From: Elusimicrobiota bacterium
Lineage (GTDB): Bacteria; CAYTYR01; UBA6262
Length of the DNA: 64,000 nucleotides
Direction of reading: 5' to 3'
Assembly: GCA_003153935.1 (NCBI GenBank)
Contig: PMCA01000034.1
Span: 561-64,560 of the forward strand
Position numbers and translations under genes: made by a program. This document shows, one piece after another, positions 1-64,000 of the stretch; positions within the stretch are counted from its first letter, which is position 1, and every line of letters begins with the position of its first letter. The notes beneath the pieces were generated by a model. That model worked only from the letters and a program-made list of their open reading frames with translations. It did no database searches and was not told the origin of the DNA.

Positions 1-1
1 A

Positions 2-214
2 CAATTAGAAAAAGTATTAATGATTGCGGACGGGGAGAAGATCAGCGTCGGCAAACCGGAAGTGGACAAAGCCACGGTGAAAGCTGAAGTAGTGGGCGAA
101 GACCGGGCCAAGAAAGTAGTGGTTTTCAAGTATAAACCCAAGAAATCCTACGCCCGCATGATGGGGCACAGGCAGGATTACACCAGGATAAAAATTACTG
201 GAATTTCTCTTTAA
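2..214 (+). CDS. rplU: 50S ribosomal protein L21 (5' end lies outside the window)
   Basis: Frame open from base 2; L21 C-terminal motif KVVVFKYKPKKSYARMMGHRQDYTRIKI; directly upstream of rpmA. Confidence 0.95.
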   Translation, partial: QLEKVLMIADGEKISVGKPEVDKATVKAEVVGEDRAKKVVVFKYKPKKSYARMMGHRQDYTRIKITGISL

Positions 215-220
215 AAACAA

Positions 221-252
221 ATTACACAGATTACAAGAGAGATTACACAGAT
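221..252. repeat. Short imperfect direct repeat (attacacagat x2 with an intervening attacaag)
   Basis: attacacagat at 221-231 and 242-252 in the rplU-rpmA spacer. Confidence 0.55.
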
Positions 253-273
253 AAAGCGAAGGGGTGAAGTAAA

Positions 274-543
274 ATGTCAGGCAATAAAAGTGGCGGCGGA
301 TCAGCCGTAAACGGCCGGGATTCATCCGGCAAGCGATTAGGAGTTAAAAGAGGAGACGGCCAGACGGTAACGGCCGGTTGTATCCTGGTGCGTCAGCGCG
401 GGACCAGGTTCTACCCCGGGCTTAACGTAGGTATCGGCGCGGATGATACTCTATTTGCTTTGGTTGACGGAACTGTTAAGTTCAAATATACCAAAGGCGG
501 AGACAGGCAGATCACGGTAATACCAGTTCCCTCCTCAAAATAA
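274..543 (+). CDS. rpmA: 50S ribosomal protein L27
   Basis: [40 protein letters not shown] motifs; rplU-rpmA-obg synteny. Confidence 0.96.
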
Positions 544-546
544 AAT

Positions 547-1809
547 ATGTTTGTTGATAACTGTAAAATATTCGTCAAAGCCGGCGACGGCGGCGACGGT
601 TGTATCAGTTTCCATCGCGAGAAGTTCGTACCTCTGGGAGGCCCGGACGGAGGCGATGGCGGTAAAGGTGGAGATGTCATTGTTAAAGCAAGGGTAACCT
701 TGCGCACCCTGATAGACCTGAGAGTTCGTCCTCATTATAAAGCGGAAAGAGGAGATCACGGGCTGGGTGATAACAGATATGGCAGAGGTGCTCCGCCTTT
801 ATTTATTTATGTGCCCCTGGGAACGGTGCTGCAGGATGCCGATACCGGGAAAATAATTGCCGATATGACGCACGATGGCCAGGAGATAGTGATAGCCAAG
901 GGTGGACGCGGCGGCAGGGGTAATGCCAAATTCAAGAGTTCTTCCCGGCGCGCGCCGAGAATAGCCGAGCGCGGCCAGCCGGGTGAGAAACTCACCCTGA
1001 AACTGGAGTTGAAATTACTAGCCGACGTCGGCCTGGTGGGCTACCCTAACGCCGGCAAGTCAACCTTACTGGCGCATGTTTCCAAAGCCCGGCCCAAGAT
1101 AGCTGATTATCCTTTTACCACTCTTACGCCGAACCTGGGCGTGGTCAGCTTCGGAGAAGGCAGTAGTTTCGTCGTAGCGGATATCCCCGGTTTGATCGAA
1201 GGCGCGCATAACGGCACCGGTCTGGGCGATGAATTCCTCAGGCATATAGAGCGCACCAAAGTGATCGTACATGTGGTAGACCTCTTCGGGTTCGATGATA
1301 AATCGGCGTGGCAAAATTACCAATCCATCAATAAAGAATTGAAATTATACAGCCCCAAACTAGCCAAAAAACCGCAAATTATCGCTTTGAATAAAATAGA
1401 CTTGCCGGAAGCCGAAGAAAAACTCAAAGAATTAAAAAAGCATTTGAAAAAGAAAAAATATTTTACCATTTCCGCGCAGGCCGGCACCGGCTTGCAGGAA
1501 TTAATGGGTGAAGTTTTTGAAGAATTGAAGTCAGCCCCCGAACCGGACCCGATAATCATTCCGGAGGCGGTAGAGGAAATACGGCATGACCTGGAGTTTG
1601 AAGTAAAGAAAGCAGGCGATATCTTCGTCGTTCATGGCAAGCATGTAGAGAAGATCGTATCCATGACGCGGCTGGAAGAAGAAGAGGCCCTGGGCCGGAT
1701 GCACAATATCCTGAAAAGGGTCGGGGTAGATAAAGCGCTTAAAGATAAAGGGATCAAGCCGGGCGATACCGTACGGATCGGCGGATTTGAATTCGAATAT
1801 TCGGAGTAG
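547..1809 (+). CDS. obgE: GTPase ObgE/CgtA with C-terminal OCT domain
   Basis: Gly-rich Obg fold, GLVGYPNAGKST, DYPFTTL, DIPG, NKID; C-terminal GVDKALKDKGIKPGDTVRIG. Confidence 0.97.
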   Translation: MFVDNCKIFVKAGDGGDGCISFHREKFVPLGGPDGGDGGKGGDVIVKARVTLRTLIDLRVRPHYKAERGDHGLGDNRYGRGAPPLFIYVPLGTVLQDADTGKIIADMTHDGQEIVIAKGGRGGRGNAKFKSSSRRAPRIAERGQPGEKLTLKLELKLLADVGLVGYPNAGKSTLLAHVSKARPKIADYPFTTLTPNLGVVSFGEGSSFVVADIPGLIEGAHNGTGLGDEFLRHIERTKVIVHVVDLFGFDDKSAWQNYQSINKELKLYSPKLAKKPQIIALNKIDLPEAEEKLKELKKHLKKKKYFTISAQAGTGLQELMGEVFEELKSAPEPDPIIIPEAVEEIRHDLEFEVKKAGDIFVVHGKHVEKIVSMTRLEEEEALGRMHNILKRVGVDKALKDKGIKPGDTVRIGGFEFEYSE

Positions 1810-1812
1810 ACC

Positions 1813-2919
1813 ATGCATTACAAAAGAATAGTCATAAAGATCGGCACCAGCACCATAACTGATGAAAAAGGGAATCTCAACCTGCGCCAAATGCGTATTT
1901 TGGTGGAGCAGGTAACGCAAATGTCCAACCAGGGCCGGGAAGTGATACTGGTTACCAGCGGAGCCATTGGCGCTGGCGTGGGCCGGCTGGACCTGCATAC
2001 TCGTCCACAGACCATCAGGGAGAAGCAAGCCGTGGCCGCAGTGGGGCAGACCCATTTGATGCGCCACTATGAAGAGTTATTCAATGAATTTGGCTTTAAA
2101 GTAGCGCAGATTCTACTGACCCAGGAAGATATGCGGGCGCGGGATCGCTATTTAAATGCACGTAATACTATAATGACCTTGCTCGAATATAAGGTAGTTC
2201 CGATAATAAATGAGAACGATACGGTAGCGATAGAAGAGATCAGATTCGGCGATAATGATACTTTATCAGCCCTGGTAGCCAGTAAAATAGAGGCCGACCT
2301 GCTGGTAATACTCAGTGATGTCGCCGGGCTGTATACCTCCGATCCGCATAAGGATAAGGACGCAGAGTTGATCAATGTGGTGGACGAGATCAATGATGAA
2401 GTGGAAACGATCGCCCTGAAATCTACCGGCAGTTCCCGTGGTGTGGGTGGGATGTACACCAAGATCCAGGCGGCGAAAATAGCCACCGCCAGCGGAGTGA
2501 TGGTAGTAATTGCCGATGGCATGAAAGCCAGCGTATTAAGCGACATATTTAAGGGTGACGATATAGGTACCAAGTTTTTACCGAGCCAGGCAAAGATATC
2601 CGGCCGGAAGAAGTGGATCGCCTTTGCCAATCGCTCCAGCGGCAAGATCATGATCGATGACGGGGCGGTAAAAGCGCTGACCAAGATGGGAAAGAGTTTG
2701 TTACCCAGCGGCGTAGTCTCCGTCGAAGGGGATTTCCGTTTAGGAGATATGGTTACCGTGGTGGACGGTGATGGTGACGAAGTGGCGCGCGGCCTGGTGT
2801 CATTCAGCAGTGACGAGATAGAGAAGATCAAGGGTAAAAAAACATCCGAGATCGGCAAGATCCTGGGACATAATGACTATGATGAAGTGATCCACCGGGA
2901 TAATCTCGTTATCGTTTAA
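1813..2919 (+). CDS. proB: Glutamate 5-kinase with PUA domain
   Basis: RIVIKIGTS, PIINENDTV, FGDNDTL, GGMYTK; C-terminal PUA (KSLLPSGV...IHRDNL). Confidence 0.96.
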   Translation: MHYKRIVIKIGTSTITDEKGNLNLRQMRILVEQVTQMSNQGREVILVTSGAIGAGVGRLDLHTRPQTIREKQAVAAVGQTHLMRHYEELFNEFGFKVAQILLTQEDMRARDRYLNARNTIMTLLEYKVVPIINENDTVAIEEIRFGDNDTLSALVASKIEADLLVILSDVAGLYTSDPHKDKDAELINVVDEINDEVETIALKSTGSSRGVGGMYTKIQAAKIATASGVMVVIADGMKASVLSDIFKGDDIGTKFLPSQAKISGRKKWIAFANRSSGKIMIDDGAVKALTKMGKSLLPSGVVSVEGDFRLGDMVTVVDGDGDEVARGLVSFSSDEIEKIKGKKTSEIGKILGHNDYDEVIHRDNLVIV

Positions 2920-2923
2920 AACC

Positions 2924-2945
2924 TGTCTCGGATTGATTTCTTGGT
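2924..2945 (+). repeat. Truncated copy of the 100-bp palindromic repeat
   Basis: tgtctcggattgatttcttggt is identical over 22 nt to the reverse complement of the 3' end of the 16585-16684 copy. Confidence 0.75.
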
Positions 2946-2959
2946 GATTTAGGAGCCTT

Positions 2960-3181
2960 ATGATCGGCATAGTTGATAGGATAGAGGATGGTAAGATAGC
3001 GGTTATTAAGATCAGGGGTGGCGGGGAACTGCTGATCCCGGTGAAGAACCTGCCGTTAAAAGTATATGAAGGCGCCTGCCTGGACATCTGCATGTCGCTG
3101 GACCGTAAAGAAGAGACTAAACAGCGCAAGAAAATCAAAGACCTGCAAGAGGACCTGCTGAAAAGAAATGCGAAAAAATAG
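2960..3181 (+). CDS. DUF3006-like small protein
   Basis: MIGIVDRIEDGKIAVI start, C-terminal helix ending ...LQEDL; SD aggag; this family is commonly found next to ComEC-type MBL genes. Confidence 0.75.
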   Translation: MIGIVDRIEDGKIAVIKIRGGGELLIPVKNLPLKVYEGACLDICMSLDRKEETKQRKKIKDLQEDLLKRNAKK

Positions 3182-4037
3182 CCGTTTATTAATTATAGTA
3201 TTCTTTTTCCTGCTCTTACCCCTCCATCTTAGCGCCCAAAACCTAACCGTTACTTTTATCGATGTCGGCCAGGGTGATAGTATTCTATTGGAAACACCTA
3301 TTGGCCATAATATCCTTATCGATGGCGGAGGGACCCCAGCCTGGCGCAAGCACGCTTATAATATAGGCGCTTTGCGGATCGCTCCGTTGTTGAGAAAAAA
3401 GCAGATAAAAATGCTGGATAAAGTCATCTTGACCCACGGGCACGCCGATCATGTGGAAGGCCTGCTGGATATAATCAGCCTTTACCCGGTAAAAGAAGTT
3501 ATTGACACCAGGGAGGGCGGCGGCAGCGCGGATGATGAGTATGTAAAGTTCCTGGAACTGGTCAAAGAAAAGAAGATCCGCTACCGGGTGGTTAAAGAGG
3601 GGGATGTACTGGAGCTTGATCCTGACCTGAGCGTGTGGGTATTAAATCCCCCAAATAAATTAAGTTATAACAATGCTAATGATAATTCCCTGGTGCTGCA
3701 GGTAGTGTATCGCCAGGTTAGCTTTTTACTGGCGGCGGATATCGGCCAGACCGCGGAAAGGCGCCTGGTTGGAAGATATGGAGCAGCGATACATTCGCAA
3801 GTGCTAAAGATAGCGCATCACGGCTCGAAGACTTCATCCTGCGCCAGTTTCCTGGATGCAGTCAAGCCGGAGCTGGCGGTAATATCCTGCGGACGGAACA
3901 ATACTTTTGGGCACCCTCATCCGGATGTTATCAAAAGATTGAAACGCAAGAAGATACAGTACCTCAATACAGCCTATCAGGGAAGCATAACGGTAACCAC
4001 TAATGGCGAGAATTTCCAGGTCAAAACTGAATATTAA
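3168..4037 (+). CDS. Exported ComEC/Rec2-type metallo-beta-lactamase-fold hydrolase (no Competence channel domain)
   Basis: FIDVGQGDSIL, LIDGG, THGHADHVEG (HxHxDH), NDNSLVL, LLAAD, KIAHHGSKTS, NTFGHPH; N-terminal signal peptide ending LSA. Confidence 0.9.
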   Translation: MRKNSRLLIIVFFFLLLPLHLSAQNLTVTFIDVGQGDSILLETPIGHNILIDGGGTPAWRKHAYNIGALRIAPLLRKKQIKMLDKVILTHGHADHVEGLLDIISLYPVKEVIDTREGGGSADDEYVKFLELVKEKKIRYRVVKEGDVLELDPDLSVWVLNPPNKLSYNNANDNSLVLQVVYRQVSFLLAADIGQTAERRLVGRYGAAIHSQVLKIAHHGSKTSSCASFLDAVKPELAVISCGRNNTFGHPHPDVIKRLKRKKIQYLNTAYQGSITVTTNGENFQVKTEY

Positions 4038-4617
4038 AATTGTTATTCTGGGGCTATTAATTTGCGCGGCCCCGGCTCAGGCGGCGGAGGCGGTATCTGT
4101 AACCAAAGTTGAGATACTCAACCAGGATGTAAACCCCAGCGCTAATATAGTTCTGAACGATATTATGGCGATCAGGGAAATAAAAATAAAGGGAGACATC
4201 AAAACCGGGAATATTAGTCTGTCCTACCCTGATTATATCAACAAGCAGGGCCGGTCCATACCACAAGTGGAGATAGTTAATGAATCCCTGGCGAAAACAA
4301 TAAGGCAGGCGATAGTAACGGGCGCTCCTTCCCAGCAAAAACAAGTTGACTTTAATTATAAAATTGCTAAAATAAGCTTATTAAGACAGAAGGACCAGCA
4401 CCTAAAGGCTTTTGTGTCGGTTTTTTTCAATGCCGCCATAAAGGTGGAAGCCCGGGTAATGGAATCGAAAACGGGATTGTGGGTAGCCTGGCCGGGACGC
4501 AAGGGTAGCAGTGGCAAGTGGCAGGACCAATTTAAGATATTGGATTATCCTGCCAGCCAGAAGTTAGACAACATGATTGTTGAAAAATATAAAGTAGTGC
4601 GCAGTGAGGAGCCCTGA
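4003..4617 (+). CDS. Signal-peptide protein with two tandem SpoVG-like domains
   Basis: Signal peptide KIVILGLLICAAPAQA; second domain LKAFVSVFFN..IKVEARVMESKTGLWVAWPGRK...WQDQFKIL...KLDNMIVEKY follows the SpoVG pattern; first domain is a more diverged repeat. Confidence 0.7.
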   Translation: MARISRSKLNIKIVILGLLICAAPAQAAEAVSVTKVEILNQDVNPSANIVLNDIMAIREIKIKGDIKTGNISLSYPDYINKQGRSIPQVEIVNESLAKTIRQAIVTGAPSQQKQVDFNYKIAKISLLRQKDQHLKAFVSVFFNAAIKVEARVMESKTGLWVAWPGRKGSSGKWQDQFKILDYPASQKLDNMIVEKYKVVRSEEP

Positions 4618-4620
4618 TAC

Positions 4621-5412
4621 ATGAACCTGTTCTGGCCGGTGTTTGAGAACCTGGTAATGCCTTTTATCGCGGGGCTTTTTTATTTTTTCCTGGCCCGTTA
4701 TATCGCCTATATCGCCCCGTTAAGGAAGCTGGTCACCGGTGATATCACCTATAAGGGAGCTTTCTGGGGTTTTATCTTCTTTGGCTTGTTCCTGATGACA
4801 CGGCCTCTGCAAATCGCGCTGGGGCCGCACCCAATGTCATTGATCGTGAACGATATCCGGGAATTTATCATGATCGGGTTGTTCGCGCCGGCGGTGTTCG
4901 TCGGCTTGACCAGTTTTGCCCTGGGTTTCGAGAATATAAGGAAACAAACAGTTTTGCTGGTTTTTGGTCTTGGCATTGCGCTGGCCGTCACTTTCTGTAT
5001 AGTAAACAGATTAGCTATCGGCGGCTCAATGGAGATCTTCAGGATAGGGAATTACTCGTTTTACGATGGTAAGTGGTTCGATTCATCAAATCCCGATTCC
5101 CACCTGATGCCGATACTTTTTATTATCCGGGTTACTGACCCGGTTCTGTTTATGATCATGCTGGGGATTTTCTGTTTCTGGCGCGCCATAGTTTTTCCCA
5201 AGAACAGCGTCTATGACAATATGCCGGCAAAACTGGTATTCCAGGGATTGGCAGTGATGAGCTTCGGCCTGAGCATGCTGTTCACCGGGTTCATGGCGGT
5301 CATCTGGAACATCCCCAACCAGTGGTGGATATATTATTTAGGAGCGATCCTGGCCGGTGTATTTGAATCGGTCAGCCTGAGTTTCCCTTTACATAAAGAA
5401 CAGAAGATATAA
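4621..5412 (+). CDS. Stand-alone 7-transmembrane protein of unknown function
   Basis: Seven hydrophobic segments, long loop between TM4 and TM5, no cytoplasmic output domain. Confidence 0.75.
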   Translation: MNLFWPVFENLVMPFIAGLFYFFLARYIAYIAPLRKLVTGDITYKGAFWGFIFFGLFLMTRPLQIALGPHPMSLIVNDIREFIMIGLFAPAVFVGLTSFALGFENIRKQTVLLVFGLGIALAVTFCIVNRLAIGGSMEIFRIGNYSFYDGKWFDSSNPDSHLMPILFIIRVTDPVLFMIMLGIFCFWRAIVFPKNSVYDNMPAKLVFQGLAVMSFGLSMLFTGFMAVIWNIPNQWWIYYLGAILAGVFESVSLSFPLHKEQKI

Positions 5413-5445
5413 TCCGCCTTCGCTAACGCTATGGCGCGATAAACT

Positions 5446-5479
5446 CCATGTTATGTTAATAGCATGGTGTTTTTATTTT
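5446..5479 (+). terminator. Probable intrinsic terminator
   Basis: ccatgttat-gtta-atagcatgg stem (one G-U pair) followed by tgtttttatttt. Confidence 0.6.
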
Positions 5480-5497
5480 GCCCTAAGAAAGCCGTAG

Positions 5498-7345
5498 ATG
5501 AAAATTATCAAAGTATTAACCTTGAGTTCCGCCATATTTTCAGGAATGCTGCTGTCCAGTGCTTACGGTTTGGACTTGAATAAAGCAACATACCAGGAAC
5601 TGCTGTCTTTACCCGGCATTAGTAAATTCCAGGCGTATAAGATAAATGAATACCGGGAAATATTCGGGTATTACCGGTCCCTGAATGAATTATTGAAGGT
5701 AGAAGGGGTGGGCCAGGAAGATGTGCAGGCTTGGCAGAGCTCCCTGGTGATCACGATTCCGGAGACAACCATTAAGCCGAAAGTGTCAGTGAGATTAAAA
5801 GACCAGCAGGTCAGGGGAGCGGGCGGCGGGAACTTCCAGTCACTGCATATGAAGGTGAAGGACCTGTACCGCTGCTGGTCAGCCGGACTGTTAGTGGAAG
5901 GGTACCGGCACTATATAGAATATGACATAGATGGCAGTCATGCCATGAACGGAGAATGGGACCCAACGCCCCGGTTGAACAAATTCTATCTCTCCTGGAC
6001 TCCGCATGGGGTAATTGACAGTATTTACTTCGGCGATTACCTGGCGGGCTTTGGTGAAGGGGTGGTAATGGATATCAGCGGCCGCTCCAAACCGCAGGGG
6101 CTTTATCCCGGTGACACCCCGGCTATGGAATATGACACGGCTAAGATTTCCGACCATTCGCTATTGAACGGTATTTCTCACCGGTCAACTAAGAGCTTTA
6201 GAGGTGTGGCGGCAGTGCTGGACCAGACCTATATCAAGGAAACGATTTTATATTCCAACAAGAATAATTCCTATTACGGGTTCTATGTGGAAGATGACCC
6301 TTTGAGAAAACCGCTGGAAGACTATTTTTCCGAGCAGGTGACCGGCCTGGATGTTACCGGGTTTGTTTTGGGTGAAACCGAAGTGGGAGTAACTTCTTAT
6401 TATTCAACCCGGAATGTCAAAGGCCCTGACCCCTGGCGCTATCCTGCAGGCAACAAGGATTTCCTGGTTTACGGGGCCCATGGATCTACTTACCTGGGAC
6501 GGTTTAATCTTTGTGGCGAGTTAGGTAAGGTAAAGGATCACGGCCAGGCCCTGTTTGTGGAAAGCAGCAGCAATTTCGCCAACCTCAATGTTTCTGCCAG
6601 TTTCCGGCAGTATGATATTGATTATACCAATCCTCATGCCGGCGTTTACTCTATCCATTACCCGCAGAGCGTGTTCCGCTGCCGGGATGAAAAAGGCGTT
6701 TTACTTAAAATGAAATGGCAAGTGTTCAGCATGTTCGGCCTGAACGCCTTCTTTGACCAGTATATTCACCAATACCAGGCTTATTGGAATAAAAGCAAAG
6801 GCGATTACGCTATCTCTGCCGGCAAGAAGGAAACCGACCGGGAATCCGGTATTGAAAGCAAAGCCGTTGTTATGAAGAAAGTTATAATAAATACCGGAAT
6901 ACGTTACAAGGACAATAATATTTACCAGAATTCGGGCAGTGAAAAGATAAACATCTCCAACAAGGTGACCTATGTCCCCAATGAAAAGATAGAAACATCG
7001 GTAAAATATTATATACGTCACTATATTTATCAAAGCGCGGATTACAGCCCCTATGATTATATGACCGTGGCCTTATCATATCAGGTCGCCAGGGCCTGCG
7101 AAGTAGAGGGCACGGTAAAATATGCCAACATCTTTGTTTACCAGAACAGCTCCGGGATCGGCGAATATACAGTCGGCTGTCACTATAAAATAAATGACGA
7201 AATAAAAATGAATATAAGCTACACCGCCATGCCGCCTCTGGCCAAGAACTCCAGTTATGAATTCGAGGAAGAAGCGGACCTTTTGCCCTACGCCGACGCC
7301 TATTATCAAGATAAATTAGTCGCTGAAGTTGTCTTTCACTGGTAA
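5498..7345 (+). CDS. ComEA-type helix-hairpin-helix domain fused to a predicted outer-membrane beta-barrel
   Basis: Signal peptide; DLNKATYQELLSLPGISKFQAYKINEYREIFGYYRSLNELLKVEGVG (HHH_3); YFGDY..GFGEG and FRGVA motifs; aromatic-rich alternating strands; ends in VVFHW. Confidence 0.75.
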   Translation: MKIIKVLTLSSAIFSGMLLSSAYGLDLNKATYQELLSLPGISKFQAYKINEYREIFGYYRSLNELLKVEGVGQEDVQAWQSSLVITIPETTIKPKVSVRLKDQQVRGAGGGNFQSLHMKVKDLYRCWSAGLLVEGYRHYIEYDIDGSHAMNGEWDPTPRLNKFYLSWTPHGVIDSIYFGDYLAGFGEGVVMDISGRSKPQGLYPGDTPAMEYDTAKISDHSLLNGISHRSTKSFRGVAAVLDQTYIKETILYSNKNNSYYGFYVEDDPLRKPLEDYFSEQVTGLDVTGFVLGETEVGVTSYYSTRNVKGPDPWRYPAGNKDFLVYGAHGSTYLGRFNLCGELGKVKDHGQALFVESSSNFANLNVSASFRQYDIDYTNPHAGVYSIHYPQSVFRCRDEKGVLLKMKWQVFSMFGLNAFFDQYIHQYQAYWNKSKGDYAISAGKKETDRESGIESKAVVMKKVIINTGIRYKDNNIYQNSGSEKINISNKVTYVPNEKIETSVKYYIRHYIYQSADYSPYDYMTVALSYQVARACEVEGTVKYANIFVYQNSSGIGEYTVGCHYKINDEIKMNISYTAMPPLAKNSSYEFEEEADLLPYADAYYQDKLVAEVVFHW

Positions 7346-7357
7346 ATGTGGTATAAT
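7329..7357 (+). promoter_or_regulatory. Sigma70-type promoter with extended -10, probably giving a leaderless larB mRNA
   Basis: TTGTCT (7329-7334), 17 bp, TATAAT (7352-7357) preceded by TG at 7349-7350; ATG at 7365 lies 7 nt after the -10. Confidence 0.7.
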
Positions 7358-7364
7358 CCCAGCT

Positions 7365-8105
7365 ATGAATAAGGAAAAGTTAGAGCGCATATTGAAGCAA
7401 ATAGAGTCGGGGAAGTTATCCCCGGCTGAGGCTGTAACCCGCTTTAAGGATTACCCTTGCGGTGACCTGGGATTTGCCAAAGTTGACCATCACCGGCACC
7501 TGCGCCAGGGATTCCCCGAGGTCATCTATTGTCCCGGCAAGACCACTCCCCAGATAATACAAATAATCTCACAAATGAATAAGCATAAGGAAAACATACT
7601 GGCTACCCGGGCAGAGAAGCCGGTCTTTTTGGCGGTCAAGAAGAAGTTTAAAAAGGCTCAATATAACGAATTGGCCAGATGTATCGTCATACGGCAGGAA
7701 AAATCCGCCCGGAAGAAGGGTATCCTGATAATCACCGCCGGGACGGCCGACTTGCCAGTGGCGGAAGAGGCCAAAGTCACCTGCGAACTGCTAGGGCATG
7801 ATCCGGACACGCTTTTTGATGTCGGCGTAGCCGGAGTGCATCGCCTGCTGATGGAAACCGGTAAGCTGGCCAAGTCCAGGGTTATTATCGTGGTAGCCGG
7901 CATGGAAGGGGCCTTGCCCAGCGTGGTGGGCGGCCTGGTGGACAAACCAGTTATCGCGGTGCCGACCAGCATAGGTTACGGTGCGGCCTTTGGCGGCGTA
8001 TCCGCGTTGCTGGCCATGCTGAACAGCTGCGCGCCTAATGTGACTGTTGTGAATATTGATGATGGTTTTGGAGCCGGGGTAGTAGCGAGTTTAATAAACA
8101 AGTGA
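7365..8105 (+). CDS. larB: Nickel-pincer cofactor biosynthesis carboxylase LarB
   Basis: FAKVDHHRHLRQGFPEVIYCPGKT, TAGTADLPVAEEA, DVGVAG, AGMEGALPSVV, PTSIGYG, VNIDDGFGAG. Confidence 0.93.
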   Translation: MNKEKLERILKQIESGKLSPAEAVTRFKDYPCGDLGFAKVDHHRHLRQGFPEVIYCPGKTTPQIIQIISQMNKHKENILATRAEKPVFLAVKKKFKKAQYNELARCIVIRQEKSARKKGILIITAGTADLPVAEEAKVTCELLGHDPDTLFDVGVAGVHRLLMETGKLAKSRVIIVVAGMEGALPSVVGGLVDKPVIAVPTSIGYGAAFGGVSALLAMLNSCAPNVTVVNIDDGFGAGVVASLINK

Positions 8106-8106
8106 A

Positions 8107-8181
8107 AAGTTAAAAGTTTTAAGTTATAAGTTTAGGCATAATTCATTAACTTAACACTTTACACTTAAAACTTATAACTGA
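8107..8181. repeat. AT-rich inverted heptamer array, copy A
   Basis: Left arm aagttaa-aagtttt-aagttat-aagttta; right arm taactta-acacttt-acactta-aaactta-taactga; shares the 18-mer agttttaagttataagtt with 38761-38778. Confidence 0.8.
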
Positions 8182-8197
8182 TTTTATTAGGATTTTT

Positions 8198-8923
8198 ATG
8201 CGCATTGCATATTTAGATTGTTCCAGCGGGGTTAGCGGCGATATGCTGCTGGCGGCTTTGCTGGATGCCGGGATCGAGATAGCCGATTTAAGGAAAGTGT
8301 TAGCCAAATTAGATATTTCGGGATACTCTATCAGCGTCAAGAAAGTCAGGAAGGGCGCTCTCCTCGTTTCCCGGTTAGAAGTAAGAATTACTCGCCATCA
8401 GCATTTCCGCAGTTACCAGGATATTAAAAGCATAATCCAGAACAGCCGGATAAGCCCCGCGGTAAAAATAACAGCCATAAAAATATTAAGGAAACTGGGA
8501 CAGACCGAAGCCAAGGTGCATAAGTGCCGGCTGGAAGAGGTACATTTCCATGAGATCGGCGCCGTGGATACCATTATCGATATCGTGGGGACGGTTTGGG
8601 CGCTGTCCAGGCTGAAGATCGGGAAGATTTACTCTTCCCCGGTGAACGTGGGCTCAGGGACGGTAAGAACGGCCCATGGCATACTGCCGGTGCCGGCACC
8701 GGCTACTGCGGCGTTGCTTAAAAATATCCCCACTTACAGTTCCGGAATAAAACAGGAACTGGCTACGCCTACCGGCGCGGTACTGGTCTCAACTCTTAGC
8801 CATAGTTTTGGACACTTGCCGGAAATGAGGGTGCTGGCGGTAGGAAACAGCTGCGGCAGCCGTGAGGTTCCCGGTCATGCCAACCTGTTCCGGGTGATAA
8901 TAGGGCAAAAGGGTAAAAAGTAA
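8198..8923 (+). CDS. larC: Nickel insertase LarC, N-terminal domain only (241 aa)
   Basis: YLDCSSGVSGDMLLAAL, VHFHEIGAVDTIIDIVG, AHGILPVPAPAT, ELATPTGA; ends after NLFRVIIG. Confidence 0.85.
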   Translation: MRIAYLDCSSGVSGDMLLAALLDAGIEIADLRKVLAKLDISGYSISVKKVRKGALLVSRLEVRITRHQHFRSYQDIKSIIQNSRISPAVKITAIKILRKLGQTEAKVHKCRLEEVHFHEIGAVDTIIDIVGTVWALSRLKIGKIYSSPVNVGSGTVRTAHGILPVPAPATAALLKNIPTYSSGIKQELATPTGAVLVSTLSHSFGHLPEMRVLAVGNSCGSREVPGHANLFRVIIGQKGKK

Positions 8924-8931
8924 AAAAATGC

Positions 8932-8960
8932 TTGGCTATTAAAATAGAATTTGTTATAAT
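8932..8960 (+). promoter_or_regulatory. Sigma70-type promoter with extended -10 upstream of the pseudopilin-HAMP-PilZ unit
   Basis: TTGGCT (8932-8937), 17 bp, TATAAT (8955-8960), TG at 8952-8953. Confidence 0.7.
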
Positions 8961-8986
8961 AACCAAAATCAGATAAAAGGCGGAAT

Positions 8987-9403
8987 ATGCTGAATTCGGC
9001 CAGAGCAAAGATACTGAAGAATGAACATGGTTTCTCCATGACCTTTATTTTCCTGGTCCTGGTTATTGTTTTGGTGGTGGCCTGGATCATTCCCAGCTAT
9101 CTGAAGATCCATAACATGGCTCAGCAAAAAGCGACCAGGGGAGATCTGGATAACCTGCGTAAGGGCATAAACCTCTTTTTCCTGCAGCGCGGGCGGTATC
9201 CTTACAGCCTGGAAGATCTTGAACCGAATTTCGTCCATCCTTTCCCGCAAGTTCGCTTGGGTCTACCCGGCTATCCTGAAACGCGCCAAGTCACCAGGGT
9301 GTTGGTGGATTCAGGTATGTGGTTTTATGATGAAAATACGGGAGAAGTTAAGATAGATTGCTCAACCAAAGATCGTGACGGCGAAGTCATCAAAGACTGG
9401 TAG
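8987..9403 (+). CDS. Type IV pilin / GspG-like pseudopilin with atypical N-terminus
   Basis: Basic leader, G|FSMTF followed by a hydrophobic helix; LDNLRKGINLF...GRYPYSLEDL resembles the GspG alpha1 region. Confidence 0.65.
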   Translation: MLNSARAKILKNEHGFSMTFIFLVLVIVLVVAWIIPSYLKIHNMAQQKATRGDLDNLRKGINLFFLQRGRYPYSLEDLEPNFVHPFPQVRLGLPGYPETRQVTRVLVDSGMWFYDENTGEVKIDCSTKDRDGEVIKDW

Positions 9404-9414
9404 CGGAGGAATGA

Positions 9415-10017
9415 ATGCCGGAACAGGTAAAATTCAAGAATAGAAGAAAAAGGCTGATCATCGCCAGAAGCCTGCAATTCCGCTATGTAAGCGTGGTTTT
9501 GCTGGCTATGCTGTTCGTGGCATTGCTGGAAGGATTTATCGTTTATAAAACCATCTGGAACGAGTTGCTGGCGGAATCACGCTACAGCGACTGGGCTCCA
9601 TTACTGACCTCGGTCATGAAAAAAGCTGATCTCCGGATAATGTTCGGGCTGGTCGGCTCGATCGCGGTCATGCTGATCATCAGTATTTATATGTCCCATA
9701 AAATAGCCGGTCCGATCTACCGCATAAAGAAATTCATGGTGGAAGCGGCCAAAGGGGACCTGAGCTTCGAGCTGCGCCTGCGCAAGGGCGATGAGCTGAC
9801 CGACCTGGTAGACGAGTTCAACCTGATGGTTAAGGGGCTCCGGTCCATTATCAGCCAGGACCGTGAAAAGGTGGGCGGGATAATGCGGGAAGCGGAAGAA
9901 ACGCTGATGATCGTTAACCGCGCTACGGTCACCGCCGATGAGAAGAAACAGACTGCGGACCATCTCAAGAGCCTGATCGTTAAACTTAAAGATATCACGG
10001 GTCAATTCAAAGTATAG
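9415..10017 (+). CDS. Membrane protein with HAMP domain and short coiled coil
   Basis: Two TM helices; SHKIAGPIYRI...GDLSFELRLRKGDELTDLVDEFNLMV (HAMP); no kinase or full MCP domain. Confidence 0.8.
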   Translation: MPEQVKFKNRRKRLIIARSLQFRYVSVVLLAMLFVALLEGFIVYKTIWNELLAESRYSDWAPLLTSVMKKADLRIMFGLVGSIAVMLIISIYMSHKIAGPIYRIKKFMVEAAKGDLSFELRLRKGDELTDLVDEFNLMVKGLRSIISQDREKVGGIMREAEETLMIVNRATVTADEKKQTADHLKSLIVKLKDITGQFKV

Positions 10018-10046
10018 GGATCAACCACAAAAAGAGCGAGGGCCTT

Positions 10047-10427
10047 ATGTCGCTAGAAAAAAGACAGTTCTTCAGATTTTCCACCTGCGTGCCGGTAAAG
10101 TTCTTTAACGCTTTTGCCCCGGGACAAGGTTATTCGGGAATGGTAACCAATATCAGCGCCGGCGGCTGCCAGATCTTCGTCAAAGGGGAATGCCAGAGCT
10201 TGAATTACGTGGTATTGAACATGCATCTGCCTAACGGCGTGCTGCTGGACCTGATCAATGCCCGGATCATGTACGAAAATAAGGAATCGGACGGCACCCA
10301 TCTGGGCGTAATGTTCATGAATATGGATATAAAAAAGCTCAGCGTGCTGGTGGATTTCCTGTCGGACCTGGAAGCGCAGGAAAAGGAAAAAAGCCCCAAG
10401 CCCCAGAGTGAACAGACCACGCCGTAA
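10047..10427 (+). CDS. PilZ-domain (c-di-GMP binding) protein
   Basis: EKRQFFR (RxxxR) and NISAGG ([D/N]xSxxG) motifs; LGVMF near the end. Confidence 0.85.
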   Translation: MSLEKRQFFRFSTCVPVKFFNAFAPGQGYSGMVTNISAGGCQIFVKGECQSLNYVVLNMHLPNGVLLDLINARIMYENKESDGTHLGVMFMNMDIKKLSVLVDFLSDLEAQEKEKSPKPQSEQTTP

Positions 10428-10453
10428 ACTGCCGATCAAACTCACGGGAAAAA

Positions 10454-11950
10454 ATGAAAATATTATTAGCCGGATATAATTTAGATACAGACGTCATCAA
10501 AGACCTGACTAAGGGCGATCCGCTGCGTGCCGATGTCACGCCGGAAACCCTTTCCGCCGCTTACGCGCGCATCAGCCGGGATCCCCGCCCGGTGGATGAA
10601 CTGCGGCAGGCCGCCCGCGCCGAAGTAGAGAACGCCCGCAAATCCAACAAAAGCATTATCTTCAAGATGGGGCATCATTCCGTCGCCGAACACGCCGTCT
10701 TTAATTTCGACATTATCGGCGTCTCCCGCCTGGCCCTGGAAGAGCTGGAAAAATTCCGCCTCTGTTCCTATACCGAAAAATCCCAGCGTTACATCACCCT
10801 GGCCGATGATTACATAATCCCGCAGGAATTGAAGATGAGCCAGTTCATCAGGGAATACACCGCGACCATCCAGCTGCAGAATGATTTTTATAAGCGCGCT
10901 TTTGAGGCCCTGAAAAATTACATTAACTACAAGCACCCGGAAGAGGCCAAGGATCCCAAGAAGCAGATCCTGCTGGAGGGCTGGGCCAAGGAAGACGCCC
11001 GTTACATCACCAGTCTGGCCACCGCCGGCCAGTTAGGGGAAACGATTAACGCCCGTAACCTCGAACTGGTCATCAGGCGTTTTGCCAGCCATCCTCTGCG
11101 GGAAGTGCAGGAGATCGGCCGCAAAATGTACAACCTGGTCGCCGGCGTTGCACCCTCGATCATCATATTTACCGAAGCCAACGAATTCGACCAGAAAACC
11201 TATCCGGCGTTAAAACATTTGAGTGAAACTATCCTGCATGCCAAGCAGATAGTGCCTGAGTCCTATCCAGGGGAGGTCAGCCTGGTGGATTACAGCCTGC
11301 ATGGGGACGACCTGCTGGTGGCTTCCATGATGCATACCACCAGTAAGATCCCGTACCGGCAATGCCTGAACTTGGTGCGGTTGCTGAAACCCGAACAGAA
11401 GAAGGAATTTATCAAAACTGCCTGCCAGCACCTGCAGTTATATGACTCCACTTTACGGGAGTTTGAATATCCGTCCATGACCTTTGAGCTGAATATGTCG
11501 GCGAGCTGTTTCGCCCAGTTCAAACGGCACCGTTTAGCCACTATTACTACCCAGGAATATAATCCTGACCTGGGCGTGGTCATACCTCAGGCTATCAAGG
11601 AAGTCGAAATGGACAAGGAATTCAAGGAAATTATCGACAAGACCAATGAAGTATATAAGAAGATATACGCTTCATTCCCATTAGCCGCGCCTTATATCCT
11701 GACTAACGCCCACCAGCGCAGAGTCCTTACGAAAGTGAACGCCCGGGAGCTATATCACATGTCCCGCCTGCGGGAAGATGAGCACGCGCAGTGGGAGATC
11801 AGGCAAAAGACCGCCAAGATGAGCGAGCAGGCCAAGAGGGTTATGCCCCTGACCATGCTTTTGATGGGCGGCAAAGACTCCTACCCTAAAGTTTACGAGC
11901 AGGAATTCGGCCATCCTCCGAAAGTAGTCAACCCGGTTCTTCCCACCTGA
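10454..11950 (+). CDS. thyX: FAD-dependent thymidylate synthase, tandem two-domain form
   Basis: GHHSVAEHA, SYTEKSQRY, EDARY, NARNL (domain 1); KRHRL, NARELYHMSRLREDEHAQWEIR (domain 2). Confidence 0.88.
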   Translation: MKILLAGYNLDTDVIKDLTKGDPLRADVTPETLSAAYARISRDPRPVDELRQAARAEVENARKSNKSIIFKMGHHSVAEHAVFNFDIIGVSRLALEELEKFRLCSYTEKSQRYITLADDYIIPQELKMSQFIREYTATIQLQNDFYKRAFEALKNYINYKHPEEAKDPKKQILLEGWAKEDARYITSLATAGQLGETINARNLELVIRRFASHPLREVQEIGRKMYNLVAGVAPSIIIFTEANEFDQKTYPALKHLSETILHAKQIVPESYPGEVSLVDYSLHGDDLLVASMMHTTSKIPYRQCLNLVRLLKPEQKKEFIKTACQHLQLYDSTLREFEYPSMTFELNMSASCFAQFKRHRLATITTQEYNPDLGVVIPQAIKEVEMDKEFKEIIDKTNEVYKKIYASFPLAAPYILTNAHQRRVLTKVNARELYHMSRLREDEHAQWEIRQKTAKMSEQAKRVMPLTMLLMGGKDSYPKVYEQEFGHPPKVVNPVLPT

Positions 11951-11997
11951 CATAACCCGATATTAAATATATAGATAATGTAAAGGAGGCAATTGTT

Positions 11998-12519
11998 ATG
12001 GCTAAGATTACGGATGCTTTGAAGATCAGTATCGATTTCGAAAAAAGGGGAGTTGGGCTCTATTTATTGCTGGCGACCAAAACCAAGAACCCGCTGGCTA
12101 AAAGATTATTCTACAACCTGGCGATGCAGGAGATACAGCATATCCTGAAATTCGAGGATATTTACCAGGACCTGAAGGATAACAACAAGTGGCCGCGCTG
12201 GACAGTGGAAGAGGGTGAGAAACTGGAATTCGTCATCAGGGCGTTCTTCCATGAAGCCAAGAAGGACGAGTCCATCAAGTTGGCCGACAACGTCAAGGGG
12301 CTGGAGCTGGCCATGCAGATGGAGAAAAAAGGGTACGCTATGTATGAGCAGTTCCTGGCCAAAGCCAAAGACGCCAATGAGAAGTTGTTCTATAAAGAGC
12401 TGCTGAAACAGGAAAATTCCCATTACGAAGCACTGGCCAACGTGCATTTGTACCTGACCCAGACCAGCGACTGGTTCACGGATGAAGAAAGTAAGGTTTG
12501 GAAATGGATGAATCTGTAG
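11998..12519 (+). CDS. Ferritin/rubrerythrin-like diiron protein
   Basis: Two repeats of E..G...Y...ExxH (FEKRG..QEIQH; MEKKG..QENSH); SD aaggagg. Confidence 0.85.
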   Translation: MAKITDALKISIDFEKRGVGLYLLLATKTKNPLAKRLFYNLAMQEIQHILKFEDIYQDLKDNNKWPRWTVEEGEKLEFVIRAFFHEAKKDESIKLADNVKGLELAMQMEKKGYAMYEQFLAKAKDANEKLFYKELLKQENSHYEALANVHLYLTQTSDWFTDEESKVWKWMNL

Positions 12520-12521
12520 AA

Positions 12522-12556
12522 TAGATGGCGGATAACAGATGGCAGATGACAGTTGT
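12522..12556. repeat. Intergenic heptamer tandem repeat (cagatgg family)
   Basis: tagatgg-cggataa-cagatgg-cagatga-cagttgt. Confidence 0.7.
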
Positions 12557-12571
12557 AACAAGGAGAGTTGA

Positions 12572-13384
12572 TTGAAAGAATTTTTGAAAGAAGCCATCGC
12601 GGTGGCGCTGAAAAGCGGAGAGATGATTCGCCGGCATGTAGGAAAAGCCAAAGATATCTCTTTTAAAGGGGCGGCCGACCTGGTCACGGATGTGGACAAG
12701 AGGTCCGAAGCCCTGATCAAAAGCTACCTGGCCAAAAAGTTTCCTACTCACCAGTTCCTGGGAGAAGAGGGTGGGGGAGACCGGACCGGATGTGCTTATC
12801 GCTGGGTAGTGGACCCGATCGACGGCACTACCAATTTCGTCCATGATCTTCCTTATTTCAGCGTTTCTATCGCCTTGGAATCTGACTGTAAGCCGGTCCT
12901 CGGAGTGGTTTACGACCCAGTGCATAACGAGCTATTCCACGCTGTCAAAGGCGGCGGGGCTTTCCTAAATAAAAAAAGCATCAAGGTATCCAAAGTCAAA
13001 GAATTAAAACAATCACTGCTCTGCACCGGGTTCGCTTACGAGCTGAAAGATACCCGGGACTCCAATGTCGAGCATTTCGTGGATTTCCTGCTGGCTGCGC
13101 AGGCGATCAGGCGCCTGGGCTCGGCTTCGCTGGATATGTGCTATGTGGCCTGCGGCAGGTTTGACGGCTACTGGGAAGTAGGGCTGAAACCCTGGGACAC
13201 CGCCGCAGCCCTGATAATATTGAAAGAAGCCGGGGGCAAAGCTACCAAGTTTAACGGCAGCCCTTATTCGCATTACGACCAGGAGATCCTGGTATCCAAC
13301 GGACTGCTGCATAAAAAAATGGAAGACGTGCTGATGCGCCGCCGCCGGGTACGCCACTGCAAGGTTACGTTTGGTAAATACTAA
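12572..13384 (+). CDS. suhB: Inositol monophosphatase family protein (SuhB-like)
   Basis: GEE, WVVDPIDGTTNF, RRLGSASLD, GRFDGYWE, KPWDTAAA; TTG start. Confidence 0.88.
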   Translation: MKEFLKEAIAVALKSGEMIRRHVGKAKDISFKGAADLVTDVDKRSEALIKSYLAKKFPTHQFLGEEGGGDRTGCAYRWVVDPIDGTTNFVHDLPYFSVSIALESDCKPVLGVVYDPVHNELFHAVKGGGAFLNKKSIKVSKVKELKQSLLCTGFAYELKDTRDSNVEHFVDFLLAAQAIRRLGSASLDMCYVACGRFDGYWEVGLKPWDTAAALIILKEAGGKATKFNGSPYSHYDQEILVSNGLLHKKMEDVLMRRRRVRHCKVTFGKY

Positions 13385-16053
13385 TGAAAAAGAAATTGTA
13401 CATAATCGATGGCAACGCTTATATCCATCGCGCTTTCCACGCCCTGCCGATGCTGACCAATTCCCAGGGGCTGGTGATAAACGCTGTTTATGGCTTTACC
13501 AGGACCTTATTAAAGATCATCAAGCGCGACCAGCCCGATTATCTCGCCGTTTGTTTTGACTCGCCTCATCCGACTTTCCGGCACAAAGAATTCGAACAAT
13601 ACAAAGCCACCCGTAAGGAAACCCCACCTGAGCTGAAATCCCAACTGCCCATGGTCAGGGAGATGGTGGAGGCCCTGAACATCCCGGTCTACCAGCTGGC
13701 GGGCTATGAAGCTGATGACCTGATCGCCACTATTGCCCATAAAGTGGAGGAACAGGGCATAGATACCGTTATTGTTAGCGGCGACAAGGACGTCCTGCAG
13801 ATGGTCAATCCGGATGTAAAGGTCCTGACCGAACCCAAAGAAACCATGTTTACCGAGAAAGAGGTAAAGGAGAAATACGGATTCGGCCCCGAGCATATCA
13901 TCGACTACCTGGGATTGTGCGGGGATTCCAGCGATAATATACCGGGCGTGCCCGGCATAGGCGAAAAGACGGCGACCAAGCTGGTCAGCGAATTTGGCAG
14001 TATCGAGAATATTTACGCGAACCTGGATAAACTTCCGGCCGCGGTCAAGAATAAAATGGAAGCCGGACGTGAATCGGCTTTTGCGTCCAAACGGCTGGTG
14101 ACCCTGGTTCAGGACGTACCGGTAGAGGTGGAGCTGGATAAACTGGCGCTTCACCCGATAGACCAGAAAAAGGCGCTGGAGCTGTTTAATAAATACGAAT
14201 TCAAGACCCTGATCACGGAACTGATAGATCAGAAGCAGGATAAGGATACAAATTATAAAGTGCTGGCGGATGGCGCAGGCCTGCGGGAGCTGATCAGCCG
14301 GACAGAGAAGCAAAAGGCAGTATCCGTAGACTTGGAAACGGACTCTGCCGACCCGATGCGCGCTCATTCCGTGGGTATGGTCTTCAGCCTGGGCCCCAAA
14401 GAAGCGTTTTATATACCCACCGCCCACACTCATGCTGCCGCTCCTAAACAAGATAAGAAGAGTACCCTGGAGTCCTTCCGCGGAGTTCTTGAAGATAAGC
14501 AGATTAAGAAATACGGACAGAACCTGAAGTACGACCTGTTGGTACTGCGCAATGAAGATATAACCTTGCGGGGCATATCATTTGATACGATGATCGCTTC
14601 TTACCTCATCAATCCTTCCAAATTCAAACATAATCTCGAAGATATCGTCGCCGAGTACTTGCAATACAAGATGACCCCGATCAGCGACTTGATCGGCAAG
14701 GGGGCTAAACAGATCACGATGGATCAGGTCCAGGTGGAAACCGTATCCGATTATGCCTGCGCCCAGGCGGATATGGTCTGGCGGCTAGTAGAGAAACTAT
14801 CGGGCCTGCTTAAGGAAAGAGATCTGGACAGCCTGTTCTATAAGGTGGAAATGCCGTTGATGGAAATACTGGCGGATATGGAATATGCCGGTATCCTGGT
14901 TGACCTGGGCTATCTGAAGAAATTGGCCGTTGAGTTTGAAGAAAAAATATACGGGCTGGAACAGCAGATATATAAACTGGCCGGTGGTGAGTTCAATATT
15001 AATTCCCCACAGCAGTTGGCCAAGATATTATTCGAGAAGCTGAATTTGCCGGTGATCGAGCGCACCAAAACAGGCGCTTCCACTAACGAATCGGTGCTGA
15101 AGCAGTTATCGTCCAGCCATGAACTGCCCAAGCTTATCATGCAGTACAGGGAGCTGGCTAAGTTAAAATCAACTTACATCGACCCGGTCCCGGAAATGGT
15201 CAATCCCAAAACTGGGCGCCTGCATACTTCCTTTAACCAAACCGTTACCGCCACGGGGCGGTTGTCGTCAAGTGAACCTAATCTGCAGAATATTCCTATC
15301 CGCACCGAGATCGGGCGGTCTATCCGCCGCGCCTTCATCCCTAAAGAGGGCTGCGTCTTCATCGACGCGGACTATTCGCAGATCGACCTGCGGGTCCTGG
15401 CGCATATGTCCGGCGATGAGAATATGAGCGCGGCGTTCCGTAATAACGAGGATATCCACAACCATACCGCCTGCGAAATATTCGGCATCAAACCGGAAGA
15501 GGTGGATGAAGAAAAAAGGCGTATCGCCAAAACAGTTAACTTCGGTCTTTCCTACGGGATGAGCCCGTTTGGGCTGTCGCAGAACCTGGGTATACCTACG
15601 GGCATTGCTAAGGAATACATTGAGAAATATTTTACCCGGTATAAAGGGGTAAAGAAATATATGGAAGATATAGTTAAGACAGCGCAAAAAGACGGGTTTG
15701 TAACCACTTTGCTGAACCGGCGCCGTTATTTGCCGGAGATTAGCGCCAAGAATGGAACGGTCCGGTCATTTGCCGAACGGGTAGCCATTAATATGCCGAT
15801 ACAGGGTACCGCCTCCGACATAATCAAGGTAGCGATGATAAACATAGCGCATCGCCTTAATGCGGAAAAACTGAAAACCAAAATGCTGCTGCAGGTGCAT
15901 GATGAATTAATATTTGAAACGCTTAAAGATGAGGTCACTAAGGTCAAAAAGCTGGTGAAAGAGGAGATGGAAGGGGCAATTAAGCTGGATGTGCCTCTGA
16001 TTGCCAATATTAGCATTGGCGCCAATTGGCGGGACCTGGAGGAAACAGAATGA
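13384..16053 (+). CDS. polA: DNA polymerase I
   Basis: 5'-3' exonuclease (IIDGNAYIHRAF, YKATR, EADD), 3'-5' exonuclease-like domain, polymerase motifs TGRLSSSEPNLQNIP, ADYSQI, AKTVNFG, LQVHDEL. Confidence 0.98.
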   Translation: MKKKLYIIDGNAYIHRAFHALPMLTNSQGLVINAVYGFTRTLLKIIKRDQPDYLAVCFDSPHPTFRHKEFEQYKATRKETPPELKSQLPMVREMVEALNIPVYQLAGYEADDLIATIAHKVEEQGIDTVIVSGDKDVLQMVNPDVKVLTEPKETMFTEKEVKEKYGFGPEHIIDYLGLCGDSSDNIPGVPGIGEKTATKLVSEFGSIENIYANLDKLPAAVKNKMEAGRESAFASKRLVTLVQDVPVEVELDKLALHPIDQKKALELFNKYEFKTLITELIDQKQDKDTNYKVLADGAGLRELISRTEKQKAVSVDLETDSADPMRAHSVGMVFSLGPKEAFYIPTAHTHAAAPKQDKKSTLESFRGVLEDKQIKKYGQNLKYDLLVLRNEDITLRGISFDTMIASYLINPSKFKHNLEDIVAEYLQYKMTPISDLIGKGAKQITMDQVQVETVSDYACAQADMVWRLVEKLSGLLKERDLDSLFYKVEMPLMEILADMEYAGILVDLGYLKKLAVEFEEKIYGLEQQIYKLAGGEFNINSPQQLAKILFEKLNLPVIERTKTGASTNESVLKQLSSSHELPKLIMQYRELAKLKSTYIDPVPEMVNPKTGRLHTSFNQTVTATGRLSSSEPNLQNIPIRTEIGRSIRRAFIPKEGCVFIDADYSQIDLRVLAHMSGDENMSAAFRNNEDIHNHTACEIFGIKPEEVDEEKRRIAKTVNFGLSYGMSPFGLSQNLGIPTGIAKEYIEKYFTRYKGVKKYMEDIVKTAQKDGFVTTLLNRRRYLPEISAKNGTVRSFAERVAINMPIQGTASDIIKVAMINIAHRLNAEKLKTKMLLQVHDELIFETLKDEVTKVKKLVKEEMEGAIKLDVPLIANISIGANWRDLEETE

Positions 16054-16445
16054 TCCGGAAACTTATATATTGGCTGGCCAGCTGGCTGGGGATATTTATC
16101 AGCTCGATCTGGATGATATTTGTTACCGGGCAATTCGTGACCGGAGCCGATATTGGGTTTATCAACTACCTGATGCAATTGTTCGGGGGATTGATGCTGG
16201 TATTTACGGTCCTGATAGCCATCAGGCGGCCGGTATTAGGCGGAGCATGGCTTTTTACAGAAGGATTTTTATTTATAATGTTTTGTCGGTACAAAGGAGT
16301 ATTAACAGCGCCGAATTTATTTAATGGACTGGCGCCGATGGTAGTGGCGTTGTTGTTCCTGGTCTCACAGCGGGGATACACGAATGAGCCGCCGCTGATC
16401 ATTCCCGAACCAGATAAGGAACATCAATATAAATTCCCGGAGTGA
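16050..16445 (+). CDS. Small 4-TM hypothetical membrane protein
   Basis: ATGA overlap with the polA stop; four hydrophobic segments. Confidence 0.7.
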   Translation: MIRKLIYWLASWLGIFISSIWMIFVTGQFVTGADIGFINYLMQLFGGLMLVFTVLIAIRRPVLGGAWLFTEGFLFIMFCRYKGVLTAPNLFNGLAPMVVALLFLVSQRGYTNEPPLIIPEPDKEHQYKFPE

Positions 16446-16458
16446 TATCGCGCGGGTC

Positions 16459-16564
16459 CTGTCTCAGGTCAATTTCTCGGGCCATCATGGTTTTCGAGAC
16501 TTCTTGGAAGTACCAACTTGCTCTCGAAAACCAGATGTCTCTTTCGAAATTAACCTTTCGCCAC
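16459..16564 (+). repeat. About 100-bp palindromic repeat, copy 1 (diverged)
   Basis: Shares tgtctc, catcatg.ttttcga and tcgaaaaccagatgtctct..cgaaat.aacc..tcg.cac with copy 3. Confidence 0.8.
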
Positions 16565-16584
16565 CCCCGCTGGTTATGAGCGGT

Positions 16585-16684
16585 GTGTTGAGTGGTTGAT
16601 TTCGACGAGGCATTTACTTTTCGAACCAAGGCTCTTGACGCTTATTTCGAAAAGTATAATGACCAAGAAATCAATCCGAGACAC
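16585..16684 (-). repeat. 100-bp palindromic repeat, copy 2 (inverted)
   Basis: Its reverse complement matches 17544-17643 at 87 of 100 positions without gaps (manual count). Confidence 0.92.
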
Positions 16685-16715
16685 AAGCCGCTCAGATGAG
16701 TTTAAATGGAGTTTT

Positions 16716-17537
16716 ATGCCTGAATTGCCGGAAGTGGAAACAGTACGACGAGCTTTGGAGAAAAGGATCATCGGCAGGAAAATACTGGCCGTGGAATCCA
16801 ATTTTCCTAAAATAGTCTCGACTCCTTCATTTAAAACCTTTGCCAGTCAGATCAAGGGCAGTAAAATTGAGGCTATGTTCCGCCGGGGTAAGTTCCTGAT
16901 ATTCGACCTGAGCGGCGGCCTGTCCATGATCTCGCACTTGCGCATGACCGGACACTGGCTGGTGACAAAGAACCTGCCCGATAGCAAATTCATCCATCTT
17001 AAACTTAAATTATCCGATGGCCATACACTGGCTTACAGCGATATCCGCAAATTCGGCCGCATCTGGCTGATCGAGCGCCAGGATTTCGCGTTGTTCAAAC
17101 CTTTTGCCAAGCTGGGTATTGAACCTCTGTCAAAGGGGTTCACCATGGAAGCATTCTCAGGGAGGCTGGCTAAATACAAGAACAATATAAAGCAAGTATT
17201 GCTTAATCAGCAGGTTGTGGCGGGTCTGGGAAATATTTATGTTGATGAGGTGCTCTTTTCGGCAGGGGTGCGGCCGTCAAGGAAAGTGCCGAGCTTAACC
17301 AAAACTGAAATATTGAAAATATTCAAGGCCATCAGGCGGATTTTGGCACTGGCGATAAAGCATGGTGGAACCACGGTGGAGAATTTTACGACACCGGAGG
17401 GCGGCACCGGGTATTTCCAGAATAAGCTGAAAATATATGGCAGAAAAGGCCAGAAGTGCTATAATTGTAAGGGAACGGTCAGCCGGATAGTCATCGCCGG
17501 CCGGGGAACGCATTTTTGTAAGAGTTGTCAAAAATGA
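16716..17537 (+). CDS. mutM: Formamidopyrimidine-DNA glycosylase
   Basis: MPELPEVETV start, RRGKFL, HLRMTG, GLGNIYVDE, C-terminal zinc finger CYNC...GRGTHFCKSCQ. Confidence 0.97.
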   Translation: MPELPEVETVRRALEKRIIGRKILAVESNFPKIVSTPSFKTFASQIKGSKIEAMFRRGKFLIFDLSGGLSMISHLRMTGHWLVTKNLPDSKFIHLKLKLSDGHTLAYSDIRKFGRIWLIERQDFALFKPFAKLGIEPLSKGFTMEAFSGRLAKYKNNIKQVLLNQQVVAGLGNIYVDEVLFSAGVRPSRKVPSLTKTEILKIFKAIRRILALAIKHGGTTVENFTTPEGGTGYFQNKLKIYGRKGQKCYNCKGTVSRIVIAGRGTHFCKSCQK

Positions 17538-17543
17538 GTAAGG

Positions 17544-17643
17544 GTGTCTCGAATTGATTTCTTGGACATCATGATTTTCGAAATAAGCTTCAAGAGCCTT
17601 GGTTCGAAAACCAGATGTCTCTGCGAAATCAACCACTCGACAC
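17544..17643 (+). repeat. 100-bp palindromic repeat, copy 3
   Basis: Nested stems gtgtc/gacac, ttgatttc/gaaatcaa, gacatc/gatgtc, ttttcgaa/ttcgaaaa. Confidence 0.92.
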
Positions 17644-17663
17644 CCATCTACGGGGACTAGCAC

Positions 17664-18245
17664 ATGTTAAAGATCGGATTAACCGGAAATATCGCATCGG
17701 GCAAGAGTACGGTGGCGGAGGTTTGGCGGAAGATGGGGGCCGAGATCATCGATGTGGATGAGTTGGCGCATGACCTCTATAGGCCGCGCAGCGTTATCTG
17801 GCGGAAAGTGTTCAAAGCCTTCGGTCCGGATATTGTTAGAAACGATAAAACTATCAACAGGGCAATATTAGCCGCTCTGGTATTCTCTGACCGCAAAAAA
17901 CTGAAAAAGCTGGAGAAGATAATGTATCCGGCCATAGTCAAAGAGCTGAAAAGGCAGATGGCACAGGCCAAAGGCAAAATAGTGGTGGCTGATATGGCTA
18001 TCCTCTTCGAAGCCCGGGCGCAGAAACTTTTTGATAAGATAGTATTAGTTAAGGTATCCAAAGCCAACCAGGTAAAACGGTTACTCAAAAGCCGGAAACT
18101 TACAAAATCCCAGGCGCTGAGCAGAATAGGCGCTTTTAAGTCCCAAACCGGCAAAATAACCCAAAGCGACCACACAATTGACGGTAACCTGCCCCTGATC
18201 CGCATGCAAAAGCAGGCCCGGGAATTATTTAGAAAAATACCTTGA
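17664..18245 (+). CDS. coaE: Dephospho-CoA kinase
   Basis: IGLTGNIASGKSTV P-loop, INRAILAALVF; polA-mutM-coaE synteny. Confidence 0.93.
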   Translation: MLKIGLTGNIASGKSTVAEVWRKMGAEIIDVDELAHDLYRPRSVIWRKVFKAFGPDIVRNDKTINRAILAALVFSDRKKLKKLEKIMYPAIVKELKRQMAQAKGKIVVADMAILFEARAQKLFDKIVLVKVSKANQVKRLLKSRKLTKSQALSRIGAFKSQTGKITQSDHTIDGNLPLIRMQKQARELFRKIP

Positions 18246-18270
18246 CGAAAGGGCGTTTTTACAGTATAGT
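18242..18270 (+). promoter_or_regulatory. Sigma70-type promoter for rho
   Basis: TTGACG (18242-18247), 17 bp, TATAGT (18265-18270). Confidence 0.75.
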
Positions 18271-18423
18271 ATATGAAACATTAATACTGCTTTTAAGTCC
18301 ACAGGAGTTCTCTCCATTTTAACAGCATGTCATTAACACAATCCAAAACAGCAAAACCCTGAGTATTGATCGCTATATAGCAATATTACGGTTTGGTACG
18401 TATTTATAACGGGAGGAAGTAAA

Positions 18424-19707
18424 ATGGAAAATGCAGCACAAGGTGCAGCGTTAGATATGGCTGCTTTGGCAAAACGGACTGTTTCCGATCTGACGGAGAT
18501 AGCCAAAGACCTGAAAATGGAATCAGTCAGCGGGCTGAAAAAGCAGGAGATCATCTTTAAGATCCTGCAGGCCCAGACTGAAAAAAGCGGCCTGATCTTC
18601 GATGAAGGCGTCCTGGAGATATTGCCGGACGGCTTCGGTTTTTTACGCTCGCCGCAATATAACTATTTAGCCGGGCCGGACGATATTTACGTTTCTCCCA
18701 GCCAGATCCGCCGTTTCGACCTGCGCAAAGGCGATACCATCAGCGGCCAGGTCAGGCCTCCCAAGGAAGGCGAGAGATATTTCGCCCTGCTGAAGATCGA
18801 GGCGGTCAACAGCGCCAACCCCGATGACATCAAAAAAAGAATTCTATTCGATAACCTAACTCCCTTATATCCGCAAGCCAAGCTGAACCTGGAAACCACC
18901 CAGGAAGAGATATCCATGCGCATCATGGACATGTTCACCCCGATAGGCAAGGGCCAGCGCGGCCTGATAGTATCCCCGCCGCGGGCCGGCAAGACCATTC
19001 TCCTGCAAAAACTCGCCAATGCCATCAGCACCAATCATCCGGAAGTATCCCTGATAGTCCTATTGATAGACGAGAGACCGGAAGAAGTGACGGATATGCA
19101 GCGGTCGGTCAAGGGAGAGGTAATTTCCTCCACTTTTGACGAGCCGAGCGAACGGCATATCCAGGTGGCCGAAATGGTTATAGAGAAAGCGAAAAGGCTT
19201 GTAGAACAGAAGAAAGATGTGGTAATATTACTGGACAGCATAACCCGGTTAGCCAGGGCTTATAATGCCACGGTCCCGCCCAGCGGCAAAGTGCTCAGCG
19301 GTGGCGTGGATTCGAATGCCTTGCAGCGGCCCAAGAGGTTCTTTGGCGCCGCTCGTAATATTGAAGAGGGTGGCAGTCTGACGATCATGGCTACGGCGCT
19401 GGTAGAGACCGGCTCCCGCATGGACGAAGTCATATTTGAAGAATTTAAGGGTACCGGCAACATGGAAATGATCCTGGACCGCCGGTTGGTAGACAAGCGA
19501 GTGTTCCCGGCCCTGGACATCAACAAGTCCGGCACGCGGCGCGAGGAATTACTGCTCAGTGAAGATGAATTGAACAAGGTCTGGATCCTGCGTAAGGTGC
19601 TCAATACCTTAAGCGTGGTAGAGACCATGGAACTGGTAGCGGAAAAGGTACGCAAGACTAAGAGCAACAAGGAATTCCTGAAATCGATGGAATTCAACGG
19701 CAGATAA
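18424..19707 (+). CDS. rho: Transcription termination factor Rho
   Basis: [59 protein letters not shown]. Confidence 0.98.
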
Positions 19708-19733
19708 TAAAAAACACCAAGGAGGAAGTCGCG

Positions 19734-20051
19734 ATGAAAGAAGGAACACACCCCCAGTATAAGGAAACCGTAATTAAGTGTGTATGCGGGGCCACTTATA
19801 AAACACGGTCAACCAAAGAGAATATCCACGTGGATATCTGCTCAGCCTGCCATCCGTTCTACACCGGTAAACAGAAGCTGGTAGATACGGCGGGTATGGT
19901 GGAGAAATTCCAGAAGAGACTGTCCAAGAAGACTGGCGAAGAAAAGAAAGTGAAAGGCAAAAAGGCCAAAGCCGCGGCTAAAGAGAAAAAAGTAGAGAAG
20001 GCCAAAAAAGAGAAAAAAGCGGCAGCCGAAACCGAAAAACAGACTTCTTAG
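19734..20051 (+). CDS. rpmE: 50S ribosomal protein L31 (Zn-binding type) with Lys/Ala/Glu-rich tail
   Basis: [25 protein letters not shown]. Confidence 0.95.
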
Positions 20052-20069
20052 AACGCTAATAAATGCTAA

Positions 20070-20105
20070 AACAAAAAGGACAGAATACATCTGTCCTTTT
20101 TTGTT
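20070..20105 (+). terminator. Intrinsic terminator after rpmE
   Basis: aaggacag-aatacat-ctgtcctt hairpin with a preceding A-run and following T-run. Confidence 0.8.
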
Positions 20106-20116
20106 AGGAGAAGATA

Positions 20117-21064
20117 TTGGCAGAAAATGATAAATTAAAGAAGATCGGCGGGCAGGCAGTGATCGAGGGCGTGATGATGCGCTCACCGCGGTTCTACGCT
20201 GTCGCGGTCCGGAATCCTCAGGGAGAGATCGTCGTCAAGAGCGAACCGGTAGTATCTCTCGCCAGCAAGTACGCGATATTCAAAAAGTTCCTCCTCCGGG
20301 GCATATTGGTTTTAGTCGAGAGCCTGGTTCTGGGTATTAAGGCCCTCAACTATTCGGCTGATATCCAGATGACCGAGTTGGAAAAAGAAAAAGACAAAAA
20401 GCCGCAGAATAACACCTGGCTCTGGTTCAGCACTATCGCTTTTGCCATGATCTTCGGTGTCGGACTTTTCGTGATCCTGCCGTACTGGCTGACCACCAAA
20501 GTCATTCACTATGGTTTTGCTTTTAACGTGATTGACGGGGCTGTCAGAATAGCGGTTTTTGTCCTGTATATTTACGCTATCTCTACTATGAAAGATATCC
20601 GGGCGATCTTCCGCTATCACGGCGCGGAGCACAAAGCGGTATTCGCCCAGGAAGCCGGTGAAGAGCTGACCGTGGAGAACGCGCGGAAATACTCGCCGTT
20701 GCACCCGCGCTGCGGTACGGCTTTCCTCTTAGTGGTGATGGTAGTGGCGATAATCGTCTTTTCCATTATCCCCATAAGCAAAGAATGGCCGAAGCTGTAC
20801 CAGACCCTGGCCAAGATCGGTATCCGCATCGTGTTCATACCGCTGATCGCGGGGCTCAGTTATGAGATCATCAAATGGGCGGACCGAAAACGCAACGCTT
20901 TTACCAGAATGTTGATCGCTCCGGGTTTATGGCTGCAGAACCTGACTACCAAGGAGCCGAACGATAAAGAGATAGAAGTGGCGATAGCCGCTTTGAAAGA
21001 AGTCATAAGGAAAGAAAAAGAAAGCACAGGTGAAGCCGATGATTCTATTGAAGTTGTTCCTTAG
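20117..21064 (+). CDS. DUF1385 family membrane protein
   Basis: GGQAVIEGVMMRS, FRYHGAEHK, HPRCGTAF, TTKEP; usual rpmE-DUF1385-prfA/prmC context. Confidence 0.92.
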   Translation: MAENDKLKKIGGQAVIEGVMMRSPRFYAVAVRNPQGEIVVKSEPVVSLASKYAIFKKFLLRGILVLVESLVLGIKALNYSADIQMTELEKEKDKKPQNNTWLWFSTIAFAMIFGVGLFVILPYWLTTKVIHYGFAFNVIDGAVRIAVFVLYIYAISTMKDIRAIFRYHGAEHKAVFAQEAGEELTVENARKYSPLHPRCGTAFLLVVMVVAIIVFSIIPISKEWPKLYQTLAKIGIRIVFIPLIAGLSYEIIKWADRKRNAFTRMLIAPGLWLQNLTTKEPNDKEIEVAIAALKEVIRKEKESTGEADDSIEVVP

Positions 21065-21557
21065 CTTTTTAAAAGTCGGATTTTTCGTTTTCGGCGGCGG
21101 ATATGCGATGCTGCCGATGATCCAGTCGGAGGTCACCGGTAATAACTGGCTGACCGTGGACCAGTTCATGGACGGATTAGTGCTGGGCAATTCCCTGCCC
21201 GGACCTCTGGCGATCAATATGAGCACCTATACCGGCTATAAAGTGGCGGGCATACCGGGCGCTTTCCTGGCGACGGTGGGTATCTGCCTGCCGGCCTTTG
21301 TTTTGACCATGATCGGCGCGTATCTGATCATCCAGTATAAGAATAATCCCTATTTAAAGAAGGTTATGCTGGCTCTGCAGCCGGCGGTAGTGGCTTTGAT
21401 CGCGGTAGCGCTATTCTCGGTCACCCGGAACGCGACAGCTTGGAACCTGAAATCGGCTCTGCTGGCGCTGGCCAGTTTCATCACCTTGATAGTTTTTAAA
21501 GTCAATCCCCTTTATGTTATTTTGGTCTGCGGGGTTATCGGTTTCCTGATATTCTGA
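21030..21557 (+). CDS. Short-chain chromate transporter (CHR family)
   Basis: [37 protein letters not shown]. Confidence 0.88.
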
Positions 21558-21573
21558 AGAAGAGGTAAATATA

Positions 21574-22650
21574 GTGTTAGAAAAATTAGAAACAATAAAA
21601 CAAAGATATGATGAGCTGTCCAACCTGCTGTCAAACCCGGCCGCTCTTAGCGGCCAGGATTTCCAGCGCCTGGCCAAGGAACATTCCAGCCTGGCCAAAA
21701 CCGTGGCCAAGTATAACGAGTATGAGAGCGTGGTGCAGGAATTAAAGCACGTGCAGGAGATGCTCAAGAGCCCTGACGCCGAGATGAAAGCTTTGGCAGA
21801 AGAGGAATTGAAGGATTTAACGGATAAAAGGGCGGTCCTGGAAAAGGAATTGACCGTGCTCCTGATACCGCCCGATCCCGATGACGGCAAGAATATCATC
21901 ATGGAGATCAGGGCCGGCACAGGCGGGGATGAAGCGGCCCTGTTCGCGGCCGACCTATTCAGGATGTATTCCCGCTATGTGGCTAACAAGGGTTGGAAGA
22001 TAGAAATGATGGATTCCCACGGCACCGATAAGAGCGGCTTCAAAGAGGTGATTTTTAACGTCAGCGGGACCGACGTTTACAAACATATGAAGTTCGAGAG
22101 CGGTGTGCACCGGGTCCAGCGCGTACCGGAAACCGAGGCCAGCGGGCGTATCCATACCTCCGCCGTGTCTGTAGCGGTACTGCCGGAAGCCGAAGAGATA
22201 GATGTTAAGATCAACCCTGAGGACCTGAGAATAGATACTTATTGCGCCGGGGGCCCTGGCGGCCAGTGCGTGAACACTACTTATTCCGCGGTCCGTATCA
22301 TACATATCCCTACCGGATTGATAGTACAGTGCCAGGATGAACGGTCGCAGATCAAGAACCGGGCCAAAGCCATGAAGGTGCTGATGGCGCGCCTGCTGGA
22401 ACGCGAGCGGCAGGAACGGGAAAAAGCGCAATCCCAGAACCGCAAGGCCCAGATCGGTACCGGGGACCGGAGCGAGAAGATCCGCACTTATAATTTCCCG
22501 CAGGACCGGGTAACTGACCACCGTATCGGCCTGTCACTGCATAATATCGGAGCGATCATGGAAGGGGAGATCGATGACCTGGTAACTTCCCTGTTGGCGG
22601 CAGAAGAAGAAAAGAAACTGCAAAGCTTGAAAGAAAGCGACGCCACATGA
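21574..22650 (+). CDS. prfA: Peptide chain release factor 1
   Basis: [22 protein letters not shown] (PxT), [18 protein letters not shown]. Confidence 0.97.
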
Positions 22651-23498
22651 CCTGGGGCGAGCTGCTTAATTGGGCCGCGCAACTTTTGAAAAAAGCGGGG
22701 GTAGATAAGCCGGGCCTGGAAGCGGAATTACTGCTGGCGGAAACCCTGGGAATACCCAGATTAGAGTTAATGTTGTGCCGCCGGGAGACAGCCAAGCGGG
22801 CAGGTATTAAGAAATTTAAAAAATTTATAACCTTACGCCGGAGAAGAATACCAGCCGCCTATATTTTACAGAACGCTTTCTTCTATGGATTGAAATTTAG
22901 TATTGAAAAAGGGGTGCTGATACCGCGGCCGGAGACGGAGCTGCTGGTTGAGGAGACACTAAAAGCCGTTCATCGTTCATCGTTCATCGTTGATAGTAAA
23001 AAGATTAAAATACTTGATGTTGGGACGGGGAGCGGGGCGATAGCTGTGACGCTGGCTAAGAATCTGGAAGCTGCCCGGGTATACGGGACCGATGTTTCGG
23101 CCAAGGCCCTGACAGTAACGCGGAAGAATGCCATCAGCCATAAAGTAGCCGGGCGCTTACGCTTGAAACGTGGGAGCCTGCTGGCCGGACTGCCCGGGAA
23201 GTTTGATATAATAATTTCCAATCCGCCTTATATAAACGAGCGGGATATGAAGCGTTTGCAGCCGGAGGTCAATTACGAACCCAGGACGGCGCTGTCCGGC
23301 GGCCAAGACGGCCTGGACTTTTACCGCAAGATAATACCGCTGGCCAGGGAGCGACTGGCGACCAAAGGTTTCCTGGCCCTGGAGATCGGCTATGATCAGG
23401 CCGGAGCCATAGAAAAGATGTTAAGGACGAGAGGGTTTGAACGGATAGAAATAAAGAAAGATTACGCGGGTATAGACCGAATAATAATCGCAAGCTAA
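22647..23498 (+). CDS. prmC: Release factor glutamine methyltransferase
   Basis: [37 protein letters not shown]. Confidence 0.95.
22967..22994. repeat. Heptamer tandem repeat inside prmC
   Basis: cgttcat x3 plus cgttgat; encodes VHRSSFIVD. Confidence 0.85.
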
Positions 23499-23507
23499 AG
23501 GAATCCC

Positions 23508-24758
23508 ATGGATAGAATTGTCATAACCGGCGGCAGGAAATTAAAAGGCGAAGTCATTATCAGTGGCAGCAAAAACGCCGCGTTACCGATACAGGTAGCG
23601 ACCTTGCTTACTGACGAGCGCTGCCTGTTGACCAACGTACCCAGATTGCGCGATATTTACACCATGAATGAGGTACTCAAGGCAATTGGGTCCGAAGTAA
23701 AAGAAACTACCGCTGGATTCAGTTTCCAAAGCAAGCCTAAGCAGAAAAAAGTTGCTCCTTACGAGCTGGTCAAGACCATGAGAGCGTCAGTACTGGTAGT
23801 TGGCCCTTTGCTGGTGCGTTTGGGTGAAGCTAAAGTAGCTCTGCCCGGCGGCTGCGCGATTGGCCAAAGGCCGATCAACATCCATTTGGACGGATTCAAG
23901 AAACTGGGAGCTAAAGTTGAGATCAAGGAAGGTTATGTTCACCTAAAAGCCAAGAAATTAATCGGTACCAAGATAACCTTTGGTTTTCCCAGCGTAGGGG
24001 CAACGGAGAACCTGATGATGGCCGCGGTCCTGAGCGAAGGCCGGACCATTATTGAGAACGCTGCCCGTGAACCGGAGATCGTGGACCTGGCGGATTTCCT
24101 GGTAAAAATGGGCGCCCAGGTCAGCGGGGCCGGCTCCGGCGTTATCAAGATAAACGGGGTGAAGGAACTACACGGCTGTGAGCATCGGGTGATCCCGGAC
24201 CGGATAGAAACTGGAACTTTTATTATCGCCAGCGCCATAACCGGCGGGGAGATCAAGATCAGGAACGCCCGGCTGGACCACCTTGATGCCTTGATCGACA
24301 AGCTTAACCAAACGGGAGTAAAGATAGAAAAGAAGGAAGACTATATACTGGTGGACGGGACGTCAAAATTAAGTCCCCTGGAAATAGAGACCATGCCTTA
24401 CCCTGGGTTTCCGACCGACATGCAGGCCCAGGTCATGAGCCTGATGTGCGTTACGCCCGGAACCAGTATTTTCACGGAAAACATCTTTGAGAACCGCTTC
24501 ATGCATGTGTCGGAATTGCAGAGGATGGGCGCGGAGATCGGCTTGAAGGGTAATGTGGCCTTTGTCAAAGGGGTGAAAAACCTGAGCGGGGCCCCGGTGA
24601 TGGCCACTGACCTGAGGGCCAGCGCTGCCCTGGTGCTTGCCGGCCTGGTAGCCAAAGGGGAAACCGACATATCCCGTATCTATCACCTGGACCGGGGCTA
24701 TGAGCAGATAGAAGTAAAATTGGCCAAATTGGGCGCGAAAATCAAGAGAATTAAGTGA
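23508..24758 (+). CDS. murA: UDP-N-acetylglucosamine 1-carboxyvinyltransferase
   Basis: SGSKNAALP, PGGCAIGQRP (catalytic Cys), PGFPTDMQ, TDLRA, HLDRGYE. Confidence 0.97.
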   Translation: MDRIVITGGRKLKGEVIISGSKNAALPIQVATLLTDERCLLTNVPRLRDIYTMNEVLKAIGSEVKETTAGFSFQSKPKQKKVAPYELVKTMRASVLVVGPLLVRLGEAKVALPGGCAIGQRPINIHLDGFKKLGAKVEIKEGYVHLKAKKLIGTKITFGFPSVGATENLMMAAVLSEGRTIIENAAREPEIVDLADFLVKMGAQVSGAGSGVIKINGVKELHGCEHRVIPDRIETGTFIIASAITGGEIKIRNARLDHLDALIDKLNQTGVKIEKKEDYILVDGTSKLSPLEIETMPYPGFPTDMQAQVMSLMCVTPGTSIFTENIFENRFMHVSELQRMGAEIGLKGNVAFVKGVKNLSGAPVMATDLRASAALVLAGLVAKGETDISRIYHLDRGYEQIEVKLAKLGAKIKRIK

Positions 24759-24775
24759 TATTTACCCGCGCTTTA

Positions 24776-24784
24776 TGCTATAAT
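24776..24784 (+). promoter_or_regulatory. Extended -10 element upstream of hisD
   Basis: TGcTATAAT 10 nt before the hisD ATG; no clear -35. Confidence 0.5.
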
Positions 24785-24794
24785 AGGAGATAAC

Positions 24795-25961
24795 ATGGAA
24801 AGTATCGAAAAAACAGTAAGAGAGATCATCACGGAAGTGAAAAAAGACGGTGATAAAGCCGTTCTAAGGTTCACCCGTGACTTTGACGGGTATTCCTTAA
24901 ATAGCGTTGGTTTGCGCCTGTCCGATAATGCCCTGCAAGACAGCGTAAACAAGGTGTCCAAAGAGTTCTTAAAGGCGCTAAAAAAGGCCAAGAAAAATAT
25001 AGAGGTTTTCCAGCGTAAGGTACTACCCAAATCATGGCAGATGACCAGGAACGGTATAACCACCGGGGAAAAATATTCACCGATCGAAACGGTCGGGATT
25101 TACGTGCCAGGCGGGAAATACCCGTATCCTTCTACCGTGCTGATGACCGCAGTTCCGGCCAAAGTAGCCGGGGTTAAAAAGATCGTTATGGTAACGCCGC
25201 CTAATAATGTTAATAATGACGTGCTGGCCGCCGCGTATCTTTGCGGGGTCAACGAGGTATATCAGGTCGGCGGGGCACAGGCCATCGCCGCACTGGCTTA
25301 TGGAACCGAAACTATTCCGAAAGTAGACAAAATAGTAGGACCGGGTAATGTTTATGTCTCGGTAGCCAAGAAACTGGTTTTCGGAGACGTCGGCATTGAT
25401 ACTATCGCCGGTCCCAGCGAAGTAATCGTGATCGCTGATGATTCGGTTAAAACCGAGTACGTGATCACGGACTTGATGGCGCAGGCGGAACACGGCAGCG
25501 GCGCCAATGCCCTGTTGCTGACCTGCTCAGCCAAGCTGTATAAGCGGGTAAAAGCCAAGATAGGGCATGTTAAAAATGTGAAATTACACCTGGCGGAAAA
25601 TAACCAGGAGATCATAGCCATAACCGATCAGCAGGCTCCGGAGCACGTGGAAGTCCTGACGCGGGACGCAGTCAGTTTGAGCAAGAAGATCACTAACGCC
25701 GGGGCGATTTTTGCCGGCGCTTATTCACCTACGGCTACCGGTGATTACCTAGCCGGCCCGAGTCATGTTCTACCGACCGGACGGACAGCCCGGTTTGCCA
25801 GCGGCTTGTCCAGCGCGGATTTTGTCAAGCGCTCCAGCCTGGTCAGTTGCACCAGGCAGGCGCTGCAAAAGAACGCCAAAGATATCATCGCTCTGGCTGA
25901 ACGCGAAGGCCTGAAGTACCACGGGGCCAGCATTATCCAGAGGACGGAGAAGAAAAAATGA
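24795..25961 (+). CDS. hisD: Histidinol dehydrogenase
   Basis: GIYVPGG, GGAQAIAALAYGT, GPGNVYV, AGPSE, QAEH, APEH, GDYLAGPSHVLPT. Confidence 0.96.
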   Translation: MESIEKTVREIITEVKKDGDKAVLRFTRDFDGYSLNSVGLRLSDNALQDSVNKVSKEFLKALKKAKKNIEVFQRKVLPKSWQMTRNGITTGEKYSPIETVGIYVPGGKYPYPSTVLMTAVPAKVAGVKKIVMVTPPNNVNNDVLAAAYLCGVNEVYQVGGAQAIAALAYGTETIPKVDKIVGPGNVYVSVAKKLVFGDVGIDTIAGPSEVIVIADDSVKTEYVITDLMAQAEHGSGANALLLTCSAKLYKRVKAKIGHVKNVKLHLAENNQEIIAITDQQAPEHVEVLTRDAVSLSKKITNAGAIFAGAYSPTATGDYLAGPSHVLPTGRTARFASGLSSADFVKRSSLVSCTRQALQKNAKDIIALAEREGLKYHGASIIQRTEKKK

Positions 25962-27016
25962 AGATCAATATTCAGGGGTTAGTACGGCCGGAAATCCGCA
26001 CCCTGGAGCCATATTTCGTTCCCGCGGGTAATTATGAGATTAAGCTTGACGCCATGGAAAACCCATATGATCTGCCTGCAGACCTTAAGAAAACGATCTC
26101 TAAAAAGATAAAGGGCTTGGCGTTCAACCGCTACCCGGACGCGGGGGCAGTAGCTCTGAGGAAAGCGATAGCGGGTTACCTGAAAGTTTCGGCTGACCAA
26201 ATACTGGTCGGCAACGGATCCGATGAACTGATCTTAGCGATACTGCTGACCTTCGGTGGTTGGGGCAAAAGGATAGTATATCCTGTCCCGACCTTTTCTG
26301 TTTATGGTATCCTGACCCAGGCGACCGGCGGCATTAAACGAGAGGTCTTCCTGGAGGAGGGGTTCCAGCTGGACCCGCGCAAGATCATGAAGGAATACCC
26401 GGACGTGGTTTTCCTGGCTTACCCTAACAATCCCACCGGCAATTGTTTCCCGAAGGACGAGATACTGGAGATTGCCGAAAAATCCCGTGGCATCGTGGTC
26501 ATTGACGAGGCATATTTTGAATTCTCCAACCGGACTTTTCTGAACCAACTGTATGAATATGATAATATCATCATCCTGAGGACTTTTTCCAAAGCCTTCA
26601 GCCTGGCGGGTTTGCGGGTGGGGTATTTGGTGGCCAATCCCCAAATAGTCAAAGAGATCGCTAAAGTCAAACTACCTTACAATGTGAATGCGGTCAGCCA
26701 GGCGGTGGCCGAGGTTATGGTTAAGAATATTAAGAGAGTGAACAAGACGGTGGACCTGATCAAACAGGAGAGGGCTGCCCTGATGGAGGAGTTAAAGAAT
26801 ATCGTCACTCCCTATCCGAGTGAAACCAATTTTATTCTTTTCCGTTGTGAGCGGGCGCAGGATCTGTACGCTTACCTGCTAAAGAAGAAGATATTGATAA
26901 AAGCTTTTGGCGAAACCTACCTGCGTGATTTCCTAAGGGTAACGGTGGGTACGCCGGCGGAAAACAAGAAGTTCCTGCTGGAAACAAAAAAATTTTTGCG
27001 GGGGAAAAATGCTTAA
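25958..27016 (+). CDS. hisC: Histidinol-phosphate aminotransferase
   Basis: NRYPD, GNGSDE, PNNPTG, IDEAY, RTFSKAFSLAGLRVGY. Confidence 0.96.
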   Translation: MKINIQGLVRPEIRTLEPYFVPAGNYEIKLDAMENPYDLPADLKKTISKKIKGLAFNRYPDAGAVALRKAIAGYLKVSADQILVGNGSDELILAILLTFGGWGKRIVYPVPTFSVYGILTQATGGIKREVFLEEGFQLDPRKIMKEYPDVVFLAYPNNPTGNCFPKDEILEIAEKSRGIVVIDEAYFEFSNRTFLNQLYEYDNIIILRTFSKAFSLAGLRVGYLVANPQIVKEIAKVKLPYNVNAVSQAVAEVMVKNIKRVNKTVDLIKQERAALMEELKNIVTPYPSETNFILFRCERAQDLYAYLLKKKILIKAFGETYLRDFLRVTVGTPAENKKFLLETKKFLRGKNA

Positions 27017-27611
27017 GAGGATAGCAACCGTAAAGCGCGACACCAAAGAAACCAAGATCGAGGTAAAGCTTAACCTGGATGGCAGCGGTAATTACCGGAT
27101 CGCTACCGGGATAGCGTTCCTGGATCATATGCTGGGATTATTCGCCAAGCACGGGTTATTCGACCTGGAAGTCAAAGCCAAAGGCGACCTGGATGTCGAT
27201 ATTCATCATACCAATGAAGACGTGGGTATCTGCCTGGGGTTGGCTTTTGACAAGGCCTTGGGAGACAAGAAGGGCATTAAGCGCTTTGCCGGCGCCGGTG
27301 TGCCGATGGATGAAGCGCTGGCCAGGATCACTCTGGATATCAGCGGCCGCCCGTCGCTCTATCTCACCCAGGACAAAAAGGTGAAGATCGCGGCCCGCAG
27401 CAAGTCTGAATATAACTTTGAGGATGCCAAGCATTTCCTGCGCTCATTCTGCCAGGAGGCTGGCATCAACGCGCACATCGATATCCTGGCCGGGGAAGAC
27501 CTGCACCATGTATTGGAATCTGTTTTTAAAGCCCTGGGGCGGTCGATGGACAACGCTACCAAGACCGACCCGAGAATAAAAGGCATACCAAGCACGAAAG
27601 GAACGATATAG
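27009..27611 (+). CDS. hisB: Imidazoleglycerol-phosphate dehydratase (monofunctional)
   Basis: FLDHML, DIHHTNED, MDEA, LHHVLESVFKA, PSTKG. Confidence 0.96.
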   Translation: MLKRIATVKRDTKETKIEVKLNLDGSGNYRIATGIAFLDHMLGLFAKHGLFDLEVKAKGDLDVDIHHTNEDVGICLGLAFDKALGDKKGIKRFAGAGVPMDEALARITLDISGRPSLYLTQDKKVKIAARSKSEYNFEDAKHFLRSFCQEAGINAHIDILAGEDLHHVLESVFKALGRSMDNATKTDPRIKGIPSTKGTI

Positions 27612-27612
27612 T

Positions 27613-28278
27613 TTGATAGCCATTATAGATTACGGCATGGGAAATTTAAGAAGCGTGGCCAAGGCTCTGGAAAACCTGGGAGCGGAGATCAAGATAACTT
27701 CCAGTCCGAAAGTTATTACCAGTGCCCAGGGAGTTGTTTTGCCCGGAGTTGGCGCTATGCCCGATGCCATGAAAGCGCTGGTTAAGGAAAAATTAGTAAA
27801 ACCGATAGAAAAGGTGATCTCCGCCGATAAGCCTTTCCTGGGTATCTGCCTGGGTCTGCAATTATTGTTTGAGACAAGTAAAGAGGGCGGGGGTTCTAAA
27901 GGACTTGGTATTTTTGCAGGTTCTGTTCCTCGCTTTGTTTTCTCTAAACCACGAACGGCCAACGATGAACGATTAACGGCTCTTAAAGTGCCGCACATGG
28001 GATGGAACCAGATCAAGCAGACAGATAGCAGATGGCAGATGGCAGATAGCAGTAAAAACATCCTGTCGGGTATAGAAGATAATTCTTATGTATATTTTGT
28101 CCATTCGTATTACGCCAAACCCAAAGACCGGACCCTGGTCGCGACTACCACTGATTATGGGATAGAGTTTTGCTCGTCCATTGCCAGGGGTAATCTTTTC
28201 GCCTGCCAGTTTCACCCGGAGAAGAGCCAAAAGGTGGGCCTGCGCATTCTCAAGAACTTTGTCGCCCAATGTAAGTAG
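27613..28278 (+). CDS. hisH: Imidazole glycerol phosphate synthase glutaminase subunit, with two repeat-derived insertions
   Basis: IIDYGMGNL, LPGVG, GICLG, VPHMGWN, YFVHSY, QFHPEKS. Confidence 0.96.
   Translation: MIAIIDYGMGNLRSVAKALENLGAEIKITSSPKVITSAQGVVLPGVGAMPDAMKALVKEKLVKPIEKVISADKPFLGICLGLQLLFETSKEGGGSKGLGIFAGSVPRFVFSKPRTANDERLTALKVPHMGWNQIKQTDSRWQMADSSKNILSGIEDNSYVYFVHSYYAKPKDRTLVATTTDYGIEFCSSIARGNLFACQFHPEKSQKVGLRILKNFVAQCK
27947..27981. repeat. Heptamer tandem repeat inside hisH (aacgatg family)
   Basis: aaccacg-aacggcc-aacgatg-aacgatt-aacggct; aacgatg units are the reverse complement of the prmC array. Confidence 0.7.
28022..28049. repeat. Heptamer tandem repeat inside hisH (cagatgg family)
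   Basis: cagatag-cagatgg-cagatgg-cagatag; encodes DSRWQMADS. Confidence 0.85.
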
Positions 28279-28304
28279 TAACCTAAAACCGTTTAGGAGA
28301 TATC

Positions 28305-29042
28305 ATGATGATAATCCCAGCCATCGATTTGCGTGGCGGACAGTGCGTGAGACTGGTACAGGGTAAGTTGGAACAGGAAACCGTCTATTCCAAGGACCCG
28401 GTTTTCGTAGCGAAGCTTTTCCAGGCCAAGGGAGCGCAACGTCTGCATATAATTGATCTGGATGGCGCTTTTTCCGGCGTGGTCCAGAACCTGGAGATCA
28501 TTGAAAAGATCTGTAAAGAGATGACCATCCCCGTACAAGTTGGCGGAGGCATCCGTAAGATGGAAACTATCGACCGGGTCCTGGCTGCCGGGGTGAGCAA
28601 GGTTATCTTGGGGACCATAGCGATTACCGACGCTCCTTTGCTGGAAGAGGCATTAAAGAAATATCCCGGTAAGATAATCGTGGCCATAGATGCTAAGAAT
28701 GGCCTAGTCGCGATTGACGGTTGGAAAGACGAGACCCAGGTTAAAGCTTCTGACCTGGCGAAAAAGATGAAGGATAGTGGCGTCGGGGAGATACTTTATA
28801 CCGATATTATGCGTGACGGAATGATGGAGGGCCCCAACCTGCGCGGGATCAAGTCCCTGGCCAAGAGTTGCGGCATTCCCATTATAGCCGCCGGAGGTAT
28901 TTCCACCCTGCAGGATGTGGAGAAGATATACGCCCTGGAGAAAGACGGGGTGGAGGGAATGGTGATAGGTAAGGCTATCTATACGGAAGGTATTAAATTG
29001 GAAGAAGCGGTCAAGTTAGTGTCCGGCCAGGCAATAAATTAA
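28305..29042 (+). CDS. hisA: ProFAR isomerase
   Basis: IPAIDL, CVRLVQG, IDLDGA, QVGGGIR, YTDIMRDG. Confidence 0.96.
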   Translation: MMIIPAIDLRGGQCVRLVQGKLEQETVYSKDPVFVAKLFQAKGAQRLHIIDLDGAFSGVVQNLEIIEKICKEMTIPVQVGGGIRKMETIDRVLAAGVSKVILGTIAITDAPLLEEALKKYPGKIIVAIDAKNGLVAIDGWKDETQVKASDLAKKMKDSGVGEILYTDIMRDGMMEGPNLRGIKSLAKSCGIPIIAAGGISTLQDVEKIYALEKDGVEGMVIGKAIYTEGIKLEEAVKLVSGQAIN

Positions 29043-29065
29043 TACACTTAGAAGGGGAATAGTTA

Positions 29066-29482
29066 ATGGCTAAAAAGAAAAGCGGGATTTTACGTATTCT
29101 CTTTTTGATCATCCTTGGGGTTTTCGTGGTATATCTCTTAAACGGGTTCATGGATAATTTTTTTTCCCACCAGAAGTCAGTGATCATGAAATATTATAAA
29201 GTTATGCCAGGGGTATTGGCTTATTTCCTGGGCGGTCTTTTCATAGGTTATATTGCCAGTGAAAAGGGGATCCTGATGGGTTTGCTTGTGGGTTTGGCCT
29301 TTATTTTCTTCGGCGAGTACTCTAGTTTCACTCAGACACTGAAAGCTGGAGAAACGATCTTCAACAACTTTGATAAGGTACTGCCATTCATCAAAGATAG
29401 AAATTTTGATTACCTGCACTGGTTCCTGATGATCGTCTTCAGCACGCTGGGAGGCTATTTAGGGGAGCGGATGCATAGTTAG
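29066..29482 (+). CDS. Hypothetical membrane protein inside the his operon
   Basis: About four hydrophobic segments, Gly-rich GGLFIGY and LGGYLGE; SD aagggg. Confidence 0.7.
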
Positions 29483-29496
29483 CAGAAGAGGTTCAT

Positions 29497-30252
29497 ATGT
29501 TAGCCAAAAGAATAATCCCTTGCCTCGACGTCGATGCAGGACGCGTAGTCAAGGGTACAAAATTTATAAACATCCGCGACGCCGGCGACCCGGTGGAAGT
29601 AGCCAAGCGCTATGACGCCGAAGGGGCGGACGAGATCGTGTTCCTGGACATCACCGCCAGCTACCAGAAGCGCAACATCATGCTGGAAGTGGTCAGGAAA
29701 ACAGCGGAGCAGGTATTTATGCCGTTGACAGTAGGCGGGGGTGTAAGGAACGTCGAAGATATCCGCACCCTGTTAAAAAGCGGCGCCGACAAAGTTTCCA
29801 TGAATACGGCCGCGGTGGAAGATCCCCAGCTGGTCAAGGTATCCAGCGACCGTTTTGGCAGCCAATGCATCGTCGTAGCTATCGATGCTCAAAGAAAAGG
29901 CCGCGGCTGGCAGGTCTATACTCATGGGGGACGCACGCCGGTAGATCTGGACGCTGTGGATTGGGCCCGTACCGTGGAGAAATTGGGAGCGGGAGAGATC
30001 CTGCTGACCAGCATGGATTGTGATGGCACCAAGGACGGTTACGACCTGGAGCTGACCAAAGCGGTGAGCCGGGCTACGACCATTCCGGTGATCGCCTCCG
30101 GCGGCGCCGGCAAACTGGAGCATTTCTATGATGCATTTGCCGAAGGAGAAGCTGACGCGGCCCTGGCGGCCTCGTTGTTCCACTTTAAAGAATTAACGAT
30201 AAAACAAGTAAAGGAATATTTAAATAAAAGGAAAGTGACGGTAAGAATATGA
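29497..30252 (+). CDS. hisF: Imidazole glycerol phosphate synthase cyclase subunit
   Basis: [42 protein letters not shown]. Confidence 0.97.
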
Positions 30253-30644
30253 GCAATAGTATTTTAAAGGAAGTCAAGTTTGACGATAAGGGATTAGTGC
30301 CGGCGGTATTGCAGGACTACAAGACCGATGAGATCCTGATGCTGGCTTATATGGATAAAGAAGCGCTGATACGCACCTTGCGCGATAAAAAATGCTGGTA
30401 CTGGTCACGCTCTCGGCACAAATACTGGTTAAAGGGCGAGACCAGCGGCAATATCCAGAAGGTGAAGTCAATTTGCCTTGATTGCGACGGTGATGCGCTG
30501 GTGATAAAGATAGAGCAGGTAGGCGGTTCTGCTTGCCATACAGGCTACCGCAGCTGCTTTTACCGCACCCTGGAAAAAGGCCGGCTGAAAATTAGGGGCA
30601 AGAGGGTCTTCGACCCTGATAAAGTATACAAAAATATTAAGTAG
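30249..30644 (+). CDS. hisI: Phosphoribosyl-AMP cyclohydrolase (no HisE domain)
   Basis: [29 protein letters not shown]. Confidence 0.96.
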
Positions 30645-30691
30645 CGGGTGGCGAAGGGTTGCCAGGACCCGCGCTAAAATGGAGTATATAA

Positions 30692-32182
30692 ATGTTTTAC
30701 CCAGATATTAAAGAATTTAAGAAACTGACGAAAACGTATAATTTGATACCGGTTTATAAAGAGATCCTGGCGGATATGGAGACGCCGGTGTCGGCGTTCC
30801 ATAAAATATCCAAAAAAGCCAAGTACGCCTACCTGCTCGAAAGTGTGGAGGGCGGGGAGAAATTGGGGCGCTATTCGTTCATCTCCGCGGATCCCTCAAT
30901 AGTTCTGGAAACCAAAGGCCATAGCGCCAAATTAATGCGCAAGGATACCACGGTTACCATTAACCTGATGGATAAGGATCCGCTGTATATCCTGCAGCAG
31001 CTGATGAAGGATTACCGGCCGGTGCATCATCGCGGCCTGCCGCGTTTCTACGGCGGTGCCGTTGGCTATATGGGCTACGATGTGGTCCGGTTCTTCGAGC
31101 CGAAACTGCGCGATACCGACGTTAATCCCGATGAGCTGAAGATACCGGATTGCGTTTACATGTTTACCGACACCATCCTGATCTTCGACCACGTCAAGCA
31201 CACGATCAAGGTGGTTTCCTGCGCGCACGTCAGCGGCAATGCCGCCAAGGTTTATAAAGAGGCCTGCGCCAAGATCGATGAATTGATAAACCTTCTGCGC
31301 CAGCCGGTTCGTATCCCTTCAAAACCTTACCGTAAGAAAGCTCCGCTTAAGATGCAGTCCAATTTCACCCCCGCCAATTTCAAGAAAATGATCCTGAAAG
31401 CCAAAGAACATATTAAAGCCGGGGATATTATCCAGGTAGTGCCATCGCAGAGGTTCAGCGTCAAGATAAATACGGACGCGTTCACCATTTACCGGGCTCT
31501 GCGGCGTATAAACCCGTCGAGTTACATGTATTTCCTGAAGTGCGATGATTTTAATATTGTCGGGACCTCGCCTGAGATCCTGGTGCGCAAGGAAGAAGAA
31601 CTGGTAGAGGTCAGGCCGATTGCCGGTACCCGGCCGCGCGGCAAAACCGACGAAGAGGATGATAAGTTGGCCAAAGAGTTGCTGGCCGATCCTAAAGAGA
31701 GAGCCGAGCATATCATGCTGGTGGACCTGGGGCGCAACGACGTCGGCCGGGTCTGCGATTATCATACGGTAAAGGTACCGGAGTTGATGGTGATAGAAAA
31801 ATATTCCCATGTCCAGCACATCGTCTCGGATGTGGTTGGTAAGATCAGCAAGGGTAAGGATTGTTTTGACGTGTTAAGGGCGTGTTTCCCGGCCGGGACT
31901 GTTTCCGGCGCGCCGAAGATACGGGCGATGGAGATAATAGACGAACTGGAACCGGTAAAGCGCGGCTTATACGCCGGCTGTATCGGTTATTTTTCTTTTA
32001 GCGGTAACCTGGACGCCTGCATTGCCATCAGAACAGCGGTGGTCAAGGACGGAAAAGCCTATGTGCAGGCCGGAGGCGGGATAGTGGCCGACAGCGTGCC
32101 GGAAACAGAATACCAGGAGACGATCAATAAAGCCAAAGCCATGGTTAAAGCGATTGAAATGGCCGAAGAGGGACTCGAATGA
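30692..32182 (+). CDS. trpE: Anthranilate synthase component I
   Basis: [53 protein letters not shown]. Confidence 0.96.
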
Positions 32183-32742
32183 TACTAATGATCGATAATT
32201 ATGATTCGTTTACTTATAACCTGGTCCAATACCTGGGTGAGATGGGACAGAAACTGAAAGTGGTGCGGAATGACGAGATTTCCGCGGCCGATATTGCCAG
32301 GATAAAGCCAAACAAGATAGTTATTTCCCCTGGGCCGGGCTCACCAGAGGACGCTGGCATCTCCGTCGATGTGATAAGGGATTACGCCGGAAAAATACCC
32401 ATTTTAGGCGTGTGCCTGGGCCATCAGGCGATAGGTTATGCTTTTGGCGGCAAGATCATCCGGGCCAAGAACTTGATGCATGGCAAGACTTCCAAAATAT
32501 ACCATGACAAGAAGGGTATATTCAATGGTTTGAGCAATCCTTTTGAAGCCACGCGGTATCATTCATTGCTGGTGGAAAGAAAAAGCCTGCCAAAATGTTT
32601 ACAGGTCACGGCCGAAACTATAGAAAAAGAGATAATGGGCCTGCAACATAAAACCATGAAGGTATATGGCGTCCAGTTCCATCCTGAATCCATTTTGACC
32701 GCGGAAGGCAAAAAGATCCTGCATAATTTTATTAAGATGTAA
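32179..32742 (+). CDS. trpG: Anthranilate synthase component II
   Basis: [34 protein letters not shown]. Confidence 0.96.
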
Positions 32743-32753
32743 TGGAGATGAAA

Positions 32754-32909
32754 ATGGTGGAAAAAAGTTTACTGGATATCATGGCCTGTCCCGACTGTAA
32801 AGGCGGGGTGATAGAAAAAGATAACAAAATTATCTGCCAGAATTGCGGCAAAAAATATCCTATCCGCGACGGTATCCCCGTCATGCTGGTGGAAGAAGCC
32901 GAGAAATAA
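32754..32909 (+). CDS. Trm112/YcaR-like zinc-finger protein (not in the ORF track)
   Basis: Manual translation [51 protein letters not shown]; alternative ATGs at 32742 and 32748. Confidence 0.85.
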
Positions 32910-32910
32910 A

Positions 32911-33996
32911 ATGATCAAAGAAGCGATCGGGAAAATAGTGGAGAAGAAGGACCTGACGGAGCAGGAAGCTATCGGTGTCATGGACGAGATCATGAACGGA
33001 CAGTCTACTGACGCCCAGATCGGCGCTTTTATGACTGCGTTGCGCATGAAGGGCGAAAGCGTAGACGAAATTACAGGCTGCGCCCGGGTGATGCGCGAAC
33101 ACGCCACGCCTATCAGGGCCAGCAATAACGGGGTTATTGACCTGGACCGGGATGACATAAATATAGACCGGGAAACGATAGTAGATACCTGCGGAACCGG
33201 CGGCGATAGGACCAATACTTTTAATATTTCAACCGCCAGCGCGTTCGTGGTGGCGGGAGCGGGTCTGAAGGTTGCCAAGCATGGCAATCGCTCGGTTTCC
33301 TCCCTGTGCGGCAGCGCTGATGTCATACAAACCCTGGGCGTGAACCTGGATATACCGCCGGAGATGGTGGAGAAATGCCTGAATGAGGTAGGCATTGGAT
33401 TTTTATTCGCGCAGTTGCTTCATGGCGCCATGAAATTCGCGGCAGGACCGCGTAAACAGATCGGCATTCGTTCCATATTCAATATTTTGGGCCCGCTGGC
33501 CAACCCGGCTCAAGCCACGGCGCAAGTTTTGGGAGTGTATAGCGGGCATTTATGCGAGATCATGGCTCAGGTCCTGGGGAATCTCGGAGTGAGCCGGGCC
33601 ATGGTCGTGCACGGTCTAGACGCTATTGATGAGATCTCCATTACCGGACCTACAATAGTGGCGGAACTTAAAGATAAGCAGGTTAAAACATACAATATAG
33701 CGCCGGAGCAATTCGGCTTTAAAGCCGCGACCTTGGCGGATATTGGCGGCGGTAACGCTCAGGAGAACGCGCAAATAATCATAAACATACTCAAAGGCGA
33801 GAAAGGACCGAAACGCGATATCGTATTACTTAACGCCGGCGCGGCTATTTATGTCGGGGGCAAGGCTATAGACCTGAAAGAGGGCGTAAAACTGGCAGCA
33901 GAAAGCATAGATTCAGGGCAGGCCTTAAAGAAGTTGGAATTATTAAAGGAATTCACTAATAGGGAGAATCATGAGCGTATTGCAAAAAATAGTTGA
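32911..33996 (+). CDS. trpD: Anthranilate phosphoribosyltransferase
   Basis: [34 protein letters not shown]. Confidence 0.96.
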
Positions 33997-34756
33997 ACAT
34001 AAGAAAAAACAGATCGCCTTGGCCAAACAGGAAGTGTCATTATGGGAACTGCAGGGGAAGTTGCTCGAAATGAAAACCCCGGCTAAGAATTTTAAGTCGT
34101 CCATCTCGGTGCCCAAAGATAAATTGCATGTCATCGCGGAGATAAAAAAGGCTTCTCCCAGCGCCGGGCTTATCATAGATAATTACAATCCCGCCCGGAT
34201 CGCCCGGCTCTACCAGACGCACAGGGTGAACGCTATTTCCGTCCTGACCGAGGAAAAATACTTCCAGGGGGACCTGTATCATATTTCCCTGGTCAAGCAA
34301 GTTACGACCCTGCCGGTCCTGCGGAAAGATTTCATTATTGACGAATACCAGATCTACGAGTCCCGGCTGGAAGGCGCGGACGCCATTTTGCTGATCGCCG
34401 GATTACTATTCAAAAGCGAGATACAGAAGTTTCTGGATATTGCCAAGGAGATCGGCCTGCAATGCCTGGTGGAAGTGCATAACGAGGCCGAATTGAACAA
34501 AGTGCTGGATACCTCCGCGGATATTATCGGGATCAATAACCGCAATCTTTCCACCCTTAAAGTGGACCTGAAAACTACGGTGGAATTAAGGCCGAAAGTG
34601 CCCCGGGATAAAGTGGTGGTCAGCGAGAGTGGAATAAGGTCAAAAGAGGACATAAAATTGTTGAAAGATTTGAAGGTAAATGCTATACTAATAGGACATT
34701 ATTTACTGGAGCAAAGGGATACCATGGGTAAGGCTCTCAAGGAGCTTTTAACCTAA
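33971..34756 (+). CDS. trpC: Indole-3-glycerol phosphate synthase
   Basis: [33 protein letters not shown]. Confidence 0.96.
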
Positions 34757-34779
34757 TTTTAATGTCGGCAAAGGAGAAA

Positions 34780-36144
34780 ATGATGGACGAGAAAATCCTG
34801 TTGTCAGAGAACGAAATACCCAAAGCCTGGTACAACGTGGCCCCGGACCTGCCGGAGCCATTGGCCCCGCCGCTTAACCCCAAGACCGGCAAGCCTGCCG
34901 AAGCGGGTGATTTTACTCCTATTTTCCCGATGGAACTGATCAAACAGGAGATGTCCCAGGAACCATGGATAGAAATACCCAGCGAAGTCAGGGATATCTT
35001 GAAAATATGGCGTCCTACGCCTCTGGTACGCGCGGTGCGTCTGGAAAAAGCCCTGGGAACACCAGCCAGGATATATTATAAAAATGAAAGCGTCAGCCCG
35101 GCAGGCAGTCATAAGCCTAACACCGCCGTGGCGCAAGCCTATTACAACAAAAAAGAAGGGGTCAAGCGCTTATGTACCGAAACCGGCGCCGGGCAGTGGG
35201 GCAGCGCTTTATCGTTTGCCACTTGTCTGATGGACCTGAAATGCACGGTTTACATGGTCAGGGTGAGTTTCGACCAGAAACCATACCGTAAACTTATGAT
35301 GCAAACCTGGGGCGGGGAAGTTTTTGCCTCTCCTTCCGATAAAACTAATTCAGGGCGGGCGATGCTGAAAGAAGACCCGAATTCAGCCGGATCGCTGGGT
35401 ATGGCTATCAGCGAAGCAGTGGAAGACGCAGCTACCCATGATGATGCTAAATATGCCCTGGGCAGCGTGCTGAACCATGTAATATTGCACCAGACCGTAA
35501 TAGGCCTGGAAACCAGGGAACAACTTAAAAAGGCCGGAGAAAAAGCCGATGTGCTGATCGCCTGCGTAGGCGGTGGCAGTAACTTCGGCGGTTTTGTTTT
35601 CCCGTTCGTGCCGGATAAGAAAAAAGGGCAGAATATCAAGATGATCGCGGTTGAGCCCTATAGCTGCCCAACCCTGACTAAGGGACCTTTCACTTACGAT
35701 TTCGGCGATACGGTAGGTTTAACGCCTTTACTTAAAATGTACACGCTGGGTCATACTTTTATGCCGCCTTCGATCCACGCTGGCGGACTGCGCTATCACG
35801 GAGCTTCGCCGCTGGTCAGCCTGGCGGTTAAGACCGGACTGGTAGAAGCCAGAGCCGTGCACCAGAACCCATGTTTTGAGGCCGCTGTACAGTTTGCCCG
35901 TACCGAAGGCCTTATACCAGCGCCGGAATCATCCCACGCCATCAGGGTGGCTATCGATGAGGCCCTGTTATGTAAGAAGAACAATGAATCTAAATGCATA
36001 GTCTTCAACCTGAGCGGCCATGGTCATTTTGATATGGCCAGCTATGACAAGTATTTCGCCAAGAAGCTGGAAGATTACGAATATCCTGACGAGAAGGTCA
36101 AAGAAGCTTTAAAACACTTACCGAATTTATGTAAGGTAGAATAA
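34780..36144 (+). CDS. trpB2: Tryptophan synthase beta subunit, type 2 (TrpB2)
   Basis: [24 protein letters not shown] (PLP Lys), [24 protein letters not shown]; SD aaggag before 34780. Confidence 0.92.
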
Positions 36145-36780
36145 TTGGTTAAAATAAAAATTTGCGGTATAACCTGCGCGCAGGATGCGACCTGGGCGGT
36201 AAATTTAGGGGCGGATTTTATTGGATTAAACTTTTTTAAAGATAGTCCAAGAAAAGTTTCGCCCCAAAATGCAATGGAGATAATCCAGCAGCTGCCTCCC
36301 TTTGTGTCCGCGGCCGGAGTTTTCGTCAACGAGGAGCAGAAAGAGCTGGTCAAGATCGCCCGCAAGCTGGGGCTGAAGATGATCCAACTGCACGGTGACG
36401 AGAGTCCAGATTATTGCCGCCAGCTGAAGGAAGCCTTACCCGAGGCCAAGATCATCAAGGCTTTCCGCATCCAGGATGAGGCCAGCCTGGCCCCAATGTC
36501 ATCTTTCAGCGAAGCGGCCGACTATTTCCTGCTGGATGCCTATGTGCCGGAGATACCCGGTGGGACCGGCGTTACCTTTAACTGGGAACTGGCGGTAAAA
36601 GCTAAAGAGCTCGGGAAGCTGGTTTTCCTGTCCGGCGGACTAAACCCGGAAAACATCCAGGAAGCCATTGAGAAAGTCAAGCCGTTCGCGGTAGACGTTT
36701 GCAGCGGCATCGAGCGCTCGCCAAAACGCAAAGATTACGACAAGATGAAAGATTTTATTACGAAAGCGAAGCAGGTTTAA
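36145..36780 (+). CDS. trpF: Phosphoribosylanthranilate isomerase
   Basis: KIKICGIT, QLHGDE, GGTGVTFNW, LSGGLNPEN, VDVCSGIE. Confidence 0.96.
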   Translation: MVKIKICGITCAQDATWAVNLGADFIGLNFFKDSPRKVSPQNAMEIIQQLPPFVSAAGVFVNEEQKELVKIARKLGLKMIQLHGDESPDYCRQLKEALPEAKIIKAFRIQDEASLAPMSSFSEAADYFLLDAYVPEIPGGTGVTFNWELAVKAKELGKLVFLSGGLNPENIQEAIEKVKPFAVDVCSGIERSPKRKDYDKMKDFITKAKQV

Positions 36781-36783
36781 AAC

Positions 36784-37974
36784 ATGTTACCAGACAAGAA
36801 CGGATATTTTGGGATTTTCGGCGGCAAGTTCGTGCCGGAAACGCTGATGCCGGCCCTGGCCGAACTGGAAGAGACCTATAGCCGGGTAAAGAATGAAGCC
36901 CGGTTTAAAAAGGATTTGGCTTATTACCTGACAGAATATGCCGGCCGACCCACGCCTCTATATTTTGCCGCGAATCTCACGGCTCTATACGGCGGGGCTA
37001 AAATTTACCTGAAAAGGGAAGACCTCTGTCATACCGGCGCTCACAAGATAAACAATACCATCGGCCAGGCCTTAGTGACCCTGCGCATGGGTAAGAAAAG
37101 GATCATTGCCGAAACAGGGGCGGGCCAGCATGGCGTAGCGGTAGCGACGGTGGCCGCGCTCTTCAAGCTCTCCTGCGACGTGTATATGGGCGCGGAAGAC
37201 GTAGAGCGCCAGAAGCTCAACGTTTACCGCATGCAAAAGCTGGGTACCAGGGTGATACCTGTGACCAGCGGCACCCAAACCTTGAAAGACGCCATGAACG
37301 AAGCGTTGCGCGACTGGGTAACCAATGTGCGCACGACACACTATATGCTGGGTTCCTGCGCCGGACCGCATCCTTTCCCAATGATGGTCAGGGATTTCCA
37401 GGCGGTGATAGGCAAGGAAACCAGGAAGCAGATACTGCAAAAGGAAGGGCGCTTGCCTGATTACCTGCTGGCCTGCGTCAATGGCGGCAGTAACGCGATT
37501 GGCCTGTTCCACCCATTCTATAACGATGATAAAGTGAAATTTATTGGCGTGGAAGCCTCGGGCGCCGGGGTAAATACCAAAAATACCGCGGCGACCATGG
37601 CCAAAGGCCGCATCGGTATATTGCACGGTTCCAAATCCTATCTCCTGCAGGACCAAAACGGACAGGTCAGTCCGACTCATTCCATCGCCGCTGGATTGGA
37701 TTACCCGGGAGTAGGACCGGAGCATAGCTATTATAAATATACCGGCCGGGCCGAGTATGTCAGCGCGACCGACCAGGAAGCCCTGGCGGCATTTGATCTG
37801 CTGGCCAGGCAGGAAGGTATCCTACCGGCTCTGGAAAGCGCGCACGCTGTCGCTTATTTAAAGAAACTAGCCCCTAAATTAGCGAAAAATAAAATAATCG
37901 TGGTCTGTCTCTCGGGCCGCGGAGATAAAGATATGGAACAGATCAAGCATAGAGAAGGTCTAAAGAATACATGA
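36784..37974 (+). CDS. trpB: Tryptophan synthase beta subunit, type 1
   Basis: [50 protein letters not shown]. Confidence 0.97.
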
Positions 37975-38753
37975 ACCGCATAGAAAAGAAATTTCAGGAA
38001 CTAAAAAAACTGAAGAAGCCGGCACTGATCACCTATATTTGCGCCGGTGACCCTAACCTGAAGACCACTTACGAGCTGGTCCTGGAGCTGGAGAGAAGCG
38101 GCGCGGATATTATCGAGTTAGGGGTGCCGTTCAGCGACCCGATCGCCGACGGGCCAACGATACAGCGGGCGGCTTTACGGGCGCTTAAGAAAAACACTTC
38201 TTTAAAAGATATAGTCTCACTGGTCGGGAAGCTCAGGAAAGAGAGCCAGATACCTATTCTCCTGATGACCTATGCCAATCCGGTCTATCAGTTTGGGGTA
38301 AAGAAACTGGCCGGATCATCACAGGGAAACGGGGTGGACGGGTATATAATACCCGACCTGCCGCCGGAAGCCGGGCGGGAGATCAGGCAGGAATTCAGGA
38401 AAGAGAACGTAGACCTGGTTTACTTGGCGTCGCCGTTGACCGACAAACGGCGGTTGAACATAATTAACCATAATTCTTCCGGATTCATTTACTACGTATC
38501 GGTGACCGGAGTGACCGGGACCAGAGTGAGCCTGCCCGGAGAGGTCAGCAACCAGGCCAGGTCTCTGCGCCGGCTGGCGGATAAACCGGTAGCGATAGGA
38601 TTCGGCGTATCCAACCACGTTCAGGTGAAGAAATTGGCGGCTGATTTTGACGGTGTTATTGTCGGCAGCGCCATAGTCAATATTATCGAACAGAACCTAG
38701 GTAAAAAAGACCTGGTGGAAAAAGTAGGGAAGTTTGTACGGAGTCTTAAATAA
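37971..38753 (+). CDS. trpA: Tryptophan synthase alpha subunit
   Basis: [39 protein letters not shown]. Confidence 0.96.
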
Positions 38754-38760
38754 GAAAAGC

Positions 38761-38830
38761 AGTTTTAAGTTATAAGTTATTGTTTAAAAATTATATTTCA
38801 CCATAACTTAACACTTAACACTTATAACTT
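38761..38830. repeat. AT-rich inverted heptamer array, copy B
   Basis: agtttta-agttata-agttatt ... ataactt-aacactt-aacactt-ataactt; shares agttttaagttataagtt and taacttaacactt with 8107-8181. Confidence 0.8.
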
Positions 38831-38852
38831 GTCACTGTATTTTGAGGTGAAT

Positions 38853-39674
38853 ATGGCAGTAAAAAATCCAAAAAAGAAAAAGAACGTACCGGAAGGCTTG
38901 TGGACCAAGTGCCCGAGCTGTACCCAGATCATCTTTAACAAGGACCTGGAAAAGAATCTGAAGGTCTGCCCTAAATGCGATTATCATTTCCCTCTCAGTG
39001 CAAAGGAGAGGATCAGCCAGCTCTCTCCGAAGAAAACGTTTGTCGAACTGGACGCCGATATGCACGCCCTGGACCCGTTGGGATTTGTCGACCTGAAAAA
39101 GTATAAGGACCGTTTGAAAGAGAATATCAAGAAAAGCGGATTGAACGAGGCGGTGATCACCGGGGTCGGGGACATCGGCCGGCACCGGGTAGGCATCGGC
39201 GTGCTGGATTTCAATTTCCTGGGCGGGAGCATGGGTTCGGTGGTGGGAGAAAAAATATCCCGGATGGTCGAGAAAGCCATCGCTAAACGCTTGCCGGTAG
39301 TTATGGTCTCGGTCAGCGGCGGAGCCCGGATGCAGGAAAGCATATTATCGCTGATGCAAATGGCCAAAACCTGCGCCGCATTGGCGAAATTAGGAGAGAA
39401 TAAGTTGCCTTATATATCCGTCCTGGCCAATCCAACCACCGGCGGGGTGACCGCCAGTTTTGCCATGATGGGAGACGTGAATCTGGCCGAACCCAAGGCT
39501 CTGATCGGCTTCGCGGGCCCGCGGGTCATCGAACAAACCATCCGACAGCAGTTGCCGGCGGGTTTCCAGCGGTCGGAATTTCTATTGAGCCATGGTTTCG
39601 TCGATATGGTGGTGGAACGCAAAAACCTCAAGGGCACCATCGATAAACTGCTTGATTTCCTGTACAAAGGATAA
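38853..39674 (+). CDS. accD: Acetyl-CoA carboxylase carboxyltransferase beta subunit
   Basis: LWTKCPSC..CPKC zinc finger, GGSMGSVVGEK, SGGARMQE, PTTGGVTASFA; SD gaggtg. Confidence 0.96.
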   Translation: MAVKNPKKKKNVPEGLWTKCPSCTQIIFNKDLEKNLKVCPKCDYHFPLSAKERISQLSPKKTFVELDADMHALDPLGFVDLKKYKDRLKENIKKSGLNEAVITGVGDIGRHRVGIGVLDFNFLGGSMGSVVGEKISRMVEKAIAKRLPVVMVSVSGGARMQESILSLMQMAKTCAALAKLGENKLPYISVLANPTTGGVTASFAMMGDVNLAEPKALIGFAGPRVIEQTIRQQLPAGFQRSEFLLSHGFVDMVVERKNLKGTIDKLLDFLYKG

Positions 39675-39680
39675 TAAATA

Positions 39681-39710
39681 TTGGCATTGGCTGGAAACTT
39701 GTGTTATAAT
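39681..39710 (+). promoter_or_regulatory. Possible sigma70 promoter with extended -10 overlapping the called folC start
   Basis: TTGGCA (39681-39686), 18 bp, TATAAT (39705-39710), TG at 39702-39703. Confidence 0.5.
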
Positions 39711-40967
39711 AAAAAAATAAGGTCATTTACCGAGGCTATTAGCTTCCTGGAAAAGGCCGAGAAATTAGGCATAAATTTTGGCTTGGCAGGTGTAATTAAG
39801 GCTTGCGGTTATTTGGGCGATCCGCAAGATAAAATTAAGGTAATTCATGTAGCCGGAACTAACGGCAAGGGCTCGGTATGCGCTTTCATCTCCGGCATCC
39901 TGCAGTCAGCGGGATACCGGGTGGGGCTGTACAGTTCGCCGCACCTGATCGATGTGGAAGAGCGCATCCAGATAAACCGGGTGCCGATCAGCAAAAAAGA
40001 TTTCAGCAGGGTCATCAGCCGGATCCATGACACTCTTGTAGCCCTGGACCTGAAACTGACCTACTTTGAAATATTAACAGTGGCTGCTTTTCTTTATTTC
40101 GCGGAACAAAAAGTGGACTTGGCCATCCTGGAAGTGGGTATGGGGGGGCGCCTGGATGCTACTAACGTGGTCAGTTCTTCTTTAATATCCGTGATCACTA
40201 ATATCGATCTGGACCATACTCAGTATTTAGGTAATACTCTGGCCAAGATCGCCAGAGAGAAAGCGGCCATCATTAAACGCGACAGTATTTTGGTCACAGC
40301 CGCTAAACAACCGGAAGTCCTTTCAGTATTTGAACGGAAATGCCGGCAGCAGCATTCGCTATTTTGGCGGGTTGGCAGGGATATCGCAGTCCCGACCGGC
40401 CAACTGGGACTGCGGGGCGAGCATCAGAGACTTAACGCCGCTTGCGCACTGGGAGCGGTCAAAGCGCTCCGGCAGCGTGGATATAAGATAAAACAGTTAG
40501 CTATCAGGCGCGGGTTGGCAAAAACATCCTGGCCCGGCAGATTAGAAATTCTTAAACTGCCAACTGCCAACTGCCAACTGCGAACGATTATACTTGACGG
40601 CGCCCACAATCCCGCTGGCGCGGAAACCCTCGCCACCTATCTTAATGGCGAGATTCGAGCGTGTAAACCAGTGACTCTGGTCTTCGGCGTATTGAAAGAC
40701 AAGGACTACCCGGAGATGATCAGGATAATGGCGCCAGTAGCCACACGGGTGATACTGGTTAGACCTGGGTCGGAACGGGCGTTACCGCCGCGGCGGATGT
40801 TAGCCCTGTGGCGTAAGGCGATAGGAGCCGGCAAGGTAAGCGCGGCGAAAGATATCGGGCAAGCCTTTAGGCAAGCACGATCGGCAGCGGACGGAAATAG
40901 CCTGGTTTGCGTATGCGGCTCTCTTTATGTAGTCGGCACGGCCAGAAAAATATTGCTAAAAGCTTAA
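39681..40967 (+). CDS. folC: Folylpolyglutamate/dihydrofolate synthase (start uncertain)
   Basis: HVAGTNGKGS, YSSPHL, EVGMGGRLDATN, WPGRLE, LDGAHNP, CGSLYVVG. Confidence 0.94.
   Translation: MALAGNLCYNKKIRSFTEAISFLEKAEKLGINFGLAGVIKACGYLGDPQDKIKVIHVAGTNGKGSVCAFISGILQSAGYRVGLYSSPHLIDVEERIQINRVPISKKDFSRVISRIHDTLVALDLKLTYFEILTVAAFLYFAEQKVDLAILEVGMGGRLDATNVVSSSLISVITNIDLDHTQYLGNTLAKIAREKAAIIKRDSILVTAAKQPEVLSVFERKCRQQHSLFWRVGRDIAVPTGQLGLRGEHQRLNAACALGAVKALRQRGYKIKQLAIRRGLAKTSWPGRLEILKLPTANCQLRTIILDGAHNPAGAETLATYLNGEIRACKPVTLVFGVLKDKDYPEMIRIMAPVATRVILVRPGSERALPPRRMLALWRKAIGAGKVSAAKDIGQAFRQARSAADGNSLVCVCGSLYVVGTARKILLKA
40555..40582. repeat. Heptamer tandem repeat inside folC
   Basis: aactgcc x3 plus aactgcg; encodes KLPTANCQL. 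Confidence 0.85.
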
Positions 40968-40984
40968 CACGGAGGAGAAAACGT

Positions 40985-42103
40985 ATGGCAGATGTGATCC
41001 TGAAACATGTCGGTAAATTATTTAAGAGTAAAAAGAGCGGGGAAGATGTCTGGGCGGTAAAAGACTTTAACCTGGAGATAAAGGACAAAGAGTTTTGCGT
41101 CTTCGTGGGACCGTCCGGCTGCGGCAAGACTACTACCCTGCGCATGGTCGCCGGGCTGGAGGATGCTACTGAGGGAGAAATTTACATCGGCGACGTTTTG
41201 GTCAACAATATGCAGCCCAAGGACCGCAACATCGCCATGGTCTTCCAGAACTACGCTCTTTATCCGCACATGACGGTTTTTAATAATATGGCTTTTGGCT
41301 TGAAACTGCGCGGTATGCCCAAAAAAGAGATCAAGCAGAGAGTGGAAGAGGCGGCTGAGATCCTGGAGATCACCCACCTGCTGAACCGGAAGCCCAAGGC
41401 CCTGAGCGGCGGGCAGAGACAACGAGTGGCCGTGGGCCGGGCCATCGTCAGGAGACCGAAGGTCTTCTTATTTGACGAACCCCTGAGCAATTTGGACGCT
41501 AAGTTAAGGGTAGAAATGCGCACCCAGCTGAAGAAGATCCATAAAACGCTGGAAGCGACCATCATTTACGTAACCCATGACCAGATCGAGGCCATGACCA
41601 TGGGCGACCAGATCGTGATCATGAAAGACGGCCTGATCCAGCAGATCGCCGATCCCATTACCCTTTATGATAAACCGAACAATAAGTTCGTCGCCGGCTT
41701 TATCGGCACGCCGCCCATGAATTTCGTGGAATGCCTGGTGGTCAAGCGCGGCAAGGAGATATACCTGGACGAAGGTAAGATCTCCTTGCAGGTGAACAGC
41801 CCGATCTCCGACATGCTGGAGAAATGCGTGGACACAAAAGTTATCTTCGGTATCCGTCCGGAAGATATTTATGACAAGTTTTTCGCCCGGAGTATCCCGG
41901 GTTGCTGTCCGGTTAAGTTGAAAGTGGACCTGATCGAGCCGATGGGCAACGAAGTGTACGTGCACCTGACCACTGGACAGAATCTGTTACTGGCTCGTCT
42001 GGATTCACATGTGAAAGCAGAAGTGGAGAAGGACCTGGAAGTCGTTTTCAATATGAACAAGATCCATATTTTCGACGCGGAAACCAATAAAACCATCATT
42101 TAA
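40985..42103 (+). CDS. Carbohydrate ABC transporter ATPase (MalK/UgpC/MsmX family)
   Basis: GPSGCGKTT, VFQNYALYPH, LSGGQRQR, FDEPLSNLD, YVTHDQ, C-terminal TOBE; SD ggagg. Confidence 0.93.
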   Translation: MADVILKHVGKLFKSKKSGEDVWAVKDFNLEIKDKEFCVFVGPSGCGKTTTLRMVAGLEDATEGEIYIGDVLVNNMQPKDRNIAMVFQNYALYPHMTVFNNMAFGLKLRGMPKKEIKQRVEEAAEILEITHLLNRKPKALSGGQRQRVAVGRAIVRRPKVFLFDEPLSNLDAKLRVEMRTQLKKIHKTLEATIIYVTHDQIEAMTMGDQIVIMKDGLIQQIADPITLYDKPNNKFVAGFIGTPPMNFVECLVVKRGKEIYLDEGKISLQVNSPISDMLEKCVDTKVIFGIRPEDIYDKFFARSIPGCCPVKLKVDLIEPMGNEVYVHLTTGQNLLLARLDSHVKAEVEKDLEVVFNMNKIHIFDAETNKTII

Positions 42104-42122
42104 TATAGCGATGAGGTGAAGA

Positions 42123-43073
42123 ATGACCCAGTACAGCGTAGGGGTTGACCTTGGGGGCACTAATATCACTATTGCTCTGGTTGACGCCAAGGGAAATATC
42201 AAGAATAAAGTTAAGATCTCAACCCAGATAGATAAAGACGCGGGTTTCGTGATCAAGACCATTATCGAGAACATCAAACTGATAATCAAAGATGTCAGTG
42301 TTAAGAAACTGATGGGAATAGGGATCGGCGCCGCCGGCCAGATCGATCATGAGAACGGAGTTATCCAGTTCTCGCCTAATCTGCACTGGCGCAATGTGCA
42401 CATTGTCAAAGAGATTCGCAGTAAATTCAAGCTGCCGGTTGCAATCGATAATGACGCTAACGTAGCCTGCTACGGGGAATTCATGTTCGGCGCGGGCCAG
42501 GGGGCCAATAATGTTATCTGCGTAACCCTGGGGACTGGTGTGGGCGGCGGTATCATCATTGACCGTAAGATCTACCGCGGGGTTAACGGCAGTGCCGGAG
42601 AGATCGGCCATATTACGGTGGAAAGCAATGGCCGCCGGTGTAACTGCGGCAATCGCGGCTGTATGGAAGCTTATGTAGGCGCGCCTCATATCAAGGAGCG
42701 CGCTATCGAAAAGATCAAGAGCGGCCGCCACAGCATAATTGTTAAGCTGGTAAATGGCAGTCTGAACAAGATCACCCCTAAGAGATTGGAAGAAGCGGCA
42801 CTGTACAGGGATAAATTAGCTCTGGAAATATGGCAGGAGACCGGTTTTTACCTGGGTACCGGTTTAGCGAGCTTGATCAATATCCTTAATCCCGAAAAGA
42901 TCATCATCGGCGGTGGCGTGGCCAATGCCGGCAAACTTATATTTGATCCCTTGCTGAAGACCATAAAGGAGAGGGCTTTGCCGGTTTCCTGGCAGGATAC
43001 CAAGATCGTGCGGGCTAAATTGGGAGAAGATGCCGGCGTTATCGGCGCGGCTATGCTGGTTAAATACAGTTAG
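42123..43073 (+). CDS. ROK family sugar kinase (glucokinase-like)
   Basis: GVDLGGT, DNDAN, TLGTGVGGG, GEIGH, CNCGNRGCME. Confidence 0.9.
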   Translation: MTQYSVGVDLGGTNITIALVDAKGNIKNKVKISTQIDKDAGFVIKTIIENIKLIIKDVSVKKLMGIGIGAAGQIDHENGVIQFSPNLHWRNVHIVKEIRSKFKLPVAIDNDANVACYGEFMFGAGQGANNVICVTLGTGVGGGIIIDRKIYRGVNGSAGEIGHITVESNGRRCNCGNRGCMEAYVGAPHIKERAIEKIKSGRHSIIVKLVNGSLNKITPKRLEEAALYRDKLALEIWQETGFYLGTGLASLINILNPEKIIIGGGVANAGKLIFDPLLKTIKERALPVSWQDTKIVRAKLGEDAGVIGAAMLVKYS

Positions 43074-43089
43074 GCCTCAAGGAGCCGTG

Positions 43090-45396
43090 ATGAAACCTAA
43101 TATGGCCTGTAAAATATCCGGCATATTAGCAATTTATTTTATAATGGTTTTTGCCCCATCGGTACTTAGCGCCGCGTCTGGTACGCAGGACGCGCCCATA
43201 GACCTGACGGCGGATTACCTGGAATACCAGAAGGGAAACGACCTGGTTTACGGCCGGGGCCATGTGGTGGCTGTTTCGCGGGATATGTCCCTGGCTTGCG
43301 ATGAGATATACGTGCAGGTAAAGGATGAGACCCTGCAAGCCAAAGGCCATGTGACCGGCCATGACCAGAGCCAGGAACTTTCCGGTGACGAGCTGGAATA
43401 TAATTTGAAAACCAAAGTTGGTAAAATAGTCAAGGGCACTGCTAAATTTGGGCAGGTCTTTGTGCGCGGGCCGGTAATGGAGCGGCAGGGCCCCGACAAA
43501 ATGTATGTCCCTAAAGGATATTTTACTACCTGCGACCTGGCGGAACCGCATTACCGGATCACGGCCAGCCGGATCTCTATTTACCCGCAGAAGAAAATTA
43601 TTTGCCATAACGCGTTCTTTACTATCGGTGATCTGCCGATCTTTTATATGCCGGCTTATTACCAGTCTTTGAAAAAGCAAAAATATTATATCAACATGGC
43701 CTTCGGGCATGACTCCACCGAAGGGGATTTCCTCAAGGTAATATACGGCTATCCCCTGACTGAGCATACCTATGGGCGCCTGTATCTGGATTATTTTTCC
43801 CGGTTGGGCTGGGGCAAGGGCGCGCAGTTTGATTACAACTTCCCTGACCGGATGGTCGGCTCCCTGTATTATTATTACATCAACCAGAGAGCTAATATCG
43901 ATCCGCCGGTTACCGCAGAGGATACCAGGAAGATCTATACCTTCACCCATTGGCAAAAATTTCCGCAGAATTGGATCGCCCAGGCCAATGCCAAGGTTAT
44001 GACCGATGAAAGTTTTAACCAGGTCACCAGCGAGCAAGACTACCGTCAGGTCACCAATGATATCACCTCTTACCTGGCTTTAAGCAAAACCGCGCCGCTC
44101 TACACTTTCCGGGTGTTGGGTGAAAGGCACGACCTGTTCAGCAGCGCTACCCAGAAATATATGCCGGATTACGTGTACGCGCCGAGGCTGTCCCTGACCA
44201 CCAACCAGTTGCGCTTGCCCTGGAGCGTTTCCTTGAGGGCGCCTTTATATATGAGTTTCAGCCTGGATACGAAACGCGGTTACACCTCGTCCCAGGGGCT
44301 GTACATTTGGGATGGCACTTCGCAGTTAACTCTGACCAGCATCCTCAACCTCAACTGGATGATGTCTTTAACGCCGAGCTTGGGGATAAACGAGAGTTGG
44401 CAGGACAAGGTCAGCGCGCTGGACCTCAGGAAATTGTATCGCACGCAGTATTTTACCAACTTGAATTTAAGGACCCGGCTTAGCCGCTATGTGGACTGGG
44501 ACCTGGGACATTATTACAGTGAAGAGATAAGATCAACTCCGGAGGATTTGCGGGGTGTTCTCACTAATCATGTGACCACGGCCCTGGAGTTCAGGATGGC
44601 CCGAAGGGGCCAGGCAACACCACCGCCACCGCCGACGATGACCGAGGCCACTTATAATCAACTGCAGGGACAAACGCCGAACCTGGTACAAGTATCGAGC
44701 GGCACGGTTAGCCAGCCGTACGTAGTGTATCCTTCGACTGCAGCGGTATCAATTTCCACCTGGACGGTAAATGTCCCGGCAAGAGTGGCGCCCATCGCGC
44801 CCATGTCGCAATTATTGAGATTCCGGACCAGCACCGGTTATAATCTTATCAACCGGCAACAATATTTCAGGTTAAGCGGATTATTCCTGGAGAACCGCAA
44901 GGCCAGATTTGATAACCTAGTCAATACCTTAACCATAACGCCGACTATTTGGATAAGCTTGGCGGCCACCGAAGAATATAGCTTTTTGACGACTGATAAC
45001 CAAAGGGTAACCACCGATATGAGGGCGTGGGGCAACAAGTTCGACAGCGCGGTTCAGGCCACGTTTCTGAAGAGCACACCAGGCCAAGTCGATGTGCAGA
45101 ATGACGCCGGCTTGTGGTTGACCGCTAATTGGAAGCTTAATTTTCACCTGCGCTATACATTGTTCAATGATAATATAATGATCACCAAGTCCCAGCTTAC
45201 GGAGAGGGGAATAACGCTGTACCGGGACCTGCATTGCTGGGAAGTGACATTTTCCTGGCGTAAATTGCCGCTCAGCGAAGAGGCCTGGATCCGCTTTAAC
45301 TTGAAAGCGTTCCCTGCCCAGTCCATCGCCGGTTATCACAATGAACAAATAATTGGGGATACGCAAACCGAAGAATGGAACATCAGGAGAAGATAA
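43090..45396 (+). CDS. LptD/OstA-like outer-membrane assembly protein
   Basis: Signal peptide; beta-jellyroll start (IDLTADYLEY..GHV), FTTCDLAEPHY, PIFYMP, YRDLHCWE near the C-terminus. Confidence 0.78.
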   Translation: MKPNMACKISGILAIYFIMVFAPSVLSAASGTQDAPIDLTADYLEYQKGNDLVYGRGHVVAVSRDMSLACDEIYVQVKDETLQAKGHVTGHDQSQELSGDELEYNLKTKVGKIVKGTAKFGQVFVRGPVMERQGPDKMYVPKGYFTTCDLAEPHYRITASRISIYPQKKIICHNAFFTIGDLPIFYMPAYYQSLKKQKYYINMAFGHDSTEGDFLKVIYGYPLTEHTYGRLYLDYFSRLGWGKGAQFDYNFPDRMVGSLYYYYINQRANIDPPVTAEDTRKIYTFTHWQKFPQNWIAQANAKVMTDESFNQVTSEQDYRQVTNDITSYLALSKTAPLYTFRVLGERHDLFSSATQKYMPDYVYAPRLSLTTNQLRLPWSVSLRAPLYMSFSLDTKRGYTSSQGLYIWDGTSQLTLTSILNLNWMMSLTPSLGINESWQDKVSALDLRKLYRTQYFTNLNLRTRLSRYVDWDLGHYYSEEIRSTPEDLRGVLTNHVTTALEFRMARRGQATPPPPPTMTEATYNQLQGQTPNLVQVSSGTVSQPYVVYPSTAAVSISTWTVNVPARVAPIAPMSQLLRFRTSTGYNLINRQQYFRLSGLFLENRKARFDNLVNTLTITPTIWISLAATEEYSFLTTDNQRVTTDMRAWGNKFDSAVQATFLKSTPGQVDVQNDAGLWLTANWKLNFHLRYTLFNDNIMITKSQLTERGITLYRDLHCWEVTFSWRKLPLSEEAWIRFNLKAFPAQSIAGYHNEQIIGDTQTEEWNIRRR

Positions 45397-45420
45397 TTGA
45401 TCAAGGAGGCAGATAATATT

Positions 45421-46398
45421 GTGAAGTGTCTTATAACCGGGGTAAATGGATTTGTTGGCAGTCACATGGTGGAGTTTCTGATGCAGCAGAAAAACGTGGA
45501 AATATTTGGCGTGGATAGGTGGAACACCACTAAAGAGAATATTCAACATTTGGCGGGGAAATTTACCTACCAGGAATTCGATATGACTGACTGGATCTCG
45601 GTTTATGATCTCTTGGATCAAGTCCGGCCGGATAAAATATTTCATTTGGCTGCGCAGAGTTTTGTGCCTAATAGCTGGAAGGCTCCCCGGGAGACCCTGG
45701 ATACCAATATTATCGGGGAACTTAATATTTTTGAATCAGTTAGGCGCTTAAAATTAGATCCCTGGATACAATTAGCCTGTTCCAGTGAGGAATATGGCAT
45801 GGTCTACCCGAACGAAGTACCGATTAAAGAAACCAATCCTTTAAGACCTTTATCGCCTTATGGAGTGAGCAAAGTGACCCAAGATTTGCTGGGATACCAA
45901 TATCACCAAAGCTATAAAATGAAAATAATCCGTACCAGGGCTTTCAATCATACCGGACCGCGGCGCGGGGAGAATTTTGTCACCAGTAATTTTGCCAAGC
46001 AAATTGCGGAGATTGAGCTCGGGAAGCGCGAACCGGTGATCTACGTCGGGAACATGAATACCAAGCGGGACTTTTCCGATGTGCGTGATATTGTCAGGGC
46101 TTACTGGCTGGCGACGGAAAAGGGACTGCCAGGAGAGGTTTATAATATCTGTTCTAACGAGACCATGTCCATAAAATACATGCTTGATGTGCTCCTCTCT
46201 TTCTCCCAATTGAAAGATAAAATTCAAATAAAGGAAGACCCGGCCAGGCTGAGGCCGAGCGATGTTGCTGAACTTTTGGGAGACAGCAGTAAATTTCGTC
46301 AACAGACGGGGTGGCAGCCTGAGATTCCTTTCCGTAAGACCATGGAAGATCTGCTTAATTACTGGAGAGCAAAGATTAATGGACGGAGGCCACAGTGA
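45421..46398 (+). CDS. GDP-sugar dehydratase/reductase (Gmd/Rmd family SDR)
   Basis: ITGVNGFVGSH, HLAAQSFV, SSEEYG, SPYGVSK, RAFNHTGPRR, RDFSDVRD; GTG start after SD aaggagg. Confidence 0.85.
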   Translation: MKCLITGVNGFVGSHMVEFLMQQKNVEIFGVDRWNTTKENIQHLAGKFTYQEFDMTDWISVYDLLDQVRPDKIFHLAAQSFVPNSWKAPRETLDTNIIGELNIFESVRRLKLDPWIQLACSSEEYGMVYPNEVPIKETNPLRPLSPYGVSKVTQDLLGYQYHQSYKMKIIRTRAFNHTGPRRGENFVTSNFAKQIAEIELGKREPVIYVGNMNTKRDFSDVRDIVRAYWLATEKGLPGEVYNICSNETMSIKYMLDVLLSFSQLKDKIQIKEDPARLRPSDVAELLGDSSKFRQQTGWQPEIPFRKTMEDLLNYWRAKINGRRPQ

Positions 46399-47456
46399 AA
46401 GCACTGATACTAAGCGGCGGCAAAGGCACACGTTTGCGCCCGATCACCCATACTAATGCCAAACAGCTTATTCCCATTGCCAATAAACCAATACTTTTTT
46501 ACGGCATAGAAGCGATCAAGGAAGCCGGTATTACCGATATCGGTATTATCGTCGGTGAAACCCGGGAAGATGTGAAGCAGGCGGTTGGTAACGGTGATAA
46601 ATGGGGAGTGAAGATAACTTATATCGAGCAGGACGAACCTCTGGGGTTGGCACATGCGGTTAAGATAGCCGAAGATTTTATCGGCCGGGACAGTTTTGTA
46701 ATGTATCTGGGAGATAATTTAATAAAAGACGGTATCAAGGCGTTGGTGACCGAATTCAAACAAAATAAGCCGAACGCGCAGATTTTACTGGCGAAGGTGC
46801 CTCATCCCGAACAATTCGGGGTTGCGGAGCTGGCTAATGGCAAGGTGATACGGCTGGAGGAAAAACCGGTATATCCTAAGAGTGACCTGGCCCTGGTCGG
46901 TGTATACATGTTTGACAGCAGTATATTCGATGCGGTGAAAAATATTAGACCAAGTTCCAGAAATGAACTGGAGATAACCGACGCGATCCAGTATTTGATC
47001 GACCAAAAGAAAGTAGTGCATCCGCATGTGGTGACTGGTTGGTGGAAAGATACCGGCAAGCTGGAGGATATGCTGGAAGCCAATAGCATAATCCTGGATA
47101 CCTTCACTTTCAAGAATGAAGGTAGGGTGGATTCCGCTTCCAAGATCGAAGGCAAAGTAGTAATAGAAAAAGGGGCAGTGATCGAAGGTAGCACTGTCAG
47201 GGGGCCGGCCATAATCGGCGAAAATGCCAGAATAATAAATTCCTACATCGGTCCATATACCTCGGTCTACTTTGGGTCCCATATTGAATCCAGCGAAATT
47301 GAACACAGCATTATTCTGGAGAATAGCCAGATCGTGGATATAAAAAGGATAGCTGATAGTCTTATCGGACAGAACGTGGAGATAGTTAAGTCTCATACCC
47401 GGCCCCAGGCCTATCGCATCATGGTGGGAGACAGTTCCAAGATAGAAATAATATAA
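46395..47456 (+). CDS. rfbA: Glucose-1-phosphate thymidylyltransferase (long form)
   Basis: LSGGKGTRLRPIT, KQLIP, PLGLAHA, ELEITDA, WKDTG, C-terminal hexapeptide region. Confidence 0.9.
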   Translation: MKALILSGGKGTRLRPITHTNAKQLIPIANKPILFYGIEAIKEAGITDIGIIVGETREDVKQAVGNGDKWGVKITYIEQDEPLGLAHAVKIAEDFIGRDSFVMYLGDNLIKDGIKALVTEFKQNKPNAQILLAKVPHPEQFGVAELANGKVIRLEEKPVYPKSDLALVGVYMFDSSIFDAVKNIRPSSRNELEITDAIQYLIDQKKVVHPHVVTGWWKDTGKLEDMLEANSIILDTFTFKNEGRVDSASKIEGKVVIEKGAVIEGSTVRGPAIIGENARIINSYIGPYTSVYFGSHIESSEIEHSIILENSQIVDIKRIADSLIGQNVEIVKSHTRPQAYRIMVGDSSKIEII

Positions 47457-47482
47457 CATATCGGAAAAAGTAAGGAGACAAC

Positions 47483-47944
47483 ATGATTGCCGGTGTAGTA
47501 CTTAAAGACTTGAAGTTGCATGCGGATGAACGTGGCGCTTTATTCGAAATATTGCGCGCGGATTCCCCGGAGTTTAAGAGCTTTGGACAAGCTTATGTCA
47601 CTATCTGCAAACCGGGCTGGGTAAAAGGATGGCACTACCACATGAAGCAGCAGGATTATTTCTGTGTCCTGCGCGGTAAAGCCAAAATTGTCCTATTTGA
47701 CAGAAGAGAAGACTCGTTAACGAAAAATGAGATCAATGAGATTGAACTAGATTCGTCCAAACCGCAAACTCTGGTCATACCCATTGGGGTCGTCCATGGC
47801 TTTGAGTGCCTTTCAGCTGATGAAGCCTGGATCATGAACATACCCAACCAATTGTATAATTATAAGCAGCCGGACGAGTACCGGATCTTGTTAAATTCAG
47901 CGGAAGTACCCTATAAACCCTGGCAAAGTAAAAAAGGCTGGTAG
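47483..47944 (+). CDS. rfbC: dTDP-4-dehydrorhamnose 3,5-epimerase family
   Basis: DERGALFE, KGWHYH, IPIGVVHGF. Confidence 0.82.
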   Translation: MIAGVVLKDLKLHADERGALFEILRADSPEFKSFGQAYVTICKPGWVKGWHYHMKQQDYFCVLRGKAKIVLFDRREDSLTKNEINEIELDSSKPQTLVIPIGVVHGFECLSADEAWIMNIPNQLYNYKQPDEYRILLNSAEVPYKPWQSKKGW

Positions 47945-47978
47945 GGTTGGGGTAAAGTATAATATTTGGAGGTTTCCA

Positions 47979-48944
47979 TTGCGAATTTTAGTAACTGGCG
48001 GGGCCGGATTCATTGGCTCTAATTTTGTCCGTCATATGCTGCGAAAATACCCTGATTACCGGATAGTTAACCTTGATAAGTTAACTTACGCCGGCAATCT
48101 GGAGAATCTGCGAGATGTTGCAGAGCATAAGAACTATGAATTTATTAAGGGCGATATTACCGATCCGAAGCTGGTTAATAAACTGGCCAAGGACGCAGAT
48201 GCTATTATAAATTTCGCCGCAGAAACGCATGTGGACCGGTCGATTGTAGACGCTGGTGATTTTGTTAAAACCAATGTATTTGGCACCTACTGCCTGTTGG
48301 AAGCGGCTAAAAAGCATAACGTAGCCAAGTTCATCCAGATCTCTACTGATGAAGTATACGGGTCCATTGAAAAAGGGGCGTTCAAGGAAACAAATCCGAT
48401 AATGCCTTCCAGCCCGTATTCAGCCAGCAAAGCCAGCGCTGACCTGCTGGCCCTGTCGTATTTCACCACCTATAAGATGCCGGTGATGATCACCCGTTCC
48501 AGCAACAACTTTGGTCCTTATCAATATCCGGAAAAAGTCATACCGTTGTTCATCACCAACGCCTTGGCTGATAAGCCCGTTCCCTTATATGGGACTGGAA
48601 TGAACGTGCGTGACTGGGTTTATGTTCTTGACAATGTGGAGGGTATAGACCAGGTCCTGCATAAGGGCCGGACTGGCGAAGTCTATAACATCGGAGGGGG
48701 CAATGAACTTACCAATCTAGAATTGACCAAGAAAATTCTGGAGATCTTAGGTAAGAAAGAAGATATGATAAAGCCGGTGGAAGACCGTTTGGGACATGAC
48801 TGGCGCTATGCCCTGGATTGTTTCAAGATCAGGACGGAGATCGGCTGGAAACCCCAGTACGATTTTACCAAGGCGTTGCAGGAAACAATATCCTGGTACC
48901 AAAACAATAAAAACTGGTGGTTAAAGTTGAAGGGTGATATATGA
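47979..48944 (+). CDS. rfbB: dTDP-glucose 4,6-dehydratase
   Basis: TGGAGFIGSNF, DKLTYAGN, AAETHVDRS, STDEVYG, PYSASKA. Confidence 0.95.
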   Translation: MRILVTGGAGFIGSNFVRHMLRKYPDYRIVNLDKLTYAGNLENLRDVAEHKNYEFIKGDITDPKLVNKLAKDADAIINFAAETHVDRSIVDAGDFVKTNVFGTYCLLEAAKKHNVAKFIQISTDEVYGSIEKGAFKETNPIMPSSPYSASKASADLLALSYFTTYKMPVMITRSSNNFGPYQYPEKVIPLFITNALADKPVPLYGTGMNVRDWVYVLDNVEGIDQVLHKGRTGEVYNIGGGNELTNLELTKKILEILGKKEDMIKPVEDRLGHDWRYALDCFKIRTEIGWKPQYDFTKALQETISWYQNNKNWWLKLKGDI

Positions 48945-49834
48945 GAATACTTATAACCGGCGCGACTGGTATGCTGGGCAGTGAACTGGCGGCAACGCTG
49001 GCGGGGGAACATGAACTTTGGGCGGTAGATATCAGGAAGCCACTGGAAACGGTGCCGGGAGTACAATACCAACTTCTGGATATCGTGAACACTAAGGAAA
49101 CTTTTTCCGCCATCACCCGGATAAACCCGGAACTGGTAATTCACACTGCCGCTTTCACTGACGTGGATGGGGCGGAAACCAAGAGCGACCTGGTTTTCCA
49201 GGTCAACGCTATCGGTACCAGGAATGTGGCCCTATCCTGCCAGAAGTTTGACGCAGCGCTCATTTATATCAGCACTGATTATGTTTTTGACGGGCAAAAA
49301 ACCGAGCCCTATGTGGAATTTGACCAGCCGCATCCCCTGAGCATCTACGCCCAGAGCAAATACTGGGGGGAATTATATACGCAGTGGCTGGTTAACCGGT
49401 TTATGATCATCCGCACCAGTTGGATGTTCGGCAAGAACGGCCGTAACTTTGTCCAAGCCATGCTCTCCCAGCTGAAAAACCAGCATTCGTTGAAAGTAGT
49501 GAAAGACCAGGTGGGTTCACCTACCTACGCGGTCGACCTGGCCTTGGCGATAAAAGAATTGATAACGGTCAACCAGCAGGTATCCACCGGGCTTTACGGT
49601 ATCTGGCATTTGACCAATTCGGGGTTCTGTTCGTGGTATGAGTTCGCTGCGGAAATTGTCAGGCTGAGCCAAAGTCACGAAACCGTAGAGTCCACTACGA
49701 GCGAACAATTACAGAGGCCGGCCGTCAGGCCGAAAAATTCGGTCCTGCGCAATTATAACTGGGAATTGCAGAACTTCGCGGCTTTGCCGCCCTGGCAGGA
49801 CGCCTTAAGGCGGTATCTGGTAACAATAAAGTGA
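48941..49834 (+). CDS. rfbD: dTDP-4-dehydrorhamnose reductase
   Basis: TGATGMLG, AAFTDVDGAE, STDYVFDG, YAQSK, DQVGSPT. Confidence 0.93.
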   Translation: MRILITGATGMLGSELAATLAGEHELWAVDIRKPLETVPGVQYQLLDIVNTKETFSAITRINPELVIHTAAFTDVDGAETKSDLVFQVNAIGTRNVALSCQKFDAALIYISTDYVFDGQKTEPYVEFDQPHPLSIYAQSKYWGELYTQWLVNRFMIIRTSWMFGKNGRNFVQAMLSQLKNQHSLKVVKDQVGSPTYAVDLALAIKELITVNQQVSTGLYGIWHLTNSGFCSWYEFAAEIVRLSQSHETVESTTSEQLQRPAVRPKNSVLRNYNWELQNFAALPPWQDALRRYLVTIK

Positions 49835-49862
49835 TACAAACGATTGCCGTGAGAGGAATGTT

Positions 49863-50732
49863 TTGAAAAATTTCTTCGGTATCCTGAGCAAAATAATATT
49901 GGTCCTGGTGGTAGCAGCCCTGGTCTGGTATAACCTGCCGCAAACGCAGGACGATCCGTTTAGTTATTTGCCGGATAAAGCCCTCGGCTACGGGCAGGTG
50001 AAAGTAAACTGGTCCGATAAAGGGCCTCAGGAACTTTTTAACGTTTTCTGGCAGAAAATGGCTGCCGCTAATCCCCAGTTGAATAACGGCCTCGCCAGGC
50101 ATTTGGCTTTGGCCTGGCTGCCCCAGGAAATCACAGCTGCGGTGCTGTACGACCGGCAATATGAATTGAGAAAACAATCCCCAGGCTTGGTGACGGTCAT
50201 CAAGCTTGATAAGAAGACCCGCCTCCTGAAACTGGTAAAACCCTGGATCAAGGTAATGTCGGGATGGGAAATTGAAAATAACCTGGTGATCATCAGCGAC
50301 CAGCCGGATAACGCGCCCAGGATCAGGCCGGAAGAATTGATTACTTTGAAGAATATGCTGTTGCCACAGCGAAATGCCGATCTGAATTTTTTCTTTCCCA
50401 ACCGGGACCATCAGCTGACCGCCCTGGTAAAATCGTTTGAAGAGAAAAATAAGTTTTCCCTTTTCCCCTCTATTAGTATGGTCGACTATCTGGAAATCGA
50501 CGGTAAATTAGCCGACGCCAACCGGTTTCAGGGTAAAATAACGTTCGTGGGTAAACATATATCGGATGTTGACAATATCGGAATGGATACTATTTTCTTA
50601 AATAGCCTGTTGCAGAGGTTCCTGTTGGGTAATGATCTGGATTACACGGGGGAAGTAAGTTCCCTGGCCAATTACGTGGAGATAAATTACCGTTTGGTCA
50701 ACCTTAATAAAATTTGGGACCGGTTCAAATGA
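49863..50732 (+). CDS. Membrane-anchored hypothetical protein, paralogue 1
   Basis: N-terminal TM helix, soluble domain; aligns by eye with 50729-51676. Confidence 0.72.
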   Translation: MKNFFGILSKIILVLVVAALVWYNLPQTQDDPFSYLPDKALGYGQVKVNWSDKGPQELFNVFWQKMAAANPQLNNGLARHLALAWLPQEITAAVLYDRQYELRKQSPGLVTVIKLDKKTRLLKLVKPWIKVMSGWEIENNLVIISDQPDNAPRIRPEELITLKNMLLPQRNADLNFFFPNRDHQLTALVKSFEEKNKFSLFPSISMVDYLEIDGKLADANRFQGKITFVGKHISDVDNIGMDTIFLNSLLQRFLLGNDLDYTGEVSSLANYVEINYRLVNLNKIWDRFK

Positions 50733-51676
50733 GAAGACTATTGATAGTGGCGATGGTCATGGTTTGCCTGGCACTGCCGGTCCGGGGCGCAGGCCTGGCG
50801 GGGTATTTACCGGCCAATATGGATGTAACTTACCAGTTGCTTCATGTTGATTCCCAACCGGCCTGGCAGGAGATATTGAATCTTTACCGTGATAAACTGG
50901 CAAATCAGAACGATCCCAATATGCTGTTGTTGAGCTATATTTTCAAACAATTTAAATTCCGGGAAATAGCGGGAGGGTATAATCGCGCGGCTCAGCAGAA
51001 TAACAATGTTTTACTGGTCCAACCGCAATTATCCGGCCCGGGAGAACAATTTAACCGGTTCCTAATAGATAACCTGGGCAGCTTCGTAGCCATTGATCAG
51101 AATTGGCACCAAACGGCTGAAGGCGAAGCCAAGATATATTTTGATATAAGAGGTGAAGCCAACGAGAAGTTAACGTCTTTTAACGTAGCCAATGACCAGG
51201 TTATCCTGGCTAGCAACAGCGCCTTGGTAAAAAAGTGCCTGGCCGCCGGGGAAAAACAGGCAAATATTGAAAGCCAAAGCTGGTACAAGGCGTTAAGGGA
51301 TAAAGCGCTGGCTAATTATGACGGCGTGGGAGGCATCAATAACCGGAACCGTAATTTTACTGCTGAGCTAAAAAAATGGGAAAAGAATAACAACCTGGTA
51401 GTGTTGATGTCGAGCGATTGGATTGACGCCCTGGGACTTAGTTTCAGGTTCCTGAGCGATGACCGCATCCAGGGGCGGCTACTTTTCCAGTGCAGCGAGC
51501 CGGGTAAAGTCGCCCTGGTCAAGAGCGACGCCGAGTTTCTGGGCGAAGTGGCGAAACGCCGTTACAGCGCCAGCCAATTAGGTATCAAAAGCAAAGTGAC
51601 CGTGAACGGGAACGTAGTAATACTCGATTTTGAAGCCGTAAACTGGCGGCCGATACTTGAAAAGGAATTAAAATAA
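50729..51676 (+). CDS. Exported hypothetical protein, paralogue 2
   Basis: Signal peptide MRRLLIVAMVMVCLALPVRG; ATGA overlap with the upstream stop. Confidence 0.75.
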   Translation: MRRLLIVAMVMVCLALPVRGAGLAGYLPANMDVTYQLLHVDSQPAWQEILNLYRDKLANQNDPNMLLLSYIFKQFKFREIAGGYNRAAQQNNNVLLVQPQLSGPGEQFNRFLIDNLGSFVAIDQNWHQTAEGEAKIYFDIRGEANEKLTSFNVANDQVILASNSALVKKCLAAGEKQANIESQSWYKALRDKALANYDGVGGINNRNRNFTAELKKWEKNNNLVVLMSSDWIDALGLSFRFLSDDRIQGRLLFQCSEPGKVALVKSDAEFLGEVAKRRYSASQLGIKSKVTVNGNVVILDFEAVNWRPILEKELK

Positions 51677-51696
51677 GAAATTAATAGGGAGCGAGC

Positions 51697-52989
51697 ATGA
51701 ATATTTGCGTTATCGGCACGGGTTATGTCGGCTTGGTGACCGGTACCTGTCTCGCGGACCTGGGCAACCAGGTGATCTGCGTGGACAATAACCAGGACAA
51801 GATCAAAATGCTTAAAAAAGGCAAAATGCCTATCTATGAACCGGGCCTGGCGGAATTAGTGGCTAAGAATACCAAAGAAAAAAGGCTGGAATTTACCACC
51901 AAGATCAAAGAGGGCGTGGGGCAGAGTCAGATCATATTTATTTCAGTCAATACGCCGAGAAAAGAAGACGGCGAACCCGACCTGTCCTATGTAGAAAAAG
52001 TAACGGCGGAGATCGCTGCTCATATGAAAGATTACAAGATCATTGTCGAGAAAAGCACCGTGCCGGTGGAAACGGGCGAGAAAATAATCCAGACCATAAA
52101 ATTGCATAATCCTCATAAAACTGATTTTGACGTAGTGTCCAATCCGGAATTCCTGAGGGAGGGCTCAGCTATTGAGGATACTATGCATCCTGACCGGATA
52201 GTACTGGGTGTATCCAGCAAGCGTGCGGAAAAGATCATGCGGGACCTGTACCGGCCGCTGAAAGCGCCGATCATTGTTACGGATATTAAAAGCGCTGAAA
52301 TAATCAAGCATGCTTCCAATTCATTTTTAGCGATGAAGATATCGTTTGCCAACGCGGTCGCCAATATTTGCGACCGGGTTGGCGCGGATGTTGAAAAAGT
52401 GGCGGAAGGAATGGGCTATGACAAAAGAATCGGCAGGGCATTCCTGAATGCCGGGGTTGGATTCGGTGGCTCATGCTTTCCTAAGGACTTGGCCGCTTTT
52501 ATTTATATAGCCAAAAAAAGCGGTTATGACTTCGAGTTATTAAAGGCTGTGCAAAAAATCAACGAGCAGCAGAAAAAGATCCTGTTGCAGAAAATAGAAG
52601 AGTCGCTGTGGGTTTTAAAGAATAAAACCATAGGTATTCTCGGCTTGGCTTTCAAACCGGAAACCGATGACTTACGCTCTGCCCCAGCCATAGATATTAT
52701 CAGGTCATTGCAGGCGGCAGGCGCTAAAATTAAGGCCTACGACCCTATCGCCATGGGCAAGGCCCGGAAAGTGCTGTCTGGAGTGAAATATGGCCATAAC
52801 GCGTATGAAGTGGCCAGGGGCAGCGATATGCTGGTGATCATTACTGAGTGGAACGAATTCAAGCAGCTGGACCTGGAACGGGTCAAAAAGCTCCTCCGGA
52901 CCCCGATTATAGTGGATGGCCGCAATATTTACGACCCAGTTAAGATGAAAGAGCTGGGCTATACCTATAAGTGTATTGGCCGAAAATAA
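51697..52989 (+). CDS. ugd: UDP-glucose 6-dehydrogenase
   Basis: [42 protein letters not shown]. Confidence 0.95.
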
Positions 52990-53006
52990 AATCAGCGGAG
53001 GACGTA

Positions 53007-53936
53007 ATGAAGGTGCTGATCACAGGTGGAGCGGGATTCCTTGGTTCGCATTTATGCGATCTGTTCATTAAAAAAGGCCATTCCGTTATCGCCATGGACA
53101 ACCTGATAACGGGCAATATGGAAAATATCGACCATTTGGCCGGGAACAAAAATTTCCGGTTCATCCATCATAATGTGACCGAATTTATGTTCATCCCCGG
53201 CAAATTGGACGCCATACTGCATTTCGCCTCGCCGGCCAGTCCCATAGATTACTTGAATTTACCCATACAAACACTGAAGGTGGGATCACTGGGTACGCAT
53301 AAGGCCCTGGGGCTGGCGAAAGAAAAAAAGGCCATTTTTTTACTTGCATCTACTTCGGAAGTTTATGGCGATCCGTTGGTTAATCCCCAGAAAGAAACCT
53401 ATTGGGGTAATGTCAATCCTATCGGACCGCGCGGCGTTTATGATGAAGCCAAACGATTCGCCGAGGCCCTGACTATGGCTTATCACCGGTTTCATGGAGT
53501 AGACGTAAAAATAGTCCGGATCTTCAATACTTTCGGCCCGCGTATGCGCAAAAACGATGGAAGAGTGGTGCCGAATTTTATCGACCAGGCGCTGAAAGGT
53601 GAACCCTTGACGGTGTTCGGGGATGGTTCGCAAACCCGCAGTTTCTGTTATGTTAGCGACATGGTTGAGGGTATTTATCGCCTGCTGCTCAGCAACACCA
53701 ACGAGCCTGTCAATATCGGCAACCAGGAAGAAATGACAGTGCTGGAATTTGCCAAATTGATTAAAAAGATTACCCGGACCAAGAGCAAGATAGAGTTCAG
53801 GGACCTGCCAATCGACGATCCCAAAGTTAGGCAGCCGAATATTGCCCTGGCAAAGAAATTGATCAATTGGGAACCCAAGATCAGCGTCGAAGAAGGCCTG
53901 AACAGAACCATAAAGTGGTTCCTGAAGAATAAATAA
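53007..53936 (+). CDS. uxs: UDP-glucuronate decarboxylase (UDP-xylose synthase)
   Basis: [51 protein letters not shown]. Confidence 0.9.
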
Positions 53937-54019
53937 GCGAAATTATTGAAAGTTAGTCATATTTGATCCCGGGAAATGAAATAGCTTGGATCTATCTATG
54001 CTGAAATAGGGGGAATACA

Positions 54020-54793
54020 ATGAAAGTAGTAATACTGGCAGGTGGTAAGGGGACCAGGATCAGTGAAGAAACTTTAACTATTCCCAAACCAATGATTGAA
54101 ATAGGCAGCAAGCCGATTCTTTGGCACATAATGAAGATTTATTCACATTACGGGTTTAATGAATTTATCGTTTGTCTCGGCTATTTGGGTTATGTCGTTA
54201 AAGAATATTTCTCTCATTATTTTTTGCATATGAGCGATGTGACCATGGACCTGGCCAAGAATAAAATGCATATCCATAATACCGCATCGGAACCCTGGCA
54301 GGTAACACTGGTAGACACGGGGGCGGAGACCATGACCGCCGGCCGGATAAAAAGGATCGAGAAATATATAGGGACGGACCCCTTCTTAATGACTTATGGT
54401 GACGGCGTGGGGGATATTGACCTTAAGGCCCTGGTTAAATTTCATCAGAAAAGCAAGGCTCTGGCCACGGTTACCGCGGTCCAGCCTTTAGGTCGGTTTG
54501 GCACTTTAGATATCAGTACTACGGGTAAGGTTAATCATTTCCTGGAAAAACCACAGGGTGACAATAACTGGATCAATGCCGGGTTCTTTGTTTTACAGCC
54601 GGAAATTTTTAAGTACATTGAAGCTGATGACATAATATGGGAAAAAGAGCCGATGGAGAAACTGTCACGGGAAGGGCAGTTGACTGCTTACAAGCATCAT
54701 GGTTTTTGGCGGCCAATGGATGCCTTAAGGGATAAAATTGAACTGGAACGGCTCTGGCAGTCGGGTGAGGCCCCCTGGAAGATCTGGAAATAA
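54020..54793 (+). CDS. rfbF: Glucose-1-phosphate cytidylyltransferase
   Basis: LAGGKGTRISEET, PKPMIEIG, LVDTG..TMTAGR, TYGDG, WINAGFF, GFWRPMD. Confidence 0.93.
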   Translation: MKVVILAGGKGTRISEETLTIPKPMIEIGSKPILWHIMKIYSHYGFNEFIVCLGYLGYVVKEYFSHYFLHMSDVTMDLAKNKMHIHNTASEPWQVTLVDTGAETMTAGRIKRIEKYIGTDPFLMTYGDGVGDIDLKALVKFHQKSKALATVTAVQPLGRFGTLDISTTGKVNHFLEKPQGDNNWINAGFFVLQPEIFKYIEADDIIWEKEPMEKLSREGQLTAYKHHGFWRPMDALRDKIELERLWQSGEAPWKIWK

Positions 54794-54803
54794 GCAGGAG
54801 ATT

Positions 54804-55787
54804 ATGGTGAACTTTTGGCGCAACAAGAGAGTACTGATAACCGGCAATGAAGGATTCCTGGGGTCTAATCTGACTCTAAAGCTGCTGGCTGCGGGCGCGC
54901 AAATAACCGGTTTGGATATAAGAGTGCGCCGGCCTGATACTATTTTTACCAGTAAAGACTATCAGGGGTTCAAGACTATTAAAGGCAGTGTGGCCGATTT
55001 CGCCTTGGTTAGGCGTTTAATCAAGCAGAATAAGATTGAATTTGTTTTCCACCTGGCGGCCGAGGCCATTGTCGGACGATCGCTAAAAGATCCGTTAAAT
55101 ACATTTGCTTCTAATGTTGAAGGTACCTGGAATATCCTGGAAGCCTGCCGGCAATTGGGTACAGTGGAAGCGATCATTGTCGCTTCCAGTGATAAAGCCT
55201 ATGGTAGCCATAAGATATTACCCTATAAGGAAGATGCGCCATTGATTGGCGATCATCCTTATGATGTTTCCAAGAGCTGTGCCGACCTTATCGCCTATTC
55301 ATATTTTCATACCTATAATTTGCCGGTGGCCGTGACCAGGTGCGGCAATATCTACGGGCCGGGCGACTTTAATTACAGTCGTATAATACCTGATGCGTTG
55401 CGCTGCCTTTACTATGGCCGGACCCTGCTGATCCGCAGTGACGGCAGATTTACCAGGGATTATGTTTATGTTGATGACATCGTCAACGGGTATATGCTTT
55501 TGGCGGAAAAATTGAAGAAACTGAAACTGGCAGGCGAAGCTTTCAATATCAGCGATGAAAATCCTATTTCCGTGCTCGCCTTGCTGGCGCAGATCAACAT
55601 GCTTTCCGGTAGAAAACTGAACTATAAAATACTGGACCGGGCTAAATACGAAATTAAAGATCAATATCTGGCAGCCAACAAAGCCAGAAGGATCTTAGGC
55701 TGGAAGCCGCAATTTAATCTGGATGAGGCTCTAAAAATAACTATGGCCTGGTATGAAAATTATTTTGGGACTGTTTTATGCCAATGA
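54804..55787 (+). CDS. CDP-glucose 4,6-dehydratase-like SDR
   Basis: FWRNKRVLITG, HLAAEAIVG, SSDKAYG, PYDVSK, RCGNIYGPGD; follows rfbF. Confidence 0.75.
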   Translation: MVNFWRNKRVLITGNEGFLGSNLTLKLLAAGAQITGLDIRVRRPDTIFTSKDYQGFKTIKGSVADFALVRRLIKQNKIEFVFHLAAEAIVGRSLKDPLNTFASNVEGTWNILEACRQLGTVEAIIVASSDKAYGSHKILPYKEDAPLIGDHPYDVSKSCADLIAYSYFHTYNLPVAVTRCGNIYGPGDFNYSRIIPDALRCLYYGRTLLIRSDGRFTRDYVYVDDIVNGYMLLAEKLKKLKLAGEAFNISDENPISVLALLAQINMLSGRKLNYKILDRAKYEIKDQYLAANKARRILGWKPQFNLDEALKITMAWYENYFGTVLCQ

Positions 55788-56914
55788 GGAAATGCAGAGT
55801 ATGCGGCCATGAATTTTTTAAAGAGCCATTGCTGCGATATGAGAATATGCCCAAGGCCGCTCAGTTTTTACCGGACGCGAAATCGGTGGAAAACGAAAAG
55901 GGAGAAAATCTAGAAATATACCAGTGTTCGGGTTGCGGATTGATTCAGCTAAGTAATGATCCTGTCCCATATTATAAGGAGGTCATACGTGCGGCGGCCT
56001 TTTCCGCAGAAATGAAAGATTTCCGCAACAAGCAATTCCAGAGTTTCGCACAGAAATATTCCCTTAAAGGAGAAAAAGTTATCGAGATCGGCTGCGGCCG
56101 CGGGGAATATCTGTCCATAATGCAACAATTGGGCGTAGAAGCTTATGGGCTAGAATATGCGGAAGAAGCGGTGATGCAGTGCGTCAAGAATGGTCTAAAA
56201 GTTTCCCAAGGATTTATCCAAAGCGGTTCTGAAAGTTTAAAACACGCTCCCTTTAAGGGTTTTTTTATATTGAATTTTCTTGAGCACCTGCCTGACCCGA
56301 ATTCAACTCTTAGGGGAATATATAACAACTTGATGAATGATGCTATAGGACTTGTTGAAGTGCCAAATTTTGACATGATTTTGCGGAAAAACCTTTTCTC
56401 CGAATTCATTGGCGACCATCTGTTTTATTTTACCAGGGAAACCTTAAATACAACTTTAAAACTTAATGGTTTTGAGATCCTGGAATGTGATGAAGTGTGG
56501 CACGATTATATAATTTCCGCGGTGGTTAGGAAAAGAGCCAAGATCGGCCTGGAACGTTTTTATAAAGATCAGGCGAAACTTAAAAATGAAATCGAAGAAT
56601 ATATTAACCGCTTCCAGGACAAAAAAGTAGCCATCTGGGGCGCAGGGCATCAAGCCCTGGCCGTGATTTCTTTAACAAATTTAACCGGTAAGGTTAAGTA
56701 CGTTGTGGATTCCGCCGTATTTAAGCAGGGTAAATTTACTCCGGCTACGCATATCCCCATCGTTTCTCCCGATACGCTGGGCACTGATCCGGTCGGGGCG
56801 ATTATAGTTATGGCGGCCAGCTATTCTGATGAAGTGGTGAAAATCATACAAGGGAAATTCGGGAAGAAGATAGCTATTGCCGTACTGAGAGATTTTGGCT
56901 TAGAAGAAGTTTAA
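55778..56914 (+). CDS. NDP-hexose C-methyltransferase-like (Zn site, SAM domain, C-terminal domain)
   Basis: CRVC and CSGC Cys pairs, IEIGCGRG, LEHLPDP, VEVPN, WGAGHQ, VVDSAVFKQGKFTP. Confidence 0.82.
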   Translation: MPMRKCRVCGHEFFKEPLLRYENMPKAAQFLPDAKSVENEKGENLEIYQCSGCGLIQLSNDPVPYYKEVIRAAAFSAEMKDFRNKQFQSFAQKYSLKGEKVIEIGCGRGEYLSIMQQLGVEAYGLEYAEEAVMQCVKNGLKVSQGFIQSGSESLKHAPFKGFFILNFLEHLPDPNSTLRGIYNNLMNDAIGLVEVPNFDMILRKNLFSEFIGDHLFYFTRETLNTTLKLNGFEILECDEVWHDYIISAVVRKRAKIGLERFYKDQAKLKNEIEEYINRFQDKKVAIWGAGHQALAVISLTNLTGKVKYVVDSAVFKQGKFTPATHIPIVSPDTLGTDPVGAIIVMAASYSDEVVKIIQGKFGKKIAIAVLRDFGLEEV

Positions 56915-56968
56915 CTGGTGGGACGCACAGTTAATAAATATTCCCTGGGAAGATGAGGAGAAAATAGC

Positions 56969-58039
56969 ATGGCGAAGGAACAAGAAAAGTTAAAAGCTGA
57001 TGAACAGGAAAAAAGAAACCGGTTGAAAAATGAAAAACCTTATGTGTATAAGAAAATCATGCAATTCGATGAAAAAGTTAAAAAGGGTGAAAGTATAGCG
57101 ATACTGCAGTTTCAATACAATTACAAATGCAATTTCCGTTGCCAGCACTGTGACATTACCGGCCTGCGGGATAAAACGGGGGAAAAAAGAAGCTTTACGC
57201 CAAAAGACGTAAAGGAACTTTCGCGCCAGGCGGATGAAATGGGTCTGGCCCATATCGTGATCACTGGTGGTGAACCGCTGGTTTTCGCGGAATTTGACGA
57301 AATTGTTAAGGCCATAGACCCGCAAAAATTTTATATAACCTCTGATACGAATGGCTGGTTTTTAGATACGAAACGAGCAAAGCATCTCAAGGCCATCGGT
57401 ATTGACAAAATCCAACTTAGCTTGGACAGCCTTAACGCAGCTGAACATGATGACTTTCGGCGCAGTCCTGGGTCTCACGAACGATGTTTAAAAGCCATTG
57501 ATGCGGCTTTGGCCGCCGGTTTGAATATTATTATCCAAACCGTGGTTACCAAGCAAAGGGTACGTTCTCAGGAATTTATAGAATTTTTAGAATTTTTGAA
57601 CGGAAAAGGTGTGGGCGTTTTTGTGACCTACGCGAAACCGGTCGGAGAATGGACAGGCAATTATGACGTTATGATCAATCGCGATGATATGGATTATCTG
57701 CGGGGGCTGGAGAAGAAATATAATGTATTTACCCATCTGACCCCGTCTTACGGCCTCAATTTGGGCTGTATTGCCGTAAAAAGAATGGTTTCTATCACTC
57801 AGTACGGGGATGTGCTTCCATGCCCGTATATCCATATTTCACTGGGTAATTTCTTTAAAGAGCCGCTAAAGGATATTATCGCCAGAGGCATGAAAATCAG
57901 ATATTTTGGCGAATATCATGATACCTGTTTTATAGCCGAGGATAGAAAATTCATAGAGGAAATAGAGGCTAAGAAGATATACGGCAAACCGCTTCCGGTT
58001 CCTTATACGGAAGTGTTTACGGAAGATGATTATATTTAG
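56969..58039 (+). CDS. Radical SAM protein with twitch/SPASM-like C-terminus
   Basis: CNFRCQHC, TGGEP, TNG, GCIAVKR..GDVLPCPY. Confidence 0.88.
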   Translation: MAKEQEKLKADEQEKRNRLKNEKPYVYKKIMQFDEKVKKGESIAILQFQYNYKCNFRCQHCDITGLRDKTGEKRSFTPKDVKELSRQADEMGLAHIVITGGEPLVFAEFDEIVKAIDPQKFYITSDTNGWFLDTKRAKHLKAIGIDKIQLSLDSLNAAEHDDFRRSPGSHERCLKAIDAALAAGLNIIIQTVVTKQRVRSQEFIEFLEFLNGKGVGVFVTYAKPVGEWTGNYDVMINRDDMDYLRGLEKKYNVFTHLTPSYGLNLGCIAVKRMVSITQYGDVLPCPYIHISLGNFFKEPLKDIIARGMKIRYFGEYHDTCFIAEDRKFIEEIEAKKIYGKPLPVPYTEVFTEDDYI

Positions 58040-58049
58040 AGGGGGGAAA

Positions 58050-59555
58050 ATGAAGAGTCACGATAAATGGCCATTGTTCGTTTTCGAGATGGCCAATAAT
58101 CATATGGGTGATGTAGTGCACGGGATGAAGATCATCAGGGAAATCAGCCGGGTGTGCCAGGGATTTGATTTTAAATTTGCCTTTAAATTCCAATATCGGG
58201 ATCTTGACACGTTCATTCATCCGGATTTCAAAAATAATCTTGAATATAAATATGTTAAAAGGTTTTCTGAGACAAAACTTAGCCAAGATCAGTTTAGAAC
58301 GCTAAAGGATGAAGCGGTTAAAGAAGGTTTTGTTACTATGTGCACTCCGTTTGATGAGAATTCCGTTGATTTAATTGAAAAATTTGATTTCGACATTATT
58401 AAGATAGCCAGTTGTTCCTTCACGGACTGGCCGCTGCTGGAAAGAATAGCAAGAACTAATAAGCCGGTTATTGCTTCGACGGCAGGCGCCTCCTTGGACG
58501 ATATAGATAAAGTTGTTAGTTTTTTTACTCATCGGGACAAAGAATTTGCCTTAATGCATTGTGTCGCGGAATATCCTACTCTAAAAAATAATCTTCAATT
58601 AAATCAAATTGATTTGATGAGAGCGCGTTATCCTCAGGTCGTAGTCGGCTATTCCACTCACGAATCTCCGGATATGTATGAGGCTATCAAAGTGGCCATA
58701 GGGAAAGGGGCCAAGATATTTGAAAAACATGTTGGCGTCCAAACCGAAAAGTATAAATTGAATGATTATTCCGCTACTCCGGAGCAAGTTAAAAAATGGC
58801 TGGAGGCGGCCAGGGAAGGTTTGGAGATATGCGGGGTTTCAGGCAGCCGCATGGATTTTACGGAAAAAGAGTTATCCAGCCTGAGATCTTTAGGCAGAGG
58901 GGTTTTCGCCGCGCAAAATATCAAAAAAGGTGAAAGAATAAACAGGCCCGAGGTATTTCTGGCCATACCTACGCAGGAAAATCAAATTATTGCCAATGAT
59001 TTCTCAAAGTATGCGGAGTTTTACGCTACGGATAATATAAAGAAGAATGAGCCGATTCTTTTTAAAAATACTACTAGGATAGATAATAGAGAAAAGATTT
59101 ATGCCATGGTTCAAAGCGTGAAAGAAGTTATTATGAAAAGCGGGATATTGGTCCCAAGCAGGCTGGATCTGGAAATTTCACACCATTATGGCATTGATAG
59201 GTTTTATGAATACGGATGTACTTTAATAAATTTTGTTAACAGGGAATACTGCAAAAAACTTATAGTGGTATTGCCAGGGCAGAAGCATCCGGAACAATAT
59301 CATAAGGTGAAAGAGGAAACTTTTCATGTTCTATACGGCGAGGTAATAATAATTCTTGACGGGAAAGAGCGGGTGTGCAAGCCGGGGGAAATAGTAACCG
59401 TGGAGCGCGGTATAAAACATATATTTACCAGCAAAACCGGTGCCATAATAGAAGAAATATCTTCCACGCATTTCCAGGACGATTCATTCTATACCGCGCC
59501 GGAAATTGCCAAAAATAAAAACAGAAAAACTCTCATTACTTACTGGTTAGGCTGA
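58050..59555 (+). CDS. NeuB-family synthase fused to SAF and a C-terminal cupin (sugar isomerase-like)
   Basis: FEMANNHMGD, KIASC, MHCVAEYPT, GYSTHE, EKHV; SAF-like RGVFAAQNIKKGE; cupin HPEQYHKVKEETFHVLYG. Confidence 0.82.
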   Translation: MKSHDKWPLFVFEMANNHMGDVVHGMKIIREISRVCQGFDFKFAFKFQYRDLDTFIHPDFKNNLEYKYVKRFSETKLSQDQFRTLKDEAVKEGFVTMCTPFDENSVDLIEKFDFDIIKIASCSFTDWPLLERIARTNKPVIASTAGASLDDIDKVVSFFTHRDKEFALMHCVAEYPTLKNNLQLNQIDLMRARYPQVVVGYSTHESPDMYEAIKVAIGKGAKIFEKHVGVQTEKYKLNDYSATPEQVKKWLEAAREGLEICGVSGSRMDFTEKELSSLRSLGRGVFAAQNIKKGERINRPEVFLAIPTQENQIIANDFSKYAEFYATDNIKKNEPILFKNTTRIDNREKIYAMVQSVKEVIMKSGILVPSRLDLEISHHYGIDRFYEYGCTLINFVNREYCKKLIVVLPGQKHPEQYHKVKEETFHVLYGEVIIILDGKERVCKPGEIVTVERGIKHIFTSKTGAIIEEISSTHFQDDSFYTAPEIAKNKNRKTLITYWLG

Positions 59556-60145
59556 TGCTGACGATTGTCTGGGATGTTGATGATGTGCTTAATGACCTTA
59601 TGCATGCCTGGTTTAAGCATAGCTGGTTAGCTGATCATCCAGATGGTAAAATCAGATACGAAGATTTGACGGGAAACCCGCCGCATCATTTATTAGGAAT
59701 GACCAGACAACAGTATTTACGCTCACTCGATGCTTTCCGTAATTCCGCCAGGGGTCAAGCTATGCTCCCGAACGCGGCGCTTTTAAAATGGTTTCATGTT
59801 TACGGACATTTGGCCAGGCATGTAGCTTTGACCAGCAGGCCGCTTAATACCGTGCCGCTTCTGTCGCAATGGGTTTTCCGGCATTTCGGGGTTTGGATCA
59901 GGACCTTCGCATTTGTGCCGGCGCGCGCTGATAAAGCTATTCCCTTTTATGACCGCGATAAACGCGGGTATCTGAAATGGCTGGCTAAAACCGATGTATT
60001 GGTGGATGATAGTACGGAGAATATTAAAGACGCCAGGGATTTGGGAATAAAAGGCTTATTATATCCCAGGACCTGGAATCGAAGCGACTTGACGGTTGAT
60101 CAGCTTTTAAGGATCTTGACGCAAGAGGTTAAAGCCAAAAAGTAA
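59555..60145 (+). CDS. HAD-superfamily phosphatase (5'(3')-nucleotidase-like)
   Basis: WDVDDVL (DxD), LTSRP, VLVDD. Confidence 0.72.
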   Translation: MLTIVWDVDDVLNDLMHAWFKHSWLADHPDGKIRYEDLTGNPPHHLLGMTRQQYLRSLDAFRNSARGQAMLPNAALLKWFHVYGHLARHVALTSRPLNTVPLLSQWVFRHFGVWIRTFAFVPARADKAIPFYDRDKRGYLKWLAKTDVLVDDSTENIKDARDLGIKGLLYPRTWNRSDLTVDQLLRILTQEVKAKK

Positions 60146-60153
60146 AGGAAACC

Positions 60154-61953
60154 ATGATTAAATTATCCGACTATGTAATCAAATTTGTGGCAGAACAAAA
60201 AGTTAAACACATTTTCATGTTTCCCGGCGGCGGCGCCATGCATTTAGTTGATTCCGCCGGTAAATGTCCGGGTTTGGAATTTGTCTGTAACCTGCATGAA
60301 CAGGCTTGCGCTATTTGTGCCGAGGCTTACAGCCAGTGTTCCGGCAATTTGGGGGTCGCTTTGGTGACCACCGGCCCTGGCGGCACTAATGCTGTTACCG
60401 GTGTAGCCGGAGCCTGGATCGATTCAACGCCAATGATGATTTTCTCCGGGCAGGTTAAAAGGGCCGACCTGGCTGCCGGCCGCGGGGTACGCCAGATGGG
60501 TCCGCAGGAGATAGACATCATTTCTATAGTTAAGCCAATTACTAAGTACGCCGTTACGGTAGATGATCCTGAAGATATCCGTTATCACTTGGAAAAGGCG
60601 TTGTCTCTGGCTAAAAGCGGGCGGCCGGGTCCGGTATGGCTGGATATCCCGTTAGACGTGCAATCAGCAATGGTCGATGAAAGAAGATTGAAAAGTTTTT
60701 CGCCTAAAGAGAAACCCAGGCTCACTAAGGCATTACGCGGTAAAATTACCAAAGCGATAGGACTTATTAATCAGGCTCAGCGGCCGGTGATAATTGCCGG
60801 TAACGGCGTGCGTTTAGCCGGCGCGTTAGCTGATTTTCGTGCACTTGCTGATTTTTTGGATATACCGGTGCTAACTACCTGGAAGGCTATTGATTTTCTT
60901 CCCCAGGATCACCGTTTATATGCCGGCCGGCCAGGCATAATAGGACAACGCGGGGCTAATTTTGTACAACAGAACAGCGATTGCCTGATTATGCTGGGTG
61001 CGCGCATGGATCTTTTACAATTAGCTTTTGACCATAAACATTTCGCTCGCGCAGCCAAAAAAATAATGGTGGAAATCGATCCCAATGAGATCAAAAAAAT
61101 GACTGCTAAAATAGATTTGCCCATTTGCGCTGACGCGGGTTTAGCCATCAGGGAGTTTTTAAGAGCCGGAAAGAAGATAAAATCGCCGGATCGTTCACCC
61201 TGGATAAACCGCTGCCAGGAATGGAACAAAGAATATCCCGTTATATTGCCGCAATATTGGGAAGAGGAGGATATAGTTAATGTTTATGTCCTGATCGATG
61301 TCCTATCCGACGCCTTAACCAAAAAAGACGTGGTAGTCCCGGGCAGCTCAGGCCAGTGCAGCGAAATATTTATGCAGTCATTCAGGGTCAAAGAGGGCCA
61401 ACGTATTTTAAACACTCCGGGTTTAGGCGCCATGGGGTTTGGTTTGCCGGCCAGTATAGGCGCCTGTTTAGCTGCTGGCCAGCGCCGGACCATATGTATC
61501 AACGGCGACGGCGGTTTCCAATTGAACATCCAGGAACTGGAAACCGTGCGCAGGTTAAATCTGCCCATAAAATATTTTATTTTAAATAATCACGGATACG
61601 CTTCGATCAAAGCTACCCAGAAAAATAGTTTTTCCGGGCATTATGTAGCCTGCGATGTTGCCAGCGGTTTAAGCCTGCCTGATATCGCCAAGTTAGCCAA
61701 GGCTTACGATATTAAGACCGCTAGCCTGGAAAATCATACTAATATCAGGGAAAAGATAAGGGAAATATTAGAAACCCCCGGTCCGGTTATCTGCAATGTT
61801 AATGTTTCTATAAGCCAGACGGTGGCGCCAAAAGTCATTTCCAAATTGAACCCCGACGGCTCCGTAGTATCGAAGCCCATGGAAGACATGTGGCCGTTTC
61901 TTGACCGTGAAGAGTTTAAGAAAAACATGATCATAAAGCCCTTAAAAGAATAA
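60154..61953 (+). CDS. ThDP-dependent acetolactate-synthase-like enzyme (YerE-like)
   Basis: PGGGAMHL, HEQA, TTGPGGTN, SGQV, GDGG...NN ThDP motif; embedded in a sugar cluster with no regulatory subunit. Confidence 0.85.
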   Translation: MIKLSDYVIKFVAEQKVKHIFMFPGGGAMHLVDSAGKCPGLEFVCNLHEQACAICAEAYSQCSGNLGVALVTTGPGGTNAVTGVAGAWIDSTPMMIFSGQVKRADLAAGRGVRQMGPQEIDIISIVKPITKYAVTVDDPEDIRYHLEKALSLAKSGRPGPVWLDIPLDVQSAMVDERRLKSFSPKEKPRLTKALRGKITKAIGLINQAQRPVIIAGNGVRLAGALADFRALADFLDIPVLTTWKAIDFLPQDHRLYAGRPGIIGQRGANFVQQNSDCLIMLGARMDLLQLAFDHKHFARAAKKIMVEIDPNEIKKMTAKIDLPICADAGLAIREFLRAGKKIKSPDRSPWINRCQEWNKEYPVILPQYWEEEDIVNVYVLIDVLSDALTKKDVVVPGSSGQCSEIFMQSFRVKEGQRILNTPGLGAMGFGLPASIGACLAAGQRRTICINGDGGFQLNIQELETVRRLNLPIKYFILNNHGYASIKATQKNSFSGHYVACDVASGLSLPDIAKLAKAYDIKTASLENHTNIREKIREILETPGPVICNVNVSISQTVAPKVISKLNPDGSVVSKPMEDMWPFLDREEFKKNMIIKPLKE

Positions 61954-62005
61954 GAAAACCGTTTATCCGTGCGCGGCAGTAATTCATATGATAAAGAGGT
62001 AATTT

Positions 62006-62884
62006 GTGCGAGTATTTTTAACCGGAGGGTCGGGATTTACCGGCCGTAATTTGCTTGAGCAGATGCGGGGCCGCTATGAAATACTGGCTCCCGGGCATAA
62101 AGAACTGGAATTGCTTGATGAGGATGCAGTCAAAAGTTTTATTAAAGGGAATAAAATTGATGTAGTAGTACATGCGGCTATTAAGCCGTTGCATCGCAAT
62201 GCCAAAGACACGGTTGATTTAGTTAACAATAATATCCGGATATTTTTTAATATAGCCCGCAATAACGCATATTTTAAAAAGATGGTCTATATAAGCTCGG
62301 GTGCTATTTACGATAAACGTTATTATCAACCTAAAATGAAAGAGGATTATTTTGATGCGCACGTGCCGGCTGATGATACGGGGTTGTATAAATATGCCGT
62401 GGCAAAATATATCGAGAAAGCTGATAATATAACAGAATTGCGGCCGTTCGGCATTTTCGGTAAAAACGAAGATTACGCTATCAGGTTTATTTCCAATATG
62501 ATCTGCAAGGCTATTTTTGATCTGCCTTTGACCATGCACCAGAACCGCAGGTTTGATTACCTGTATGTCAATGATCTGTCCCAGGTGGTCGAATATTTCA
62601 TTGAACATAACGGCCGGTATAAAGCCTATAACGTTACGCCGGATGATTCCATAGAACTGTATCAATTGGCGCAGCTGGTATTGAGAGTTGCCGGAAAAGA
62701 CTTGCCGATAGCGGTAGTCAGGGAAGATATGGGACCGGAATACACTGGGGATAACACCCGGTTGCGTAAGGAGATGCCGGGTGTCCTGTTTACTCCGTTC
62801 GAAACCGCGGTAAAGGAATTGTATGATTGGTATCTTGCCAACCGGCAAATGATCGATAAAAATGTGTTGCTGGTGGATAAGTAA
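62006..62884 (+). CDS. NAD-dependent epimerase/reductase (SDR)
   Basis: TGGSGFTG, SSGAIY, YKYAVAK, RPFGIFG, DYLYVND. Confidence 0.85.
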   Translation: MRVFLTGGSGFTGRNLLEQMRGRYEILAPGHKELELLDEDAVKSFIKGNKIDVVVHAAIKPLHRNAKDTVDLVNNNIRIFFNIARNNAYFKKMVYISSGAIYDKRYYQPKMKEDYFDAHVPADDTGLYKYAVAKYIEKADNITELRPFGIFGKNEDYAIRFISNMICKAIFDLPLTMHQNRRFDYLYVNDLSQVVEYFIEHNGRYKAYNVTPDDSIELYQLAQLVLRVAGKDLPIAVVREDMGPEYTGDNTRLRKEMPGVLFTPFETAVKELYDWYLANRQMIDKNVLLVDK

Positions 62885-62914
62885 GGGGAAATCTATGAAA
62901 CAAGAAAAGATCCA

Positions 62915-63385
62915 ATGAACCGTTTTAAGGAGAAATTAGCGCAGGTAAGCGGTAACCATGGGATGAAAATGCGTTTTGCCATGGTGGGCGCCTGGAATAC
63001 GGTTTTTGGTTACGGCGTGTTTTGGTTTTTGGATAATTTTTTCGCTGCTAATTTGAAATCACGAGTTGCGGCCTATATGTGGGCAACTGCGCTTAGCCAG
63101 GTTACAGCAGTTATTAATGCGTTCATTTTTCATAAATATGTAACCTTTAAATCACAGGTTAGAGGTTCGGGAATTGTACTAGAATTCTTTCGTTTCTGTT
63201 TGACATACGTAGTTACTTTTTTTCTGGGTCTGTTATTAATGCCCTTTTTTGTGGAAGTGTTTTCTTTCGATCCGAAAGTATCCGCCGCCTTAATTATTGC
63301 CATTTGCACGGCAGTTAGCTATTTTGGGCATTTTAAGTTTTCCTTTAATCAACCAGGTAAAAACAAAGGGACAGGCGATCAGTAG
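62915..63385 (+). CDS. GtrA family membrane protein
   Basis: RFAMVGAWNTVFGY, FIFHKYVTF, four TM segments. Confidence 0.85.
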   Translation: MNRFKEKLAQVSGNHGMKMRFAMVGAWNTVFGYGVFWFLDNFFAANLKSRVAAYMWATALSQVTAVINAFIFHKYVTFKSQVRGSGIVLEFFRFCLTYVVTFFLGLLLMPFFVEVFSFDPKVSAALIIAICTAVSYFGHFKFSFNQPGKNKGTGDQ

Positions 63386-63404
63386 ATAAGCAAAGGGGAA
63401 GTCT

Positions 63405-64000
63405 ATGAGTCAGGAAAAGATCCTGCGTAATGAGATCCGGAAATTGGTGAAAAAATATTACGCGGTTAAACCTAAAGAAAGGTTTATTCCCGGCCAGACG
63501 TACGTTAATTATGCCGGCCGCGTATATGATGAAAAAGAATTAGTTTCGCTGGTGGATTCGTCTTTAGATTTCTGGCTTACCGCTGATAAATATGCCAGGG
63601 AGTTCGAACGAAAACTGGCTGCTTTCCTGGGAGTTAAATATACGCTGCTGACTAATTCCGGTTCCTCGGCTAATTTATTGGCTATTTCCGCCCTAACTTC
63701 ACCCTTGCTTAAAGAAAGACAATTGAAACCGGGTGATGAAGTGATAACCACGGCCTGCGGTTTTCCTACTACCTTGAATCCGATCCTGCAAAATAACCTG
63801 GTCCCGGTTTTCATCGATGTCGAGCTGGGAACATATAATATCAGGACTGACCTGCTGGAAAAAGCCCTTAGTGGGAAAACTAAGGCTGTTTTCGTGCCAC
63901 ATACTTTGGGAAATCCTGCAGCTATAGAGGTTATTTCCAGTTTTTGCCGCAAACATAACCTGTGGTTCGTGGAAGACAATTCCGACGCTCTCGGGTCAAA
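63405..64000 (+). CDS. rfbH: CDP-4-keto-6-deoxyglucose 3-dehydrase RfbH/DdhC (3' end outside the window; not in the ORF track)
   Basis: Manual translation FIPGQTYVNYAGRVYD..SSLDFWLT..TNSGSSANLLA..GDEVITTACGFPTT..HTLGNP..EDNSDALGS. Confidence 0.9.
   Translation, partial: MSQEKILRNEIRKLVKKYYAVKPKERFIPGQTYVNYAGRVYDEKELVSLVDSSLDFWLTADKYAREFERKLAAFLGVKYTLLTNSGSSANLLAISALTSPLLKERQLKPGDEVITTACGFPTTLNPILQNNLVPVFIDVELGTYNIRTDLLEKALSGKTKAVFVPHTLGNPAAIEVISSFCRKHNLWFVEDNSDALGS

What the first reader, a model, noticed from the sequence alone, without database searches (positions are those of the whole stretch)
2960..7345. Candidate non-canonical DNA uptake or salvage locus spanning both membranes
Five co-oriented genes, four of them closely packed: DUF3006-like protein; exported ComEC-type MBL with an intact HxHxDH site; exported tandem-SpoVG protein; stand-alone 7TM inner-membrane protein; ComEA HhH fused to an outer-membrane barrel. 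Three have nucleic-acid binding or cleaving folds and carry signal peptides, so they would act outside the cytoplasm. The ComEC Competence channel domain is missing. Hypothesis: the barrel and HhH capture DNA, the SpoVG pair binds it in the periplasm, the MBL degrades it or one strand, and the 7TM protein senses or transports. A pilin-like gene lies 1.6 kb downstream. A terminator-like hairpin at 5446-5479 suggests the barrel gene may be regulated separately.
Basis: partly seen in the sequence, partly recalled or inferred. Interest (0 to 1): 0.78.

Follow-up and report, generated by a model that had tools for sequence, protein, structure and literature searches.

The report
Exported DNA-handling gene cluster in Elusimicrobiota
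An uncultured Elusimicrobiota bacterium places an exported ComEC-type DNase next to an exported double SpoVG protein, a receptor-like seven-helix membrane protein and an outer-membrane barrel carrying a ComEA DNA-binding domain. Comparison with relatives shows two or three separate modules brought side by side, not one proven DNA-uptake machine.

Summary
All five genes and their domains are real and at the stated coordinates. They are DUF3006; a Sec-type exported stand-alone ComEC-C-terminal MBL with every catalytic residue; an exported tandem SpoVG; a 7TM protein; and a ComEA-type HhH fused to a ~24-strand outer-membrane barrel.

The single five-gene machine is only partly supported. In close Elusimicrobiota relatives at least 20 genes, housekeeping ones included, are collinear, and tight packing is genome-wide, so neither argues for a functional unit.

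At greater distance the set splits.
- **DUF3006 + exported MBL** is an independent two-gene module. It also occurs on many Bacillota plasmids and a haloarchaeal megaplasmid.
- **SpoVG2, 7TM and barrel** recur together once more in a different context, there without the HhH. Each also occurs alone.
- **The 7TM protein** is homologous to the sensor module of membrane-bound AraC regulators and has a GPCR-like bundle. It resembles a receptor, not a known transporter.

Most likely reading: a periplasmic DNase module sits next to a lineage-specific envelope trio that binds nucleic acid, serving DNA degradation or salvage. Function is inferred, not shown. The parts are novel (exported SpoVG, HhH-barrel); the system is unproven.

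The parts
2960..3181 (+). DUF3006 protein (73 aa). It has no signal peptide, so it is cytoplasmic. Its stop overlaps the MBL start by 14 nt.
   Evidence: PF11213 E 4e-15. 30% identical to a Geobacillus plasmid DUF3006 that sits next to a ComEC-type MBL. The pairing is seen in Bacillota, a haloarchaeon and Elusimicrobiota.
3168..4037 (+). Exported stand-alone ComEC-C-terminal-type metallo-beta-lactamase-fold nuclease (289 aa). The predicted signal peptide is aa 1-23 (nt 3168-3236).
   Evidence: Lactamase_B 5e-18. ComEC_Rec2 model positions 424-663 only. PDB ComEC beta-lactamase-like domain E 1e-55. H90GHADH95, D191 and H217H218GS220 are conserved, matching the residues shown to be essential in PMC12455585.
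4003..4617 (+). Exported tandem SpoVG protein ('SpoVG2', 204 aa). Signal peptide aa 1-27, N repeat about aa 30-108, C repeat about aa 116-204. The mature protein has pI 9.5.
   Evidence: Pfam SpoVG on the C repeat, 9e-14. N repeats are SpoVG-like. The basic doublet R166-K167 aligns with the K50-R51 pair of staphylococcal SpoVG and is invariant (PMC3688583). pI.
4621..5412 (+). Stand-alone receptor-like 7TM inner-membrane protein (263 aa). Inferred topology is N-out, C-in, with a periplasmic beta-hairpin at aa 136-150.
   Evidence: AlphaFold2 pLDDT 87.7. The only Foldseek matches are GPCR bundles, and they are weak. Homologous (E 1e-14 to 1e-4) to the N-terminal 7TM of 7TM / GGDEF_2-like / AraC-HTH regulators. 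75-83% identical among relatives.
5446..5477 (+). Intrinsic-terminator-like hairpin plus T-run between the 7TM and barrel genes.
   Evidence: Scan hit. Free energy -14.1 kcal/mol, z -4.4, 0 of 200 shuffles as stable. Conserved in L026 and partly in L009.
5498..7345 (+). Outer-membrane protein (615 aa). Signal peptide aa 1-23; ComEA-type HhH domain aa 24-79 (nt 5567-5734); barrel of about 24 strands from aa 97 to 615 (nt 5786-7342).
   Evidence: HHH_3 4e-13. ComEA structures 8dss, 8dfk and 2duy. AlphaFold2 barrel model, pLDDT 61. Foldseek matches only ushers, TonB-dependent receptors and AlgE. Terminal W or F is conserved. The family is small: 18 proteins.

Best explanation
The region is a lineage-specific juxtaposition of separable modules that all act on nucleic acid outside the cytoplasm. 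It is not one conserved five-gene machine.

**Module A, DUF3006 + MBL.** This is a self-contained and widely mobile pair. The MBL is exported by Sec and works in the periplasm as a metal-dependent DNase, like the ComEC C-terminal domain. DUF3006 stays in the cytoplasm. It is inferred to neutralise or chaperone the nuclease before export.

**Module B, SpoVG2 + 7TM + barrel.** This is an Elusimicrobiota-restricted envelope trio.
- The barrel sits in the outer membrane with its ComEA-type HhH domain at the periplasmic mouth, where it would hold DNA.
- The basic tandem SpoVG protein binds nucleic acid in the periplasm.
- It docks on the conserved periplasmic loops of the receptor-like 7TM protein.

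**Together in this lineage.** DNA that reaches the periplasm is captured and degraded to nucleotides for salvage, or to clear foreign DNA.

**Shown:** domain identities, catalytic and DNA-binding residues, export signals, the predicted folds, and which genes stay together.

**Inferred:** every activity, the DUF3006 role, any contact between SpoVG2 and 7TM, passage of DNA through the barrel, and the salvage purpose.
For: **MBL.**
- It is a ComEC C-terminal-domain homologue with all essential residues.
- That domain is an extracytoplasmic Mn-dependent endonuclease and 5'-3' exonuclease (PMC8579336, PMC12455585).

**Module A independence.**
- 223 plasmid records carry a similar MBL and 108 carry a DUF3006.
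- In all 12 accessions visible in both lists the two genes are adjacent or within about 0.5 kb.
- Examples: Geobacillus, Clostridium and a Haladaptatus MBL-LTD fusion followed by DUF3006.
- The Geobacillus MBL also has an N-terminal signal sequence.

**Module B.**
- SpoVG2, 7TM and a barrel-family ORF recur in L011 behind mtnP, cdd and a HAD hydrolase gene instead of proB, DUF3006 and MBL.
- That barrel ORF is the only further ORF of 200 aa or more, in the seven loci tested, to reach over 30% HHalign probability against the barrel profile.

**DNA-binding features.**
- The SpoVG2 C repeat keeps the basic doublet needed for DNA binding (PMC3688583), and the mature protein has pI 9.5.
- The HhH domain matches ComEA DNA-binding domains.

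**7TM.**
- It is homologous to sensor modules of AraC-type regulators.
- Its invariant residues R61, P62, Q64, G135 and W235 fall in the predicted periplasmic loops.

**Transcription.** A conserved terminator-like hairpin separates the 7TM and barrel genes.
Against: - No activity was tested.
- In the close relatives everything is collinear, housekeeping genes included. Tight packing is genome-wide. The A-B juxtaposition may therefore be historical accident.
- Module B rests on one independent context (L011). There the barrel lacks the HhH domain and is detectable only by profile-profile comparison (probability 74%, E 2.6e-5).
- Each Module B gene also occurs without the others within 10 kb (L012, L013, L014, L018, L004, L023).
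- The HhH domain is acidic, pI 4.7.
- The stand-alone 7TM has only about 9 cytoplasmic residues at its C-terminus and no output domain.
- The barrel model has modest confidence, pLDDT 61.
- The salvage hint from the L011 neighbours (mtnP, cdd) is a single observation in a tightly packed genome.
Confidence: 0.45

Rival explanations
1. All five proteins form one trans-envelope DNA uptake or salvage machine: the barrel and HhH import DNA, SpoVG2 binds it, the MBL degrades one strand or all of it, and the 7TM protein transports or senses the products.
For: - All five genes are adjacent and co-oriented in every close relative.
- Three of the proteins carry export signals and nucleic-acid folds.
- Together they cover the outer membrane, periplasm and inner membrane.
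- Pilus-independent DNA uptake that depends on an outer-membrane barrel and a periplasmic HhH protein has a genetic precedent in Riemerella (PMC8459023).
- comEA is not among the competence genes reported as conserved in Elusimicrobia (PMC8809381).
Against: - The five are never found together outside a lineage where flanking housekeeping genes are equally conserved in order.
- DUF3006 + MBL travels alone in other phyla.
- L011 has the trio without the nuclease pair.
- The 7TM protein has a receptor-type fold, not a transporter fold.
- Variable genes are inserted between the 7TM and barrel genes in relatives: ankyrin, LTD and PorV/Q-like.
- A terminator-like element precedes the barrel gene.
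Confidence: 0.15
2. There is no system. The five genes are functionally unrelated neighbours kept together only by inherited gene order in a compact, single-strand-biased genome.
For: - The whole region from L21 to polA is collinear in relatives at 40-83% protein identity.
- 33 of 63 adjacent gene pairs overlap or lie within 10 nt.
- The barrel gene even overlaps larB, an unrelated cofactor gene.
- Each gene is found alone elsewhere.
Against: - SpoVG2, 7TM and a barrel-family gene recur as neighbours in a different context in L011.
- DUF3006 + MBL recurs across domains of life.
- Three exported nucleic-acid-related proteins lying side by side is unlikely by chance.
Confidence: 0.25
3. Split ComEC. 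The exported MBL is the detached nuclease subunit of a canonical transformation apparatus. This organism's ComEC, encoded elsewhere, would lack the beta-lactamase-like domain. The HhH-barrel would stand in for ComEA, so the locus serves natural transformation rather than degradation.
For: - The MBL is closest to ComEC C-terminal domains.
- ComEC versions lacking this domain are common, with repeated gains and losses (PMC6299819).
- Elusimicrobia conserve comEC, comF, comM, dprA and recA, but comEA is not listed (PMC8809381).
- A pseudopilin-like gene lies 1.6 kb downstream.
Against: - No ComEC, DprA or ComF was found among the window's ORFs near the cluster or its ten large ORFs that were scanned, or in the sequence recovered beyond the window: about 4.7 kb upstream and 1.5 kb downstream.
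- The rest of the genome could not be searched.
- The same MBL + DUF3006 pair sits on plasmids of Bacillota whose chromosomal ComEC normally has its own MBL domain. That last point is from my own knowledge of Bacillus ComEC.
- Nuclease activity of the isolated domain is weaker without the cis OB fold (PMC12455585).
Confidence: 0.15
4. The barrel, and perhaps the trio, belongs to a surface-protein secretion or attachment pathway related to type IX secretion, not to DNA handling. The HhH domain would have a non-DNA role.
For: - PorV/PorQ-family outer-membrane proteins sit immediately upstream of the barrel gene in L003 and L004.
- LTD and Big-domain proteins with T9SS-like C-terminal sorting domains lie nearby in L003, L005, L007, L014 and upstream of this window.
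- The HhH domain is acidic.
- The L011 barrel has no HhH domain.
Against: - The window itself has no PorV/Q or LTD gene next to the barrel gene.
- The HhH domain is a clear ComEA-type match and is kept in distant members P0016 and P0087.
- LTD domains are themselves fused to this MBL type in a haloarchaeon, which points back to nucleic-acid processing.
Confidence: 0.08

Closest known systems
ComEC/Rec2 C-terminal beta-lactamase-like nuclease domain (Moorella ComEC domain; PDB 30bt, 9ic4; B. subtilis ComEC)
   Same: Same fold and sequence family (E 1e-55). All metal-binding and catalytic residues are present. The location is extracytoplasmic.
   Different: It is a stand-alone 289-aa protein with its own signal peptide. 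It has no Competence channel and no OB fold. It is paired with DUF3006. It has a canonical HxHxDH motif, whereas the Moorella glycerini ComEC domain described in PMC12455585 has HxDxDH.
ComEA (periplasmic or membrane-anchored DNA receptor of natural transformation; PDB 8dss, 8dfk, 2duy)
   Same: The HHH_3 double helix-hairpin-helix DNA-binding domain, and an extracytoplasmic location.
   Different: Here the domain is the N-terminus of a 615-aa outer-membrane barrel, not a small soluble or inner-membrane-anchored protein. The domain is acidic (pI 4.7). It scores far below the comE family cutoff.
SpoVG (cytoplasmic DNA- and RNA-binding regulator of Bacillota and Borrelia)
   Same: The SpoVG domain, with the basic doublet essential for DNA binding conserved in the C repeat.
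   Different: It is exported through a signal peptide. Two SpoVG domains sit in one chain. The N repeat lacks the doublet. The gene is adjacent to a 7TM membrane protein gene.
Riemerella anatipestifer pilus-independent transformation genes (outer-membrane barrel RA0C_RS04915 plus HhH protein RA0C_RS02645; PMC8459023)
   Same: An outer-membrane beta-barrel and a periplasmic HhH DNA-binding function are used in place of a secretin. This is the nearest precedent for how the barrel might work.
   Different: In Riemerella the two functions are separate proteins and the barrel has a carboxypeptidase-regulatory domain. No sequence relationship was tested. Here the two functions are fused.
7TM receptor modules of bacterial signalling proteins (7TMR-DISM type; 7TM / GGDEF_2-like / AraC-HTH regulators)
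   Same: A homologous 7TM bundle (E down to 6.5e-14), with the C-terminus in the cytoplasm where the output domains attach in the fusion proteins.
   Different: There is no output domain at all. It falls below the Pfam 7TMR-DISM_7TM threshold. It is as conserved as housekeeping proteins.
Secreted nuclease plus cytoplasmic inhibitor pairs (barnase-barstar, NucA-NuiA) and extracellular DNases used for nucleotide scavenging (Vibrio Dns and Xds). These comparisons are from my own knowledge.
   Same: An exported nuclease is encoded next to a small cytoplasmic protein, and extracytoplasmic DNA degradation is the likely outcome.
   Different: The folds are unrelated. Inhibition by DUF3006 is pure inference.

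Membership tests
ComEC/Rec2 (TIGR00361) | Transmembrane Competence channel domain (PF03772) | tested here: not met
   The match covers only model positions 424-663 of 663, at 174 bits against a cutoff of 190. Pfam finds only Lactamase_B. The ORF is 289 aa.
ComEC/Rec2 (TIGR00361) | N-terminal OB fold (DUF4131) | tested here: not met
   No Pfam hit in this protein or its neighbours.
ComEC-type beta-lactamase-like nuclease domain | MBL fold with the metal and catalytic residues (H598, D600, D602, H603, D700, H725, S728 in Moorella glycerini numbering) | tested here: met
   Alignment to 30bt_A, E 1e-55. H90, H92, D94, H95, D191, H217/H218 and S220 are present. Residue list from PMC12455585.
ComEC-type beta-lactamase-like nuclease domain | Mn2+-dependent DNase activity | not testable with these tools
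   Needs a biochemical assay.
DUF3006 (PF11213) | Domain match above the gathering score | tested here: met
   56.2 bits against a cutoff of 32.3.
DUF3006 + ComEC-type MBL gene pair | Adjacency of the two genes in unrelated genomes | tested here: met
   Window. Geobacillus, Clostridium and Haladaptatus records. 12 of 12 shared plasmid accessions have the genes adjacent or near.
SpoVG (PF04026) | Domain match above the gathering score | tested here: met
   C repeat 51.8 bits against a cutoff of 29.6. The window's N repeat is below threshold (15.5 bits). The orthologous L011 N repeat is above it (34.7 bits).
SpoVG (PF04026) | Conserved basic doublet required for DNA binding (K50-R51 in S. aureus) | tested here: met
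   R166-K167 aligns to the K-R pair of staphylococcal SpoVG and is invariant in six orthologues. It is absent from the N repeat. Requirement from PMC3688583.
SpoVG (PF04026) | Small single-domain cytoplasmic protein | tested here: not met
   Signal peptide plus two domains, conserved in all ten orthologues.
ComEA (TIGR01259 / TIGR00426) | HHH_3 DNA-binding domain | tested here: met
   PF12836 49.7 bits against a cutoff of 27. PDB ComEA hits down to 7e-7.
ComEA (TIGR01259 / TIGR00426) | Whole-protein family score and small-protein architecture | tested here: not met
   41 bits against a cutoff of 152, and 30 bits against a cutoff of 53. The domain is fused to a barrel region of about 520 aa.
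Outer-membrane beta-barrel proteins | Signal peptide, closed antiparallel barrel and C-terminal aromatic residue | tested here: met
   AlphaFold2 gives about 24 strands at pLDDT 61. Foldseek returns only outer-membrane barrels, with TM-scores about 0.4. The terminal residue is W or F in all 16 family members whose C-terminus is present. Confidence is moderate.
TonB-dependent receptors / fimbrial ushers | Plug domain and TonB box, or usher plug and periplasmic domains | tested here: not met
   No Pfam Plug, TonB_dep_Rec or Usher hit at E 0.1 or better. The structural similarity is generic, with rmsd 10-14 A.
7TMR-DISM / 7TM receptor modules | Match to PF07695 or PF16927 | tested here: not met
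   No Pfam hit for the window protein. A distant fused relative scores 21 bits against a cutoff of 29.
7TM sensor module of membrane-bound AraC-type regulators | Full-length homology of the 7TM region | tested here: met
   phmmer E 6.5e-14 to 1e-4 over query residues of about 6-250 against 530-680-aa proteins that carry GGDEF_2 and HTH_18/AraC domains.
7TM sensor module of membrane-bound AraC-type regulators | Cytoplasmic output domain | tested here: not met
   The protein ends about 9 residues after TM7.
Known membrane transporters | Fold similarity to a solved transporter | tested here: not met
   All 50 listed Foldseek matches are GPCR bundles (E 0.009-0.09); no listed match is a transporter.
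Anti-phage defence systems (PADLOC) | Matches to defence-system proteins beyond a generic MBL | tested here: not met
   Only the MBL hits defence MBL models, partially. The other four proteins have no hit.
Type IV pilus / T2SS pseudopilin (gene at 8987-9403) | Prepilin leader with G-F-x-x-x-E and a family score above cutoff | tested here: inconclusive
   GspG 30 bits against a cutoff of 89. The sequence reads ...EHG/FSMTF..., with no Glu at position +5.

The most novel reading that the evidence does not exclude
SpoVG2, the 7TM protein and the barrel form a previously undescribed envelope-spanning apparatus. A ~24-strand outer-membrane barrel with a built-in ComEA domain would be the DNA entry channel, independent of any secretin or pilus. 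An exported tandem SpoVG would shuttle nucleic acid across the periplasm to a GPCR-like 7TM receptor. The mobile DUF3006 + MBL nuclease would have been recruited as the degrading activity. This would be the first extracytoplasmic role for the SpoVG fold and a new route for DNA across a diderm envelope.
Probability: 0.15. Interest if true: 0.85.

Novelty: new variant of a known kind. Interest (0 to 1): 0.55.

Why it matters
How DNA crosses the outer membrane without a PilQ secretin is poorly understood. Genetic evidence exists in Riemerella (PMC8459023). An outer-membrane barrel with a fused ComEA domain is a concrete, testable candidate channel.

An exported tandem SpoVG would extend a family known only as cytoplasmic regulators to the periplasm.

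The DUF3006 + exported ComEC-type nuclease pair is frequent on Bacillota plasmids and also occurs in archaea, yet has no described function. It may influence extracellular-DNA turnover, transformation or plasmid competition. No paper in the searched library mentions DUF3006.

If the genes are only neighbours, the value is in the annotation: three uncharacterised families now have fold-level and context-level assignments.

Tried and rejected
- **7TM as a nucleoside or vitamin-type transporter.** I considered this because of the salvage genes in L011. I rejected it because all 50 listed Foldseek matches are GPCR bundles and none is a transporter, and homologues are sensor modules.
- **Defence system.** PADLOC gives only generic MBL hits.
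- **Barrel as a TonB-dependent receptor or usher.** There is no Pfam support and only generic barrel similarity.
- **Structured RNAs or tRNAs in the region.** None.
- **ComEC, DprA or ComF nearby.** None among the 20 ORFs scanned, or in the sequence recovered beyond the window, about 4.7 kb upstream and 1.5 kb downstream. The 788-aa ORF at 43030 looks like LptD, not ComEC.
- **DUF3006 in the PDB.** Only insignificant hits.
- **Window DUF3006 tblastn against plasmids.** No match. A Geobacillus DUF3006 had to be used as the bridge.
- **Literature.** No paper was found on exported SpoVG or on HhH-barrel fusions.
- **First locus search with the diverse 7TM alignment.** It failed because no stretch was conserved enough.
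- **Metagenome scan for SpoVG2.** Only four short contigs.
- **Profile search for more barrel relatives.** Only two were added.
- **hmmsearch for the L011 barrel.** It missed it; only HHalign detected it.
- **Lipoprotein signal for SpoVG2.** I rejected it because the Cys is not in a lipobox and is not conserved.

Full report
**1. What is there**

The window is a compact stretch of an uncultured Elusimicrobiota genome. Every gene-sized ORF is on the + strand. Related contigs carry Elusimicrobia or Elusimicrobiota titles.

Family scans confirm each domain call:
- **DUF3006:** 4e-15.
- **MBL:** Lactamase_B 5e-18. It matches only the last third of the ComEC/Rec2 model, positions 424-663 of 663, E 3e-51.
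- **SpoVG:** 9e-14 on residues 123-197.
- **263-aa membrane protein:** no family.
- **615-aa protein:** HHH_3 at residues 23-79, E 4e-13, with nothing matching the remaining 530 residues.

Downstream lie larB, a larC1-type gene, a weak GspG-like pseudopilin gene, HAMP and PilZ genes and thyX. Upstream lie L21, L27, obg and proB.

**2. The individual proteins**

*MBL.* It aligns over its full mature length with solved ComEC beta-lactamase-like domains (30bt_A E 1e-55; 9ic4_A 3.5e-55).
- It keeps H90-G-H-A-D-H95, D191 and H217-H218-G-S220. These are the positions whose mutation abolishes nuclease activity and transformation (PMC12455585).
- That domain is an extracytoplasmic Mn-dependent nuclease (PMC8579336).
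- The protein starts with a typical Sec signal, MRKNSR-LLIIVFFFLLLPL-HLSA|QN. Orthologues only 57-60% identical keep one too.

*SpoVG.* It has a signal peptide followed by two SpoVG-like repeats.
- Five of six orthologous N halves have SpoVG as their best or only Pfam hit. One is above threshold (2e-8).
- HHalign of the N halves against the C halves gives E 8.5e-5.
- The L011 orthologue hits the Pfam model in two stretches.
- The C repeat keeps the basic doublet R166-K167. It aligns with the K-R pair of staphylococcal SpoVG that is required for DNA binding (PMC3688583). It is invariant in orthologues.
- The mature protein has pI 9.5.

*7TM protein.* It gives a confident AlphaFold2 model: pLDDT 87.7, seven helices and an extracytoplasmic beta-hairpin.
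- Its only structural neighbours are GPCR bundles, and they are weak: E about 0.01, TM-score 0.45-0.57.
- An exhaustive HMMER search found 65 relatives. They are stand-alone proteins of about 260 aa and proteins of 530-680 aa in which the same 7TM region is the N-terminus.
- The longer proteins are AraC-type regulators with a GGDEF_2-like domain. One also hits 7TMR-DISM_7TM and HisKA_7TM weakly.
- It is therefore a receptor-type module with no output domain.
- It is 75-83% identical among relatives, the same as Obg and ProB. SpoVG2 and the barrel are only 40-49% identical.

*Barrel protein.* Its HhH domain matches ComEA DNA-binding domains (8dss 7e-7, 8dfk, 2duy).
- The rest is modelled as a barrel of about 24 strands at modest confidence, pLDDT 61.
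- It resembles only large outer-membrane barrels: ushers, TonB-dependent receptors and AlgE, with TM-scores about 0.4.
- The terminal residue is W or F in all 16 family members whose C-terminus is present.
- The HhH domain is acidic, pI 4.7, which calls for some caution.

**3. Are the five genes a unit?**

Close relatives (L001, L003, L005-L010, L025, L026) keep the five genes in order. They keep the whole region from L21 to polA in order as well, so this synteny does not discriminate.

Tight packing does not discriminate either. 23 of 63 adjacent pairs in the window overlap and 10 more are within 10 nt. The barrel gene overlaps larB.

Relatives insert variable genes between the 7TM and barrel genes:
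- an exported ankyrin-repeat protein in most;
- an LTD protein plus a PorV/PorQ-family outer-membrane protein in L003.

A stable hairpin plus T-run follows the 7TM gene (-14.1 kcal/mol, z -4.4). It is conserved in L026 and partly in L009.

At greater distance the set dissolves:
- In L012 and L013 (7TM 45-50% identical) the 7TM gene sits between glyS and a pilB/gspE-type ATPase gene. No SpoVG, MBL or barrel lies within 10 kb.
- In L018 a SpoVG2 (40% identical) is followed by unrelated genes.
- Distant barrel relatives (25-27% identical) stand alone. One (P0016) follows a PorV/Q-like outer-membrane protein. One (P0087) lies between a peroxiredoxin and a TonB-type receptor.

**4. Two modules emerge**

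*Module A: DUF3006 + MBL.*
- tblastn finds similar stand-alone MBLs in 223 plasmid records. A Geobacillus DUF3006, 30% identical to the window protein, is found in 108 records.
- In all 12 accessions visible in both lists the two genes are adjacent or within about 0.5 kb.
- Annotated examples are Geobacillus, Clostridium and a Bacillus plasmid where an SLH-domain protein precedes DUF3006.
- In the haloarchaeon Haladaptatus, an MBL-lamin-tail-domain fusion is followed by DUF3006.
- The Geobacillus MBL also carries a signal sequence. DUF3006 never does.
- The pair is thus an old, mobile, self-sufficient unit. I infer, without a test, that DUF3006 is a cytoplasmic inhibitor or chaperone of the exported nuclease.

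*Module B: SpoVG2 + 7TM + barrel.*
- In L011 (7TM 63%, SpoVG2 34% identical) the two genes overlap. They follow mtnP, cdd and a HAD hydrolase gene instead of proB, DUF3006 and MBL.
- The ORF that follows them runs off the contig. It has a signal peptide and no HhH domain.
- It aligns collinearly with barrel-family residues 161-344 (HHalign 74%, E 2.6e-5).
- It is the only further ORF of 200 aa or more, in the seven loci tested, that exceeds 30% probability.
- This is one independent recurrence, which is suggestive but thin.

**5. How it most likely works**

I favour a juxtaposition of a periplasmic DNase module with an envelope trio that binds nucleic acid (confidence about 0.45).
- The ComEA-type domain would hold DNA at the periplasmic mouth of the barrel.
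- The basic SpoVG2 would bind it in the periplasm.
- SpoVG2 would dock on the conserved periplasmic loops of the 7TM receptor-like protein. The invariant residues R61, P62, Q64, G135 and W235 fall there.
- The MBL would degrade the DNA.
- PMC12455585 notes that the isolated ComEC nuclease domain works better with a DNA-binding OB fold in cis. A separate DNA-binding partner such as SpoVG2 would fill that role here. This is inference.

The rivals are:
- the full five-gene machine (0.15);
- mere neighbours (0.25);
- a split ComEC serving transformation (0.15). It cannot be tested without the whole genome. No ComEC was found among the window ORFs scanned or in the short stretches recovered beyond the window;
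- a type-IX-like surface-protein pathway (0.08).

**6. Comparison with known systems, and novelty**

The MBL works like the ComEC C-terminal domain but is not a ComEC, because the channel and OB fold are absent. The HhH domain is ComEA-type, but the protein is not a ComEA. The SpoVG protein belongs to the family by domain but breaks its cytoplasmic, single-domain architecture.

The nearest functional precedent for an outer-membrane barrel combined with an HhH function in DNA uptake is the pilus-independent system of Riemerella (PMC8459023). Elusimicrobia are reported to conserve comEC, comF, comM, dprA and recA, with comEA not listed (PMC8809381).

I found no literature on DUF3006, on exported SpoVG or on HhH-barrel fusions.

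The parts are new variants of known folds. The system-level claim remains unproven.

Noticed in passing
window 43030-45396 (+): A 788-aa ORF with no Pfam hit. Its sequence has a signal peptide, an OstA-like start and a long beta-rich C-terminal part. It looks like a very divergent LptD.
   Followed up: partly
window 10454-11950 (+): ThyX is 498 aa, about twice the usual length, with Thy1 as its only family. It appears to be a fused double ThyX and is conserved in relatives at 495-498 aa.
   Followed up: no
window 8198-8923 (+): LarC covers only profile positions 1-236 of 375 (LarC1-type split form) and follows larB. The larB ORF overlaps the end of the barrel gene by 17 nt.
   Followed up: no
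window 1-64000: All of the roughly 64 gene-sized ORFs are on the + strand and cumulative GC skew rises monotonically. 33 of 63 adjacent pairs overlap or lie within 10 nt.
   Followed up: partly
L001 7281-7937; also L005-L008 and L010: An exported ankyrin-repeat protein (218 aa) lies between the 7TM and barrel genes in most relatives. It is absent from the window, L009, L025 and L026.
   Followed up: partly
L003 5665-7998; L005 3-4923; L007 1-1886; L014 168-2474; L029 1196-4493 (upstream of this window): These Elusimicrobiota carry PorV/PorQ-family outer-membrane proteins next to LTD or Big-domain proteins with T9SS-like C-terminal sorting domains. In L003 and L004 such a protein sits immediately upstream of the HhH-barrel gene.
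   Followed up: partly
L011 5312-6186: A barrel-family relative without the HhH domain lies directly after SpoVG2 and 7TM. Upstream are an MTA phosphorylase, a cytidine deaminase and a HAD hydrolase.
   Followed up: yes
L019 2923-3994; L022 282-1728; L028 2875-4580; L021 2607-4207: An exported ComEC-type MBL and DUF3006 form a recurrent pair on Bacillota plasmids and a haloarchaeal megaplasmid. The MBL is variously fused to LTD or (by annotation) SLH domains. No function has been described for the pair.
   Followed up: yes
L025 252-1659: In one contig carrying the same SpoVG2 protein as L026, the MBL is 255 aa and is preceded by a methyltransferase gene instead of DUF3006. This is either a rearrangement or an assembly chimera.
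   Followed up: no
P0042-P0085: A family of 530-680-aa regulators with the architecture 7TM / GGDEF_2-like / AraC-HTH shares the 7TM module of the window protein. Their ligands and taxonomy were not examined.
   Followed up: partly
window 8987-9403 (+): The pseudopilin-like protein has a degenerate prepilin motif (...EHG/FSMTF..., no Glu at +5). It is followed by HAMP and PilZ proteins, and all three are conserved in relatives.
   Followed up: no

Follow-up and report, generated by a model that had tools for sequence, protein, structure and literature searches.

Within a stretch of 64,000 nucleotides from an uncultured bacterium of permafrost and peat metagenomes (hereafter the window), in which 66 of the 68 open reading frames lie on the forward strand and are separated by very short gaps, the gene for formamidopyrimidine-DNA glycosylase, mutM, is bracketed by copies of an imperfect palindrome of about 100 bp. 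The locus raises the question of what this repeat is, be it a mobile element, a functional RNA hairpin or a host site on the DNA, and of whether the housekeeping gene that it surrounds has any part in its spread. The nearest named relatives of the MutM protein are found in Elusimicrobiota MAGs, at about 60% identity, which gives the organism a tentative placement, and the same contigs are also present in the NCBI MAG GCA_003154495.1.

The repeat family around mutM

As reported in a preliminary description of this DNA, three full copies of the repeat are present: copy 1 at 16459–16564 (forward strand), copy 2 at 16585–16684 (reverse strand) and copy 3 at 17544–17643 (forward strand). Copies 2 and 3, described there as inverted repeats of one another, are indeed complementary without gaps at 87 of 100 positions (repeat finder; blastn E = 9e-31) and form arms of 100 nt each that lie 859 nt apart. 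The element spans 100–107 bp, contains no open reading frame and has two arms that pair over 32 positions. Copies 2 and 3 both belong to subfamily I, with stem variants B and A, respectively, and score 112.3 and 110.5 bits against the R1 covariance model. Copy 1, which aligned to the family through both arms in blastn and differs in its loop, represents subfamily II, characterized by the family arms and a loop of its own (87.9 bits, E = 1.7e-21).

The copies are inserted in a compact series of genes comprising polA (13384–16053), the gene for a DUF7670 membrane protein (16026–16445), mutM (16716–17537, forward strand; Pfam PF01149, PF06831 and PF06827), coaE (17664–18245) and rho (18424–19707). 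Copy 1 starts 13 nt past the stop codon of the DUF7670 gene, the left end of copy 2 is located 31 nt 5′ of the mutM ATG, and copy 3 lies 6 nt past the mutM stop codon and 20 nt ahead of the coaE ATG. Copies 1 and 2 fill the largest gap near mutM, and copy 3 occupies most of the 126-nt gap between mutM and coaE. Between copies 2 and 3, mutM is a resident housekeeping gene that lies outside the element. Copies 1 and 2 are adjacent and in opposite orientation, as had been stated, but the pair previously called head-to-head is tail-to-tail in the orientation of the element, its right ends abutting, and the likeness to a BIME that had been drawn from it holds for the arrangement only. The open reading frames of the window serve housekeeping functions, for example obg, proB, thyX and polA, and include a his operon at about 24.8–30.6 kb, a trp operon at about 30.7–38.8 kb and a sugar-nucleotide/polysaccharide cluster at about 45–63 kb. 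The thyX frame (10454–11950) encodes 498 amino acids, about twice the usual length, with two Thy1 stretches, which suggests a tandem-fused ThyX; the long form is also found in the relatives L001 and L018.

A fourth, partial family member, additional to the three copies of the preliminary description, was found at 2923–2949 (forward strand). It is a solo left end of 26 nt (CTGTCTCGGATTGATTTCTTGGTGATT; 26 of 27 positions in blastn, with an exact match to the terminus) and lies between proB and the next gene, directly 5′ of the ribosome-binding site of the latter. An exhaustive covariance-model search revealed no other member in the window, and about 14 kb of additional sequence, reached through the genes at the two ends, contained no more copies. 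A weak covariance-model match at 36189–36283 (reverse strand; 19.8 bits) lies inside trpF, forms a modest hairpin and bears little resemblance to the family, and was dismissed as a chance match.

The family extends well beyond this locus. One scan of JGI metagenome contigs with a terminus pattern identified four additional full copies in unrelated contexts, located after a VIT1 gene (L006:3319–3418), before an RDD gene (L006:1–95), after lexA (L009:675–774) and before an LTD-domain gene (L014:114–213), as well as further solo ends at L010:11087–11112, L006:2576–2600 and L006:131–154. On L010 (11022–11112), the solo left terminus lies downstream of a histidine-kinase gene and has a promoter-like TTGACA-17-TATTCT after it; the two other solo left ends are located directly upstream of ribosome-binding sites. 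All copies lie between genes, and the unlinked copies of the species of the window are 86–93% identical. In contigs of four DNA runs aligned on copy 3, the summed depth was about 90 (about 65–97) inside the element and about 4 in the unique flanks, a difference of about 20-fold, and at least 15 distinct flanking sequences were found in Logan contigs from DNA and RNA runs; the repeat therefore forms a multicopy family, and it is a family that breaks assemblies. Next to the right end of the 100-nt element, at L015:4460–4650 and L014:1–70, lies a second family of repeats, about 190 nt long and with a very stable predicted fold (about −98 kcal/mol). Its motif TACCGGAGCCGACCGC also occurs in loose ends of other contigs, and neither an Rfam match nor a copy in the window was found for it.

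The taxonomic range of the 100-nt family is narrow, comprising two related peat/permafrost species. The terminus pattern TGTCTCNNATTGATTTCTTGG had no match in 185,579 GTDB species representatives, and a composite pattern, which recovers seven of the eight full copies, gave 54 matches in unrelated taxa among the same genomes, all of which are due to chance (best nhmmer E = 0.23). Viral contigs gave two chance matches only, and no blastn match to the family was found in plasmids, in phages or in 5,426 E. coli genomes. The genomes of E. coli hold ERIC and REP sequences, and the plasmid, phage and E. coli collections are rich in IS ends. A search of Rfam returned no element-associated match at E ≤ 10 in 15500–18500, none at the gathering score in the whole window and none for the counterparts of the repeats in a sister species (L015). 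The suspicion that the family is undescribed is thereby borne out: it is a lineage-restricted family, new in sequence and not in kind.

The hairpin and its compensatory changes

Every copy folds, as had been proposed, into one long imperfect hairpin, with energies of −30 to −41 kcal/mol and z scores of −4.5 to −6.6 relative to dinucleotide shuffles (−35.8 kcal/mol and z = −5.6 for copy 1). The extension of the copy 2 stem noted earlier, through TGAGCGG at 16577–16583 and its partner CCGCTCA at 16688–16694 (both given on the forward strand), lowers its energy from −36.3 to −53.5 kcal/mol. Copy 1 is likewise framed by an outer GC clamp, read from the sequence as GCGGG at 16452–16456 and CCCGC at 16566–16570 (forward strand), which forms in the DNA fold of 16450–16570. 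Indeed, an outer clamp of the GCGG/CCGC type is found 1–4 nt beyond the ends of five copies, and one of the GAGCGG/CCGCTC type also flanks L009, L014, L015up and one Logan contig. Insertion into a pre-existing small GC hairpin was considered as the origin of the clamp and discarded: no empty GAGCGG-loop-CCGCTC hairpin was found in about 100 kb of DNA from the lineage, and the clamp therefore belongs to the element and not to its target.

The seven full copies share the same single hairpin on either strand (RNAalifold). On the consensus structure, 96% of the cells are standard pairs and 10 of the 32 pairs have changed on both sides. None of 500 shuffles attained the pairing, the double changes or the covariation score of the real alignment, and when the partners were slid by 1–3 columns the pairing fell to 29–60%. 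The compensatory changes named in the preliminary description are real, namely that of CATC/GATG to CATT/AATG, that of TGG/CCA to TAC/GTA and the extra G–C pair of copy 1, which carries two further double changes. A three-pair switch from CATC.ATGG/CCAGATG to CATT.ATAC/GTAAATG separates stem variant A (copies 1 and 3, L006a and L015up) from stem variant B (copy 2, L009, L014 and L006b). Covariation was still significant in the shuffle test after the addition of four unlinked or orthologous copies from metagenomes, on a small basis of 7–9 alignable copies in which the three stem changes that distinguish variant A from variant B always occur together and may represent a single event. Bulges, an internal loop and one G–T pair are conserved in every copy, and this retention of the bulges and the G–T pair disfavours simple copying of one arm to the other as the source of the compensatory pattern.

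These data show that the feature preserved in the family is the hairpin and not the exact sequence. The earlier proposal that covariation points to selection on structure thus stands as far as the preservation of the hairpin is concerned, but a functional RNA is not thereby indicated, since REPINs, which are REP doublets that form hairpins and are mobilized by RAYT tyrosine transposases, show such covariation too (Bertels & Rainey 2011, PMC3116915).

The best-conserved part of the element is its 25-nt terminus TGTCTCGGATTGATTTCTTGG, which is also found alone, three times directly upstream of genes. Were this terminus the recognized unit, the repeat could be a host site acting at the DNA level, either as a structural site or by binding a protein of the nucleoid or of DNA topology; gyrase and IHF sites have been proposed for REP and BIME sequences. 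The asymmetries of the stem (bulges and G–T pair), kept in all copies, would be in keeping with such a site. A binding site, however, leaves the compensatory changes of the inner stem unexplained and has no known protein partner here, and decay would produce solo ends just as well (PMC3116915). A host site of this kind is consequently regarded as very improbable.

Relatives and transcription

The history of the insertions can be read from two relatives. In a sister species (L015/L016), whose MutM is 85% identical, two positional counterparts are found at mutM. That of copy 2 (L015:4653–4759) is full-length and diverged, agrees with copy 2 in orientation and in its distance upstream of mutM, and has the flank CCGCTCATA in common with it, and that of copy 3 (L015:5620–5685) is an internally deleted form of about 65 nt in the same place downstream of mutM. 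The gene upstream of the L015 locus differs and encodes a SpoU methylase. Since counterparts occupy the same positions in a species with a MutM of 85% identity, the insertions of copies 2 and 3 are old. In the more distant relative L018 (GCA_002441095.1; MutM 62% identical), the order polA-DUF7670-mutM-coaE-rho is kept, no family member was found and the gap between the DUF7670 gene and mutM is 48 nt, compared with 270 nt in the window. The argument made earlier that mutM is not mobilized cargo is strengthened by this relative, which has the same gene order without the elements; mutM was therefore there first, with the repeats as later but old arrivals.

Other small repeats and variants were observed in these loci. 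L018 contains, at 10823–10920 in the mutM–coaE gap, an unrelated palindrome of heptamer repeats (TAGCGNN/NNCGCTA), that is, a different hairpin at the same spot as copy 3, and short repeats of the CGCAAC type at 9953–10000 in the gap upstream of mutM. In another sample of the species of the window (L017:6313–7678), the elements are identical, the DUF7670 gene is split into two open reading frames and mutM is truncated to 235 amino acids, which may reflect either frameshifts of the strain or assembly errors.

Between the species of the window and its sister, mutM is 78% identical at the DNA level and 56% at third codon positions, and the arms of the repeat are 74–84% identical, with unrelated loops. 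The conservation of the arms between species thus clearly exceeds the near-neutral level given by third codon positions. Across the family, the arms are 74–94% identical and three unrelated loop types occur. The identity of copy 2 to its positional counterpart (69%) is below that among the unlinked copies of the species of the window (86–93%), which points to turnover or homogenization within the genome.

Several assembled metatranscriptome contigs match the locus exactly. They cover the 3′ end of the DUF7670 gene with copy 1 (16369–16569), copies 1 and 2 together (16437–16687), the 3′ end of mutM with copy 3 (17336–17641), copy 3 with both of its flanks (17511–17661) and copy 3 into coaE (17606–17851). 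The contig with copies 1 and 2 reached a depth of 10.5 in one run, in which mutM was unassembled, but the depth of a contig says little about expression, and carry-over of DNA is possible. These unstranded contigs show that the copies are co-transcribed with their neighbours and read through. Neither a T run nor a promoter-like or terminator-like site was found on the elements. An intrinsic terminator was rejected on this ground and because RNA contigs continue past copy 3 into the leader and gene of coaE; promoter function was rejected likewise, there being no promoter-like site on the elements.

The place of the copies relative to the genes is regular: forward copies lie 3–17 nt after stop codons and reverse copies 27–50 nt before start codons, and the ribosome-binding site is always left free. 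This placement, the covarying stems and the coverage of the elements by RNA contigs, sometimes at greater depth than that of the neighbouring genes, speak for an RNA hairpin that functions in cis, such as an RNase III site or a barrier to exonucleases, which would set the stability of neighbouring cistrons and for which dispersal would be secondary. The presence of a palindrome of another kind in the mutM–coaE gap of L018 is in line with such a role, and Correia and ERIC repeats are known to affect mRNA processing (PMC3184786). A recruited element of RNA stability or processing is the main rival to the interpretation preferred below. On the other hand, both orientations occur within one direction of transcription, only three of nine copies fold more stably on the transcribed strand, wobble pairs are neither confined to nor concentrated on one strand, no Rfam family matches and the depth of the contigs is subject to the reservations given above. 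No signal of selection on RNA specifically was thus found in the strand stability of the nine copies or in the wobble pairs. Furthermore, the fold remains just as significant when DNA parameters are used (z = −4.0 to −6.7) and, given this and the low proportion of copies with the more stable strand transcribed, selection is no less likely to act on a strand-symmetric DNA hairpin than on RNA. A primary function as an RNA hairpin is therefore considered unlikely.

Mobility and comparison with known systems

No target-site duplication above chance was detected at any of the eight copies analysed, even with shifting boundaries; the best flanking direct repeats, of 3–5 nt, are no better than those at random positions, and TA flanks are found at no copy. 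In agreement with the earlier statement that the window lacks a transposase, none of its 68 open reading frames contains a transposase, integrase or Y1 (Y1_Tnp) domain. Four DNA runs contained no insertion polymorphism, element-skipping contig or excision joint at the locus, and the idea that mutM is inverted or excised by way of copies 2 and 3 was rejected, as these runs showed no joints. In one DNA contig (record 24 of Logan run X5; window 16585–16966), the right flank of the L014 copy runs directly into copy 2 and mutM; this contig may have arisen from recombination between two 92%-identical copies in some strains or be an assembly chimera through the repeat.

MITEs are small, non-coding and intergenic, have terminal inverted repeats and form long hairpins, and they are defined with target-site duplications (PMC3184786). 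A classical MITE would be a deletion derivative of an insertion sequence with a DDE transposase, sharing its terminal inverted repeats and mobilized by a cut-and-paste or a copy-paste mechanism. The terminal inverted repeats, the variable core, the size of less than 200 bp, the lack of coding capacity, the long hairpin, the intergenic location and the internally deleted forms of the present family all agree with this description (PMC3184786). However, target-site duplications (none at eight of eight copies) and TA flanks are both missing, and no cognate insertion sequence with the ends of the element, TGTCTCGGATTGATTTC...GAAATCAAC...GACA, was found in the window, the compared loci, plasmids, phages or E. 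coli. The inverted repeat also spans nearly the whole element, with compensatory changes deep in the stem, and a transposase that reads the termini needs neither. An origin as a classical MITE is accordingly judged improbable.

Two other candidates were discarded by inspection. The location of copies beside mutM, polA and lexA had prompted the idea of a LexA (SOS) box, but no box of the CGAAC-N4-GTTCG type was seen, and the copy at lexA lies downstream of the gene. Integron attC sites have RYYYAAC...GTTRRRY core sites and a uniform orientation at the 3′ ends of cassettes; the arms of the repeat (..GAAATCAAC.. / ..GTTGATTTC..) do not fit this core consensus, both orientations occur and the genes flanked are conserved housekeeping genes.

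Taken together, the repeat is probably a small, non-autonomous and lineage-specific palindromic element, most similar to REPINs (or else a MITE that makes no target duplication) and passive in its effects on mRNA. This assignment is favoured because the set of features matches that of REPINs (PMC3116915) and fits classical MITEs less well. The element would measure about 100 bp without and about 120 bp with the outer GCGG/CCGC clamp, and consist of two inverted arms of about 40 nt and a freely replaceable loop. It may have spread, now or formerly, as selfish DNA by a hairpin-dependent route that leaves no target-site duplication, served in trans by an enzyme putatively encoded elsewhere in the genome, by analogy with REPINs and the RAYT enzymes of the Y1/HUH type that act on single-stranded DNA. 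The solo 25-nt ends would then be decayed remnants, and the copies within a genome may have been homogenized by re-insertion or gene conversion. Hairpins next to stop and start codons would probably exert secondary, passive effects on the processing or stability of the mRNA; the elements would act neither as terminators nor as promoters, nor would they mobilize mutM.

Several points weigh against this REPIN-like interpretation. No mobilizing enzyme was found in the window, and the four DNA runs gave neither an insertion polymorphism nor an excision joint at this locus. The insertions of copies 2 and 3 are old, so that the family may no longer be mobile. The arms lack the form and tag of REP palindromes, the alignable copies are few, and the regular placement at stop and start codons could reflect a host function instead of neutral insertion. 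Indeed, this regularity and the conservation of the elements at the flanks of mutM in two species raise the possibility of domestication. A hairpin replicator without target-site duplication, perhaps dependent on a different or new enzyme of single-stranded DNA and perhaps partly domesticated as punctuation of operon mRNA, is a conceivable but doubtful variant. The family explains assembly breaks in this organism, provides a specific marker of the lineage and constitutes a compact test case of whether a hairpin is conserved for transposition, at the DNA level, or for the fate of the mRNA, at the RNA level. The understanding of mutM is unchanged, as the gene is a resident that simply has an insertion on either side.

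Most of what is known about small palindromic repeats comes from cultured Proteobacteria, Firmicutes and cyanobacteria. The earlier assignment of the present repeat to a REP- or MITE-type family is valid for the general class of small palindromic repeats, but not for a MITE in the strict sense, for want of target-site duplications, or for a REP in the strict sense, on account of size and tag. REP sequences are palindromic units of 20–40 bp, one end of which carries a GTAG or CGTC tag that stays unpaired (PMC3733652). The family resembles the REPs and BIMEs of E. coli in consisting of extragenic palindromes, in the adjacent opposite copies (copies 1 and 2) and in being transcribed within operons, and differs from them in forming a single hairpin of 100 nt with the ends [G/C]TGTCTC...GACA[C/T] and no GTAG or CGTC tag.

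Among bacterial MITEs, Correia/NEMIS of Neisseria, ERIC of Enterobacteriaceae and RUP of S. pneumoniae (PMC3184786) share with the family a size of about 100–150 bp, terminal inverted repeats, a long RNA hairpin, intergenic location, co-transcription, and the occurrence of subfamilies and internally deleted forms. In contrast to these elements, the copies described here have no target-site duplication and no TA flank, and neither an IHF site nor a promoter was detected. No sequence similarity to ERIC was found in the E. coli genomes; for Correia and RUP, whose hosts lie outside the collections searched, the comparison of TA flanks was negative.

In REPINs, the ends are REP sequences tied to a single-copy gene for a RAYT (a Y1 transposase) that is itself flanked by them, and to our knowledge no REPIN-RAYT system is known in a deep-branching lineage related to Elusimicrobiota. 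The ends described here lack both the form of a short REP palindrome and the GTAG or CGTC tag, the 64 kb and the additional fragments yielded no RAYT gene, and the host is an uncultured, tentatively Elusimicrobiota-related bacterium and not a proteobacterium. On the other hand, REPINs have inverted conserved ends, a spacer, a hairpin, common compensatory changes, solo-end remnants and extragenic locations, and lack target-site duplications (PMC3116915). The likeness extends to a pair of conserved inverted ends that enclose a spacer of lower conservation, a hairpin of about 70–110 nt in single-stranded DNA or mRNA, compensatory changes, solo ends, extragenic sites without target-site duplication, long vertical persistence and the occasional clustering of copies. 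With its arms, loops, compensatory changes, remnants and co-transcription, the family displays the lifestyle of small palindromic repeats in an uncultured lineage of peat and permafrost.

Follow-up and report, generated by a model that had tools for sequence, protein, structure and literature searches.

The operon at positions 54020-64000 of the window (the whole 64,000-nucleotide stretch of Elusimicrobiota contig PMCA01000034.1 that was analyzed) combines genes for a CDP-dideoxysugar with a gene for a ThDP-dependent enzyme, which raises the question of what branch this enzyme might add to the sugar. The operon runs on the + strand as a single close-packed unit of 11 genes, including a GT2 gene just beyond the window end. 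All genes listed in an earlier note on this DNA were found in place, close-packed on the + strand; the GtrA gene (62915-63385) was absent from that list. The operon is surrounded by a Wzz/Wzx and legionaminic-acid-type locus. The genes, with the basis of each assignment, are:

54020..54793, +, rfbF/ddhA, glucose-1-phosphate cytidylyltransferase (TIGR02623 equivalog, Pfam NTP_transferase)
54804..55787, +, rfbG-like extended SDR, presumed CDP-glucose 4,6-dehydratase (TIGR02622 below cut-off, motifs, synteny)
55778..56914, +, TylC3-type NDP-sugar C-methyltransferase (Pfam, PDB matches, zinc ribbon)
56969..58039, +, radical SAM enzyme with one auxiliary-cluster (twitch/SPASM-like) domain (Pfam Radical_SAM and SPASM)
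58026..59555, +, NeuB-like PEP-condensing synthase fused to a D-lyxose-isomerase-type cupin (Pfam NeuB and Cupin_2)
59555..60145, +, HAD-superfamily phosphatase (HAD motifs, AF2 fold)
60154..61953, +, JanthE/YerE-like ThDP-dependent carboligase (three ThDP domains, PDB scores)
62006..62884, +, extended SDR (RmlD/Fcl-like), candidate YerF-type reductase (Pfam Epimerase and RmlD_sub_bind)
62915..63385, +, GtrA-family small membrane protein, putative flippase partner (Pfam GtrA_DPMS_TM)
63405..64000, continuing to window-equivalent 64715 (L002:66-1376), +, rfbH/ddhC (E1), CDP-4-keto-6-deoxyglucose 3-dehydrase (NF011936, PDB 3bcx)
L002:1373-2305, after rfbH, GtrB/ArnC/PgfS-like GT2 (PgfS and ArnC matches, both below cut-off)

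We favor, with some reservation, a CDP-activated 3,6-dideoxyhexose carrying a long hydroxylated branch at C4 and passed to a polyprenyl-phosphate carrier as the product of the operon. Donor, acceptor and step order are all inferred. RfbF would form CDP-glucose, the RfbG-like SDR would convert it to CDP-4-keto-6-deoxyglucose, and RfbH would remove the 3-OH to give CDP-4-keto-3,6-dideoxyglucose. The donor arm is suggested by fusions and synteny. Its substrate would be a ketose, probably phosphorylated, which the cupin domain would convert to a manno-type aldose; condensation of this aldose with PEP by the NeuB domain would yield a 3-deoxy-2-ulosonate phosphate, and the HAD protein would dephosphorylate this to the free 3-deoxy-2-ulosonic acid. 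The ThDP enzyme would then decarboxylate the free 2-keto acid and join the resulting acyl anion equivalent to CDP-4-keto-3,6-dideoxyglucose at its C4 ketone, and the new side-chain ketone would be reduced by the SDR, like YerF/ErwF.

All three domains of a ThDP enzyme were found using Pfam, and the sequence has the GDG-X24-NN motif as well as the catalytic Glu49. Against PDB entries, the enzyme scored 403 bits with JanthE (8rph), 273 with PpYerE (5ahk) and at most 258 with AHAS; the JanthE match covers residues 2-593, including a C-terminal extension missing from AHAS. These scores place JanthE, a YerE-like lyase that accepts ketones, nearest among solved relatives; JanthE catalyzes aldehyde-ketone carboligation in vitro (PMC12188165, PMC12247030).

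The neighborhood of the ThDP gene was compared across 80 related genome loci, the best-scoring of at least 598 and not a random sample. Of these 80 loci, which span many phyla, 66 have a NeuB-like gene together with the ThDP gene; among metagenome loci the figure is 63 of 80. In nearly all cases the NeuB-like gene lies a short way upstream, separated from the ThDP gene by the HAD gene. A relative from a metagenome (L168; 75-85% identity) has the same gene order as the operon, and an uncharacterized cassette like the present operon recurs in many phyla.

The NeuB-cupin protein contains a NeuB domain (residues about 16-347), which matches PDB 3g8r (E 7e-118), and a cupin domain (about 365-490); it scores below the NeuB and PseI equivalog cut-offs. 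The cupin domain aligns with the D-lyxose isomerases 2y0o and 7nzo, the top fold matches of the AF2 model (pLDDT 92.5) are all D-lyxose isomerases (TM 0.67-0.70), and the metal-ligand positions are kept in 23 NeuB-cupin fusions; by alignment and model, it is a D-lyxose-isomerase-type sugar isomerase. The nearest relatives of the cupin act on unphosphorylated sugars, a poor fit with the requirement for a phosphatase. The HAD protein gave no Pfam match. It contains all four HAD motifs (motif I, WDVDDV), with T93, K136 and D151-D152 invariant or near-invariant in 15 homologues, and its AF2 model (pLDDT 95.4) has the HAD fold, with 5′(3′)-deoxyribonucleotidase-like HAD phosphatases as top fold matches. 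Related loci were sorted into type A, in which the isomerase is fused to NeuB as in the present operon and the HAD gene sits in the NeuB-cupin/ThDP interval, and type B, with a separate SIS_2 isomerase (14 loci); two loci (L070, L077) encode a fusion of a KdsC-like HAD with SIS. From the fusions and the type A and B patterns, we infer that isomerase, NeuB and HAD constitute one donor module, and the NeuB-cupin and HAD proteins probably supply the donor keto acid for the ThDP enzyme. The earlier note had counted these two proteins as not needed by a yersiniose-like pathway, yet no other genes are linked as closely to the ThDP gene as theirs. CMP activation of the ulosonate seems unlikely, since a CMP-transferase homologue was found in only 1 of the 80 best-scoring genome loci (of at least 598). 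Ulosonic acids of the 3-deoxy type with at least eight carbons are mostly cyclic in solution and are perhaps poor ThDP donors.

The earlier note had proposed a branched-chain CDP-sugar, likely of a new type, made by the logic of YerE, which adds a pyruvate-derived C2 unit in yersiniose synthesis. The core of that proposal stands. Given the NeuB/HAD linkage, the branch here is probably not such a C2 unit but a long, hydroxylated chain like that of erwiniose or caryophyllose. In a yersiniose-type pathway, the ThDP enzyme would add a C2 acetyl unit from pyruvate, the SDR would reduce it, and the ulosonic acid from the NeuB-cupin and HAD proteins would be unrelated to the branch, though destined for the same glycan. 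A point in favor of a C2 branch is that JanthE accepts pyruvate in vitro (PMC12188165). Two CMP-transferase (CTP_transf_3) genes lie downstream in the present genome and could activate the NeuB-cupin product, and only one legionaminic-type pathway obviously needs such an enzyme. Against this pathway, which we regard as unlikely, stand the NeuB-HAD-ThDP adjacency and the rarity of CMP-transferase homologues across the loci described above, as well as the packing of the genes themselves: the HAD start overlaps the NeuB-cupin stop, and the ThDP gene begins 9 nt past the HAD gene.

The ThDP enzyme could also act independently of the CDP-sugar arm, only decarboxylating the ulosonic acid to a 2-deoxy-aldose or using a non-sugar acceptor. 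ThDP decarboxylases of 2-keto acids are common, and about 30 of the 80 best-scoring genome loci (of at least 598) are without rfbF, rfbG or rfbH within 10 kb, while about 45-50 of the same 80 have at least one of them. However, rfbH was found elsewhere in the genome in 5 of 5 tested genomes with an rfbH-less locus versus 0 of 14 control genomes, and the nearest characterized relatives of the enzyme are ketone-accepting carboligases (PMC12247030), making independent action improbable. The link drawn earlier between the ThDP enzyme and the CDP-dideoxysugar pathway was borne out by this association of the family with rfbF/G/H across phyla.

In the acceptor arm, RfbF scored 417 bits on TIGR02623 (cut-off 300). 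The RfbG-like SDR scored 227 bits on TIGR02622, under the cut-off of 278; its GxxGxxG and YxxxK motifs are both present, and homologues with 45-48% identity fill the RfbG slot in the rfbF-rfbH interval of at least 13 related loci. Its listed ORF (54738-55787) begins at a TTG at 54738, and the true start is probably the ATG at 54804. The full 436-amino acid RfbH scored 712 bits on NF011936 (cut-off 423) and 538 bits with Yersinia E1 (PDB 3bcx), and retains the catalytic His. These matches assign the three proteins to their families, from which their chemistry is predicted. In RfbH, Ser replaces the conserved Fe-S ligand Cys193 (codon TCC at 63981-63983), the sole case among 53 homologues checked, the closest relative L168 included. 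An E3 reductase (DdhD) had been described as missing from the window; this is correct and extends further, as neither the 95%-complete genome nor the 80 best-scoring related genome loci (of at least 598) yielded an E3-type Fer2-FNR reductase. The acceptor arm may be impaired in the present genome. If RfbH C193S and the lack of E3 left no 3,6-dideoxy acceptor, the pathway would be crippled here, which would be compatible with the long-branch reading for the family as a whole. We consider this doubtful, as the Ser codon differs by one base (TCC versus TGC) in a metagenome-type assembly and is possibly an error, and the remaining genes are intact and close-packed. General reductases serve SpnQ instead of E3 (PMC8987622). 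Because no E3 is encoded, electrons for RfbH probably come from general ferredoxin/flavodoxin systems, and the lack of E3 in related loci suggests that a general reductase is probably normal for the cassette.

It is very improbable that the ThDP enzyme is an acetolactate synthase, anabolic or catabolic, located in a glycan locus by chance: AHAS models are its best NCBIfam matches and source annotations name its homologues 'acetolactate synthase large subunit', but it scores below every AHAS equivalog cut-off (412 bits on TIGR00118, cut-off 538), has no adjoining small-subunit gene, keeps its synteny with sugar genes, and is split by a long branch (99-100% local support) from the genome's own, separate AHAS (contig C12, 866 bits). 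On this evidence it is an extra paralogue, distinct from the genome's acetolactate synthase, and its earlier description as YerE-type was upheld, JanthE being its closest solved relative.

For the long-branched sugar, the remaining genes would provide tailoring and export. The C-methyltransferase matched Pfam Methyltransf_23 and Methyltransf_14 (Methyltransf_13 below cut-off), has an N-terminal CxxC...CxxC zinc ribbon, and is nearest to TylC3 (4rv9), TcaB9 and KijD1 among PDB entries. The radical SAM enzyme contains CX3CX2C at residues 54-61 and further Cys only at 173, 267, 285 and 320; its best PDB matches, BlsE and MoaA, are weak, and homologues in related cassettes are 61-82% identical. 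The pair also occurs in L015, L017, L020, L022, L024, L093, L095, L105 and L168. The TylC3-type and twitch enzymes would tailor the sugar or the side chain, one coherent option being radical-SAM alcohol oxidation to the enolizable ketone required by the C-methyltransferase. The candidate reductase (62006-62884) contains GxxGxxG and YxxxK motifs, and several related loci have a homologue of it immediately after the ThDP gene. GtrA scored 65 bits on Pfam GtrA_DPMS_TM, and 12 related loci (among the best-scoring 80 of at least 598) contain both its gene and that of GT2; GT2 scored 225 bits with PgfS and 131 with ArnC. GT2 and GtrA would transfer the sugar to a lipid carrier and across the membrane, where it would be joined to the glycan of the surrounding locus.

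The pairing of a polyprenyl-phosphate glycosyltransferase-type GT2 with GtrA resembles the GtrA/GtrB, ArnC and PgfS lipid-carrier systems, except that here a branched, CDP-linked sugar would serve as donor and that a final-step GT-C transferase was not identified here. Ulosonic acids are supplied by KdsD-KdsA-KdsC for Kdo and, in Bacteroides, by KDN-9-P synthase and KDN-9-P phosphatase. The predicted steps here follow the identical order of sugar(-phosphate) isomerase, PEP-dependent condensation and HAD phosphatase, and the type B relatives, with a KdsC-like HAD and a SIS isomerase, resemble the Kdo module. Unlike those modules, the present one has a D-lyxose-isomerase-type cupin fused to NeuB as its isomerase and no linked CMP-transferase, and the free keto acid is proposed to go to the ThDP enzyme rather than be activated. 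JanthE of Janthinobacterium sp. HH01 (PDB 8rph, 8rpi, 8rpj) is the best solved relative and shares the C-terminal extension, but has an unusual CDG where the operon's enzyme has the canonical GDG. The yersiniose A pathway of Yersinia pseudotuberculosis (DdhA-D, YerE, YerF) likewise uses RfbF, RfbG-like and RfbH steps followed by a ThDP enzyme and a reductase; the present operon differs in lacking DdhD/E3, in a ThDP enzyme distant from YerE, and in the conserved NeuB/HAD donor module, which speaks against a pyruvate-derived C2 branch. Acyl-branched sugars include erwiniose (ErwE/F/I/J, Pectobacterium atrosepticum), caryophyllose (MMAR_2331/2332, Mycobacterium marinum) and gastriose (MyGE/MygI/MygF), in which the donors of ErwE, MMAR_2332 and MyGE are aldolase-made 4-hydroxy-2-oxo acids (Steitz et al., 2022, PMC9306805). 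As in these systems, ddhABC-type genes would lead to CDP-4-keto-3,6-dideoxyglucose and a hydroxylated 2-keto acid would come from a separate enzyme; the two would be coupled by a YerE-like ThDP enzyme, and a reductase would complete the branch. Those pathways obtain the donor from a class II pyruvate aldolase of either the BphI or the HpcH type, whereas here a cupin isomerase, a NeuB-type synthase that uses PEP and a HAD phosphatase would supply it, so that a longer, more hydroxylated 3-deoxy-2-ulosonate is likely and the product is probably not yersiniose. A C-methyltransferase and a radical SAM enzyme are further additions in the present operon, whose ThDP enzyme is of the JanthE subfamily. 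If this reading is correct, the operon would combine the published route to acyl-branched sugars with a new donor module.

Window positions 54020-64000 hold the 5′ nine-tenths of a single + strand operon, in which neighbouring genes abut or overlap. Family matches, made gene by gene, bear out the gene set that the earlier note had read from this stretch. The last of these genes crosses the window end and is followed in L002, the 20 kb directly downstream of the window, by a glycosyltransferase gene. The window itself corresponds to G000:C14:561-64560.

Genes of the operon, in order
First gene, + strand: RfbF (DdhA); TIGR02623, 417 bits against a cut-off of 300
Probable start ATG 54804, + strand: extended SDR, nearest to CDP-glucose 4,6-dehydratase; TIGR02622, 227 bits, below the cut-off of 278
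Third gene, + strand: C-methyltransferase; closest solved structures TylC3, TcaB9 and KijD1
Fourth gene, + strand: radical SAM enzyme; CX3CX2C motif and 3-4 other cysteines
Fifth gene, + strand: NeuB-cupin fusion, 509 aa
Sixth gene, + strand: HAD phosphatase, 196 aa, without Pfam match
Seventh gene, + strand: ThDP enzyme, 599 aa
Eighth gene, + strand: RmlD/Fcl-like SDR, 292 aa
Ninth gene, + strand: GtrA, between the RmlD/Fcl-like SDR and RfbH
Tenth gene, crossing the window end, + strand: RfbH (DdhC, E1); full-length NF011936, 712 bits against a cut-off of 423
Just beyond the window end (L002), + strand: GT2, closest to the polyprenyl-phosphate glycosyltransferases PgfS and ArnC

The operon is preceded upstream by dTDP-rhamnose genes and Ugd, and on its downstream side are Wzz, a MarR-type regulator, a set of legionaminic-acid-type genes, a Wzx-like flippase and more sugar genes. 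Within this glycan locus, two adjoining ORFs of 289 and 320 aa (window 49863-51676) matched no Pfam or NCBIfam family. A DegT-family aminotransferase at L002:12416-13590 is apparently split into 123-aa and 258-aa ORFs in different frames, by a frameshift or an assembly error.

As donors, ErwE, MMAR_2332 and MyGE take hydroxylated 2-keto acids made by aldolases; the acceptor proposed is CDP-4-keto-3,6-dideoxyglucose, and reduction follows (PMC9306805). By analogy, the simplest reading of the operon is that it would follow this scheme, its donor module being of the NeuB type. The ThDP enzyme would give a CDP-sugar with a long polyhydroxylated branch at C4. Reduction of the branch ketone would fall to the SDR and tailoring of the product to the C-methyltransferase and the radical SAM enzyme, and GT2 with GtrA would pass the sugar to polyprenyl phosphate. 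Family assignments and synteny are observed; which donor and acceptor are used, how the steps are ordered and what the radical SAM enzyme and the C-methyltransferase do is inferred.

In profile searches, the ThDP enzyme contained the Pfam domains TPP_enzyme_N, M and C. Its cofactor motif consists of GDG at 451 and NN at 478-479 (GDG-X(24-27)-N expected), and its catalytic Glu49 sits in an HEQ motif and is invariant across the family. Against solved structures, it scored 403 bits with JanthE (8rph) over residues 2-593, 273 bits with PpYerE (5ahk) and at most 258 bits with acetolactate synthases (AHAS), so that the margin over AHAS is clear for JanthE and only marginal for PpYerE. JanthE has a CDG ThDP motif, whereas the enzyme of this operon has the canonical GDG. 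JanthE is a YerE-like lyase that joins 2-keto acids to ketones in vitro, and its physiological substrates are given as unknown (PMC12188165, PMC12247030). The predicted role of the ThDP enzyme is carboligation onto the C4 ketone of a CDP-sugar.

A role as an anabolic AHAS is disfavoured by the profile scores (TIGR00118, 412 bits against a cut-off of 538; all other AHAS equivalog models were also below cut-off), and the genuine AHAS of the genome is a separate gene on contig C12 (866 bits). A third ThDP paralogue (G000:C25:22875-24635; L088:10876-12636) scored 451 bits with the AHAS model, below cut-off. It was dismissed as a sugar-pathway gene: on one side of it is a gene for a BamB-like beta-propeller, on the other one for a GAF/HAMP histidine kinase, a setting unrelated to sugars. 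The earlier note had proposed a phylogeny against YerE and IlvB. In a FastTree phylogeny of 87 sequences, rooted on the genome's own AHAS and not including YerE, ErwE or MMAR_2332, branches with 99-100% local support part the ThDP family from that AHAS and from the contig C25 paralogue; of the two comparisons proposed, this tree covers the one with AHAS.

The NeuB domain of the fusion protein matched Pfam NeuB (152 bits) and PDB 3g8r (E 7e-118), an uncharacterised 'SpsE' structure from Chromobacterium violaceum. Scores with the NeuB and PseI equivalog models fell short of their cut-offs (TIGR03569, 142 against 400; TIGR03586, 132 against 340), and by sequence the protein is classed as a NeuB superfamily member and not as a known nonulosonate synthase. 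The cupin domain aligned to the D-lyxose isomerases 2y0o (E 2.7e-10) and 7nzo. The top fold matches of its AF2 model (pLDDT 92.5) were all D-lyxose isomerases (TM 0.67-0.70), phosphomannose isomerases came next, and RmlC- and FdtA-type enzymes were absent from these matches. Since sequence and fold searches both return D-lyxose/phosphomannose isomerases, assignment of the cupin as an NDP-sugar 3,4-ketoisomerase or 3,5-epimerase of the FdtA or RmlC type was rejected. Of the expected metal ligands (His, His, Glu, His), three show no variation among 23 fusions; the first position alternates between His and Gln across the family and is Gln here.

The 196-aa protein has conserved HAD motifs I-IV (D7, D9, T93, K136 and D151-D152; 15 homologues), and its model (pLDDT 95) gave fold matches to deoxyribonucleotidase-like HAD phosphatases with probability 1.0. 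In two Bacillota loci, a KdsC-like HAD and a SIS_2 isomerase form one 353-aa protein; its gene (L070:7802-8863, with a matching gene in L077) is flanked by a short NeuB gene on one side and the ThDP gene on the other. The fusion places isomerase and phosphatase in a single pathway and, together with the NeuB-cupin fusion, links isomerase, PEP-dependent synthase and phosphatase. The same three activities make up the layout of Kdo and KDN supply. There, CMP activation follows, whereas the module here is proposed to act without it; among the best 80 of at least 598 loci carrying the ThDP gene, a CMP-transferase homologue was found near that gene in only one.

About 17 kb downstream of the ThDP gene, at L002:17836-19439 (G000:C14:81735-83338), a gene for an HpcH/HpaI-family aldolase stands immediately before one for a CTP_transf_3 cytidylyltransferase. 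The pair could make and CMP-activate a 3-deoxy-ulosonic acid; alternatively, the aldolase could be a second source of the keto-acid donor. HpcH aldolase was found in 0/80 related loci (best 80 of at least 598).

For the acceptor arm, DdhA (RfbF) and DdhC (RfbH, E1) equivalogs are both present in the operon, and the below-cut-off DdhB candidate keeps its position between rfbF and rfbH in related loci. A DdhD/E3 reductase ([2Fe-2S] flavoprotein with Fer2, FAD_binding_6 and NAD_binding_1) was not found in the 95%-complete genome, whose two NAD_binding_1 proteins are both PyrK-like, and the related loci (best 80 of at least 598), screened with a motif regex as distinct from a profile search, gave no Fer2-FNR ORF. 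The radical SAM enzyme was considered as a substitute for E3 and rejected, as it occurs in only 11 of these 80 loci and E3 was found in none of them. The E1 of these cassettes apparently draws on general electron carriers instead of E3, and by analogy general reductases probably serve RfbH, as they serve SpnQ (PMC8987622).

RfbH of this operon has Ser at residue 193 (codon TCC versus TGC, window 63981-63983) and keeps Cys at 251, 253 and 261. The [2Fe-2S] ligands of E1 are reportedly four cysteines, C193, C251, C253 and C261 (in the numbering of Agnihotri et al. 2004). Cys193 is kept by all 52 other homologues checked, including that of the closest relative, L168, which has the same gene order. 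Either the assembly is wrong at this codon, or the change is private to this genome and possibly disabling.

The C-methyltransferase matched Methyltransf_23 (54.9) and Methyltransf_14 (51.3) above cut-off and Methyltransf_13 below it (27.3 against 31.3). It has an N-terminal zinc ribbon (CxxC...CxxC), a class I SAM domain and a C-terminal Methyltransf_14 domain, as in TylC3/TcaB9-type enzymes, and its best PDB match is TylC3. The CX3CX2C motif of the radical SAM enzyme, with only 3-4 further cysteines, suggests one 'twitch'-type auxiliary cluster; its best solved matches, BlsE and MoaA, are weak, and its protein Atlas label is only 'radical SAM/SPASM protein'. The two genes form a conserved sub-module (58-82% identity) in loci L015, L017, L022, L024, L093, L095, L105 and L168. 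A small ORF family (c15) that elsewhere stands beside them had no homologue in this genome.

At least 598 loci came from a scan of species-representative genomes, and the best 80 were analysed; these span Chloroflexota, Acidobacteriota, Verrucomicrobiota, Bacteroidota, Bacillota, Omnitrophota, Elusimicrobia, CPR, DPANN archaea and others. The ThDP family is large and well conserved, with 60-65% identity across phyla. Gene linkage was counted by tblastn with the operon proteins and by all-against-all ORF clustering. A NeuB-like gene was present in 66 of the best 80 loci, in nearly all cases immediately upstream of the ThDP gene with the HAD between, and in 63/80 loci of an independent metagenome set; rfbF, rfbG or rfbH was present in about 45-50 of the best 80. 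A strict ORF-based adjacency count gave 49/68, an undercount, since some genes are masked by antisense ORFs in the output of the simple ORF caller, and the tblastn counts are preferred. A bona fide rfbH was found elsewhere in all five tested genomes whose ThDP locus has none, and in 0/14 control genomes.

The cassettes have two architectures. Type A, which includes this operon, has a NeuB-cupin of about 505 aa and a 200-aa HAD; type B, mostly from Acidobacteriota, has a NeuB of about 295 aa and a KdsC-like HAD, often with a SIS_2 isomerase, FkbM methyltransferases, and Gfo/Idh/MocA or classical SDR reductases. In the 87-sequence tree, type B forms a derived clade and type A a grade containing the gene of this operon. 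Only three of six same-family genomes (G001-G006) have a ThDP homologue, at 43-49% identity versus 63% to Chloroflexota copies, and the operon block has a lower G+C than the upstream genes; both agree with a glycan cassette that moves horizontally. Plasmids, searched by tblastn, gave no match at E 1e-80.

A further, tentative possibility is one we think more doubtful than probable: that the physiological donors of the whole JanthE-type subfamily are NeuB-made 8-10-carbon 3-deoxy-2-ulosonic acids, that the products are 13-15-carbon branched monosaccharides larger than caryophyllose, and that here the radical SAM enzyme and the C-methyltransferase add a second, oxygen-free C-methyl branch. If so, the sugar made by this operon would be doubly branched, a type that no glycan has yet been seen to contain. 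A full-text literature search found no paper tying YerE/JanthE-type ThDP enzymes or yersiniose to NeuB (Lanza et al. 2024 and Krug et al. may mention it), and the literature search found no published description of the operon itself.

Among surface determinants, long-branched sugars (caryophyllose and erwiniose are examples) are rare, and how they are made was explained only recently. The cassette, which at least 598 species-representative genomes carry, in many bacterial phyla and also in DPANN archaea and CPR bacteria, suggests that there is another and far more widespread route to such side chains via sialic-acid-type chemistry. It also offers a physiological substrate, open to test, for JanthE-type enzymes, which are now engineered as biocatalysts without a known natural function, and it predicts giant branched sugars, so far unknown, on the cell surfaces of bacteria that are common but uncultured in soil, peat and sediment. 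The operon, of interest for glycobiology and ThDP enzymology, is real and well supported, and is read as a variant of the published acyl-branched-sugar route.
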